Shown one piece after another: positions 1-64,000 of a DNA stretch of 64,000 nt. The notes under the pieces were generated by a model. The model worked only from the letters and a program-made list of their open reading frames with translations, did not search any database and was not told the DNA's origin. Location of the stretch: positions 1,536,001 through 1,600,000 of the forward strand of contig OY970173.1 of the NCBI GenBank assembly GCA_963707635.1, read 5' to 3'. The DNA comes from Candidatus Latescibacterota bacterium (GTDB lineage: Bacteria; Krumholzibacteriota; Krumholzibacteriia; WVZY01; JAKEHA01). Each line of letters starts with the position of its first letter. Position 1 is the first letter of the stretch. The position numbers and the translations under genes are program-made.

Positions 1-12271: not shown

Positions 12272-13192
12272 CTAGAAACGGACGCCGAGCGAGACGCGGT
12301 GGGTGGTCCCGAACGCCTCGGCGTCGTCGAAGCTCGCCGCGTAGTGGAGGGTGACGCGCCCGTCGAACGCGCGGGCGCTGGCTCCGAACGACGGGACGGT
12401 GCGGGTGTCTCCGGCGCGCAGCAGCGCCACGCCCCCGCGCAGCGCCACGTGCGCGAAGAGATAGTCGCTCTCCGCGCCGATCATCGCGCGCGACCACGAC
12501 CCGTAGCTGTGCACCGCGTCCGCTTCGATCGCCACCCGGCGAAGGCTGTGCGTCGCGAGCCCGACCACGTATTCCCGCGCCAGCTGGTAGTCGTGCCCGT
12601 CGTCGTAGCTGTAGCGCGAGAACGCGTCACGCGCGACGAACGCGAGCGCCCAGTTCCTGGACAGGGCCAGGCGCCCCGCGAAATCGATGCTGGAACCGAG
12701 CGCGTCGAAACCAGCCACCCCGCTGGACGACGTGAACACCTGCGCGGCGATTGCGATCGTCACCAGCGGCTCCGGTGTGAGCGCGTAGGCGAGCCGCAGG
12801 TGATTCTCGTGGTACGACTCTCCGCCGACCACGTCCGCGGAGAGGTTGGTGAACATCGCGCCCACGACGTGGGTCGACGTGTTCTCGACGCGCGACGACC
12901 CGAGCGGCATCAGGAACACCGCCTGCGACTCGCCGATCGAAACCCCGGGCACGAGGCTCTGGTAGGAAACCCCCGCCGAACGCGGCGCGCGCGCCAGCCC
13001 GGCGGGGTTCCAGTCGACCGCGCTCTCGTCGTCGATGATCACGACCGCCGCCCCCGCCATCCCCCACGCGCGCGCACCGTAACCGGGCAAGCGGAAGGCG
13101 CCGCCCTCCGACGAGCCCGCGCGGGCCGGCGGCGGGGCCAGCGCCGGAATCGTCGACACCAATGCAACCAACCAGAGGATACGATGCTTCAT
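12272..13192 (-). CDS. PorV/PorQ (UPF0164)-like outer-membrane beta-barrel
   Basis: Signal peptide, GARAWGMAGA, WNPAGLA, C-terminal THRVSLGVRF beta-signal. Confidence 0.75.
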   Translation of the reverse strand: MKHRILWLVALVSTIPALAPPPARAGSSEGGAFRLPGYGARAWGMAGAAVVIIDDESAVDWNPAGLARAPRSAGVSYQSLVPGVSIGESQAVFLMPLGSSRVENTSTHVVGAMFTNLSADVVGGESYHENHLRLAYALTPEPLVTIAIAAQVFTSSSGVAGFDALGSSIDFAGRLALSRNWALAFVARDAFSRYSYDDGHDYQLAREYVVGLATHSLRRVAIEADAVHSYGSWSRAMIGAESDYLFAHVALRGGVALLRAGDTRTVPSFGASARAFDGRVTLHYAASFDDAEAFGTTHRVSLGVRF

Positions 13193-14817
13193 CGCGCGTC
13201 CGGGTCGTAGAGAAAGACTTCGCGGACGATTTCCTGCCCGCCGTCCGTGTAGAGCAGCGCCGCGACCGCCACCAGCGGACCCTTCTTGGTCGCCACTCCG
13301 CTGCCGTTGCGACCGTCCCACCGCAGCGAGTAGAACTGCAGCTCGCTGTCATTCTCGATGGTCGCGACCAGATCGCCCCTCACGTCGAAGATCCGCAGCG
13401 TCACCCCGCTGGCGGTGCGGGACGCATTGACCTCGAACGACGCGCCCGGTGTGAAGGGAACCGGGGCGAAAAAGCCGGCGGACTCGTCGAACTGAACCAC
13501 CACCGGGTTGGACGGCGGGCTGGTGTTGAAGGCGCCGTCGCGCAGCACGGCGACAAGCTCGTTGCGGCCGGGCTCCAGCGCCACGTCGACCGTGAACGAG
13601 TTGCTGGCCGCGGTCGACACCGAGTCGACCAGGGTGCCGTTGCGGAACACGCGCACCAGCGCGGCGGAATCGCCGCCGTCGTCCGCTTCGCCGCTTAGCG
13701 GATACGTGCTGGCGTGCCAGCTCCCGTCGAACGGCTCGAGCGACGGCGCGGGGGGCGCGGTCACATCGAAGCGGAAAATGAAGTCGTAGGTCGTCACGCG
13801 CCCCACGCCGTCGACGACCCGGAAGCCGATGGTGTGCGACCCCTCGGTCGCGATCGAATCCGCCAGCGGCACGGCGAAGAAGAGCGTGTCGTCGCGCGTG
13901 TGGGTCGCAAACACGCCGGCGAACGGACGGGTCGCCGCGTAGCGCACGCCGAGGGTGTCCACGCCCTGGCGGTCGAACGTCCAGCCGTGCAGGCTGTCGG
14001 GGACCGCGGACACGCTCGCGCCGTCGGCCAGGCTGGTGGGCTTGATGTGGGGCGCGACGGTGTCGATCGAGAAGTGATAGGTCGACGTGGTGGTGTAGCC
14101 GGCGGCGTCGACCAGCGACAGCGTGACTCGATATTCGCCGTCCGGGAGGGTGGCGACCTCGCCCGTCGCGTCCCAGGCCATCGTGTACGCGCCGTCCGCA
14201 CCGGCGAACGGCGGGCTGGTGGTGAGCGACACCGGGGTCACGACGACATTGCTCGGATTGGCGAATTCACTCTTGAGCTCGTCGGGCGGCCGCCCCACCG
14301 ACACAGGGGAGCTGTCGGTCACCAGAAACGAGATACTGACCGCGGTCGGGCCACTGGCCACCCCCGGCGCGTATGGGTCGGGGACCACACTGAGAACCTG
14401 GACCTGGGGAGGAGTGAGGTCGACGAAAATGGGCAGCGATCGCACGACATCCGGCCCCGACTCGGGCGTCACGCGCAGCGTGACCACGTACGCGCCCTCG
14501 GGGGCGGGCGATCCGTCCCACCGGCGTCCCTTCCAGTACGAGTCGCGCAGCGGCCCCGGCAGGTCGGGGGCCGGCGCGCGCAGCGTGTCGACGGGCGTGG
14601 TGGAGTCCGCCTCGAACACGACCAGGGAAACCGCCAGCGCGGTGTCCGCCAGCACATAGCGCACGCGGGTGGAGTCCTGTTTGGTGTCGCCGTCCGGCGA
14701 GATCACGGTCTCCCGCACTTCGAAGCGCGACACGATCTGCGCGGCGCACGGACGGGCGAGTGGGAGCGCGACCGCCGTCGAGAGCAGCACGATCGGGATG
14801 AAACGGGAATGCGTCAA
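13189..14817 (-). CDS. Secreted Ig-like protein with repeated FlgD-type domains and a T9SS-like C-terminal domain
   Basis: Signal peptide; ISPDGD...D, WKGRRWDGSPAPEGAY, WDAT...LPDGEY; C-terminal VTLRIFDVRGDLV...WDGRNGSG. Confidence 0.75.
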   Translation of the reverse strand: MTHSRFIPIVLLSTAVALPLARPCAAQIVSRFEVRETVISPDGDTKQDSTRVRYVLADTALAVSLVVFEADSTTPVDTLRAPAPDLPGPLRDSYWKGRRWDGSPAPEGAYVVTLRVTPESGPDVVRSLPIFVDLTPPQVQVLSVVPDPYAPGVASGPTAVSISFLVTDSSPVSVGRPPDELKSEFANPSNVVVTPVSLTTSPPFAGADGAYTMAWDATGEVATLPDGEYRVTLSLVDAAGYTTTSTYHFSIDTVAPHIKPTSLADGASVSAVPDSLHGWTFDRQGVDTLGVRYAATRPFAGVFATHTRDDTLFFAVPLADSIATEGSHTIGFRVVDGVGRVTTYDFIFRFDVTAPPAPSLEPFDGSWHASTYPLSGEADDGGDSAALVRVFRNGTLVDSVSTAASNSFTVDVALEPGRNELVAVLRDGAFNTSPPSNPVVVQFDESAGFFAPVPFTPGASFEVNASRTASGVTLRIFDVRGDLVATIENDSELQFYSLRWDGRNGSGVATKKGPLVAVAALLYTDGGQEIVREVFLYDPDAR

Positions 14818-14830
14818 AGAATCGGTCCGC

Positions 14831-15037
14831 TCCGGATAACTACGCGGGGCCTGTCACCGCTGGCGCGGGCCCTGTCGCCGATCCACCCCACGGGGCTTCG
14901 CCCGCGGGTCCTGTCGGCCAACAGCCCACTGCGGGCGAGCCTACCGCGCCTGCGCACTAGTAGTCTCGCCCTTGTGGGCGCCCGTTGGCCGCCACCCGCG
15001 GTTCACACGCCACCGCTTGTGCCCGGCCGGTCCGGAT
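14831..15037 (-). ncRNA. Candidate structured 5' leader or ncRNA (unknown family)
   Basis: ~100-nt interrupted hairpin 14902-15001, three GCGGGNCCTGTC repeats, TCCGGA at both ends, TATTAT -10 at 15046-15041. Confidence 0.45.
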
Positions 15038-15098
15038 TCGATAATAGCGCAGCCGCCGCGTTCGATTGCTACACACCTTTGCTTGCACCGCCACGGCG

Positions 15099-15866
15099 TC
15101 ACGCCTGCCCGGATTCCACCAGGCGCAGCAGCGCGGGCAGGGCCTCGCGCGCGCCGGAACGCACGAACACGTCGGCGAGCGGCGTGATCGGTGTCGGCTC
15201 GGGGTTGATCTCGACGACCCGGGCGCCCGCCTCGCGCGCGATTTCCGGAAACCCGGCGGCCGGGTACACCAGGCCCGACGTGCCCACGACCAGCAGGACG
15301 TCGCACGCACCCAGCGCCGCGTACGCGCGGTCCAGGTGCCCGGCGTCGAGCGCTTCGCCGAACCACACGATATCGGGGCGCAGGTAGGAGCCGCACACGC
15401 AGCGGGGTGGCACGTCCTGTGTCTCTTCCGGCGGTGTGGCGGGGTGATCGCGGTCAAAGCACTTGTAGCGGAAAATGTTTCCGTGGAGCTCGATCAGCCG
15501 CGTGGAGCCGGCGAGGGTGTGGAGGTTGTCGATGTTCTGGGTCAGCAGGAGGAAGTCGTCGAACCGCGTCTCCATGCGAGCGAGTGCGATGTGTCCCTCG
15601 TGGGGCCGCGCGAGCGAAATCATCGCGCGCCGGTCCGCGTACCAGCGCCATACCAGGGCCGGGTCGCGCCGAAATCCGCTCCGCGTGGCGAGGTCCTCGG
15701 GAGAGTAGTTCGCCCACAGCGCGTTGGGTGCGTCGCGAAAAGTCGGAATTCCGCTTTCCTTCGACACGCCGGCGCCGGTGGTGGCGACCACCCGCGTCGC
15801 GCCGCGCAGGCATTCGGCGGCGCGCTCGATGCACGCGCCGATGTCGTCGGGGGGTGGCGTGGTCAT
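15099..15866 (-). CDS. cobB: NAD-dependent protein deacylase (class III sirtuin)
   Basis: TGAGVSKESGIPTFR, WYxxRR, TQNIDNLH, ELHGN, LRPDIVWFGE, VGTSG.VYPA. Confidence 0.95.
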   Translation of the reverse strand: MTTPPPDDIGACIERAAECLRGATRVVATTGAGVSKESGIPTFRDAPNALWANYSPEDLATRSGFRRDPALVWRWYADRRAMISLARPHEGHIALARMETRFDDFLLLTQNIDNLHTLAGSTRLIELHGNIFRYKCFDRDHPATPPEETQDVPPRCVCGSYLRPDIVWFGEALDAGHLDRAYAALGACDVLLVVGTSGLVYPAAGFPEIAREAGARVVEINPEPTPITPLADVFVRSGAREALPALLRLVESGQA

Positions 15867-16759
15867 CCGGTGCCCCTGCGGCTGCCGCGATAGAACGTGG
15901 CCAGCGAGATGCCGGTCAGTATGAATGCCGCCCCGACGGCCACGCGAAGCGAGATCCGTTCCCCGAGGGCGACGTGGCCGAGTAGCACCGCCAGCACGGG
16001 GATGATGAAGGTCTGGTACGACACCAGGGTCACGTCCATGCGCTGGAGCACCCAGAAGAAGAGCGCGAAGGCGGCCACCGAGCCGGCGACGGCGAGGTAG
16101 GCGATGCTGGCCCACGTGGTCGCGTCAAAGGCCAACGGATTGGCGTGCTCGAAAGCGAGCGCGAGGATCGCCGTCACCACAGTTGCGGTCGAGAACGGGA
16201 TCAAGAGCGACGCCACCGCATGGTAACCGTGGCCCCATTTCTTGGTGGCCACCGATCCCACCGCCGACGCCATAACACTGCAAACGACGGCCAGGGTTCC
16301 CAGCGCCTGCTCGCGGCCGATGCGCAGGCTGTCGGAAAAAATGACGCCCACGCCCGCGATCCCCACCGCGATGCCCGCGAGCTTGCGCGCGGTGAGCGGG
16401 CTCGCGAGCGTCAGGCGGGCGAGGATCGCCACGAGGAGCGGAAGGATGGCGTAGATGACGGCCGCGAGGCCGGACGCGATGTGCTGTTCACCGTAGTACA
16501 CCAGTGAGTAAGGGAGCACGACGTGGAAGAGCCCCAGAAACAAGCCCAGGCGAACGAAGCGCTTGTCGCGCGGAAGGGAAACGCCGCGAACGCGGAGGAT
16601 GACGGCCACCAGTAGCGACGCGATCGCCATGCGCACCGCCACGCTCGTCAGCGGCGGGGCCCCCCGCAGCCCCACCTTGATCACCATCCAGGTGGAGCTC
16701 CAGATCAGGCACATGCCGGCGTACGCGGCGGCGACAGGGATGTTAACCCGTGTGCTCAA
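15863..16759 (-). CDS. EamA/DMT family transporter
   Basis: IWSSTW start motif, about 10 TM in a duplicated EamA layout, LGERIS; GGAGG RBS before TTG. Confidence 0.92.
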   Translation of the reverse strand: MSTRVNIPVAAAYAGMCLIWSSTWMVIKVGLRGAPPLTSVAVRMAIASLLVAVILRVRGVSLPRDKRFVRLGLFLGLFHVVLPYSLVYYGEQHIASGLAAVIYAILPLLVAILARLTLASPLTARKLAGIAVGIAGVGVIFSDSLRIGREQALGTLAVVCSVMASAVGSVATKKWGHGYHAVASLLIPFSTATVVTAILALAFEHANPLAFDATTWASIAYLAVAGSVAAFALFFWVLQRMDVTLVSYQTFIIPVLAVLLGHVALGERISLRVAVGAAFILTGISLATFYRGSRRGTG

Positions 16760-16869
16760 GAGTTTTCCTCCCGCCGGGAGCCGGCGGTGCGCGCGCGGCG
16801 CTAAGCTATCCCCGGACCTCTGGTTAGCGGCCGGGGTGCGACCGGCCGGGCGGTTTCGCGGCGGCGATG

Positions 16870-16899
16870 TTGACACCGAGGGTAGCGATGAGATACCAT
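16870..16899 (+). promoter_or_regulatory. Sigma70-like promoter
   Basis: TTGACA-N18-TACCAT in an AT-rich intergenic segment. Confidence 0.65.
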
Positions 16900-16967
16900 A
16901 AGCACCAATAAATCAACAGATTTACACGAGAGGTATCGACTCGACCTAACTGGTAACGACTCCCCCG

Positions 16968-18666
16968 TTGAAACGCCCCAATCCTGGACTTCTCGTCGTG
17001 CTCGCGGCGGCGGCGGCGGTGCATTTGGCCGTCGCGATGCTGGATTTCCCGACCCTGGCCCGCAACGGCTTTCTCTACGACGACAGCTTCTACGCGTTTC
17101 AGATCGCGCGCCACATCGCCGCGGGCAACGGCCCCACCTTCGACGGAATCCACCTGACCAACGGCTTCCAGCCGCTCTATGTCGCCATGCTGGTCCCGCT
17201 GTACCTGTTCGCCGGCGGAAGCGAAACCGTTCCCATCCACCTCGCGCTGGCGCTGTCGGCGCTCTTGAGCGTCGGGTCCGCGTACCTGCTCTACCGGCTG
17301 CTGGCGGGCCGCGTCGGGGAAGTCGCCGCTACCATCGCGACCGCGGTGTGGGCGTTCTCTCCCATTGTCGTGCGCCAGAGTGCGAACGGCCTGGAGACGT
17401 CGCTGGCGCTCTTCGCGTTCGCGTGCAGCATCACCTACTACCTGGAACGGATCCGGCCGGTCGCCGCGCCGCCGCGCCGCCGATTCGTCGCGATCGGCGC
17501 GCTGCTGGGAGCGACGATTCTCGCCCGCGTGGACCTGGGGCTGCTGGCGCTCGCCATGTGCCTCGACTACCTGCTCGTGCTGCGCCGGCGGGGTTCACCC
17601 CTGGGCTGGATGGGCGACCTCGCCACCGCCACCGTCACCGGTGCGCTGGTGTGCGCGCCGTGGGTCCTCTATAGCATTTTGAAGGTGGGTACTCTGGTCC
17701 CGGAGAGCGGGCGCGCGACTCGATTCCTCGCCCTCGCGTACGCGCCGTTTTTCGGTCTCGGCGATTCGTCGATGGCGACGACCGGCCCGACCTGGTCGTT
17801 CATGGCCGCGCTCCTCGTCCGCTCGGTCGAATCGTTGCGGGTCGTCCCGCTGCTGCACCCGCTGTTTCGCGGGACCAGCAAGCTCGGGGAACGGGTGGTG
17901 CCCGGAAGCGTCGACGTGCTGACGGGTGCGATCGCCATCGCACTCGCGGCGGCCTTCGTGGTGTGGTGGTGGCGGCGTCGCCGCGTCGCCCCGCAGGCGA
18001 CGCGCGAGTTCGATTTTTTGATCGTGTTTTCGGTGGTGCTGATCGTCACCTATTCGTCGGTGGTGTACGGCGTCTTCTTCTTCCTCCGGTACTACTATCC
18101 AGTGTACTTCGTGGCGATGCTCTTCGCGGGTCTGGCCATCGACGACGCCATCGCGCACGTGCGCTCGCGCCCGGCGCGGGTACGACGCTTCGCGCTGGCC
18201 GCGTGCGGCGTCTACGCGGCCGGGCTCATGTTCATGGGATACACCAGCGCGTTTCGGAGCTCGCCGGTGTACCGGTTCTACGACGCCGCCTGCTGGCTTC
18301 GAACCCACACCGACGCGTCGGAAACCATCGGCGCGTTCCAGAGCGGCGCCATCGGCTACCTGTCACACCGGACCGTGATCGGGCTGGACGGAAAGGTGAA
18401 CGGGGAGGCGTACGCCGCGCTGCGCGGGCACCGGCTCAACGACTACGTCGCCAAAGCGGGCGTCGATTTCGTGATCGACAACATGCCGGTGCTGGATCTG
18501 TTCCTCGGTCCCGTGGTCGGACGCGGAGCGGCAGCGCATCGAGTCGGGCCGCGCGTTCACCGGCCGCGAATACGGCCTCCCCGGCTGGATCGGATACCGG
18601 GTTTCCTCGCCGCACGGCGTGGGAGTCTCCACGACCCCCGCCTCTCGCCCCGCCCAGACCCCCTGA
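16968..18666 (+). CDS. GT-C-like multi-TM glycosyltransferase (apparent +1 frameshift near 18511)
   Basis: YDDSFYAFQIAR, TNGFQPL, NGLET, ARVD, GLDGKVN. Removing one C at 18510-18512 gives a typical-codon C-terminus ending TGA 18666, just before the convergent gene. Confidence 0.75.
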
Positions 18667-18696
18667 TTTGCAAGTGCGGGCGTTCACCCGCGACAG

Positions 18697-19473
18697 TCAC
18701 GGCTCTTTCTCCAACACGGCGACTAGAGCGACACGGAAATGCCGGAGCGCGTGCGTGGAGTTTACGATTCGTTCGTAGGCGATCCCAAACGGATAGGTAA
18801 GTGGACTGAATCGAAGGTACTCCGGACGGGGTTCCAGGAGTCGTATCTCCCGCACCCGGAACCCCGTTTCCCTGGCCAGGCGACGGATTCTACGCTCGGA
18901 ATTGCAGCGGTAATGGGTCGGGAAGATGTCTGGACTCGTCCTCCGAAAGATGCGGGAAATAATGAAGTCGTGGAGTGCGTGGGGCAGGGCGCGGGACGTC
19001 AGCGTGACGTAGTGACAAAGGTTGGGGGTCTTGATCACGAACCGTCCACGCGGCCTGAGGACGCGCGCGACTTCCCGGAACATGTCCTCCGGGGTCGCCA
19101 GGTGTTCTACGACATTCCACGCGAACGCAAGATCGAACGTGCCGTCGGGGTAGGGGATCCCGTCGGCGCTGCCCAGTCGCGAGTCGTCCAGGTGGGCGTT
19201 CTCAAGGACCCTGGGGTCCACGTCGACCCCACAAACTTTAGCCGCGGAGCCGCGAAACCAGGCGAACTCGTTGCCCCCCCCCCCCGCGCCCACATCCAGC
19301 ACGACGTGCTGCTTCTCGATCAACGACAGAATCATCTCGCGACATACGGCGTCGTCCCATACGAGTTGATAATCGGGGTAACAGGCTCTGTCCAGGGCGC
19401 GAACAATCGACGCCGACACCGAACCGCGCTGCCTGAGTCGATGAGGTGGTGAAGGATCGGTCTTCTGTTCCAT
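18697..19473 (-). CDS. Class I SAM-dependent methyltransferase (Methyltransf_11)
   Basis: VLDVGAGGG, GVDVD, IPYPDGTFD, VVEHL, RVLRPRG motifs. Confidence 0.92.
   Translation of the reverse strand: MEQKTDPSPPHRLRQRGSVSASIVRALDRACYPDYQLVWDDAVCREMILSLIEKQHVVLDVGAGGGGNEFAWFRGSAAKVCGVDVDPRVLENAHLDDSRLGSADGIPYPDGTFDLAFAWNVVEHLATPEDMFREVARVLRPRGRFVIKTPNLCHYVTLTSRALPHALHDFIISRIFRRTSPDIFPTHYRCNSERRIRRLARETGFRVREIRLLEPRPEYLRFSPLTYPFGIAYERIVNSTHALRHFRVALVAVLEKEP
19274..19285 (-). repeat. G12 homopolymer within the methyltransferase coding strand
   Basis: 12 consecutive C on the + strand, encoding AGGGG in motif I. Confidence 0.85.
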
Positions 19474-19485
19474 ACGGTTTCCGGA

Positions 19486-20403
19486 TCAGTCGGCGGTCAG
19501 CACGCGCTCCAGCGCGCCCACGTGGCGCGCCTTCCCCTCGCGCCGCGTCAACACCGGCAGACACCTGGGCACGATGCTAAGGGAAAGCGGCGTTTCCCGG
19601 CGGCCGAGATACTCCCCGTCGATATGGATTGGAAAAGGCTGCTCGGCCGCGATCGTCACACGCGCGCCGCGGTACCACGCGATGCCGGGGCGCCCGAGGT
19701 GCGCGCCGCGCAGCGCCCGCGGGAGGATCGACAGCATCCGGGCGCGCGACATCCGGCGCGCCACGCACACATCGATCAGTCCATCGTCCGGATACGCGCG
19801 CGGGTTCAGGTAGAAGCCGCCCCCGGCGCGCACACCGTTGCCCACCGACACCAGCAGGAAATCCCCCGCGACCGTCACGTCGTCCACCGCGATCGTGAAG
19901 CGGCCGCTCTCGTAGGCGGCGAGCGCCTTGAACACCGCGGTCAGGTACAGCGGGACGCCGCGCAGGTGCCGGATCGCCAGGCTGTGGTAGGTGACGGTCG
20001 CCTCGAAGCCGATGCCGATCGAGTTGGCGCAGTAGCGGCCGCCGCAGTCGATCACGTCCAGGCGCAGGCCAATGCCGTCCTCGAGGACGCGGCGAAGCTC
20101 GTCGGCCGTGCGGGGGCAATCGACCAGCGACGCGAAATCATTGCCCGATCCGGTGGGAATGACGACAATGGGCACCGGGTGCGGCATGAGCCCGTTGACC
20201 ACTTCGCTCACGGTTCCGTCGCCCCCGACGACGCAGACGACGTCCGAGGAGGCCGCGGCCGCTCGCGCGAGGTCGACGGCGTGGCTCGGTCCTTGCGTCC
20301 ACAACAGGTTGACGTCGCCGCGGATGGCTCTCGCGTAACCCTCTACCAGGGCACGCGTTCTTCCGCGGCCGGCGGTTGGATTGGCAATGAAACTTACCCG
20401 CAT
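19486..20403 (-). CDS. Diacylglycerol/lipid kinase (YegS/Rv2252/BmrU family)
   Basis: NPTAGRG, GGDGTVSEVVNG, PTGSGNDFA, GGG, HIDGE motifs. Confidence 0.93.
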   Translation of the reverse strand: MRVSFIANPTAGRGRTRALVEGYARAIRGDVNLLWTQGPSHAVDLARAAAASSDVVCVVGGDGTVSEVVNGLMPHPVPIVVIPTGSGNDFASLVDCPRTADELRRVLEDGIGLRLDVIDCGGRYCANSIGIGFEATVTYHSLAIRHLRGVPLYLTAVFKALAAYESGRFTIAVDDVTVAGDFLLVSVGNGVRAGGGFYLNPRAYPDDGLIDVCVARRMSRARMLSILPRALRGAHLGRPGIAWYRGARVTIAAEQPFPIHIDGEYLGRRETPLSLSIVPRCLPVLTRREGKARHVGALERVLTAD

Positions 20404-20500
20404 GTGCACTCGTCGTATCGCGTCGCTGCCGCTTGTGCGCGGCGGCCCGAGGCTACCCGACCCCCCGGGAGGCGGGAAGCGGAATCGCGCGCTTCCCGCG

Positions 20501-22315
20501 ATGCTCGTGGCCCTCGCCTCGCTCGCGGCGTCGTCCGCGAGCCGCGCGGCCGACCCGTGGCACGTCGACCCCGTCCCCGAAGTGCGGGCCATCTGCCACG
20601 CGGGGGATGCGCTCTGGGTCGGCACGTCTGCCGGCGTGTTCGTGCTCGACATCCGCACCGGCACGCTCGTCGACCATGTCGTCGCGGGTCCGCGCCTCCC
20701 GTCGGCGTCTGTCCGCGCGATCGCGGCGCGCAGCGACAGCGTGTTCGTGGGGACCGACGCCGGCCTGGCGTGCCTGGTCGGTGGCGCGGCCACGGTGTGG
20801 ACGCCGCGCGCGCCGGGCAAGCTCAAGGCCATCTCGCTCGCCCGGATTCACGACATTTCCTTCGGCGCCAACGGCGACTGGCTCGTGTCCAGCGGCGGTG
20901 GCGGGCTCGGCGTGGTCACGCGCACCGGGGCGTACGCGTTCACGCGCCGGGACTCGCTGCCCGCCGACAACGTCTACGGCGTGATGGAACGGCGCGACGG
21001 TGTGCGCTGGATCGCCACCACCGCGGGGTTGTGCGCGCGCATGAACGACACGACGCTGGTGTCGTTTCAGGCGGGCGCCGGCATTCCCCGCGGCGAAATC
21101 CGCCGCATCGTCGGCAGCGATCGCACCGCCTACCTGCTCGTTTCCGGCCGCGGGGTGTTTCGCTTCGACGGCATGCACGCGACCGCCGTGGAAGCCCCGT
21201 CGGACATTCCCTTGCGCGACGCCGTGTCGCTGTCCTACGGCGCCGACGCGTCGCTGTGGGCGGTGGGCGGGAATTGGATTGCGGTGTCGCGCGCGGGCAA
21301 GTGGTCTCGGGTCGGTGTTTCCTCCCGCGACGAGCGGGAATCGTGGCGCGTGGTGGTGGCCGACGGCGCCGGCGCCTTCGTCGGTTCGTCGCGTGGAGTG
21401 GTGCTCGCGATCGGACGCGGCGGCGCGCTTCGCGCCGAACTCCCGGGGCTCCTGCCGTCGTCGCAGGTCGGCTCGATCTGCACGGACGGCCGCGACGGCG
21501 CCTGGTTCGTCAGCGGCGGCTCGGTGGTGCACGGAGACGTCCGGACACGCGAGGTGCGCGTGGACCGGTCGCCGCCGGCGGCGCAGTCGCTCGCCGTTCT
21601 GCGCTCGGGGGCGGTGGTGTCGGCGGGCCGCTGGACCGTCCGCCGGTTCGAGGACGGGAAGTGGACGGACCTTCGCCCCGACGTTCCCGAAGCCGACCCG
21701 GCCTTCACCGTGGCGCGCGCGGGGGATCGCGACGAGTTGTGGGTGGGGACGCGCGCCGGCTCGCTGTATCGCTACGACGGCGAGGTGTGGCTGCGGATCG
21801 CGCGGGCCGACGAGCGCGTCGGCGACGGCGCGGTTCTCGACGCATTCATCTCCCCGCCGGGCGACGTGTGGGGACGGGTCGGAGTAACGGCGGCCCTGGC
21901 GCGGGCGGGCTACTGGGAACGGCCCGCCGGCATCGATTCGACGGCGACCATCGTGGACGTGGCGAGGTCTCCCGCCGGGGACTGGATCGCCGTGACCCCG
22001 CGTGCGCTCCTGCGCATGGACGCGGAGCGGCGGCGGTGGGATCCGGTGACGCCCGTGGAGCTGGTGGGTGGAGCACGCGGGCGCGACGAGCCCCGCGGGC
22101 GGTTCACGGCGGCTGCGTTCGGCGGCGCCGGTTCGTTGTTCCTGGGGACCACCGAAGGCGTCACCCGGGTGACGCGCGAGGGGTTCTTGTGGATGGGCCC
22201 CGACGCTGGTTTGGCCGGGACCGAAGTCACCGATCTCGCGGCCGACGACCACTACCTGTGGATTGGGTTTGCACAGGAGGGCCTGTCGGTGGTAGCGCTT
22301 GACCCGGTGCGCTGA
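20501..22315 (+). CDS. Secreted beta-propeller repeat protein (two-component-regulator propeller / PorZ-like)
   Basis: Signal peptide then repeated LWVGT..G, LP...V..I and LWIG..GL blades; start uncertain. Confidence 0.7.
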   Translation: MLVALASLAASSASRAADPWHVDPVPEVRAICHAGDALWVGTSAGVFVLDIRTGTLVDHVVAGPRLPSASVRAIAARSDSVFVGTDAGLACLVGGAATVWTPRAPGKLKAISLARIHDISFGANGDWLVSSGGGGLGVVTRTGAYAFTRRDSLPADNVYGVMERRDGVRWIATTAGLCARMNDTTLVSFQAGAGIPRGEIRRIVGSDRTAYLLVSGRGVFRFDGMHATAVEAPSDIPLRDAVSLSYGADASLWAVGGNWIAVSRAGKWSRVGVSSRDERESWRVVVADGAGAFVGSSRGVVLAIGRGGALRAELPGLLPSSQVGSICTDGRDGAWFVSGGSVVHGDVRTREVRVDRSPPAAQSLAVLRSGAVVSAGRWTVRRFEDGKWTDLRPDVPEADPAFTVARAGDRDELWVGTRAGSLYRYDGEVWLRIARADERVGDGAVLDAFISPPGDVWGRVGVTAALARAGYWERPAGIDSTATIVDVARSPAGDWIAVTPRALLRMDAERRRWDPVTPVELVGGARGRDEPRGRFTAAAFGGAGSLFLGTTEGVTRVTREGFLWMGPDAGLAGTEVTDLAADDHYLWIGFAQEGLSVVALDPVR

Positions 22316-22496
22316 ATTGACGATGGTTCCGCCTGAAGCGGTGTGCTAAGATTCAAGCAACGCCTCAGTATGGACTGGACGGAGGTCCCCGAGAGCCACT
22401 GACATTGACTCCGAAGAGCGGTACCGGGCTCTTTTGTAGCCCCGGTGTGTCCGCGCGTTCGAGCATCCAATAGATCCGATCGAGGGAGTTGAATCA

Positions 22497-23732
22497 ATGT
22501 GGCAGTTGTTGTTCTGGGGTAGTCTCGGGCTCGTTCTCTACACGTACGTCGGCTACCCGCTCGTTCTCCTCGCCATCAGCCGTACCCGCCGTCGCCGCGA
22601 GCTCCTCGCTCCCGCCGACGTGTCTCCCTCCGTGTGCGTGATCGTCTCCGCCTACAACGAAGAGAAGGTCATCCGCCAGAAGCTCGAGAACACCCTGGCG
22701 CTTGCGTACGACGGTCCGCTCTCTATCGTCGTCGCCTCGGACGGGTCCAGCGACCGGACGGTGGCGATCGCGCGCGAGTACGAGGACCACGGTGTCCACA
22801 TCCATCATTCGCCGCTGCGCCGGGGCAAGAACACGGTGCTCAACGAAGTGGTGCGCGAGCGGCGGGAGGCCATCCTCGTATTCACCGACGGGAACTCGCT
22901 CCTGGCCGAAGACGCCATCACGCGGCTGGTCGAGCGCTTCCGCGCCCCGTCGATCGGGTGCGTGGTCGGCGAGCTCAAGTATTCGCACGACGTCACCTCG
23001 GTCGGCGAGGGCGAGAGTCTCTACTGGCGCTACGAGTCGATGATCAAGATGCTCGAGAGCCGGCTGGAGAGCGTGCTGGTCGCCAACGGCGCCATCTTTT
23101 CGATCCGGCGCGAGCTCTTCCGCGACCTGTTTCCGGACGTCGCCAACGATTTCCAATCGCCGTTCGACGTGGCCAACCAGGGGCGCGGCACGGTCTACGA
23201 ACCCCGCGCGCTGGCGGTCGAGCATTCCACCGAGGTGTGGGGCGAAGAGTTCGAGCGCAAGGTACGGGTGGTGATGCGTGGGATCACCGGGTTTACCCGG
23301 TTGCGCTCGCGCATGCACGGCCTGCGCCTCTGGCAGCTCATCTCGCACAAGCTCATCCGCTGGTGCGTCGGCGGCGCGCTGATCGTCACGTTGGTGGCGA
23401 GCGTCATGCTCGCCGGCCGCGGCTGGTTCTTCGCCGGCTTCCTGGCGCTGCAGGCGGTGTGCTACCTGGCGGCGTTCGGGGGCTGGCTGATGCGCGCCCG
23501 CGAACGCATGCCGCGGGCGCTCTACGTACCCTTCTACTTCACGATGGTCAACTGGGCCGCGCTGGTGGCGATGCTGCGCGTGCTGGTCGGGCGGCGCCAG
23601 GTGGTCTGGGACAAGGCCGAAAGCACGCGTAGCGCGGCCCCGGTCACCCCGGTTCCCGGTTACGCGTCGGGGCCGATCGAGACCGTTGCCGCCGCCGACC
23701 GCGGCGCGCGTCGCCACGTGATAGAGAAGTAA
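22497..23732 (+). CDS. Glycosyltransferase family 2
   Basis: SAYNEE, SDGSSDRT, GK, FTDGN, YWRYE, NGAIF, NDF, R..R motifs; GAGGGAG RBS. Confidence 0.93.
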   Translation: MWQLLFWGSLGLVLYTYVGYPLVLLAISRTRRRRELLAPADVSPSVCVIVSAYNEEKVIRQKLENTLALAYDGPLSIVVASDGSSDRTVAIAREYEDHGVHIHHSPLRRGKNTVLNEVVRERREAILVFTDGNSLLAEDAITRLVERFRAPSIGCVVGELKYSHDVTSVGEGESLYWRYESMIKMLESRLESVLVANGAIFSIRRELFRDLFPDVANDFQSPFDVANQGRGTVYEPRALAVEHSTEVWGEEFERKVRVVMRGITGFTRLRSRMHGLRLWQLISHKLIRWCVGGALIVTLVASVMLAGRGWFFAGFLALQAVCYLAAFGGWLMRARERMPRALYVPFYFTMVNWAALVAMLRVLVGRRQVVWDKAESTRSAAPVTPVPGYASGPIETVAAADRGARRHVIEK

Positions 23733-23743
23733 CCGTCGTCTCC

Positions 23744-24925
23744 ATGCTGTTTTTCTTTCACACGCTGATTCACTGGCGGAAGTTCATCCTCGCGTGCGGC
23801 TTCATCGGCGCCGCGGTGATGGGCGCGGTCAGTTTTGTCCTGCCGCGCTGGTACACGGCGACCACCACCATCTTTCCGCCCGAGCCCACGCTCGCGATCT
23901 CTCCCTACGCGGCGATCGCGCAGCAGCTCTCCGCTCCGCTGCTGGGCCCGGTGGCGACCGGGGCCGCGCCCGAGACCATCTACATCGAAATGCTGAAGAG
24001 CCGCAGCGTGGGGGAGAAGGTGGTCGCCGAGTTCGATCTGATGAGGCGCTACAAAGCTGACCACATAGAGGAGGCGCTGGACGGGCTGCTCTCGCACATG
24101 GGGTTCACGCTGCTCGAGAACGGATTGCTCATCTTCACGTTCGAAGACCGCGACCCGCAGCGGGCGGCCGAGATCGCGAATCGACTGATCGAATTGCTCG
24201 ACGAGACCACGCGCGGGCTCAAGGTGTCGCGCGCGGGCCGCACGCGCGCATTCGTGGAGCGCCAGCTCGCCGAGCGCGAACTGCTGCTTGCCAAAGCCGA
24301 GAACGAGCTCAAGGAGTTTCAACAGACGCACAACACCGTGGACCTGGACGAGCAGCTGCGCTCCGCGATGGACATCATCACCGCGCTGTCGGCGCGTGCG
24401 ATCGCCCTCGAGAGCGAGATGGAGATCATGTCGCATTACACCGCGACCAACTCGGAAGAATACCGCCGCAAGCAGACGGAGTACGACGAGGTGGTGCGGC
24501 AGCTGAGCAAGCTCAAGGTGCACACCAACAGCACCGACGAGGATCTCGTGCGCTCGTATCTCCCCACGCTCCGCGACGTTCCGGAGGTGGCGCTGGAGTA
24601 CCTGCGCCTGCGCCGCACGGTCGAAGTGCAGACCACCGTGTACACGATGCTCGTGAACGAGCACGAGAAGGCGCGTATCGAAGAGGCGCGCGACACGCCG
24701 GTGGTGCAGGTCCTGGACCGCGCGCAGGCGCCCAACCTGCGCAGCCGCCCGAAGCGCAAGCTCCTCGTGATCGTGGGCGCGATGCTCGGGTTGGGGTGGA
24801 GCGCGGTGGTCGCGCTGTTTTCCACCGCGTGGCGTGAGGACCGGGGACATACCGCCACCGTGCGCGAGCTGGTCCAACCCCTGGCGTCGGACTTCGGGCG
24901 CTTCCGCCGGCGCAAGACGCCGTGA
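23744..24925 (+). CDS. Wzz/GumC polysaccharide co-polymerase (chain length determinant)
   Basis: N-terminal TM plus P..Y.A, LKSR, DPQRAAEIAN, coiled coil, VLDRA.P...SRPKR plus C-terminal TM. Confidence 0.9.
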   Translation: MLFFFHTLIHWRKFILACGFIGAAVMGAVSFVLPRWYTATTTIFPPEPTLAISPYAAIAQQLSAPLLGPVATGAAPETIYIEMLKSRSVGEKVVAEFDLMRRYKADHIEEALDGLLSHMGFTLLENGLLIFTFEDRDPQRAAEIANRLIELLDETTRGLKVSRAGRTRAFVERQLAERELLLAKAENELKEFQQTHNTVDLDEQLRSAMDIITALSARAIALESEMEIMSHYTATNSEEYRRKQTEYDEVVRQLSKLKVHTNSTDEDLVRSYLPTLRDVPEVALEYLRLRRTVEVQTTVYTMLVNEHEKARIEEARDTPVVQVLDRAQAPNLRSRPKRKLLVIVGAMLGLGWSAVVALFSTAWREDRGHTATVRELVQPLASDFGRFRRRKTP

Positions 24926-26325
24926 GTACCGCCGCCGCGCTGCCGTCGCGGCGCGAGCGTTTCCTCCTCGCTGCGCTTTCCCTCTCTCCGCTCGGCGTCT
25001 TCCTCGTCGCGCGCTGGCTGGGCTACGTCAAGCACCTCAAGCTGGCCGGGATCGCGTGCGCCGGGCTCGGCGCCGCCACCGTGCTCTTCCTGCGCCCGCG
25101 CTGGGGGCTTTGGCTGGTGGTCTTCTATGTCTACTCCGGGGTGGGGTTATTTCTTCCGCTCAACATGGCGACTCCGCTGACCACGATCGTCTTCACCGCG
25201 GTTCTGCTCGAACTCGTCCGCCACGGCGACAACCGCCTCGAGGACCCGGTCTTCTGGTACGCCAACGCGCTCTTCCTGCTGGTGGCGCTGCAGTCGATGC
25301 TGTTCGCGCGTGACCCGGCTCTTTCTTTCCGGGAGCTGGGTGGGTACGGCAAGATGCTCCTTGTAACCTATCTGATCGTGCAGCTGGTGCGGACCCCGGA
25401 CGACCTGCGTCGCCTCGCCCAAGCTGTCTTCGCCGGCGCGGTGGCGACGGTGGTCCTGGGAGTCGCGATCATGAAGTTTGGTATCGGACCCGGCGAGGGC
25501 AATTACATTGGCGGGGGGGTGAACATTGTCCGTTTTTCCGGCGCGCACGAGAATCCCAACCGCGCCGCCGCATTCATGTGTTCGGCGCTGCCGCTGGGGC
25601 TGTTTGCGGTGAAGTACTGCCGCAGCCGCCTCCTCCGCGTCGGATACGTAGTTGCGATTCTGGCGCTGATCGTCGGTATCTTCTGGACGTTTTCCCGAAG
25701 CGTCGTGGTCCCTTTCACGGTCGTGCTGGTGTCCGTCGCCGTGCGGGAACTGCGAAGCCGGCGCTCGTGGGTGTCGCTGCTCGCGGTGATCGCGCTCGGC
25801 ATCCTGCTCGCCCCCCGCTACTACTGGGAGCGGGTGTTCGGGCTGCGCGAAGCGTTCGAGTCGACCAGCATCGACTGGTCGGTCTACACGCGCCTGCTCG
25901 CGCTGCGGACCGCCTGGGAACTGTTTCTCGAACACCCGCTCACCGGCATCGGGCTGGGCAATTTCATCGTGGCCTCGGCCTACAAGGTGTTCGTCCGCAT
26001 CGTGGTCCACAACTCGTATCTCGAGATCCTGGTGGGAACCGGTGTGTTCGGGCTCGCCGCATTTCTAGTCGTCCTGTGGTCGGGCGTGCGCCACGCCCTC
26101 GCGGGCGCACGGCACCGGTGGCGCAGCCAGCCCGAATGGACGCGCGCGCTCGCTTTCTATTTCTCCCTCTCGACAATCTCGATGTGCCTGAGCGCGTTCT
26201 TCGGCACGATGCCGTTTCGCTATCCCATGTGGGTGCCCATCGCGGCCGGGCTGGTGATCGGCAATCTGCTGCGCGCCGACCGGCCCCAGCCCGAAAACGG
26301 GAACCCGGCGGCCGCGGGCACGTAG
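24922..26325 (+). CDS. O-antigen polymerase/ligase (Wzy_C) family protein
   Basis: NPN, TFSRS, R...W...HPLTGIGLGNF, HNSYLEIL..TG..G motifs. Confidence 0.88.
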   Translation: MSTAAALPSRRERFLLAALSLSPLGVFLVARWLGYVKHLKLAGIACAGLGAATVLFLRPRWGLWLVVFYVYSGVGLFLPLNMATPLTTIVFTAVLLELVRHGDNRLEDPVFWYANALFLLVALQSMLFARDPALSFRELGGYGKMLLVTYLIVQLVRTPDDLRRLAQAVFAGAVATVVLGVAIMKFGIGPGEGNYIGGGVNIVRFSGAHENPNRAAAFMCSALPLGLFAVKYCRSRLLRVGYVVAILALIVGIFWTFSRSVVVPFTVVLVSVAVRELRSRRSWVSLLAVIALGILLAPRYYWERVFGLREAFESTSIDWSVYTRLLALRTAWELFLEHPLTGIGLGNFIVASAYKVFVRIVVHNSYLEILVGTGVFGLAAFLVVLWSGVRHALAGARHRWRSQPEWTRALAFYFSLSTISMCLSAFFGTMPFRYPMWVPIAAGLVIGNLLRADRPQPENGNPAAAGT

Positions 26326-26391
26326 AACCTTCTCGAACGGTGCCAGCAAGCCGCCGAACGAGCTTTTAGAGGGAACAAAGGAGCACGAGCC

Positions 26392-27408
26392 ATGAACGAA
26401 CGAATCGGTGCGACGCCTTTCCGCTCACCCCGTCTCTGGGTCGCGGTGGCCGTCATCGCCGCCTGCGGCGCCGCCACGGCGGCCACGGCCAAAGAGGCGA
26501 AGAGCAAGGATAGCGCGACCAGCAAGCAGAAGAAGGAAACCAAGGTGAAGGGTGAGGGGGGCTACCTGGGAGTGTACATGCAGGAGCTCAACGACAACGT
26601 GCGCAAGGGGCTCGATGTCGACGCCTCGACGCGCGGCGTCCTGGTCAGCGGAGTCGAAGCGGGCAGCCCGGCCGAGAAGGCGGGTATCGAAGAGGGCGAC
26701 ATCATCACGAAGTTCGACGGCCACAAGGTCACGTCGCCGGAGGAGCTGCGCAGCGCCGTGCAGTCTCTCGACCCGGGCGAGGAGGCCACCGTCGAGGTGC
26801 TTCACGACGGGAAGCCGGCGAGCAAGTCGGTGATTGTCGCCGAGCGCGAGCATTCGATGCGGTTCAACTATGAGACCCCCGAAGAGGGAATGTACCCCCA
26901 CGCGATGGACATGGGGCGTGCGTTCGCGTTCTTCGGCGGCCCGCGCCTGGGCGTCCAGGCGCACGAGATCGACGACGACGGGCTCGCCGCCTATTTCGGG
27001 GTCAAGTCGGGCGACGGCGTCCTCGTGCTCGACGTGGAGGAGAATTCGGTGGGGGGCAAGGCCGGTATCCAGGCGGGCGACGTCATTCGCGAGGTGGGGG
27101 ACGAGAAGATCGGCGACGTGGACGACCTGCGCAGCGCGGTGCGCGACTACGACGCCGGCGACGAGTTCACCATCACGGTGTTCCGCCACGGCAAGAACCA
27201 GTCGCTGAAGGCGACCATGGACGAGGACAGCGACCAGGCGTTCTATCTCCCGCCCAACGCGCGCTGGTACGGCCATCAAGGCACACCTGCGCCGCGCGTG
27301 CGCGTGTATAACCGCCAGCGCATGCAGCAGGACCTCCGGGAGGAGTTGGACGACCTGAAGCAGGAAATGCAGGAGCTCAAGGAGAAGCTCGATCGCCAGG
27401 ACGGCTGA
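26392..27408 (+). CDS. Periplasmic tandem-PDZ protein without a protease domain
   Basis: Signal peptide, GYLGV and PRLGV carboxylate loops, SPAEKAGI.GD, C-terminal coiled coil. Confidence 0.85.
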   Translation: MNERIGATPFRSPRLWVAVAVIAACGAATAATAKEAKSKDSATSKQKKETKVKGEGGYLGVYMQELNDNVRKGLDVDASTRGVLVSGVEAGSPAEKAGIEEGDIITKFDGHKVTSPEELRSAVQSLDPGEEATVEVLHDGKPASKSVIVAEREHSMRFNYETPEEGMYPHAMDMGRAFAFFGGPRLGVQAHEIDDDGLAAYFGVKSGDGVLVLDVEENSVGGKAGIQAGDVIREVGDEKIGDVDDLRSAVRDYDAGDEFTITVFRHGKNQSLKATMDEDSDQAFYLPPNARWYGHQGTPAPRVRVYNRQRMQQDLREELDDLKQEMQELKEKLDRQDG

Positions 27409-27475
27409 ACGAGTCGATCGAGATTCGGCGCGGGCAACCGCTACGAAACCCCAGCGCTGAACGAGGCGGGCGTCG

Positions 27476-28567
27476 TCACATCCGGGTGACGGCGCCCGTT
27501 TTCGTTCCCAGCCGGTGGTAGAGCTCCACCAGCAGGTCGCGCGTGCGATTCGCCGCGAAGCGCTCGCGGATCATCCGCGGTCCCTCGCGGCGCGCGGAAT
27601 CCCGCAGGGTCTCGTCCGTCAATGCGCGGGTGATCGCGTCGGCGAGCCCGGCGGGGGACCCATCGCGCGCGATGGCGCCCGTCACCCCGTCCACGACCAC
27701 CTCGGGCAGGTCCCCGGCGCGCACCGTGGCGACCGGCACGCCGAGGGCGAGCGCCTCCAGGGCTGCGTTCGGGATCCCTTCGTGCACGGACGCCACCACC
27801 AGACAGGCGAACCCGGCGATCAGCGGCGCCGCGTCGTCCACGGCACCCGTGAACTCGACCGCGCCGGCGAGGGCGCCAGCCTCCGCCTGGAGCGGCGCGC
27901 GGCAGGGACCGTCGCCCACCACCACCAACCGTGCGGACGGGACGCGTTCGCGGACCACGGCCATCGCCGCGATCACCGCGTCGAAGCGCTTGAGCGCGAC
28001 CAGCCGCCCGACGCAGCCGACGACGGCGGTGGACGAGCGGGGCGCGGGCGCGTCGACGGCGACGACGTTCGGCACGAACACGAGGCGAGTCTCGGGCAGG
28101 CCCACATTCGCCGTGAGATAGCGGTGACCCGCCCGCGAATTGACCGTCACCGCGTCGGCGTGGCGCAGCATCCAGCGCAGCACGCGCGCGCGCGGCCCGT
28201 GGACGTCGAGGCGATCGCTGCGCAGAGACAGCACCACCGGGGTGCGCAGCGCCCGCGCGGCGATGAACGCATACGCGTTCGAGGCGGCCAGTATGCCGTG
28301 GACGACGTCGGGGCGCGATGCGCGCAGCGAGCGCACCAGCGCCCACAGCCGCGCCGGTTCGAGTCCGGAACGGCGTGGCAGGACGGTCACAGCCACCCCG
28401 CCGGCCGCGAGCCGGCGCGCGTACGGCTCGATCGAAGACGACAGCGAGACCACGTGCACCTCGACGCGGCCGGCGAGGGCGGCAGCGGTGAGCCAGAGTT
28501 GACGCTGGGCGCCGCCGTGCCCGAGGTCGTCGATCACGAAGGTGACGCGCGGGAGGCGCGATGACAT
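27476..28567 (-). CDS. Glycosyltransferase family 4
   Basis: L..GGAQRQ, VGRL...K, EGIPNAALEA (E-x7-E). Confidence 0.92.
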   Translation of the reverse strand: MSSRLPRVTFVIDDLGHGGAQRQLWLTAAALAGRVEVHVVSLSSSIEPYARRLAAGGVAVTVLPRRSGLEPARLWALVRSLRASRPDVVHGILAASNAYAFIAARALRTPVVLSLRSDRLDVHGPRARVLRWMLRHADAVTVNSRAGHRYLTANVGLPETRLVFVPNVVAVDAPAPRSSTAVVGCVGRLVALKRFDAVIAAMAVVRERVPSARLVVVGDGPCRAPLQAEAGALAGAVEFTGAVDDAAPLIAGFACLVVASVHEGIPNAALEALALGVPVATVRAGDLPEVVVDGVTGAIARDGSPAGLADAITRALTDETLRDSARREGPRMIRERFAANRTRDLLVELYHRLGTKTGAVTRM

Positions 28568-28642
28568 GGGCCCCATTCTATGCGACCCGGGCGCGTGCGC
28601 TCACCACAAAAGAGTTGGGGCGGGAGGGCGCGCGTGCTAAGG

Positions 28643-29791
28643 ATGAGCGATATGCAGGTGGTGTGGTTCGCGGAAATCAAGTGGGACTATCTGCGCACGC
28701 GCAAGCACCAGCTGATCCGGCGCCGGCCGCGCGGGGTCGACGTGGTCTACTTCGAGCCCTACGCGCGCGGGCGCGAGAACCGCTACGGGCTGCGCGACGA
28801 GGACGGCGTGCGCGTGGCGACGGTGCCGTTCGTGAAGTCGGCCCCGCCCGGCCCCGCGCGGCTCCTGCTCGACCTCCCCGCCGTGCGCCGCGTCGTCGAC
28901 GCGGTGGTGACCCGCCGCGTCCGCGGACACTTCGCGGCCGCGGGAGTCCAGCCGGCGCAGTCGGTGTTCGTGCTCTCCAATGTGTTCGCGGTCCGGGTCG
29001 CCGCCGGGTTCTCGCCCTCCGCGTTGGTCTACGACTGCAACGACGCGCACGCCGCCTTCCCGGGGATGCCCCGCTGGACGCGGGACTACCAGCTCGAGAG
29101 CTTCCGCCGCGCCGACCGCGTGATCGTGAGTTCGCGCGCGCTGCGCGCGGACGCCGTGGATGCGCGCGGTTCCGACGCCAACGTGCACTTCGTCGGCAAC
29201 GGGGTCGACCTGGGAATATTTCGAGCTCCCCTCGCGCCGCCCCTGCCCGCGCCGGACGCGGTGCGGGTTGGCTACCTCGGCGCGGTCGGGCCGTGGTTCG
29301 ATTTCGACCTGATGGAAGCGCTGGCGCGAATGCGCCCCCGGTGGCGGGTGGTAATCGTCGGCCCGGTCCTCGCCGGCGTCGAGTCCCGGGTCGCGCGCCT
29401 CGCGGCGCTTCCCAACCTGACGATCGAACCCGCGGTGGCGCACGAGGAAGTTCCGCGCGTGCTCGCCGGGTTCACGGTCGGGACCATTCCATTCCAGCGC
29501 ACGCCGCTGACCGCCGGCGTCAACCCGAACAAGCTCTACGAATACCTGGCGGCGGGCGTGCCGGTGGTGTCGACGCCGTTTTCCGCCGATCTCGAGGCCG
29601 GCCCCGCGGTCGCGCTGGCGGTGGACGCCGGCGCGTTCGTGGCCGCGTGCGAGGCGTTCGCGGCGGCGCGCGCCGATGCGCCGCGCCGCGCCGAGCTTGC
29701 TGCAGGTGCTGCCGGCGAAGCGGCCAGGCACGACTGGGACGCCATCGCGGCCGATTTCTGGCGCCGCGTGCTGCCGGGAGCCGCCGCGTGA
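28643..29791 (+). CDS. GT-B glycosyltransferase (TuaH/GumK-like)
   Basis: W...R.HQL, YDCND, NGVD, GYLGA...WFD, PNKLYEYLAAG.PVV; start 28643 or 28652. Confidence 0.85.
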   Translation: MSDMQVVWFAEIKWDYLRTRKHQLIRRRPRGVDVVYFEPYARGRENRYGLRDEDGVRVATVPFVKSAPPGPARLLLDLPAVRRVVDAVVTRRVRGHFAAAGVQPAQSVFVLSNVFAVRVAAGFSPSALVYDCNDAHAAFPGMPRWTRDYQLESFRRADRVIVSSRALRADAVDARGSDANVHFVGNGVDLGIFRAPLAPPLPAPDAVRVGYLGAVGPWFDFDLMEALARMRPRWRVVIVGPVLAGVESRVARLAALPNLTIEPAVAHEEVPRVLAGFTVGTIPFQRTPLTAGVNPNKLYEYLAAGVPVVSTPFSADLEAGPAVALAVDAGAFVAACEAFAAARADAPRRAELAAGAAGEAARHDWDAIAADFWRRVLPGAAA

Positions 29792-29858
29792 CGGGCGCGA
29801 CGGCACGGTGCTACACTCCCGCATTGGGCCCGCGAGCCCGCCGACAAGAGGAGGCGAG

Positions 29859-30545
29859 ATGAACTTCCTGAACCGTTTCGTCTGGATTTTCGTGTCTCCG
29901 GCGCGTGTCTTCGACGACATCAAGGAGCACCGCGTGCGGTGGGTACAGCCGTACCTGGTCGTATCGGTCCTGACCATGCTGGTCACGTGGCTGTCGATGC
30001 CCGTGCAACGCGTCCTGATCGAGATCAACGCCAACGATCTCACCGCCGAGCAGGTGGACAAGCAGCTCGAGATGATGGACAAATTCGGGTTCATCCAGTT
30101 GATTCTGGTCCCGGCGGGCGTGCTCCTGGTCTCGATGGTCGTGGCCGCGCTGTGCTACATCCTCGTGACCGTCCTCTCCCGCACCGCCACCTTCAAGCAG
30201 TTCTTCACGCTGACGCTGTTCACCAGCGTGGTGAGCACGACCGGGCAGCTGCTCTCGACCATCATCGTGCGTGCGCGCGGGCTGGAGCGGATCGTGGAGG
30301 CCAGGGACGCGCAGATGGCGCTCTCGCTCAAGGTGCTCGCGCCGGAGAACAGCGCCGCGCTGCGGGGGTTCCTGGGGAGCTTCGAGTTCTTCGCGTGCTG
30401 GGCGTTCGTGCTGGTGGGGATGGGGCTGGTGCGGATCTTCGGCATGAGCCGCGGCGCCGCGATCGCGGCACTCGTCCCCATGTGGATCATCTACGTGGCC
30501 GCGCTCATCGCCAGCGAGATGTTCGGGGGCGGGAGGATGGGCTAG
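29859..30545 (+). CDS. Yip1 family membrane protein
   Basis: IFVSP..VF..IK..W..P motif, about 5 TM; GAGGAGG RBS. Confidence 0.8.
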   Translation: MNFLNRFVWIFVSPARVFDDIKEHRVRWVQPYLVVSVLTMLVTWLSMPVQRVLIEINANDLTAEQVDKQLEMMDKFGFIQLILVPAGVLLVSMVVAALCYILVTVLSRTATFKQFFTLTLFTSVVSTTGQLLSTIIVRARGLERIVEARDAQMALSLKVLAPENSAALRGFLGSFEFFACWAFVLVGMGLVRIFGMSRGAAIAALVPMWIIYVAALIASEMFGGGRMG

Positions 30546-31648
30546 CGCGAGACCGCCGCGGCGTGGGAACGCGTGCCGCCGTTGATGACGAGCGGTGCCA
30601 GCGAGTCGGCCGCGGCCTCGCCGACCACGCGGTTGCCGGCGGGGGTCAGGTGCCCGTCGACCCGGTAGAACATGTCGGCCCCGCTCGAGCGGTACGCATC
30701 GACGAGCGGCGGCAGCATTTCGAACCACGGAAACCCCTGCTCGCGCGCCAGCGCCGAGAGCTCGCGGTCGATCGCGCCCGGATCGACGCCGGGAAACTGC
30801 ATCGCACGCGCCCCCGCGATCACGGCAAACTGCTGCGGAATCGACACCACCGCCAGGCGGATGCCGCGCGCGCTGCAAAACTCCGCCATCCGAATCAGCC
30901 ACCCGCGCGTGATCTCGATCTGGCGCCGAACGTGCTCGCTCGCCGGCGTCGTGTAGTATTCCCTGCGCGACGTCATCAGGAACATGCGTGCGTACGCGCG
31001 GTCGTTCTGCATCAGCATGCGCCGGGCCCACTCGACCGTGTGCAGCTGAAAGCGGCCGCCCGGGCGGTCGGCTGTGGCTGGCGGCGTCTCCGCAGGCGTA
31101 TTGGTATAAACGTCGTTGGCGAGGAAGCCCAGGACGACGACATCGGGGTGGATCTTCGGCACCAGTTCTTCGAGGTACAACGCCTCCGAGTGCGTGTCGT
31201 ATCCTTCCACACCCGCGTTGATGACGTTGACGTGAGGGCCGCTAACGCTGCGCGCAAGTAACCGGCCCATGACCGCGGTCCACGCGTCCGCTTCCGCATT
31301 CCCGTCGCCGAAGGTGAAGGAATCGCCGATCACGAGCACGCGCGTTGCGAGCGAGTCGTCTCCGGCCGGTGTGGAGTCGCGCCGGCCTTCATTATTGATC
31401 ACGTATTCGACGTCGAATTCAGGGGTCTGATGGCGGGCGCGCGCGCCGGGACGGTACCGGTGTCCGAGCACCGGGTCTTTGATGGCGCGCGATTCGCCGG
31501 AGAGGACCCGGGTTCGCGAGGTCTGGGGCGCAGCCACGCGCAGCGCGACCTCGACCAGTGCGAACAACCCGGCGGCCACGGCGGTGCTTACCGCCGCGTC
31601 GCGCGCGAGCCGCCGCAGCCGGCGGGGACCTGGCGTGCCGTCGTTCAT
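30542..31648 (-). CDS. SGNH/GDSL hydrolase (AlgX/AlgJ-like)
   Basis: GDSFTFG, NAGVEGY, ND, DGHL...GN blocks; N-terminal TM. Confidence 0.88.
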   Translation of the reverse strand: MNDGTPGPRRLRRLARDAAVSTAVAAGLFALVEVALRVAAPQTSRTRVLSGESRAIKDPVLGHRYRPGARARHQTPEFDVEYVINNEGRRDSTPAGDDSLATRVLVIGDSFTFGDGNAEADAWTAVMGRLLARSVSGPHVNVINAGVEGYDTHSEALYLEELVPKIHPDVVVLGFLANDVYTNTPAETPPATADRPGGRFQLHTVEWARRMLMQNDRAYARMFLMTSRREYYTTPASEHVRRQIEITRGWLIRMAEFCSARGIRLAVVSIPQQFAVIAGARAMQFPGVDPGAIDRELSALAREQGFPWFEMLPPLVDAYRSSGADMFYRVDGHLTPAGNRVVGEAAADSLAPLVINGGTRSHAAAVSR

Positions 31649-31711
31649 GGGCGGAAAGGCTAGGGGCCGCGCGCGCCCGCGTCCACGGCTATTCCGCCCC
31701 CGGCCGCGCGA

Positions 31712-31741
31712 TTGACAGTGCGTCGCGGCGGGTGCTAGAAT
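31712..31741 (+). promoter_or_regulatory. Near-consensus sigma70 promoter upstream of EF-G2
   Basis: TTGACA-N18-TAGAAT with extended -10 TG. Confidence 0.75.
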
Positions 31742-31817
31742 CCAAAATCCAACTCTAAGCGGGAATTGAGGTTGCACCGGTAGAGGTGCACCCGCGAATC
31801 CAACCAGGAGGCTCATC

Positions 31818-33896
31818 GTGAAGCAGTTCCCAGCGTCGCAGATTCGCAACGTCGCGATCATCGGGCACCAGGAGTCCGGCAAGACCGTGCTCGCCGAGTC
31901 GCTTCTGTTCACCGCGGGTTCGATTGGCCGCCGCGGACGGGTCGAGGACGGGAACACCACGATGGACTACGACAGCGAGGAAGTGACGCGCCAGATTTCC
32001 ATTCACTCCGGCGTCGGGCACTGCGAACACGCCGGCACCAAGATCAACCTGATCGACACGCCCGGGTATGAAGACTTCGTGGGTGACGTGCTGCTGGCGC
32101 TCGACGTGGTGGAAGGCGCGATCATCGCGCTGCGCGCGGACGCGGGGGTGGAAGTCGGCACCGACCGGGTGTGGGGGTTCCTGCGCGACCACGGGCTGCC
32201 GGGACTGTTCGTGGTGAACCGCATGGACAAGGAGCACGCGAATGTCGAAAACTGCCTCTCCGGGCTGACCGAGCACTTCGGCGGCGGCGTGCACGCCATG
32301 CAGCTCCCGATCGGGAGCGGAGAGACGTTTCGCGGCGTCGTCGACCTGGTCGAGATGAAGGCCTACGAGTTCGAGAAAGACGGCAAGGCCACGAAACCGA
32401 TCGAGGTTCCTGCCGACCTCAAGGAGCGCGCCGCCACGCTCCGGCGCGAGCTCATGGAGTCGGCCGCGGAATCCGACGAAGCTCTGATGGAGAAGTACCT
32501 CGAGTCCGAGTCTCTCTCCGAGGAGGAGTTCCGGACCGGGCTCGCGGCGGGCATCAGGAGCGCGCAGCTCTTCCCGGTCCTGTTCGCGTCGGCCGCCCAT
32601 AACCAGGGCGCCGCCCTCGTGCTCGACGCGGTCGTCAAGTACCTGCCCGCTGCGGATACCGGCCATTGTGTCACCTCCGACGGGAAGACGATCAAGACCG
32701 ATACCACCGGCGCGCCGGTCGCGTATGTGTTCAAGAACATCTCCGACCCGCACGTCGGTGACATGTTGGTGGTGCGCGTGTTTCACGGCTCGCTGGCGCC
32801 CGGCGCGGACGTCCACAACACCTCGCGCAACAGCTCGGAGCGTCTCGGCCAGCTGTTCGTGGTCAACGGCAAGAACCGCGAGGACACGGATCGGTTGCAG
32901 GCGGGCGACATCGGCGCGCTGGTCAAGCTGCGCGTCACCAAGGTCCGCGACACGCTGGCCGACAAGGCGAGCGGCACCGTGGTGCGGCCGACCGACCTGC
33001 CCAGGCCGTCGATCAACTCCGCGATCCTGCCGGTGGCCAAGGGTGACGAAGAGAAGATGGGCACCGGTCTCCATCGCCTGATGGACGAAGATCCCACTTT
33101 CGAGGTCATCATGAGCGGGGAGACGCACCAGACCCTGATCGCGGGGCAGGGCGAATTGCACCTGGAAATCCTGGTGCACAAGCTCAAGCAGCGCTTCGGC
33201 GTGGCGGTGACGCTCGAGAAGCCGCGCATCCCGTACCGCGAGACCATCCGGCGCGCGGCCGAGGCGCAGGGCCGCCACAAGAAACAGACCGGGGGCCGCG
33301 GGCAGTTCGGCGACGTGTGGCTGAAGATCGAGCCGCTCTCCCGCGGCAAGCAGTTCGAGTTCGTCGACGGGGTGGTGGGCGGCGTCGTGCCCAACAAATT
33401 CATCCCGGCGGTGGAAAAAGGCGTGGTGGCGACCATGGAAATGGGTGTGATCGCCGGCTATCCGATGGTCGACGTGCGCGCCACCCTCTACGACGGGAGC
33501 TATCACACGGTCGATTCGTCCGAGCAGGCGTTCAAGACCGCCGGCTCCATCGCGTTCAAGGCGGCGGTGGAAAAGGCGAACCCGATCCTGCTCGAACCCA
33601 TCGTCAACCTGCAGGTCAAGGTGCCGGACGAGTTCATGGGCGACGTGATGGGTGACCTGAGCGGGCGTCGCGGCAAGATCCAGGGCACCGAGAACCAGGG
33701 CCGGTTCGCGATCATCAACGCGCAGGTTCCGATGTCGGAGCTATACAAGTATTCGACGCACCTTCGCTCGATGACGCAGGGGCGCGGGTCGCACACCCGC
33801 GAGTTCTCGCACTACGAAGAGGTCCCGCGCGAGGTCGCCGAGAAGATCATCGCCGAGCACAAGAGCCACGTCGAGGCGCAGAGCAAATCGCACTAG
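31818..33896 (+). CDS. fusA2: Elongation factor G paralogue (EF-G2 type)
   Basis: Five-domain EF-G layout (HKKQTGGRGQFG, DGSYHTVDSS); divergent G1 GHQESGKT and G3 DTPGY; outside the str operon; AGGAGG RBS. Confidence 0.93.
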   Translation: MKQFPASQIRNVAIIGHQESGKTVLAESLLFTAGSIGRRGRVEDGNTTMDYDSEEVTRQISIHSGVGHCEHAGTKINLIDTPGYEDFVGDVLLALDVVEGAIIALRADAGVEVGTDRVWGFLRDHGLPGLFVVNRMDKEHANVENCLSGLTEHFGGGVHAMQLPIGSGETFRGVVDLVEMKAYEFEKDGKATKPIEVPADLKERAATLRRELMESAAESDEALMEKYLESESLSEEEFRTGLAAGIRSAQLFPVLFASAAHNQGAALVLDAVVKYLPAADTGHCVTSDGKTIKTDTTGAPVAYVFKNISDPHVGDMLVVRVFHGSLAPGADVHNTSRNSSERLGQLFVVNGKNREDTDRLQAGDIGALVKLRVTKVRDTLADKASGTVVRPTDLPRPSINSAILPVAKGDEEKMGTGLHRLMDEDPTFEVIMSGETHQTLIAGQGELHLEILVHKLKQRFGVAVTLEKPRIPYRETIRRAAEAQGRHKKQTGGRGQFGDVWLKIEPLSRGKQFEFVDGVVGGVVPNKFIPAVEKGVVATMEMGVIAGYPMVDVRATLYDGSYHTVDSSEQAFKTAGSIAFKAAVEKANPILLEPIVNLQVKVPDEFMGDVMGDLSGRRGKIQGTENQGRFAIINAQVPMSELYKYSTHLRSMTQGRGSHTREFSHYEEVPREVAEKIIAEHKSHVEAQSKSH

Positions 33897-33910
33897 GAGC
33901 GGAAGGATAC

Positions 33911-34654
33911 ATGTCAGGACATTCCAAGTGGTCCCAGATCAAGCACAAGAAGGCGAAGACCGACGTCCAGAAGGGGAAGGTCTTCACCAAGCTCATCCGC
34001 GAGATCACCATCGCGGCGCGCCAGGGCGGCGGCGACCCGGCCGGCAATCCGCGCCTGCGCCTCGCCATCCAGACGGCGAAGGAAAGCAACATGCCCCACG
34101 AAAACATCCAGCGCGCCGTCAAGAAGGGGACGGGCGAGCTGGAGGGGCAGGTGCTCGAGGAGTTCTCGTACGAAGGCTACGGGCCGGCGGGGGTGGCGCT
34201 GATCATCGACGTGGTCAGCGACAACCGCAACCGCACCACCGGCGAGGTTCGCCACGCCCTGACCAAACACGGCGGCAGTCTGGGGGAGAATGGCTGCGTG
34301 GCCTGGAACTTCGACACCCGGGGCGTAATCGCGGTGGACCGCAAGCGCTCCGACGAGGATACTGTCATGACGGCCGCGCTCGAGGCGGGTGCTTCCGACG
34401 TGAGCGACGAGGGTGAGGTGTTCGAAGTGTACACCGACCCGGCGGAGCTGTCGGCGGTGGCCGACGCGCTCAAGCGCGCGGGTATCCCGTACGAAACGAC
34501 CGGCGTGCACAAGGTGCCCAGGACGTTCGTCAAGCTCCTGGGCGACGACGCGCGCAAGGTATTGCGGCTGGTGGAGGCACTCGAGGACCTGGACGACGTC
34601 CAGCGGGTGAGCGCGAACTTCGACATTCCCGACGAGATCCTGCAGCAGGGGTAA
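33911..34654 (+). CDS. yebC: YebC/PmpR family protein
   Basis: MSGHSKWSQIKHKK, YEGYGPAG, DNRNRT. Confidence 0.97.
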   Translation: MSGHSKWSQIKHKKAKTDVQKGKVFTKLIREITIAARQGGGDPAGNPRLRLAIQTAKESNMPHENIQRAVKKGTGELEGQVLEEFSYEGYGPAGVALIIDVVSDNRNRTTGEVRHALTKHGGSLGENGCVAWNFDTRGVIAVDRKRSDEDTVMTAALEAGASDVSDEGEVFEVYTDPAELSAVADALKRAGIPYETTGVHKVPRTFVKLLGDDARKVLRLVEALEDLDDVQRVSANFDIPDEILQQG

Positions 34655-34702
34655 CCGGTCCTGCCTGCCGGGCGGGGGCGTCTCACCACGAGGAGGAGCG
34701 CG

Positions 34703-35191
34703 ATGTACCGGATACTCGGTGTGGATCCGGGGAGCAGCTGCACCGGGTACGGAGTCGTGCGCGGCAGCGGCGACGACGTTCGCTACCTCTCGTCCGGAAC
34801 CATATCGTCGCGGCGCACGGTGTCCCGCTACGACCGCCTGCGCGAGATCTACGCCGGGATCGAGCGCGTGATCCGCGAGTTCGAGCCGACCCACTTCGCC
34901 ATCGAGGACGTCTTCTACAGCAAGAACCCGCGCAGCGCGCTGGTGCTGGGCGAGGCGCGCGGCGCGGCGATTCTCGCCGCCACCCTGGCCGGCCTCCCGG
35001 TCTTCGAATACTCCGCGCGCGAAGTGAAACAGTCGGTCACCGGCAACGGCGCCGCCGACAAGACCCAGGTGAGCTTCATGCTCGGGCGTCTCCTGGGACT
35101 GTCGCCGTTACCAAAAAGCGCCGACGAATCGGACGCGCTGGCGGTGGCCATGTGCCACGCCTTCAAGCGCCGCGACTGGAGCGGCTCGTGA
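34703..35191 (+). CDS. ruvC: Holliday junction resolvase
   Basis: ILGVDPG..TGYG, AIEDVF, VKQSVTGNG.ADK.QV, DESDALAVA. Confidence 0.97.
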   Translation: MYRILGVDPGSSCTGYGVVRGSGDDVRYLSSGTISSRRTVSRYDRLREIYAGIERVIREFEPTHFAIEDVFYSKNPRSALVLGEARGAAILAATLAGLPVFEYSAREVKQSVTGNGAADKTQVSFMLGRLLGLSPLPKSADESDALAVAMCHAFKRRDWSGS

Positions 35192-35778
35192 TCGCGCGCA
35201 TTCGCGGCCGCGTGGTCACGGCGGACCCCAAGTGCGTGGTCGAGGTCGGCGGCGTGGGCTTCGAGCTGGCCATTCCGGAGAAGGACCGCGAGTCGCTCGC
35301 GCCGGTGGAAGGCGAGACGACCTTCTATACCCACCTGGTCGTGCGCGAGGACCGCTTGAGCCTGTTCGGTTTTCTGCACCGCGACGACCGCGAATTGTTC
35401 CTGCGCCTGATCGAGGTCTCCGGCGTGGGTCCGAAGCTCGCGCTGGCGGTGCTCGCGACTCACTCCGCCGGCCGGGTCGTCGCCGCGATCAAGAACGGCG
35501 AGCACGGCTTTCTCTCCAAGATTCCGGGGATCGGCCGGAAGACCGCGGAGCGCCTCACGATCGAGCTGGGAGATAAGCTCGACGATCTCGCGGCGGCCTC
35601 GGAACCGGAGCGGCCTGGGTCGTCGATCCACGACGAAGTGATCCTCGCGCTGACCTCGCTGGGGATGACGCGCGGCGCGGCCGAAGGCGCGCTGGAACGC
35701 ATGGCGTGGCGGCCGGACGAAGACACGACCGTGGAAGACGTGGTCCGGCGCGCGCTCAAGTACGCATCCGGAGGCTAG
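35188..35778 (+). CDS. ruvA: Holliday junction branch migration protein RuvA
   Basis: VGGVGF, VREDRLSLFGF, VSGVGPKLA, IPGIGRKTAER. Confidence 0.96.
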   Translation: MIARIRGRVVTADPKCVVEVGGVGFELAIPEKDRESLAPVEGETTFYTHLVVREDRLSLFGFLHRDDRELFLRLIEVSGVGPKLALAVLATHSAGRVVAAIKNGEHGFLSKIPGIGRKTAERLTIELGDKLDDLAAASEPERPGSSIHDEVILALTSLGMTRGAAEGALERMAWRPDEDTTVEDVVRRALKYASGG

Positions 35779-35790
35779 CTGAGCGAACCC

Positions 35791-36816
35791 ATGAACGAAC
35801 GCATCACCCATCCCGATCTGTCCGCGGAGGACGCCAAGAGCGACGCACTCCTGCGCCCGCGCAAGCTCGACGAGTTCGTCGGCCAGACCGAGCTGAAGCA
35901 GAACCTGCGCGTGTTCGTGGACGCCGCCCGCCAGCGCGGCGAGGCGCTCGACCACGTGCTGCTCTACGGCCCGCCCGGCCTCGGCAAGACCACGCTCGCC
36001 CACATCATCGCGAGCGAGCTCGAGGTGCCGATCAAGACCACATCGGGCCCGGCATTCCAGAACGCGGCCGAGCTGCTGGGCGTGTTGAGCCACGTCGAGA
36101 AGAACCAGGTGGTGTTCATCGACGAGATTCACCGCCTGCCGCGCATCCTCGAGGAGCACATGTACCAGGCGATGGACTCGCTCAAGTGCGAGCTGATCGT
36201 CGACAAGGGGCCGAACGCGCGTCACTACACGCTCAACATCGAGCCGTTCACCTTGATCGGCGCCACCACCCGCGCGGGCATGATCACCGCGCCGCTGCGC
36301 GACCGCTTCGGGGTGGTGCTGCGCCTGGACTTCTACACGCCGGACGAGCTGTGCACGATCGTCAAGCGCTCGGCCGGGATCCTCGGGGTCACGATTTCGG
36401 AAGACGGGGCGCAGGAGATCTCGCGCCGCTCGCGGGGGACACCGCGCATCGCCAACCGGTTGCTCAAGCGCACCCGCGACTTCGCCCAGGTGCAGGGCAA
36501 GGACGTGATCGACCGCGAGGCGGCCGATTTCGCGCTGGGACGCCTGCGCGTGGACACGCGCGGACTCGACGAGATGGACCGCCGGCTGCTATCGTCGATC
36601 GTCGAGAGATTCGCCGGCGGGCCGGTGGGGATCCAGTCGCTCGCGGTCGCGGTGGGCGAAGAACAGGAAACCATCGAAGACGTGTACGAACCGTTCCTGA
36701 TCCAGCAGGGATTCCTGCAGCGCACGCCGCGCGGACGGATCGCGACCTCGCTCGCACTCGCCCACCTCGGCCTCACCGCGCCGGCCGGCGAGGGCGAAAC
36801 GCCGGCGCTACTCTAA
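35791..36816 (+). CDS. ruvB: Holliday junction helicase RuvB
   Basis: LRP..L.EFVGQ, GPPGLGKTT, FIDEIHR, SRGTPRIANRLL. Confidence 0.98.
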   Translation: MNERITHPDLSAEDAKSDALLRPRKLDEFVGQTELKQNLRVFVDAARQRGEALDHVLLYGPPGLGKTTLAHIIASELEVPIKTTSGPAFQNAAELLGVLSHVEKNQVVFIDEIHRLPRILEEHMYQAMDSLKCELIVDKGPNARHYTLNIEPFTLIGATTRAGMITAPLRDRFGVVLRLDFYTPDELCTIVKRSAGILGVTISEDGAQEISRRSRGTPRIANRLLKRTRDFAQVQGKDVIDREAADFALGRLRVDTRGLDEMDRRLLSSIVERFAGGPVGIQSLAVAVGEEQETIEDVYEPFLIQQGFLQRTPRGRIATSLALAHLGLTAPAGEGETPALL

Positions 36817-36847
36817 GCACTGCTCTAATAGTCGTCGCGCGCGAGTC

Positions 36848-37888
36848 ATGCGTCTCGAGGAGTTCTCCTACCACCTGCCCGAAGAACTGATCGCCCAGTC
36901 GCCCGCCGCCGCGCGCAGCGCCAGCCGTCTCCTCGTGGCTGCGCGCCGCGGCAGCACCGCGGCGATCCACACCACGTTTGAACATCTCCCCGAGTTTCTG
37001 CACGCGGGCGACCTGGTGGTGGTGAATCGCACGCGCGTGGTGCCGGCGCGCCTGCTCGCGCGCCGCGACGACGGCCTCGAGGCCGAGGTGCTGTTTCTGC
37101 GCGCGCTTTCCGAACGGCGCTTCGTCGCGTGGGCGCGCCCGCTGCGCAAGCTTCGCGCCGGTGACGGCTTCCAGGTGGGCGCGGACGCGCGCATCCGCTG
37201 CCTCGAGCGCCTCGGCGAGCGCGAGGCCCTGTTCGAGGTGGAGTCGACGGACGCGACCGTGTTCGAGCTGCTGGATCGCTGCGGACACGTGCCGCTGCCG
37301 CCGTACATCCGGCGCGCGGACCAGGGCGAGGATCGCGAGCGCTACCAGACGGTGTTCGCGCGCGAGCCGGGGTCGGTGGCGGCGCCGACCGCGGGGCTGC
37401 ACTTCGACCGCCCCCTCCTCGACCGTCTCGCCGAGCGCGGCGTCACCGTCGCGTCGCTCGTGCTCCACGTCGGCGCCGGCACATTCGCGCCGCTGGATCA
37501 CGAACGGGTGGAGGAAAACCGCCTCCACGCGGAGCCGTTCGCGATCGGCGCGGACACGATTGCCGCCGTCGCGTCGGCGCGCGCGGAAAACCGACGGGTG
37601 GTTGCGGTCGGCACGACCACGACGCGCGCGCTCGAGGCGGCCGCGGCGTGGGGGTGGTTCGACGAGCCGCCCGCGGACCGCGCGGGCGAAACCGACCTCT
37701 TCATCCACCCCGGCTACGAGTTTCGCGTCGTGGACGCGCTGCTCACCAATTTCCATCTGCCGCGCTCCTCGCTGCTGGTGCTGGTGTGCGCGTTCATGGG
37801 AACGGATCGCGCGCTGCGCGAGTACGCCGGCGCCGTGACGGCGGGATACCGCTTCTTCAGCTACGGCGACGCCATGTTGATCGCATGA
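36848..37888 (+). CDS. queA: SAM:tRNA ribosyltransferase-isomerase
   Basis: LPEELIAQ, PLPPYI, RYQTV, AAPTAGLHF, TNFHLP, YRFFSYGDAM. Confidence 0.97.
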   Translation: MRLEEFSYHLPEELIAQSPAAARSASRLLVAARRGSTAAIHTTFEHLPEFLHAGDLVVVNRTRVVPARLLARRDDGLEAEVLFLRALSERRFVAWARPLRKLRAGDGFQVGADARIRCLERLGEREALFEVESTDATVFELLDRCGHVPLPPYIRRADQGEDRERYQTVFAREPGSVAAPTAGLHFDRPLLDRLAERGVTVASLVLHVGAGTFAPLDHERVEENRLHAEPFAIGADTIAAVASARAENRRVVAVGTTTTRALEAAAAWGWFDEPPADRAGETDLFIHPGYEFRVVDALLTNFHLPRSSLLVLVCAFMGTDRALREYAGAVTAGYRFFSYGDAMLIA

Positions 37889-37974
37889 GTCCGGCCTGCC
37901 CCCGTTGGTCCTTGGCGGCCGCGTGATTCCTTGGTAACGTCCACCCCGGGGCCGGCCCGCGCGGGGACCTGTTC

Positions 37975-40683
37975 ATGAAGAAAAAGCTCCTCATTATTGT
38001 GGCCGCGGTTGTGGTCGTCGTCGTCGTCGTGCTCGGCGTCGTCGCGGCGAACCTCGGCAAGATCGTCAACTCCCGCAAGGGAGACCTGCTGGCGCAGGCG
38101 AAGGCGCTCACCGGCCGCGAGGTGTCGGTCGGGGACGTCGGGGTCAAGTTCTGGCCGGGCGTCGGCATCAGCGTGCGCGACGTGGCCGTCGGGGACGACC
38201 CGGCCTACTCGTCGGAGCCGTTCGTGCGCGCGACGGAACTGCGCGTGAACGTGAAGGTGCTCCCGCTGTTCCGGCGACAGGTCGAGATCAAGCGCCTGGT
38301 GCTGACCGAACCGACCATCACGGTGATCAAGGGCGACGGCGGTCGCTTCAACTTCACCAGCTTGATCGAGGCGCTGGCGCCGCCGTCGACGGGGGCGAAG
38401 ACGCCGCCCGCGGCCGGCGCCGCCGCGGTGATCGCGTTTGCCGACATCGAGGCCGGGACGGTGCGCTACGTCGATCGCGTCGCCGGCGTCGACCGCAGCG
38501 TGAGCCAGATCGACTTCGAAATGCAGAACGCGCGCCTCGGCGCGGTGATCCACGCCACGCTCGCGGCCGCGGTCTTTTCCACCGACGCGCAGGACGTCCG
38601 CGTTGAGGCGAGTGTGGGACCGGTGGCCGACTCGTCGCCCGCGAGCCTCGCGAAAGCCCCGCTGGCCGCGACTCTCGAGCTCGCCCGGGTCGCCTTCGCC
38701 GACTTGATGAAATTTGCGCCCGCCGGGAAGACACCGCCGCCGGCGGGCAGCATCGAGGCGTCGGCGACGCTGTCGGGCACGCTGGGTGCGGCGCTGCTCG
38801 ACGAGCTGCGTGCGCGCGCGACGCTGTTCGGCGCGACGGAGCCCAACGCCGAAGTCGCGGCCTCGGGAGGACCGTTCGACCTGCTCGCCGACTCGACGCA
38901 GATCTTCGCGGCCGCGCGGCTGAAGGGAACCCTGACGGCCGGCCCGCTGCCGCTTTCGGCCGTGAAGCTCCCCCGCCCGGATCCGAAGGCCCCCGCGGCG
39001 ACGCTCGGCGGCGAGGCCAGCGCGCACGCTACATTTGACGGCGCGTTCACCGCGGTGGATTTCACCGGCGAGGTCGACGCGACCGCGGCATCGATCTCGC
39101 AGCCGCCGCAGTTCGAGAAGGCCGCCGGCGTTCCCGCGAAGGCGACCGTAAAGGGCACGTTTCGTCCGGCCAAGACGCCGGGCGAGGGCGTCGAGCTCAC
39201 CTCGATCGATGTGGTGTTGCACGCGCTCAAGGCCACCGGGTCCGGCCGCTTCGTTCCCTTCAAGGGCCGCGAAGCGATCGATCTCTCGTTCAAGGGCCGG
39301 ACGGCGATCGCCCCGTGGAAGGACCTGATGCCCGCGCTGGCGCTGTTCGCGCCGACCGGCGACGCGGATATCGCCGTCAAGGTGAGCGGCATGCCGAAAC
39401 CCGGAAGCCCGCCGAACGTGACCGGCACGGCGAGCTTTGCGAACGTGGGCGCCACGATTCCGCAGGTGCCGCAGCCGCTGCACGATGGGAAGGGAACGGT
39501 CGCGTTTACCGCAAAGACGGCGCGCATCGCGGGCGCCGCTTTCATGATCGGCAAGAGTGCGTTTCGCGTCGACGGCGAGGCGACCGCGCTCAAACCGCTG
39601 GCGGCGACCTACACGCTCACCTCGCCCGAGGTGTGGCGCGCGGACGTGCAGGCGGCGGCGCCCAACGCGCCCAGGCCCCCGCGCCCGGAAGTCTTTCGCG
39701 ACGTGACCGCACGCGGGCGGATGGTCGAGAAGGCTCCGACCGTGGTCGAGAACCAGATCGAACTCGTCTCGAAGAGCGGAGTGGTGTCGAACATCGACTA
39801 CACGGACCTCGCGGCGACGATGCGGGTGACTCCCGCGACCACGACCATCGATCAATTCTCCGCGAAGGCGATGGGCGGAACCGTGTCCGGCAAGGGCACC
39901 CTCGAGCCGAAGGAATCCAAATTCGCCCTGGCGACCAAGATCGAGAAGGTCAACCTCGCGGAGTATTTTCGGTACAAGTCGCCCGCGCTGGCGGACGCGC
40001 TGGTGGGCCGCATCGACGCGGACCTCACGCTGTCGGGGGCGGGTAAGACCTGGGAGGCCCTCCAACCCACGTTGGCGGGAGAAGGTACCGCGCTGGTGCT
40101 GGACGGCGCGTTTTTGAATGTAAACGTGATGGAGAAGATCGTCACGGCCATCCAGGGCATCCCGATGGTGCCACCGACCTTCGCCGCCGGGTTGCGCGAG
40201 AAGAATCCCAGACTCTTCAGCGAGAACAAGACCACGTTCCAGAAGCTCAATAGCAAGATCACGATCGCGAACGGCAAGATCCAGACGCCCGACCTGAAGC
40301 TCGTGACGCCGGACTTCGCGATCGCCGGAACCGGCTGGTTTTCGTTCGGCAAGGAGATGAACATCAATTCGACGCTCACGCTCTCGGAGAAGATGACGCG
40401 CGACATCGTCAATGAGTTCTCGATGGCCCAGTACCTGCTCTCGCCCCAGGGACGGCTGGAAGCGCCGCTCTCGCTCAAGGGTGCGATCATGAAGCCGACG
40501 GTGAGCGTGGACGCCGCCGCCCTCGCCGCGCGCGCGCAGAAATCGTTCATGCAGAACGCCGCGCCGCGCCAGAAGGTCGAGGAAGGGGTGCGGGAAGGGG
40601 TCAAGGATCTCCTCAAGGGACTCGACAAGAAGAAACCGGCGTCGAAGGCACCGGCGGACACCTCCAAGGTTCGCCCACGATGA
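37975..40683 (+). CDS. AsmA family protein
   Basis: N-terminal TM then LTGREV...P...V and VKVLPLFRRQVEIKRLVL..P; long beta-rich body; C-terminal PL.LKG...P. Confidence 0.85.
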   Translation: MKKKLLIIVAAVVVVVVVVLGVVAANLGKIVNSRKGDLLAQAKALTGREVSVGDVGVKFWPGVGISVRDVAVGDDPAYSSEPFVRATELRVNVKVLPLFRRQVEIKRLVLTEPTITVIKGDGGRFNFTSLIEALAPPSTGAKTPPAAGAAAVIAFADIEAGTVRYVDRVAGVDRSVSQIDFEMQNARLGAVIHATLAAAVFSTDAQDVRVEASVGPVADSSPASLAKAPLAATLELARVAFADLMKFAPAGKTPPPAGSIEASATLSGTLGAALLDELRARATLFGATEPNAEVAASGGPFDLLADSTQIFAAARLKGTLTAGPLPLSAVKLPRPDPKAPAATLGGEASAHATFDGAFTAVDFTGEVDATAASISQPPQFEKAAGVPAKATVKGTFRPAKTPGEGVELTSIDVVLHALKATGSGRFVPFKGREAIDLSFKGRTAIAPWKDLMPALALFAPTGDADIAVKVSGMPKPGSPPNVTGTASFANVGATIPQVPQPLHDGKGTVAFTAKTARIAGAAFMIGKSAFRVDGEATALKPLAATYTLTSPEVWRADVQAAAPNAPRPPRPEVFRDVTARGRMVEKAPTVVENQIELVSKSGVVSNIDYTDLAATMRVTPATTTIDQFSAKAMGGTVSGKGTLEPKESKFALATKIEKVNLAEYFRYKSPALADALVGRIDADLTLSGAGKTWEALQPTLAGEGTALVLDGAFLNVNVMEKIVTAIQGIPMVPPTFAAGLREKNPRLFSENKTTFQKLNSKITIANGKIQTPDLKLVTPDFAIAGTGWFSFGKEMNINSTLTLSEKMTRDIVNEFSMAQYLLSPQGRLEAPLSLKGAIMKPTVSVDAAALAARAQKSFMQNAAPRQKVEEGVREGVKDLLKGLDKKKPASKAPADTSKVRPR

Positions 40684-40732
40684 GTTGCCGACCGGCTCCG
40701 CCGGCCACCGGCGCGCCCCCGGAGTAGGACCC

Positions 40733-42235
<1,503 letters not shown>

Positions 42236-42263
42236 GACGTGAATTGAAATGATCAGATGCACG

Positions 42264-42347
42264 CTCGTGCACTCCCCCTGTCGCCGTCCTCCCGCGCACA
42301 ATGTTGGCATGCGCGACTGCGGATTGGCTCCAGAGGGAGTGCACGAG
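42264..42347. repeat. Dispersed ~85-bp hairpin element, copy 1
   Basis: Near-identical to 52951-53037; terminal inverted arms CTCGTGCACTCCC/GGGAGTGCACGAG. Confidence 0.85.
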
Positions 42348-42382
42348 GTGCCGGGAGACGCAAACGCACGCATGAATCAGCC

Positions 42383-42901
42383 ATGACCATGAACCTCCGC
42401 TATTACGGAGATCCGATCCTGCGCAAGCGTGCCTCCGACGTGACCGCGTTCGACCGGGAGCTGCGCGACATCGTCGAGGGCATGACCGAGACCATGCGGC
42501 GGGAAGAGGGCGTGGGCCTGGCGGCGACGCAGGTCGGCCTCGACATGCGCCTGCTGGTCGCGCGCCGGATGGAGGACCCCGACGACGACGAGGCCGAACC
42601 CATCGTGCTGGTCAACGCCGAGGTCGTGGAGCGCTCGCGCGAAACGTGGGAGTACGAGGAAGGGTGCTTGAGCATCCCCGGCATTCGCGGCGACGTCACC
42701 CGGCCGCTGCGGGTCACGATTCGTTACCGCGATCTCGACGGCATTGAGCGCACGCTCGACGCCGAGGGGATGTTCGCCCGGGTGCTCCAGCACGAGATCG
42801 ACCACACCGAGGGGCGCTTGTTCATCGACTACCTCTCCGCCGCTGAGAAGGCGCTGCTCAAGCCGCGTCTCAAGAAGCTCGCCGACCGCCTGTCCGGCTA
42901 G
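42383..42901 (+). CDS. def: Peptide deformylase
   Basis: GVGLAATQVG, EGCLSIPG, QHEIDH motifs. Confidence 0.97.
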   Translation: MTMNLRYYGDPILRKRASDVTAFDRELRDIVEGMTETMRREEGVGLAATQVGLDMRLLVARRMEDPDDDEAEPIVLVNAEVVERSRETWEYEEGCLSIPGIRGDVTRPLRVTIRYRDLDGIERTLDAEGMFARVLQHEIDHTEGRLFIDYLSAAEKALLKPRLKKLADRLSG

Positions 42902-42910
42902 ACGCGCAAC

Positions 42911-43864
42911 GTGCCCGAGACGTCGAAGAGAATCGTCTTCATGGGGAGTCCTGATTTCGCGGTGGCGTCGCTCGACGCGCTCTGCGACGCGGGGCGCTAT
43001 CGTCCGCTCCTGGTCGTCAGCCAGCCCGACCGGCCGCGAGGACGCGGTCGCACGCTCTCACCCACCCCGGTGCGCGCGCGCGCGCTGGCGCTCGGCATTC
43101 CCAGTCTGACCATGGAGAAGGTGACCTACGAAGACGGCGTGCGGCAGGTGGCGGCGGTTCGGCCGGACGCGATCGTGGTGGTGGCCTTCGGCCTGATTCT
43201 GCGCCGCGACCTGCTGGACCTCCCGCCGCACGGGTGCATCAACGTCCACGCGTCGTTGCTTCCCCGCCATCGGGGCGTCTCGCCGATCCAGGCCGCGATC
43301 CTCGCGGGCGACCCGGTCACCGGCTGCACGACCATGCATATCGACGAGGGCGTCGACACCGGCGACATCCTGCTCCAGGAGACGCTGCCCGTAGCGCCGG
43401 AGGACACGGCCGGCACGCTGTCGTCGCGGCTCGCCACACTCGGCGCGAGCCTGCTGGTGCGGACACTCGACGGCGTGTTCGCGGGTACGGTGAGCGCCAC
43501 CCCGCAGGATTCGTCGCTCGCGACGCTGACGCGCAAGATCCGCAAGCACCACGGGGCGATCGACTGGTCGCAGCCGGGCCGCGAGCTGGAGCGGCACGTG
43601 CGGGCCATGACCCCGTGGCCGAGCGCCTTCACGTTTCATCGCGGCCGCCGCGTGCTGGTCGTCGGCTGCGAATGGGCCGCAGGAGCGGCGGCCGAACCGG
43701 GCCGGGTGACCGCGCTCGAGCCGCTCACGGTTGCGTGCGGCGAGGGCGCGCTCCTCCTGCACTCGATCTGCCCCGAAGGGGGCCGCACGATGACGGCCGC
43801 CGAATACCTGGCCGGCCACCCGCTGGAGGTTGGAGAAATGCTGGGCCCCGGCCCGGCTCGTTGA
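42911..43864 (+). CDS. fmt: Methionyl-tRNA formyltransferase
   Basis: FMGSPDFA, QPDRPRGRG, NVHASLLP.HRG..PIQ, DTGDI. Confidence 0.97.
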   Translation: MPETSKRIVFMGSPDFAVASLDALCDAGRYRPLLVVSQPDRPRGRGRTLSPTPVRARALALGIPSLTMEKVTYEDGVRQVAAVRPDAIVVVAFGLILRRDLLDLPPHGCINVHASLLPRHRGVSPIQAAILAGDPVTGCTTMHIDEGVDTGDILLQETLPVAPEDTAGTLSSRLATLGASLLVRTLDGVFAGTVSATPQDSSLATLTRKIRKHHGAIDWSQPGRELERHVRAMTPWPSAFTFHRGRRVLVVGCEWAAGAAAEPGRVTALEPLTVACGEGALLLHSICPEGGRTMTAAEYLAGHPLEVGEMLGPGPAR

Positions 43865-43890
43865 CGCGCGGCGTCGCCCCGGTCTACAGT
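43861..43890 (+). promoter_or_regulatory. Sigma70 promoter, probably leaderless, for the PASTA gene
   Basis: TTGACG-N18-TACAGT-N6-GTG with no SD. Confidence 0.6.
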
Positions 43891-43896
43891 GCACCC

Positions 43897-44625
43897 GTGA
43901 ACGTGCGCGCCGTTTTCATTCGACTCCTCGTCTTCGGCGGTTTGTTCGTCGTCGGCGTGCTGGTGTTCAACTTCATCGTCATGCCGATGCTGGTGCACCA
44001 GAGCGGTGCGGTCATCGTGCCCGACCTGCGCAACTCGAGCGAGGTTCAGGCCGGTCAGACGCTCGCCCGGCTGGGACTGGTCCTCAAGGTCGACCGCAGC
44101 GAGCACGACCCCCAGGTTCCGACGGGCTACATCGTTTCGCAGACGCCGCGCGCGAACGAGAACCTCAAGCCGGGCCGCACCGTCGTGGTCATTACGAGCC
44201 TGGGGCCGCGCACGCACCAGGTGCCCGAGGTCAAGGGGATGACGCTGCGCCAGAGCCGGAGCGTGCTCGAGCACGCGGGCCTGGTCGTGGGCCGGGTGGT
44301 GAAGGTGGCGCGCGCGGGGGCGACGCGCGAGGAAGTGCTCGCCACCTGCCCGCCGGTCGGGGAGGATGTGCGCGAAGGCGAACCGGTGGACGTGGCGCTG
44401 TCGGTGGTCGGCGCCGCCGCGTCGTATCTGATGCCCGACTTCACCGCGCAGGATCTGTTCTTCGCGCGCGAGCGCCTGGAGCGCAGCGGGTTTCGCGTGG
44501 GGTCGGTGCGCTACGAGGCGCGGGAGGGCGTGTTTCCCAATACCGTGATCGACCAGCGTCCCCGTCCCGGGGCGCGGATACGCGAGGGAGAGTCGATTGA
44601 GCTGGTTGCATCTAGTTCCCGCTGA
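43897..44625 (+). CDS. Membrane-anchored protein with three PASTA domains
   Basis: TM then VPDL, VPEV.G...A, MPDF repeats with Q.P..G. Confidence 0.88.
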   Translation: MNVRAVFIRLLVFGGLFVVGVLVFNFIVMPMLVHQSGAVIVPDLRNSSEVQAGQTLARLGLVLKVDRSEHDPQVPTGYIVSQTPRANENLKPGRTVVVITSLGPRTHQVPEVKGMTLRQSRSVLEHAGLVVGRVVKVARAGATREEVLATCPPVGEDVREGEPVDVALSVVGAAASYLMPDFTAQDLFFARERLERSGFRVGSVRYEAREGVFPNTVIDQRPRPGARIREGESIELVASSSR

Positions 44626-45295
44626 GCGCGCGGGTGCCTCGACCGAACGCGTCGCCGTCGCGCCGAGTCTGTTGGCGTGCGACTTTTCCCGCCTGGGCGA
44701 AGAAATCCGGGCGGTGGAGCGCGCCGGCGTCGAGATGCTCCACCTGGATGTAATGGACGGGCACTTCGTGCGCAACATCACCTTCGGCCCGCCGCTCGTG
44801 CAGGCCGTCGATCGCGTGGCCACGGTCCCGCTGGACACCCATTTGATGATCGAACATCCGGATCGCTATCTGGGCGCGTTTCTCGACGCGGGCGCCGACA
44901 TCCTCTCCATCCACGTCGAGGCGAGCGCCGACCCGCGCCGGGACCTGCGCGCGATCCGCACGCGCGGGCGCAAGGCCGGCCTGGCGTTCAACCCCGACAC
45001 CGCGCTCGAGGACGTCGAACCGTTCTGGGAGGAGCTCGATCTGCTGCTGGTGATGAGCGTGGTCCCCGGGTTCGGCGGCCAGAGCTTCATCGATTCGGTC
45101 CTCGCGGACGTGGAAAAGGCCGCCGCGATCCGGTCGCGCCTGGGGCTCACCTTCGCGATCGAGATCGACGGGGGGGTGGGACCCGAGTCGGCCCGGCGCG
45201 CCCGGGCGGCCGGGGCGGACGTGCTGGTGGCGGGGACCTCCATCTTCAAGAGCCCGGACTACGCGGCGTCGATCCGGGATCTGCGGGGTCCATAG
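44597..45295 (+). CDS. rpe: Ribulose-phosphate 3-epimerase
   Basis: APSLL, HLDVMDGHFV, DTHLMI, MSV.PGFGGQ, IDGG; start uncertain. Confidence 0.96.
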   Translation: MSWLHLVPAERAGASTERVAVAPSLLACDFSRLGEEIRAVERAGVEMLHLDVMDGHFVRNITFGPPLVQAVDRVATVPLDTHLMIEHPDRYLGAFLDAGADILSIHVEASADPRRDLRAIRTRGRKAGLAFNPDTALEDVEPFWEELDLLLVMSVVPGFGGQSFIDSVLADVEKAAAIRSRLGLTFAIEIDGGVGPESARRARAAGADVLVAGTSIFKSPDYAASIRDLRGP

Positions 45296-45347
45296 GGCCC
45301 GGCGCGGGGCGCGCGCCGGAGCGCCTAACGCGCCCTCATTTTGGGAC

Positions 45348-45377
45348 TTGCGCGGCCCGGCGCGGGTCTGCTACGCT
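45348..45377 (+). promoter_or_regulatory. Sigma70-like promoter of the ffh-rpsP operon
   Basis: TTGCGC-N18-TACGCT with extended -10 TG. Confidence 0.5.
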
Positions 45378-45522
45378 CCCACGCTTACGAGCGCATGCGC
45401 CGCAGGTGACCGGGATGGCGTCCCGGGTCCCGAGCCCACCCGTTTCGCACCGAACGAAGAGTCCAGCGGGTCCACCACGGTAACCGGAGCGACGACGCGC
45501 GGTTTGCGGTGACACCGCGCGT

Positions 45523-46847
<1,325 letters not shown>

Positions 46848-46875
46848 GTCGGCACACACGTTGGAGGTGTCTGGA

Positions 46876-47286
46876 TTGTCGGTGAAAATCAGAATGAAGC
46901 GAATGGGCACGAAGAAGCGCCCGTTCTATCGCATCGTGGCGACGGATTCGCGCAATCGCCGTGACGGACGGTTCATCGAGGAGCTGGGTTACTACGACCC
47001 GCTCACCAACCCGCCGGCCGTCAAACTGAACGAAGATCTCTTCTTCAAGTGGATGAAGTGCGGCGCGATCCCGTCCGAGAACGTCGAGAGTCTGCTCCGG
47101 CGCACGGGCACGATGAAGAAGTGGTTGCTCGTGAAAGAGGGCGTGAAGACGGACCAGCTGGTGGAGAAGTCGGCAGCGCTCAAGTCGACAGAGACGCAGG
47201 GCTCGAGCCCCGACGAACGGCGGGCGAAGTTCAAGCAGCGGAAGGCCGCGAAGAAGTCGGCGCCCGCGCCGGCCGAGAGCGCGTAG
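46876..47286 (+). CDS. rpsP: 30S ribosomal protein S16 with C-terminal extension
   Basis: VKIRMKRMG.KKRPFYRIV..DSR..RDGRFIE.LG.YDP; GGAGG RBS. Confidence 0.97.
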   Translation: MSVKIRMKRMGTKKRPFYRIVATDSRNRRDGRFIEELGYYDPLTNPPAVKLNEDLFFKWMKCGAIPSENVESLLRRTGTMKKWLLVKEGVKTDQLVEKSAALKSTETQGSSPDERRAKFKQRKAAKKSAPAPAESA

Positions 47287-47325
47287 CCGCCGGACCCGGG
47301 GGATCCCTCCGACCGGAAGCGCACC

Positions 47326-47580
47326 ATGCCGGACGCCAGCAGGCAGTCGATCCACGCCCTGATCGAGTACGTCGCCACGTCGCTGGTGGGCGACCGCAAG
47401 GCGGTCAAGGTGACGGAGGCGAACAAGGAGGGCTACATCGTGATGGAGCTCACCGTCAGCCCCGACGACCTCGGCAAGGTGATAGGAAAGAACGGGCAGA
47501 CCGCGCGCGCGATTCGCACCCTGGTCAACGCGGCGGCGAGCAAGGCGGGCGAGAAGATCATCTTCGAGATCCGGGAGTAG
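47326..47580 (+). CDS. khpA: KH-domain RNA-binding protein
   Basis: DLGKVIGKNGQTARAIR; conserved rpsP-khpA-rimM order. Confidence 0.93.
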   Translation: MPDASRQSIHALIEYVATSLVGDRKAVKVTEANKEGYIVMELTVSPDDLGKVIGKNGQTARAIRTLVNAAASKAGEKIIFEIRE

Positions 47581-48102
47581 ATGGACGGTTTCCTTTTTCT
47601 CGGGCGCTTCGTGAAGGCGCAGGGCCTGCGCGGCGAGCTGAAACTGTACGCGTCGGACGACTTCTGGTACGAGGTGCTGGAGTCGAAGGAACTGTGGCTG
47701 GAGCACCCGCACGCCGATGACGTCGAACGGCGGCCGGTGCGCATCGAGAGTTCGCGGCCCCACCAGGCGCAGTACGTGGTCAAGCTCGAGGGCGTCGATG
47801 ACCGCACGCAGGCGGAAGCGGAAGTCGGCGGCAACCTGTTCGTGGACCTGACCCGCCTCGACGTGGAGCTGCCGGACCGCATCCTGCCGTTCCAGGTCAT
47901 CGGGTCGGTGGTGCGCACGGAAGACGGCCGCGTCATCGGGCGCGTCAGCAACGTGCTGCACTCGTCGGCGCAGGAGGTCTACGAGGTGACCGGAGAGACG
48001 GGCGCGGTGCTGATCCCCGCGGTCCCGGCCTTCATCGTGGGGCGCGATACCGAACGCGGCGAGATCACGGTGCGGCCGATACCAGGCCTGCTCGACGGGT
48101 GA
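47581..48102 (+). CDS. rimM: Ribosome maturation factor RimM
   Basis: G...K.QGLRGE, GVDDR..AE, LIP motif; synteny. Confidence 0.93.
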   Translation: MDGFLFLGRFVKAQGLRGELKLYASDDFWYEVLESKELWLEHPHADDVERRPVRIESSRPHQAQYVVKLEGVDDRTQAEAEVGGNLFVDLTRLDVELPDRILPFQVIGSVVRTEDGRVIGRVSNVLHSSAQEVYEVTGETGAVLIPAVPAFIVGRDTERGEITVRPIPGLLDG

Positions 48103-48803
48103 GTCCGGTGCGCATCAACGTGGTGACGATCTTCCCGGAAACGATGGACGCGATCTTCGCGACCGGGATGCTGGCGGTGGCCGGCAAGAAGGGGATCGTC
48201 GAGTACCGGACGGTCTCACCGCGCGCGTTCGCGGCGGACGTGCACCGCACCGTGGACGACACGCCCTTCGGGGGCGGCCCCGGCATGGTGATGATGGCCC
48301 CGCCGATCGTGGAGGCGGTGGAGAGCCTCGGTGCCCGGCCCGGCAGCCCGGTGATCCTGATGAGCCCGGCGGGCGCGCGCTTCGACCAGGACGCGGCGCA
48401 CCGGCTGGCGAAGGAAACGGAGCTCACGTTCATCTGCGGGCGCTACAAGGGTGTCGACGAGCGCGTACGCGAGCTGGTCGTCACCGAGGAAATATCGATC
48501 GGCGACTTCGTCTTGAGCGGCGGAGAGATCGCCGCCGCGGCGGTGATCGAGGCGGTCGTGAGGCTCCAGGCCGACGTGCTGGGCAACGAAGAGTCGGGAG
48601 CCACGGACTCGTTCGCGGCGGGGCGCGACCGGCTCCTGGACTGCGCGTGGTACACCCGCCCCGCCGAGTACCGGGGGTTCAAGGCGCCGGAGGTGCTGTT
48701 GTCCGGCCACCACGCCGAGATCGAGAAGTGGCGGCGCCGTTCGTCGCTGGACCGCACGCGACGGTATCGACCGGACTTGATCGACAACGAGAAGATTTCG
48801 TAG
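48099..48803 (+). CDS. trmD: tRNA (guanine-N1)-methyltransferase
   Basis: VDDTPFGGGPGMV, CGRYKGVDER, SIGDFVLSGGE, YTRP, LLSGHH. Confidence 0.97.
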   Translation: MSPVRINVVTIFPETMDAIFATGMLAVAGKKGIVEYRTVSPRAFAADVHRTVDDTPFGGGPGMVMMAPPIVEAVESLGARPGSPVILMSPAGARFDQDAAHRLAKETELTFICGRYKGVDERVRELVVTEEISIGDFVLSGGEIAAAAVIEAVVRLQADVLGNEESGATDSFAAGRDRLLDCAWYTRPAEYRGFKAPEVLLSGHHAEIEKWRRRSSLDRTRRYRPDLIDNEKIS

Positions 48804-48830
48804 CAGAATGCTTCCAAGGAGGGCAGTTCC

Positions 48831-49190
48831 GTGAACATCATCGACCGCATCGAGCAGCGCCAGTTTTCGAAGAGGGCGCACGACTTTCGCGTGGGCGACA
48901 CCGTCAAGGTCATGGTACGCGTCGTCGAAGGCAACAAGGAGCGCGAGCAGGCGTTCCAGGGAGTCGTGATCAAGCAGAACGGGCGCGGCATCGGCGAGAC
49001 CTTCACGGTCCGCAAGGTGACATCGGGAGTGGGCGTCGAGCGCGTGTTTCCCATCCATTCTCCCAACGTGACCTCGATCGTCGTGATGCGTACGGGTCGC
49101 GCGCGTCGTGCCAAGCTCTACTATCTGAGGAAGCGCGTTGGCAAATCGGCTCGCATCCAGGAACGGCGAGAGGAAAAAGGCGCCGAGTAG
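48831..49190 (+). CDS. rplS: 50S ribosomal protein L19
   Basis: [34 protein letters not shown]. Confidence 0.98.
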
Positions 49191-49869
49191 GCCGCGCGCG
49201 CGGCGCGCGCCGGCCGACGGCGCCGACGCCGAGGCGGCCCTGCGCGACCGCTTCCGATCGCTGGTCGACTTCGACCGCGGTTTCGCGTCGCCGGGGCGCG
49301 TGATCGCCGGCGTCGACGAAGCCGGGCGCGGGGCGCTGGCTGGACCGGTGGTGTCCGCCGCCGTGGTGCTGCGCGACGACTTTGACCTCGTCCGCGTCTA
49401 CGATTCCAAGGCGGTCCGCGAAGGCGACCGCGAGGCGCTCTTTCGCGACATCGTGGCCTCCTCCGTCTCCGTCGGCATCTCCTTCGGGCACCCCTCCCTC
49501 ATCGACCGCGAGAACATTCTCTGCACCACTCTAATGACCATGCACCGCGCCGTGGCCGCGCTGCGCGTCGACGTGGGTCTGGTGCTGGTCGACGGGCGCG
49601 AGTCCTTCCAGTGGGCCGGACGGCTGATCCCGGTGGTCAAGGGCGACTCGAAGAGCCTCTCGGTGGCGGCGGCGTCGATCGTCGCCAAGGTCGCGCGCGA
49701 CCGGCTGATGCGCCGCCTGCACCGCCGTTACCCGTGCTATCACTTCGACCACAACAAGGGGTACGGCACCGCGGAACACCTGGCCGCCATCGCGACCCAC
49801 GGCGCGGCCGACGTCCACCGGCGGACGTTCCTCGCAAAAATCGTTGAAAACAACCTGTCGATGTTCTAA
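49138..49869 (+). CDS. rnhB: Ribonuclease HII
   Basis: [41 protein letters not shown]; start uncertain. Confidence 0.95.
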
Positions 49870-49900
49870 CTATATACGGGGGTTGTGGGGAGGGGTGGCG

Positions 49901-50254
49901 ATGAATACTCGACAGCACGGCGGATGGGGCGAACAGATCGCGGCGGCGTTTCTTCGCCTGAAGGGCTACGAGATCCTGGAAGCGAACGCGCGGTTCGCCC
50001 GGCGCGAAGTGGACCTGCTGGCGCGCGATGGCGTCTCGCTGGTGGTGGTGGAGGTGAAGCTGCGCCGCGGATCCCGGTTCGGCTCGGCGGTCGAGGCGAT
50101 CGATGGCCGCAAGCTCTCCCGCCTGCGGCTGGCGCTCGCGGGGTTCGCCCGCGAGGCGGACCCGGAACTGGTGCCGCGCATCGACGTGGTCACCATCGAC
50201 GTCGACGAGACGGGCGACCGCATGACGGTGGAGCACTACGTCGGCGTCTCCTGA
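49901..50254 (+). CDS. yraN: YraN (UPF0102) family protein
   Basis: G..GE..A..FL..KGY.I, EVDL, VEVK.R, RIDVV. Confidence 0.92.
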   Translation: MNTRQHGGWGEQIAAAFLRLKGYEILEANARFARREVDLLARDGVSLVVVEVKLRRGSRFGSAVEAIDGRKLSRLRLALAGFAREADPELVPRIDVVTIDVDETGDRMTVEHYVGVS

Positions 50255-50321
50255 AATGCCCCGGTAACTGACACGAATCGTCGGCCGGCCCCGGCCGAGG
50301 ATCTTTTCGAGGTGATGGCGG

Positions 50322-50921
50322 TTGAGAAAGTTGGCGTGGATCGCCGTGGCGCTGGTCGCGACGGTTGCCTGCTCGACGGTGAAGAATGTCGTCGTCAAAG
50401 ACATTCCGCTCGAGGAGCAGGAGGTCATTCTCAAGGAGTACAAGGACCGGTACGTGTGGACGCGCTCCGTCATCGAGGACATGGGCGAAGGCGGTTCCAT
50501 CCCGCGCGACGAGAAGGTCAAGATCGTTGACGTCGGGCTGGTCCTCAACGGGTCCGTGACACTCGAGACCCTCAAGAAGAAGAACCGGATTGTGAAGGGG
50601 CTCGAGATCGAGCGCCCGCTCAACAAGGCGAAGATCGACGCCAAGCTGGCGGAGCTCCTGTTCTTCGAGGATCCGACCATCCGGCACATCGGCTACGTTC
50701 GCAAGTACGGCAAAAAGACCGCGACCGCCATCATGGACCACGAGCTCTACGCGGGCATGCAGGCCGAGGCCGTGATCGAATCGTGGGGACAGCCGGCGCG
50801 CAAGGTGGTCAGCGAGGCGAGCGGATCGGTCACCGAGCAGTGGGCGTACCCGACCCCGAACGCGAGCCGAAGCCGCTACGTCTATCTCAAGAACGGCAAA
50901 GTTGAGAAGTGGGACGAGTAG
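50322..50921 (+). CDS. Hypothetical lipoprotein with a C-terminal BamE/SmpA-like EQWxY domain
   Basis: Lipobox TVAC; GM....V..SWG.P...EQWAY...YVY..NGKV; GAGG RBS before TTG. Confidence 0.7.
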   Translation: MRKLAWIAVALVATVACSTVKNVVVKDIPLEEQEVILKEYKDRYVWTRSVIEDMGEGGSIPRDEKVKIVDVGLVLNGSVTLETLKKKNRIVKGLEIERPLNKAKIDAKLAELLFFEDPTIRHIGYVRKYGKKTATAIMDHELYAGMQAEAVIESWGQPARKVVSEASGSVTEQWAYPTPNASRSRYVYLKNGKVEKWDE

Positions 50922-50946
50922 CCCAGTAGCTGCATAGTTGTTTCGC

Positions 50947-50984
50947 AATACGGGCGCCCGGCAGCGGGCGCCCGTATTCTTTTT
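50947..50984 (+). terminator. Rho-independent terminator
   Basis: 14-bp stem AATACGGGCGCCCG-GCAG-CGGGCGCCCGTATT then CTTTTT, between convergent genes. Confidence 0.88.
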
Positions 50985-51019
50985 GGAGCAGGACGAAGTA
51001 GTGTTCCAGTGGAGGGACG

Positions 51020-52852
51020 CTACCAGGTCGCGGGAATCACGCGGAGCACTTCCTCCCACGTCGTCTTGCCAGCCAGGAGCTTTCCCGTTGCGTTGCTCAT
51101 GAGCGGTTCCGCTCCGTCGCGGCGGACGGCCTGCACGATGTCGGCTTCGTCGGCGCCGTCGCGGATCATCACGCGCACGCGGTCGCTGATCTCCACGACC
51201 TCGAAGGCGGCGGTGCGGCCGAAATAACCCGTCCGCCGGCACTTCTCGCACCCCGCTCCGCGCACGACCCCGGACCGGTCCAGCGCCGGGTCGCTGATGC
51301 CCAGGAGCTGCGCCGTCTCGTCCGTCAGTTCGGCGCTCTCCGCGCACGCCGGGCACACGACGCGCAGCAGACGCTGCGCGATCAATCCAATCACCGTCGA
51401 TGCAATCAGGAAGCGCTCGATCCCGAGGTCGGTCAGGCGCGTGATGGCGCCGATCGCGGTGTTGGTGTGGAGGGTCGAGAACACCAGGTGCCCGGTCAGC
51501 GCGGCCTGGACGGCGTAGCGTGCGGTCTCGGAGTCGCGAATCTCGCCGACCATGATGATGTCCGGGTCCTGGCGAAGCACACTGCGCAGCGCGTTGGCGA
51601 ACGAGATCCCCACCGATTCCTGCACCGCGATCTGGTTGAACGGCTCGTGCACCATTTCGATCGGGTCTTCGATGGTGATGATGTTGACCTCCGGTGAGGT
51701 GATGCACTGGAGCGACGAATACAGCGTCGTGGTCTTTCCGCTTCCGGTCGGCCCCGTCACCAGGATGATTCCGTGGGGTCTCCGGAGCAGGCGCTCATAA
51801 GAGGCCCGCTGCGTGGGGGTGAACCCGAGCGCCTGGACGTCCTGCAGCAGGATGGTGGGGTCGAAGATGCGGATCACCAGCTTCTCGCCGAACGCGACCG
51901 GCACGGTCGACACGCGCAGCTCGACCTCCGCCTCCTTGTGGGCGGTCTTGATGCGCCCGTCCTGCGGGCGCCGCTTCTCGGCGATGTCGAGGCGCGCCAT
52001 GATCTTCAAACGCGAGACGAACGACGGGTAGACCTGCCGGGGAATCGAATAGGTGTCGTGCAGGCGCCCGTCGATGCGCAGGCGCACGATCGAGCGTTCC
52101 CGCTTGGGTTCGATATGGATGTCGCTCGCGCGCTGTTCGAAGGCGTACTGCAGGAGCAGGTCCACGGCGCGGACGATGTGCTGGTCGGAGCTGCTGGTCT
52201 CCTCGTTGACGCCGATCTCGACCAGCTGTTCGAGGTTGCCGAGGTCGACCGAGGCCAGGCGCTGCTTCTCCGCTTTCTGCATGCTGCGCTCGAAGGCGAA
52301 CAGCTCGTTGATGGTCTTGAGGATCTCCGCGCGCAGGCCCAGCACGGGCTCGACGCGGAACCCGGTGGTGTGTTCGATGTTGTTCAGCGCCGCGCGATCA
52401 AACGGATTCACCATCGCGACGGTGAGATACGGTCCGTCGAGACGGATCGGGACGATCAGATGTTTCTGGGCAAACGGTTTGGAGACGATGGCCGCGAGCG
52501 CGCGCACGTCGAGCTTCAGCGGGTCGATCTTCGCGAACGCGGTCCCGGTCGCCTCGCCGAAATGCCGGCAGACTTCCTCTTCGTCGAGGCACTCGCGGCG
52601 CGGGTTGGTGCTGGGAAACTTGAAGGCCGCGATGACTTCGAGCGGGGAAGGATTACCGCCGAGTCCGCGCTCGCGCCACGCGGCGATCATGGCCGCGAGG
52701 CGCGCTGCCCCCTGCGTGCGCACGACGGCAGCCTGACCGGCGTCCAGGATATTGCGCTCCACCAGGAGCGCGGTCACGCGCTCGAGGTCGAACGCGTCGG
52801 CCCGGCGCGCGGGAAGGCCCGGAGCGGGCGGAGTCTTGGGAGTCGTACTCAT
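51020..52852 (-). CDS. GspE/PilB family secretion or pilus assembly ATPase
   Basis: ASDIHIEP, PQDGR, GPTGSGKTT, TIEDP, LRQDPDIIMVGEIRD, GHLVFSTLHTN, CPAC/CEKC zinc motif. Confidence 0.95.
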   Translation of the reverse strand: MSTTPKTPPAPGLPARRADAFDLERVTALLVERNILDAGQAAVVRTQGAARLAAMIAAWRERGLGGNPSPLEVIAAFKFPSTNPRRECLDEEEVCRHFGEATGTAFAKIDPLKLDVRALAAIVSKPFAQKHLIVPIRLDGPYLTVAMVNPFDRAALNNIEHTTGFRVEPVLGLRAEILKTINELFAFERSMQKAEKQRLASVDLGNLEQLVEIGVNEETSSSDQHIVRAVDLLLQYAFEQRASDIHIEPKRERSIVRLRIDGRLHDTYSIPRQVYPSFVSRLKIMARLDIAEKRRPQDGRIKTAHKEAEVELRVSTVPVAFGEKLVIRIFDPTILLQDVQALGFTPTQRASYERLLRRPHGIILVTGPTGSGKTTTLYSSLQCITSPEVNIITIEDPIEMVHEPFNQIAVQESVGISFANALRSVLRQDPDIIMVGEIRDSETARYAVQAALTGHLVFSTLHTNTAIGAITRLTDLGIERFLIASTVIGLIAQRLLRVVCPACAESAELTDETAQLLGISDPALDRSGVVRGAGCEKCRRTGYFGRTAAFEVVEISDRVRVMIRDGADEADIVQAVRRDGAEPLMSNATGKLLAGKTTWEEVLRVIPATW

Positions 52853-52950
52853 CGTGCAGTGGTAACGAAATCACCAGCGCGCAGCTGTCATGAGGTTGAC
52901 GGCAACGACCGTGCCACGTTCGGGCCCCGCGCGTGGGCCGCGCGACGGCC

Positions 52951-53037
52951 GCCTCGCACGCTCCCCCGTCGCCGTCCTCCCGCGCACAATGCTGGTATGC
53001 GCGACTGCGGATTGGCTCCGGTGGGAGCGCACGAGGC
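52951..53037. repeat. Dispersed ~85-bp hairpin element, copy 2
   Basis: Near-identical to 42264-42347, with pairing-compatible substitutions. Confidence 0.85.
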
Positions 53038-53150
53038 CCCCATCGTCGGGTGCCGCTTTCCTCAAGTAACTGACCGTCTTTGATAACGTTAGGGCACGAT
53101 GAACCACTGGTGGGAGGCCCGCGCCGCGCCCGCACGCGACGATCCCCAAC

Positions 53151-53180
53151 TTGCAATTTGCAGGATCAATGTGATACAAT
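53151..53180 (+). promoter_or_regulatory. Sigma70-like promoter
   Basis: TTGCAA-N18-TACAAT with extended -10 TG. Confidence 0.65.
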
Positions 53181-53238
53181 AAGCACCAAGCATAACCGCC
53201 CTGCATCTATCGAGTTAGCATCACCAAGGAGTACGGGC

Positions 53239-53620
53239 ATGAAAAGGCTGTTGGGGGTATCCGCGCTGGTCCTCTTGATCGGTGCGCCCGCGTTCGCGGA
53301 AGTCATCTACTACTACGCTCCCGAAGTGACGGGGGAGCGAGCGCGGAAAAACATCCGCCATTTGCTCTTCATCGAGGACCTCGCGGGGGACATGAAGGCC
53401 GTCTATGACGAATACGGCTATACCCCGCATCGGATCCGCATCAACGGGTACGGGCAAATCCATGAGCAGTGGACGTACTACGAGCGCGGGCTCGTGTTCG
53501 AGTTCGATCAGTGCAGCAACCTGGTCGAGACCGGAACGGTGGCGCGGGAGCAGCCGGCGCGACTGGGCGTATCAGCGGGACGTTCGCGGCTACGACGAAG
53601 ACATTCCCTGCGACGAATAA
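53239..53620 (+). CDS. Small secreted hypothetical protein (apparent +1 frameshift near 53554)
   Basis: AAGGAG RBS, signal peptide ending AFA, HEQWTYY motif; removing one C gives RRDWAYQRDVRGYDEDIPCDE-stop. Confidence 0.7.
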
Positions 53621-53731
53621 GGGCGTGCGGCGCGATACGGTCCGTCTGGTTCGCGACTGGACGGCTCGGGACAAGGAGGCCTTCTCAACCACGATCGGGC
53701 CTCCTTGCTTTTTTTAGGATAGACTCCCGCC

Positions 53732-55258
53732 ATGGCCATGCTCGTCATCACCGGCGCCCGCGTGTGGCGGGACGCCGGTCTCTTCGAAGAGCGTTCGATC
53801 TGGATTCGCGACGGCCGCGTCCTCGAGTTGACGCCGGGATCGGCGGCTCCGACCAACGAACGTGACGGCCTTCGCGTCGTGCCGTGGCCCGGGCGCTACA
53901 TCCTTCCGGGATTCGTCGACGCCCACACCCACCTCATGGCGATCGCCCACAAGGAGCTCCGGTGCGACTTGAGCGGCGCGCACAACGCCGCCGGCGTGGT
54001 CGAGCGGCTCTCCGCGTGGGCCTCGGCGCACGCAGGGGAGCCGGTGGTCGGGGTCGATTTCGACGAGGCCGCGTGGGAAGACGAGGCACTCCCCACCCGC
54101 GCCATGCTCAACGCGGTCAGCGAGACGCAGCCGGTCTACGCCCGGCGGGTGTGCTGTCACGCCGGGGTTGCCAACGACGCACTCTTATCGGCGCTTGCCA
54201 GCGACGCCCGCTTTGTGGACGCGGAGAGCGGACGCATCGTCGAGGACGCCGTCTTCGAAGCCAATCGTCTCACGCGCCCGCCGGCGGAAGGCGTGGTCGC
54301 GGCCATCGACGCTGCGATCGGCCGGCTCCACGCGCTCGGCATCACCGCCATCCACGATATCGTCGACCCCGACTCGATCGAGGTGTACGCGCGGGGCCTC
54401 TGCGCGTCCCGGCGCGCGCTCGGCATTACCGCCTTCCTGCACGTCGGCGCGAGCGAGTACGACGGCGCGGCCGCGCGCCTCGAGGAACGTTCCAACGGTC
54501 GCGCCCGGCCACTCGGAATCAAGATCTTCTCCGATGGGTCGCTGGGTGCGCGGACCGCGGCGCTCCACCAGCGCTACCACGACGCGGACACGACCGGCGA
54601 ACTGCTGGTCACGCGCGAGTCGCTTGCGCACGAATTCGCGGCCTGCGCGGAGAAGGGAATCGGGTGCGCCGTGCACGCCATCGGCGACCGCGCGCTGTCG
54701 ACCGTCCTCGACGCCGTCGACGACACCCGCGCGGCGCCGGCGCGGGTGCGCATCGAGCACGCCGAGGTGATCGGCGAAGAGGACGTGGAGCGGTGCGCGC
54801 GCCTGCGGGTGCCGCTGGTCATGCAGCCCAACTTCGTCCGCAACTGGGGTGGCGAGGGAGGGATGTACGCGGCGCGACTGGGGCCGGTGCGGTGGGCGCG
54901 ACAGAACCCGTACGCAACGCTGCTCCAGGCGGGGGTGTCGTTCGTGTTCAGCTCCGACGCGATGCCCCCCGGCCCGCTCTACGGGATCAAGGGTGCCACC
55001 CACCACGCGGTCGCGTCCGAGCGGATCGGACCCGCCCAGGCGATCCCCCGCTACACCGGGGCGATCTCGCCATGGCCTGGCCCGGCTGGCGGAGTCCTTG
55101 CACCGGGAGCGCCGGCGGACCTGGTGGTCCTGTCCGGGAATCCGATCCTGGCTGACCTCGACACGGTCCGGGTGGAATCCACGTTCGTCGCCGGTAACGA
55201 GGAGTATCGGGGAATTCCCGGACCTGGCCCGATAAGTCACTCGAAACGACGGCGCTAA
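53732..55258 (+). CDS. Amidohydrolase (YtcJ-like, amidohydro_3)
   Basis: PGFVDAHTH, KIFSDGSLGARTA, HAIGDRA, RIEHAE, SSDA. Confidence 0.92.
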   Translation: MAMLVITGARVWRDAGLFEERSIWIRDGRVLELTPGSAAPTNERDGLRVVPWPGRYILPGFVDAHTHLMAIAHKELRCDLSGAHNAAGVVERLSAWASAHAGEPVVGVDFDEAAWEDEALPTRAMLNAVSETQPVYARRVCCHAGVANDALLSALASDARFVDAESGRIVEDAVFEANRLTRPPAEGVVAAIDAAIGRLHALGITAIHDIVDPDSIEVYARGLCASRRALGITAFLHVGASEYDGAAARLEERSNGRARPLGIKIFSDGSLGARTAALHQRYHDADTTGELLVTRESLAHEFAACAEKGIGCAVHAIGDRALSTVLDAVDDTRAAPARVRIEHAEVIGEEDVERCARLRVPLVMQPNFVRNWGGEGGMYAARLGPVRWARQNPYATLLQAGVSFVFSSDAMPPGPLYGIKGATHHAVASERIGPAQAIPRYTGAISPWPGPAGGVLAPGAPADLVVLSGNPILADLDTVRVESTFVAGNEEYRGIPGPGPISHSKRRR

Positions 55259-55309
55259 TACATTGCATAAACTACTGTTAAACTATGTTGTCCGGTCGTC
55301 GCTGGGCGC

Positions 55310-55339
55310 TTGACACCGGTGTGGACGATCCCTTAGCGT
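55310..55339 (+). promoter_or_regulatory. Sigma70-like promoter of lat
   Basis: TTGACA-N18-TAGCGT, preceded by an AT-rich tract with direct repeats. Confidence 0.55.
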
Positions 55340-55426
55340 TGGAACGAATCCAGCAATCGCGGGTGGGTGGTGAGGCACGGGTGGGCCGCACAACGCGAGG
55401 CGACTTCCCCTCTTGAAGGAGCAATC

Positions 55427-56764
55427 ATGGCCAGAAGCACCGGTTTCGATGTGAACGTCGAGCCGACCCAGGTCCTCGACATCATCGGTCGTCACATGCT
55501 GGTCGACGGCTTTCCGATCGTGGTCGACCTCGAGAAGAGCCAGGGTATCCGCCTGCGCGACAAGGCCGATGGTCGCACGTACATAGACTTCTTCCAGTTT
55601 TTCGCGACGCTTCCGATCGGGCTCAACCACCCGAAGATCACGGATCCGGCGTTCCGGGAGCGCATCGGGCACGCGGCGCTCAACAAGCCCTCGAACTCGG
55701 ACTTCTACAGCCAGCAGATGGCGGAGTTCGTCGAGGCGATGGATCGTTTTGCGATCCCCGGCGCATTGCCCAACATGTTTCTGATCGAGGGCGGCGCGCT
55801 CGGGGTGGAGAACGCGCTCAAGGCGGCGTTCGACTGGAAGGTGCAGAAGAACTACCAGCGCGGCGCCACCCGCGACATCGGCCAGCAGGTGATTCACTTC
55901 CGCGAGGCCTTCCACGGCCGCACCGGCTACACCATGTCGATGACCAACACCGACCCGGTGAAGATCAAGTACTACCCCAAATTCAACTGGCCGCGCATCA
56001 CCAACCCGAAGGTGACGTTCCCGCTCGAGAAGCACCTCGACGAGGTGATCGCCGCGGAAGAACAGGCCCGGCGCGAAATCAAAGACGCGATCCGCGAGCA
56101 CGGGGCCGACATCGCGGCGCTGATCATCGAACCGATCCAGGGCGAGGGCGGCGACAACCACTTCCGCCCCGAGTTCCTGAAGTTCCTGCGCGAGATCACC
56201 GAAGAGAACGAAATCATCTTCATATGCGACGAAGTCCAGGCGGGCGTGGGACTGACCGGAAAATTCTGGGCGATCGAGCACGCCGGCGTGCTGCCGGACA
56301 TCATCGCCTTCGGCAAGAAGACCCAGGTGTGCGGGATGCTAGCCTCGAACAAGATCAACGAGGTCGACAGCGTGTTCAAGGTGCCGAGCCGCATCAACTC
56401 GACCTGGGGAGGGAACCTCACCGACATGGTGCGCGCCACGCGCTACCTGCAGGTGATCGACGAAGACAACCTGGTCGAGAACGCGCGCGCGGTGGGCGAG
56501 TACCTCCTGGGCAAGCTCCACGAGGTGCGCGACCGCTACGCCGGCCAGGTGACCAACACTCGCGGGCGCGGACTCATGTGCGCCTTCGACCTCCCGAGCC
56601 CCGAGGTGCGCTCGAAGTTCCTCGCCAAGGCGAAGGAGAACGGCCTGCTGATCGTGGGGTGCGGGGTGAGGTCGGTGCGCTTCCGCCCGCCGCTCAATCT
56701 GACGAGGGCCGACGCCGACGAGGGACTCGCGATCCTGGATCGCTCGCTCGGCGAGGTGTTGTAG
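55427..56764 (+). CDS. lat: L-lysine 6-aminotransferase (class III PLP)
   Basis: HMLVDG, NKPSNSD.Y, GGALGVENALKAAFDWK, FHGRTGY, EPIQGEGGDNHF, FGKK.QVCG, RINSTWGG. Confidence 0.92.
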   Translation: MARSTGFDVNVEPTQVLDIIGRHMLVDGFPIVVDLEKSQGIRLRDKADGRTYIDFFQFFATLPIGLNHPKITDPAFRERIGHAALNKPSNSDFYSQQMAEFVEAMDRFAIPGALPNMFLIEGGALGVENALKAAFDWKVQKNYQRGATRDIGQQVIHFREAFHGRTGYTMSMTNTDPVKIKYYPKFNWPRITNPKVTFPLEKHLDEVIAAEEQARREIKDAIREHGADIAALIIEPIQGEGGDNHFRPEFLKFLREITEENEIIFICDEVQAGVGLTGKFWAIEHAGVLPDIIAFGKKTQVCGMLASNKINEVDSVFKVPSRINSTWGGNLTDMVRATRYLQVIDEDNLVENARAVGEYLLGKLHEVRDRYAGQVTNTRGRGLMCAFDLPSPEVRSKFLAKAKENGLLIVGCGVRSVRFRPPLNLTRADADEGLAILDRSLGEVL

Positions 56765-56938
56765 GGCCGCCGCGGGCGCCCGAAGTCGCGGCGCCCACGA
56801 GAAAACCGGGAGCGCCGGCGCGCGCGCGGTGTTTATTCGGATGACCCACCCCTGACGGCGCCGGGCCACCGCGTCCCACCACGTCATGGCTTTGGAATTG
56901 CGCGGGTTGCGACTGCTGCCGTACCCTATGCGCTGACC

Positions 56939-58075
56939 ATGTCCGACCTCGTTTTCTCCCATCTTCGCAAGGAATTCCCGGGCGGTGTCGTCGCCGTCGA
57001 GGATTTCACCCTCACCGTGCCGAGCCCGCGCATGGTGGTGCTGGTCGGACCGTCGGGGTGCGGCAAGACGACGCTCCTGCGGATGATCGCCGGGCTGGAG
57101 ACACCGAGCGGCGGCACCATTCACCTCGGCGCCGAGCGCCTGGATACGCGGTCCCCGCGCGACCGCGACATCGCGATGGTGTTCCAGAGCTACGCGCTCT
57201 ATCCGCACATGACCGTGGCGGAGAATCTGTCGTTCGGCCTCCGGGTCCGCAAGGTGCCGGCGGCGACCATCGAGGAGAAGGTGCGCGCCACGGCGAAGAC
57301 GCTCGAGCTGGACGCGCTGCTCCAGCGACACCCGGCCGAGCTCTCCGGCGGCCAGCGGCAGCGCGTGGCCCTGGGCCGCGCGATCATCCGGGAGCCACGC
57401 GTCTTTCTCTTCGACGAGCCGCTGTCGAATCTGGACGCGCGCCTTCGCACCGAGATGCGCACCGCCATCCGGCGGCTCTACGACCGGCTGCAGGTGACAT
57501 CCATCTATGTCACCCACGACCAGGTGGAAGCGATGACGATCGGGGATCTGCTCGTGATCATGAACCGGGGACGTGTCCACCAGGTGGGGACACCCGAGGC
57601 GTGCTATCGACGGCCGGTCGACACCTTCGTGGCCGCGTTCCTGGGCAGCCCGGCGATGAATATGGCCGCGGCCCGCGTCGACCGGGGCGAGCTGGTATTC
57701 GAGGGCGGAGATCGTTCGCCGGTGGCGGCGGACCTGGCGCGCCGGTTGGATGCGCGCCCGGACGCCGAGGTGGTGGTGGGTGTGCGCCCGGAAGACGTCT
57801 ACCCCTCGCCGGAGAGGCTGGCCCGCCCGCTCCCGCTCTCCGGAGCGCTCCTCCTGCGCGAACCGCTCGGGCACGAGACGCTCACCCATCTGCGCGCGGG
57901 CGGCATCGAGATGGTGGCCAGGGGGGCCCGCGAGTTCGTTTCCGGCGCCGATGGGCGCACGCCGCTGTTTCTCGACGCGACCCGGCTTCATATCTTCTGG
58001 AAGGACTCGGGGCGGCGGATCGACGCCGGAGAGGACGGGGTCGAGGCGCCCGCGGGGGCCGCGTCGCCGGCATGA
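56939..58075 (+). CDS. Sugar-type ABC transporter ATP-binding protein (MalK/UgpC/MsmX-like), stand-alone
   Basis: GPSGCGKTT, MVFQSYALYPHM, LSGGQRQRVALGR, FLFDEPLSNLD, YVTHDQ. Confidence 0.93.
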   Translation: MSDLVFSHLRKEFPGGVVAVEDFTLTVPSPRMVVLVGPSGCGKTTLLRMIAGLETPSGGTIHLGAERLDTRSPRDRDIAMVFQSYALYPHMTVAENLSFGLRVRKVPAATIEEKVRATAKTLELDALLQRHPAELSGGQRQRVALGRAIIREPRVFLFDEPLSNLDARLRTEMRTAIRRLYDRLQVTSIYVTHDQVEAMTIGDLLVIMNRGRVHQVGTPEACYRRPVDTFVAAFLGSPAMNMAAARVDRGELVFEGGDRSPVAADLARRLDARPDAEVVVGVRPEDVYPSPERLARPLPLSGALLLREPLGHETLTHLRAGGIEMVARGAREFVSGADGRTPLFLDATRLHIFWKDSGRRIDAGEDGVEAPAGAASPA

Positions 58076-58890
58076 CGCCCGTCATCCTGTGGCTCAATCA
58101 CGTCTTTCGCCGGCCGAATGTCGGCGGGCGGGAGTCGCGGGATTCATACTCGCACTGGGAGCACCACTGGGGCCGCGAGTTTGCGCGCATCTACATGGAG
58201 CCCGCGGGCGACCTGAAGGGCCGGCGGGTGCTGGACGTCGGGTGCGGGCTGGGCGGAAAGACCGTCGCCTATGCGGAAGCGGGGGCGGAGGTGTCGGGAA
58301 CGGACCTGCTGGTCGAGAACGCGGAGCAGAGCCAGGCGTACGCGACCCGTCACGGCGCCCGCGCGTCGTTTTTCGTGAGCGACGCCGCCGACCTGCCGCT
58401 GCGCGACGGAGTGTTCGACACGGTGGTCGCGAACGACGCCATGGAGCATTTCGCGCGGCCCGAGCACGCGCTCTCGGAGATGGCGCGGGTGGTGAAACCC
58501 GGCGGCGCGATCTGGATCTTTTTCACGCCGCACTATTCGCCGCTGGGGTCGCACCTGTACGACTACGTGTACACGCCGTGGTGCCATCTGCTGTTCACCC
58601 GCGGCCAGTTGGAGGGGGCGATTCGCGCGGTGGTGACCGAGCGCGCCGGGACCGACCGGCGCGACGAGGTGGAGAAACGGGTGCGTGAGGTGATGGAGTC
58701 GTACGACCGCGATCTGAATCGCATGAGCATCGACCGCTTCCTGCGCATCGCGCGCGGCGCGGGCGCGGTGCGGGTGACGAAGCTGGTGCTCAACCCGGCG
58801 AAGTTCTCGTTCCTGAAGCCGCTGACGCTCGTGCCCGGACTGCGCGAGCTGGTGAGCGGGTTCGTCGTGTGCCGGCTGGAGCGGGTATGA
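58072..58890 (+). CDS. Class I SAM-dependent methyltransferase
   Basis: VLDVGCG.GG, DAADLP..D..FD, MEH, RVVKPGG; ATGA overlap. Confidence 0.9.
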   Translation: MTPVILWLNHVFRRPNVGGRESRDSYSHWEHHWGREFARIYMEPAGDLKGRRVLDVGCGLGGKTVAYAEAGAEVSGTDLLVENAEQSQAYATRHGARASFFVSDAADLPLRDGVFDTVVANDAMEHFARPEHALSEMARVVKPGGAIWIFFTPHYSPLGSHLYDYVYTPWCHLLFTRGQLEGAIRAVVTERAGTDRRDEVEKRVREVMESYDRDLNRMSIDRFLRIARGAGAVRVTKLVLNPAKFSFLKPLTLVPGLRELVSGFVVCRLERV

Positions 58891-58918
58891 TCTCTCGCAG
58901 TTATCCGGAGGGGGCGCC

Positions 58919-59833
58919 ATGACCAACGCGCGCGCGTTCCGCGAGCACCGCGATCGCACGCTGCTCTGGGGGCTGGTGGCGTCGGTGCTTCTGCACGCGT
59001 TCCTGTTCGTCCCCGCCGTGCGGGATGTGTTTTCGGACGTGGTGTCGGAGGCACTCGAGCAGCGCATCGAGCCCGAGCCGATGGCCCCGCCGATGGAGTT
59101 CACGCTGGTGTCGCCGCCGGACAACCCGACCCCGACAGAGGGGGACAGTCGCTTTCGATCGACCGTGTCGTCGGCGGCGAGCGACCAGGACCCGCGCGAC
59201 ACCGGGGCGGATGCGCCGCACAGCGAGGGGCGCATGCCGATTCCGGACACGCCCGGGCGGTCCGGAGGCGCCGACGGCGGCGGGAAGTCGGACGTGCCAC
59301 CGCTGCCGCAGGAACAGGGCGACTTGAGCGAAGCGCTGCAGCGCTCGAAGTGGACCAGCGAGACGAGTCCGCAACGGGAGCCGTCGTTCGCGGACGAGAC
59401 CCACGAGTACGACGAGCCGGGCTCCGCGCGCGCGTCCATCGGCGGCATCTCGCTCAACACCACGGCGTGGGACTTCGCGCCGTACTTGCTGGACCTGAAG
59501 CGGCGCATCAAGCAGAAGTGGATCCCGCCCATCGCGTTCACCGCGCTGGGGGCGATCCACGGCTACACGTGGATTCGCTTCCGGATCTACCCGAACGGAC
59601 ACATGGAGGGAATGGAAGTCATCGAGACCGACGGGCACGACTCGCTGCACAAGTCGAGCGCCAACGCCGTCAAGGGGGCGGCGCCGTTTCGCGAGCTCCC
59701 GTCGGATTTTCCGGAGAAGTACCTGGAGATCGAGTTCGGTTTCTACTACCTGCTTCCGGGTGACGAAGACCGGTTTTTCAAGAACGGAAAGTTCATCCGC
59801 AAGGAAGACAACGGGGAAAGGAGTCAGCCGTAG
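58919..59833 (+). CDS. TonB/TolA family energy transducer
   Basis: TM with SVLLH motif, Pro/Ser-rich linker, C-terminal Y...LKRRI...W.PP and A..A.PF..LP. Confidence 0.8.
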   Translation: MTNARAFREHRDRTLLWGLVASVLLHAFLFVPAVRDVFSDVVSEALEQRIEPEPMAPPMEFTLVSPPDNPTPTEGDSRFRSTVSSAASDQDPRDTGADAPHSEGRMPIPDTPGRSGGADGGGKSDVPPLPQEQGDLSEALQRSKWTSETSPQREPSFADETHEYDEPGSARASIGGISLNTTAWDFAPYLLDLKRRIKQKWIPPIAFTALGAIHGYTWIRFRIYPNGHMEGMEVIETDGHDSLHKSSANAVKGAAPFRELPSDFPEKYLEIEFGFYYLLPGDEDRFFKNGKFIRKEDNGERSQP

Positions 59834-60487
59834 ATGTGGGCTCTATTCGAAAAGGGCGGGCCGACGATGTACCCGCTCGCCCTGATGTCGGTGTTGACGC
59901 TCGCCGTCCTCATCGAAAAGCTGTTCTCGCTTCGCACCAGCAAGGTGATCCAGGGCGAGATCGTGAGCTGCATCGAGTCGATCCGGACGCCGGCTGACAT
60001 CCCGCTGGCGATCAAGATCTGCGAGCGCTACGACACGCCGTTCGCCAACATCATCCGCGCCGGGCTGGTGGAAGCGGGCAAGCCGATTCGCGCCGTGCGC
60101 CAGGAGATGGAGGACACGGGTCGTCGCGAGGTGAAGCGGCTCGAGCGCTACATGGTGGTGCTGGAGACCGCCGCCGCGTCCGGTCCGTTGCTCGGCCTGC
60201 TCGGAACCGTGATCGGCATGATCCAGGTCTTCTCGGTGATCAGCGTGTCCGGCGTGGGACAGGCCGGAATGCTCTCGGGCGGCATCGCACAGGCGCTGAT
60301 CGCAACCGTGCTGGGGCTGATCATCGCGGTGCCGGCGCTCATTCTCTACAACTTCCTGGACGCGCGCATCGAAGGCCTCGTGCTGCGCATCGACGGGTAC
60401 TCGCACCATCTCATGAAACGGCTTGCCGCCATGGGCGGCGCAACCTCGGAATACGAGGACTCCGGGCTCGAACTGCGCAAGGGATAA
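59834..60487 (+). CDS. exbB: ExbB/TolQ/MotA proton channel protein
   Basis: GG..MYPL, PLLGLLGTV.GMI..F, GIAQAL.AT..GL..A.P. Confidence 0.88.
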   Translation: MWALFEKGGPTMYPLALMSVLTLAVLIEKLFSLRTSKVIQGEIVSCIESIRTPADIPLAIKICERYDTPFANIIRAGLVEAGKPIRAVRQEMEDTGRREVKRLERYMVVLETAAASGPLLGLLGTVIGMIQVFSVISVSGVGQAGMLSGGIAQALIATVLGLIIAVPALILYNFLDARIEGLVLRIDGYSHHLMKRLAAMGGATSEYEDSGLELRKG

Positions 60488-60491
60488 CGAC

Positions 60492-60899
60492 GTGGAACTC
60501 CGCCGCTCCAAGCGCGAGGGCCGTTCGGTCTTCGTTAATGTCACGTCCTTCATCGACGTGCTGTTCGTGCTGTTGTTGTTCTTCATGGTGTCCACGACGT
60601 TCATCAGTCAGCCGGCCATGAACCTGGATCTTCCCAAGGCGCAGCACTCGCAGACGACGCGGCAGCCGGCGATCGTCATCTACGTGCGCGAAGACGGCGC
60701 GGTCTACCTCAACGACGAGCTGGTCGACGTGGGCCTGCTGGAGCAGTCGCTCGCGTCGCGGCTCGCGTCGTCGGCCGACAAGGCCGTCGTGCTGGAAGCC
60801 GACTCGCGCGTCTCGCACGGACGCGTGATCGAAGTGCTCGACGTGATCAAGGGCGCCGGTGCGGTGAAGCTGACCATCGCGACGCAGCCCAAGTCGTGA
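60492..60899 (+). CDS. exbD: ExbD/TolR protein
   Basis: NVTSFIDVLFVLLLFFMV, LDLP.A, AD..V..G.V..V.D. Confidence 0.88.
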   Translation: MELRRSKREGRSVFVNVTSFIDVLFVLLLFFMVSTTFISQPAMNLDLPKAQHSQTTRQPAIVIYVREDGAVYLNDELVDVGLLEQSLASRLASSADKAVVLEADSRVSHGRVIEVLDVIKGAGAVKLTIATQPKS

Positions 60900-60946
60900 T
60901 TTCGCTTCGCCTTGACCATCACCTCCCCGTGTGCTAGAAGGCATAG

Positions 60947-62110
60947 ATGAATCTCCCACCCGGGCGTTTTCTGGTCGCGCGCGCCGTCGGCAGCCGGGCC
61001 GTGCTGGGCCTCGCGGCGATGGTCGCGCTCGTGACCTGCTCCTCGGATCCGCCGTCGCCGGTCGGCTCGACGAGCGATCTCATCGGGAGCGAACCGGGAA
61101 CGGTGTACCAGGACACGATCAGCGTGTTCGCGGACACCGTTTACACGTTCAACACGCCGATCGCGAGTGAAACTGCGCTGGACTTCGGCCGCAGCGACGG
61201 TTACACGCGGACGATGATTCTCCAGCCCGGGTTCTCCGGCGTCACCTCGGGCGAGAAGGCGCTGGTGGTGGCGAGCGCGTTTCTGCGCTTGCAGCCGGCG
61301 TCCGTCACCGGGAGCTTCCCGGCCCGTTTCTACCGCCTGGCCGACCGGTACGCGGAGGGGGACTCGATCGGGTCGCTCGACACTCTCTCCGCGATCGTCG
61401 ACCCGACCACGGGCAGCCCGACCCGCGCGCTGCAGACGTTTCCCGAGACCTACCCGCTCCCGCCCGCGCTCGTGCAGGGGTGGATCCGCGAAGACAGCGC
61501 GCGCACCGCCATCGCCGTCGTCTACACCGACGACGTGAACGACCGCCTGGCGACGTTCTCGTCGCAGAACGCGGCAACCGACCGGCCGGTTCTGACGGTC
61601 ACCTACGTGGGTGGCGCGCAGAAGTCCTACTCCATCTCGGGCGACGCCACCTTCATCCGGCCGACGGGAACGACGTCGAACCTGATCGTGGCCGACGGGT
61701 ACGTGCGTCGCGTCTACTTCCGCATGCATCTCGACGAACTGGCGAGCGACGCCGCCGTGCACACGGCGCGCGTTCGTTTTCACATCGTCCCCGGCACCGC
61801 GCTGGGCGATAACACCACCGCGGTCATCTACGTCCCCGACTCGACCGACCCGGCGAGCAGCGCCTTCCTCGACGGGCAGGCGGTGACGGAGCAGACCTTC
61901 GACCTCACCGACGAGACGCTCGAGTTTCCGGTGACCAACGCGATCTTTCTCACCCTGCAGGGGACGCTGAAGGACAACGGCTTCGTGGTCCGGTTCAAGT
62001 TCGAGAACACCGAGCTGCGCCAGCTCGAACTCTACGGATCCGCCGCCGCGGACTCGCTCCGGCCCCATGTTTTCATCACCTCGTCGACCCCGGCGGAGTT
62101 CGACCCATGA
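60947..62110 (+). CDS. Hypothetical outer-membrane lipoprotein
   Basis: Lipobox-like LVTC-SS after a hydrophobic stretch; beta-rich mature region. Confidence 0.65.
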   Translation: MNLPPGRFLVARAVGSRAVLGLAAMVALVTCSSDPPSPVGSTSDLIGSEPGTVYQDTISVFADTVYTFNTPIASETALDFGRSDGYTRTMILQPGFSGVTSGEKALVVASAFLRLQPASVTGSFPARFYRLADRYAEGDSIGSLDTLSAIVDPTTGSPTRALQTFPETYPLPPALVQGWIREDSARTAIAVVYTDDVNDRLATFSSQNAATDRPVLTVTYVGGAQKSYSISGDATFIRPTGTTSNLIVADGYVRRVYFRMHLDELASDAAVHTARVRFHIVPGTALGDNTTAVIYVPDSTDPASSAFLDGQAVTEQTFDLTDETLEFPVTNAIFLTLQGTLKDNGFVVRFKFENTELRQLELYGSAAADSLRPHVFITSSTPAEFDP

Positions 62111-63306
62111 CGGCGCGAAGCGGCCGGCTGCTTGGGGTGGTGGCGTGCGCGCTGGTCCTCTGCGGGACCGGACTTGCGCGCGGCGAATCGGTCTTCGGGC
62201 TCAACCTGGTGGGCGAGCGAGTCGACGTCGGCGACGGACGCGTGGTCGCGCTGGGCGGGTTCGTGCAGATGATCGACGACTCGCTGGGACTGCTGCAGTA
62301 CAACCCGGCGATGCTGGCGTGGACCAAGCGCGTGACGTTCGGCGTCTCCGGATACATCAGCTCCGACGTCAACCGGACCGAGGGTCTGGAGCGGCGCGAC
62401 AACGGGGCGAAACTCTCGATGTTTTCGTTTGCGTTCCCCCTGTATCGCAATCGCCTGAGCGTGGGCTTCGGATTCCGGGGCCGCTACGACCCCGACGGGG
62501 AGTTCCGCGTCGACCACACCACGCCCGAGGGCGACGCCTACGCCGACTGGTACCAGCGCAGCGGGGGATTGTGGACGGTCCCGTTCACGATCGCGCTGGA
62601 CACCGGGCGCTTCCTGAAATTGGGGGCGTTCTACTCGCTGGAACGCGGCCACGTGCAGGACACCTGGATCGTGGACTTCGCCGACCCGTCGAACCAGGAC
62701 GCCGTCAGCTCCCAGGAGCGTTCGGTGACGGGGGACGCCTTCGGGGTCGGGGCCACGCTCCGGCCGACGCGGAGGATCTCGCTCGGGGTCGTGTACGAGT
62801 CCAAAATCGATTACGATATCGACGTGGAAGAGCACTACACGAACGCGAGCGCGGACACCAGTTACGCCGAGGTGGGGGCGCTCCCCGAACGCTGGGTGGT
62901 GTCGCTGTGCTGGCGCGTCGCCAGCTCCATCAGCGTGTACGCGGGCGCGTCGGTATGCGATTTCACCAAGTTTAACGGGTTCGATTTCCCGGCCTCGCGC
63001 CTGGCGCGCGAGGAAGTCGGCGCCCTGGGGGTGGAGTACCGGTTGAAGCAGAGGCCGATTCGCGTCTCGGTGCGCTACGAGAAGCTCCCCTACACGATGC
63101 CGGATGACCAGGAGATCACCAAGTTGCAGTTCGCGATCGGCACCGGACTGATGTTCAAGAGCGGGCTGGGCAAACTCGACGCCGCGGTGCAGTTCGGCGA
63201 GACCGGGTCGGTGGACACCAACGGGTTTGCCGACCGGTCGGTGCGCTTCGTCATGAGTATCACGGGGTCCGAACAATGGAAACGCAAACGCGACAATCGC
63301 TACTAA
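62107..63306 (+). CDS. Outer-membrane beta-barrel (FadL/OmpP1-like)
   Basis: Signal peptide, S.FG..G, ALGG, NPA motif, alternating amphipathic strands, C-terminal E.W..KR. Confidence 0.7.
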   Translation: MTARSGRLLGVVACALVLCGTGLARGESVFGLNLVGERVDVGDGRVVALGGFVQMIDDSLGLLQYNPAMLAWTKRVTFGVSGYISSDVNRTEGLERRDNGAKLSMFSFAFPLYRNRLSVGFGFRGRYDPDGEFRVDHTTPEGDAYADWYQRSGGLWTVPFTIALDTGRFLKLGAFYSLERGHVQDTWIVDFADPSNQDAVSSQERSVTGDAFGVGATLRPTRRISLGVVYESKIDYDIDVEEHYTNASADTSYAEVGALPERWVVSLCWRVASSISVYAGASVCDFTKFNGFDFPASRLAREEVGALGVEYRLKQRPIRVSVRYEKLPYTMPDDQEITKLQFAIGTGLMFKSGLGKLDAAVQFGETGSVDTNGFADRSVRFVMSITGSEQWKRKRDNRY

Positions 63307-64000
63307 TGACAACCCACACACGCCGCCTGTGCGCCGGGCTTTCGGTCGTGCTCGCGCTCGCGTGCGCCGGCGGGCACGGCGGCGCGCCGCCGGCGAAGGT
63401 CGAGCCGACGCTCGCGGAGCGCCTGAAACCGATGTCGCCCGCGGATCAGCTCGCGACCCTGCGCCCGCTCGGGGCGGCCGATACGTCGAACGCGGACCTC
63501 GCCTTCTACACCGGCAACGCGTACTACGCCGTCGGCAGCGCATTCTCGCCGGAGCAGCACGGCCAGGCGGTGGCGTACTTCGACAGCGCGGTCGTGGAGT
63601 ACCAGCGCGCGGTGCGCGTCGACTCGACGATGTCGAAGGCGTGGGTCAACATGGGACTCGCGTTCGAGGCGAAGAGTGGCAACTCGGAGGCCCGCCGGGC
63701 GTTCCAGTCGGCGATTGCCATCAACCCCCGCGACGTGCTGGCCTATTGCCACCTGGGATACCTCGAGCAGCAGAGCGGGAACGTTTCGCAGGCGATAGGC
63801 CTGTACAAGCAGGCGCTCGCGATCGACGCCAACTCCGCGCAGGCGCACTACAACCTCGGGCTCGCCTTCGCAGAAGCGAAAGTTTTCAAGGAAGCGGTGT
63901 TGGAATGGGAAACGGTGGTGCGTCTCGACCCCGACGGGGAACTGGGGCGGACCGCGGCCGAGAACGTGAAGATCATCCGGCAGTATTTGAGCGCGACGCC
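63306..64000 (+). CDS. Tetratricopeptide-repeat lipoprotein (runs off the window end)
   Basis: TAATG overlap with the barrel gene; LALAC lipobox; repeats AWVNMG.A, AYCHLG, AHYNLG.A. Confidence 0.85.
   Translation, partial: MTTHTRRLCAGLSVVLALACAGGHGGAPPAKVEPTLAERLKPMSPADQLATLRPLGAADTSNADLAFYTGNAYYAVGSAFSPEQHGQAVAYFDSAVVEYQRAVRVDSTMSKAWVNMGLAFEAKSGNSEARRAFQSAIAINPRDVLAYCHLGYLEQQSGNVSQAIGLYKQALAIDANSAQAHYNLGLAFAEAKVFKEAVLEWETVVRLDPDGELGRTAAENVKIIRQYLSAT

Follow-up and report, generated by a model that had tools for sequence, protein, structure and literature searches.

The two hairpins found in the 64,000-nucleotide stretch of DNA analysed here (the window) belong to a family of palindromes that is dispersed over the genome, inverts in place, nests within older copies of itself and keeps a conserved core between arms that differ from copy to copy. 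On balance, we favour reading these hairpins as a non-autonomous element folded in single-stranded DNA, whose core would be nicked by a putative, probably host-encoded nuclease and whose freed end would prime copying from an arm or from another copy. The host, a member of Krumholzibacteriota, is represented by one 3.2-Mb contig with 66% GC and 96% completeness. Both hairpins are present where an earlier note on this DNA had placed them, in the following settings:

42259–42351, minus strand: copy 1, a subtype-A hairpin (covariance-model match at 42261–42350, minus strand, E = 5.9e-7)
42259–42280: left arm of the closing stem of copy 1, its inner part conserved in subtype A and its outer part specific to this copy
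42281–42330, minus strand: conserved core of copy 1, comprising internal loops rich in purines, in which G·A pairs occur in tandem, a helix of alternating GC and a terminal loop that varies
42331–42351: right arm of the closing stem of copy 1, from the fold
52951–53037, minus strand: copy 2, a subtype-A element, from the fold and a model match
41927–42235, plus strand: yajC, the host gene upstream of copy 1 (TIGR00739, above cut-off)
42383–42901, plus strand: def, encoding peptide deformylase, downstream of copy 1
51020–52852, minus strand: host gene for a GspE/PilB-type ATPase, with copy 2 in the divergent gap before it

We refer to the minus strand of the window as the folded or R strand and to its complement as D. 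The two copies are 89% identical over 85 nt (BLASTN, E = 3e-25), and the base differences pointed out previously, an A-T to G-C swap and CTG/CAG versus CCG/CGG, are all in the sequence, as are two plus-strand C/A oppositions of copy 2, which on the minus strand read as G-U. Tandem G-A pairs and a partly paired GGAGGA are likewise present in the sequence and fold. Measured against shuffled sequences, RNA folding z-scores are -9.1 (copy 1) and -7.3 (copy 2) on the minus strand and -5.5 and -3.9 on the plus strand; the corresponding DNA values are -6.5 and -4.4 on the minus strand and -5.1 and -2.7 on the plus strand. The GGAGGA is not a ribosome-binding site, because in copy 1 it is antisense and in copy 2 some 120 nt separate it from the start codon.

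Two further observations concern other parts of the window. The tgt gene at 40733–41759 (plus strand) is apparently split across two frames, possibly by a frameshift or an assembly error, and the 23S rRNA gene contains a Group I intron at 2472–3124 (plus strand; Rfam RF00028) with an ORF of 138 amino acids inside it at 2682–3098.

The hairpin had been thought to be present twice; genome-wide BLASTN gives 23 copies of its subtype (A), and an iterated profile search extends the family to 73 copies (A 23, B 20, C 20, D 10). According to our own gene calls (2692 genes), 70 of the 73 lie outside genes. Convergent gaps are enriched (19 of 63 occupied gaps versus 67 of 916 gaps of at least 120 nt, p = 1e-8) and divergent gaps are depleted (5 of 63 occupied gaps, p = 3e-4). 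Most copies sit just behind stop codons, in either orientation; among the 65 with a stop codon within 400 nt, 49 start no more than 25 nt from it. The hairpins have a median length of 94 nt, fall between 88 and 101 nt in 59 of 72 cases and begin with GG in 37 of 72. Judged by eye from their N-termini, the neighbours of all 73 copies are ordinary host genes, none with a transposase-like start. Single-strand DNA transposons usually show a replichore orientation bias, and none is seen among the 73 copies (40:33).

Each element is a rod. A stem of about 16–20 bp closes it, its internal loops are rich in purines and contain tandem G·A pairs, and it further has a helix of alternating GC and a terminal loop that varies. 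The ends vary, with no conserved terminal tag and no conserved flank seen. The small plus-strand stem once suggested for the loop is not kept, as the loops of the 23 copies differ freely from one another, the most frequent one ending in TTGAAAT. In 27 copies of subtypes B, C and D, 16 of 16 outer pairs change on both sides and the inner helices are nearly invariant. The 23 subtype-A sequences, which are 17 of the genome's 23 copies plus six from relatives (one of these six consisting of the core alone), have covarying pairs at 11 of 17 outer positions versus 1 of 13 inner ones. Stem identity is about 0.4 between copies of subtypes C and D, and subtypes A and B share the stem only in its inner part. 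On a mixed-subtype alignment RNAalifold returned only five pairs, because subtype A is out of register there.

Movement of the element is recorded in close relatives. The gap between yajC and def is 147 nt here and 12–34 nt in 16 of 16 same-genus genomes, which represent the empty site of copy 1; BLASTN found no subtype-A element in any of 16 congeners. A metagenome scan yielded 37 loci, 35 of which map to this genome at 82–96% flank identity and correspond to 32 distinct elements. Twenty-two of these are orthologous A copies, 14 of them flipped and eight unflipped, and the 10 others occupy sites that in this genome hold remnants, an element of another subtype or a different insert. Copy 2 itself is flipped, with a changed outer stem, in two close relatives (L160 and L166). 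At another locus (L165) an arm mismatch flips together with the core, indicating that the whole hairpin inverts. Taken alone, flips could also be a passive outcome of long inverted repeats.

Elements of subtypes A and B that are adjacent have the same mutual orientation in 21 of 21 cases, counted on rows that include re-sequenced contigs, with their R strands outward. At two loci (L177 and L178) a complete doublet lies in opposite orientation within the outer arms of an older doublet, and partial nesting of doublets is seen at four more (L158, L167, L173 and L192). The remnants left behind are polar: with identical contigs merged and two full copies, one internal match and two palindromic re-matches dropped, 21 distinct remnants keep the R-strand 3′ arm versus one that keeps the other end, plus one other-end case at L171. 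Their breakpoints cluster near CGCG, with 10 of 14 B remnants stopping at positions 25–29 and four of seven A remnants at position 40; truncated remnants at other sites stop at the equivalent of position 42296/42297 of copy 1. Newly inserted copies begin exactly at the complement of the R-strand 3′ end and continue the remnant strand. The remnant arms are unlike those of the adjacent full copy (L158 and L177), and L158 and L184 have one doublet junction in common at different sites; the new copy therefore came from elsewhere, which points to copying between sites. Together with the empty orthologous site, the flips, nesting and subtype swaps in close relatives support the earlier suggestion of a non-autonomous mobile palindromic element. 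That suggestion had come with a proposal to look for a cognate transposase or RAYT and for target-site duplications: RAYT and Y1 were not found in this genome, and no duplication is visible by eye in the flanks, where the metagenome relatives provided no clean empty/filled pair from a near-identical strain.

The origin of the arms is clearest in elements reduced to a minimal core of 23 nt, which occurs six times in 4 of 208 genomes of the phylum. In two of these genomes (G061 and G078; L235 and L236) the arms reach about 90 bp, and the far one repeats, in inverted orientation, the final codons of the gene upstream, tracking each species' own sequence of that coding end. Arms are thus demonstrably built or kept by copying at related loci, as template switching does. 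According to the available text of 10.1101/2023.04.19.537475, template switching yields such hairpins and inversions in one step. With arms that arise or persist in this way, covariation in the stem does not by itself prove selection on RNA. The alternative offered in the earlier note, a new structured RNA motif, is not borne out: covariation lies nearly all in the outer stem, whose arms are copied at related loci, the folded strand is independent of the mRNA strand, and minimal forms carry DNA-type triloops.

The family extends through the order. Of 30 relatives, 22 are matched at E = 1e-3 by a covariance model built on subtypes B, C and D, and they represent both families of the order; at E = 1e-6 the model also matches 12 of 120 further genomes of the phylum, 11 of them within the order; the best matches have a nearly invariant core in common across two families. 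Among 40 related loci, 24 are labelled Candidatus Krumholzibacteriia, 12 "uncultured bacterium" and one Latescibacteria, the remaining three being without a model match. Phage, plasmid and viral collections gave no match to the element.

Copies recur in several species, in either orientation, in gaps of the ribosomal operons (rpoA-rplQ, before rpsH, and rpsJ-rplC; G000:C1:257020, 265642 and 272022, with L097, L111, L113, L125, L149, L155 and L219, genes being named from protein sequences). Across the genus, stems at the same site have a mean identity of 0.50 versus 0.39 for random pairs, and cores 0.72 versus 0.71, the same-site means resting on 15 of 18 printed pairs that are not independent of one another, with three that contained one false match dropped. 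Cores within one genome are closer, at 0.84. Cores hence follow the genome and stems follow the site. In seven of the same 15 pairs, the three false-match pairs again being dropped, the elements of the two species are in opposite orientation. Persistence at a few ribosomal-operon sites across the genus may reflect a benefit to the host.

Two genomes of the host's taxonomic family (G017 and G018, L041–L055) contain a modular, three-armed repeat of 150 nt with a similar tip and a variable closing stem of the same kind, giving 48 and 8 matches. In G018 it often lacks the central hairpin, and some copies have the hairpin doubled. Its kinship to the hairpin family is uncertain because the covariance model has no match in G018.

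Which strand folds had previously been considered unsettled. G·T oppositions in the variable part of the stem number 44 on R versus 17 on D (p = 7e-4), and this bias, like the model matches, identifies the folded strand as the minus strand of the window. The ratio is 21:4 where the mRNA is D, 8:5 where it is R and 9:7 in convergent gaps, the bias being significant in neither of the latter two. Ordinary 3′ hairpins of the genome, 119 of which served as a control, have their G·T oppositions predominantly on the mRNA strand (94:23). Wobble pairs track the strand of the element even against the mRNA, and the fold is therefore a property of the element rather than of the host transcript.

These data bear on the reading of the hairpins as an RNA structure selected by the host at the 3′ ends of its transcripts, acting as a processing site, stabiliser, pause or protein-binding site, with flips and perfect stems as passive by-products of template switching. 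Such a role would suit the location of the copies, directly after stop codons and in gaps between convergent genes, as well as a core that hardly varies across two families, strong predicted folds, and ribosomal-operon sites common to species across the genus. The orientation of the copies speaks against it, since the same site holds both orientations in different species and, in co-directional gaps, the mRNA corresponds to the folded strand in only 19 of 46 copies. Moreover, the wobble bias runs against the mRNA strand, unlike that of ordinary 3′ hairpins, a T-tract (at least five T) is found next to just 3 of the 72 copies, neither copy 1 nor copy 2 has a called terminator, and the yajC-def gap of congeners is without the element. 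We consider a host-selected 3′ RNA structure quite unlikely.

Whether DNA or RNA folds is a separate matter. Tandem G·A and G·U pairs fit both equally, and one RNA sequencing run, consisting of assembled contigs without strand or end information, gave no depth over the element. The tips of the six minimal cores are GCA (three), GAA, GGA and AAA, and five of the six fit GCGNAGC. This motif is an exceptionally stable DNA mini-hairpin whose RNA counterparts are much less stable, as given in the available part of PMC13037366. GNA triloops occur in the mini-forms and in a second repeat family; they are not proof of DNA because the tip of subtype A is different. By analogy with such mini-hairpins, our interpretation leans to folding as single-stranded DNA rather than RNA.

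The second hairpin repeat family is unrelated in sequence and is represented in the window at 14843–14990 (plus strand). Its copies start with CGCGGGTCCTGTC and end with GCCACCCGC, are nearly all intergenic and have about 65 exact starts genome-wide, one of them just beyond the end of the window (G000:C1:1600011). The commonest tip is GCGAAGC (9 loops in 55 folds). Remnants of 13–25 nt precede full copies directly, and at several sites second-family remnants abut copies of the family to which copies 1 and 2 belong.

Profile searches for a mobilising enzyme covered Y1, RAYT, RT, IS110, Y2/IS91, TnpB, GxxExxY, DUF559 and GIY-YIG. The Y1_Tnp profile (PF01797) is matched in none of 19 family genomes, including this one, with one weak match in 31 genomes, and the RAYT model NF047646 in none of five. 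IS110 and Y2/IS91 are absent here and were each detected in only one relative (G017 and G022, respectively), no TnpB scored over the cut-off, and GxxExxY was found in none of 31 genomes. This genome has two full-length tyrosine recombinase matches plus one fragment. Among the 31 genomes, DUF559 occurs only in this one, as a single two-frame, apparently frameshifted gene (G000:C1:3198817–3199127, L243) with no element beside it; we take the inverted repeat upstream of this gene, with ends GTTAGGC...GCCTAAC, to resemble an attC site. GIY-YIG proteins are encoded in 30 of 31 genomes, in UvrC-length and small stand-alone forms. The small form is widespread in the order and is not flanked by the element; a test for inverted repeats around its gene covered 1 of 25 loci. 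Model R1 detected no element in 32 loci around candidate enzymes. Seventeen long repeats (at least 250 bp) exist in the genome, all local or two-copy, with no dispersed multi-copy long repeat. Since no enzyme was found, the cutting step is purely what we infer, as are the nuclease itself and the choice of DNA over RNA.

Another reading is that the repeats are left-over substrates of a conventional REPIN/TIRtron- or MITE-type system, and that its HUH (Y1) or other transposase is lost, missing from the assembly or only a transient visitor. A length of about 100 bp, an intergenic 3′ position, enrichment in convergent gaps and inverted doublets all match REP/REPIN behaviour as described in the available text of PMC3733652, where CGTC REPs are likewise reported without a dedicated transposase, and the relatives are fragmented MAGs, which often lose transposase genes. 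The enzyme searches weigh on the other side: PF01797 is absent here and from 18 family members, NF047646 from all five genomes searched, and a one-contig, 96% complete genome is without any dispersed multi-copy long repeat. Besides, the layout is the reverse of a REPIN, conserved at the centre and variable at the ends, and a REPIN population that loses its RAYT is reported to decay (10.1101/2021.07.10.451892, available text), whereas copies of the present family are intact and turning over. A conventional system deprived of its transposase is thus unlikely.

Movement via RNA was also considered, in the form of a SINE-like element whose folded-strand read-through transcripts would be copied into a nicked resident copy by target-primed reverse transcription. 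Three features are compatible with it, namely the exact start of new copies at the complement of the folded-strand 3′ end in continuation of the remnant strand, the fixed orientation of doublets, through which a transcript in either direction has a folded-strand copy at its 3′ end, and the tight length together with the frequent GG start. Reverse transcriptase (PF00078), however, is absent here and from the six most copy-rich relatives (G001, G002, G012, G015, G019 and G022), being present in 5 of 31 genomes, and no element lies near any of six RT loci. The triloops of the mini-forms are of the DNA type as well. We regard a SINE-like route as very unlikely.

For the element folded as single-stranded DNA, which we prefer, the following steps may be envisaged. 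The G·A-rich core would fold in single-stranded DNA, and a putative structure-specific nuclease, probably encoded by the host, would nick the folded core and release a free 3′ end. This end would prime copying from the other arm or from another copy, by template switching or target-primed insertion. Such copying could invert whole elements, give each copy perfect arms of its own, substitute new doublets for old copies and homogenise cores throughout a genome. Copying would continue only for cores that retain the mismatched fold, and this would keep the core conserved across the order.

A bolder proposal, which we put forward tentatively and consider doubtful, is that these hairpins form an unrecognised class of transposase-free, self-targeting DNA elements, in which the conserved G·A-mismatch core, folded in single-stranded DNA, would recruit a housekeeping structure-specific nuclease and the nick would prime template-switch synthesis, with flips, arms built from neighbouring DNA and new copies pasted into old ones as its products. 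If true, this would account for the continued mobility of about 150 hairpins, belonging to two families, in a genome without a detectable insertion sequence.

Several other identities were considered and rejected. The note's author had not recognised the hairpin as a known riboswitch, REP, attC or IS end, and Rfam gave no match at gathering or E-value thresholds, the best overlap having E = 6.1. Integron attC sites carry conserved RYYYAAC/GTTRRRY boxes at the stem base and are accompanied by an integron integrase; here the stem base is variable and AAC lies in the terminal loop. An intrinsic terminator does not agree with the T-tract and terminator-call results given above. Insertion into pre-existing terminators is contradicted by the yajC-def gaps of congeners, which are short and without a long stem, and by the wobble bias against the mRNA. 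Membership in an RT-driven class of retroelements (group II intron, retron or SINE-like) was rejected because PF00078 is absent here and no element is adjacent to RT elsewhere. Resemblances to sigma-54, anticodon-loop, T-loop, SRP, k-turn, twister, dif and HhaI sites were dismissed since the consensus or the variants do not fit. No description of this hairpin family was found in the literature, of which supplements, such as that of PMC2864571, could hold related motifs; the available text of PMC2864571 lists repeat-like RNA motifs in Rfam, none of which matched the element.

The 23-nt minimal core, the defined folded strand, the clustered breakpoints and a near-closed genome in which no transposase was found provide testable handles on this family. 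It also offers a caution for RNA discovery, in that very strong stem covariation can arise from DNA copying between arms and not from selection on RNA.

Comparison with known systems places the family close to several mobile palindromes. REPINs with RAYT (Bertels and Rainey; 10.1101/2021.07.10.451892, available text) are similarly about 100 bp, extragenic, palindromic, present in many copies, long-lived in one lineage and arranged in inverted doublets; they have conserved REP ends around a variable spacer, whereas in the present family conservation is central and variation lies in the closing stem, and they possess a RAYT, whereas neither RAYT nor Y1 was found in 19 family genomes. GTAG and CGTC REPs, BIMEs and TIRtrons, as treated in the available text of Di Nocera 2013 (PMC3733652), likewise lie downstream of genes, in unidirectional and convergent gaps, and form pairs in opposite orientation, and CGTC REPs also have no known transposase. 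Those REPs, however, measure 20–40 bp and end in a GTAG or CGTC tag, unlike the present rods of about 94 bp with internal G·A loops and no conserved tag. Bacterial MITEs such as ERIC, YPAL, Correia/NEMIS, RUP and bcr1 (same source) resemble the family in being non-coding, gene-adjacent long hairpins of 70–300 bp, but their terminal inverted repeats are conserved in sequence and read by a transposase, whereas those of the present family vary between copies. Template-switch mutations at quasi-palindromes (10.1101/2023.04.19.537475, available text) account for perfect stems made in one step, loop inversions and inverted copies of flanks, as in G061 and G078 and in the flips; template switching alone leaves unexplained the dispersal to dozens of sites, the conserved mismatched core and the polar breakpoints. 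How REP-like repeats without a RAYT originate and persist is an open question, stated for CGTC repeats in the available text of PMC3733652. The element is likely a REP/REPIN-like mobile palindrome without the usual transposase, behaving like REPs, REPINs and BIMEs and departing from their definition in its untagged ends, its reversed layout and its lack of a RAYT in the genomes searched.
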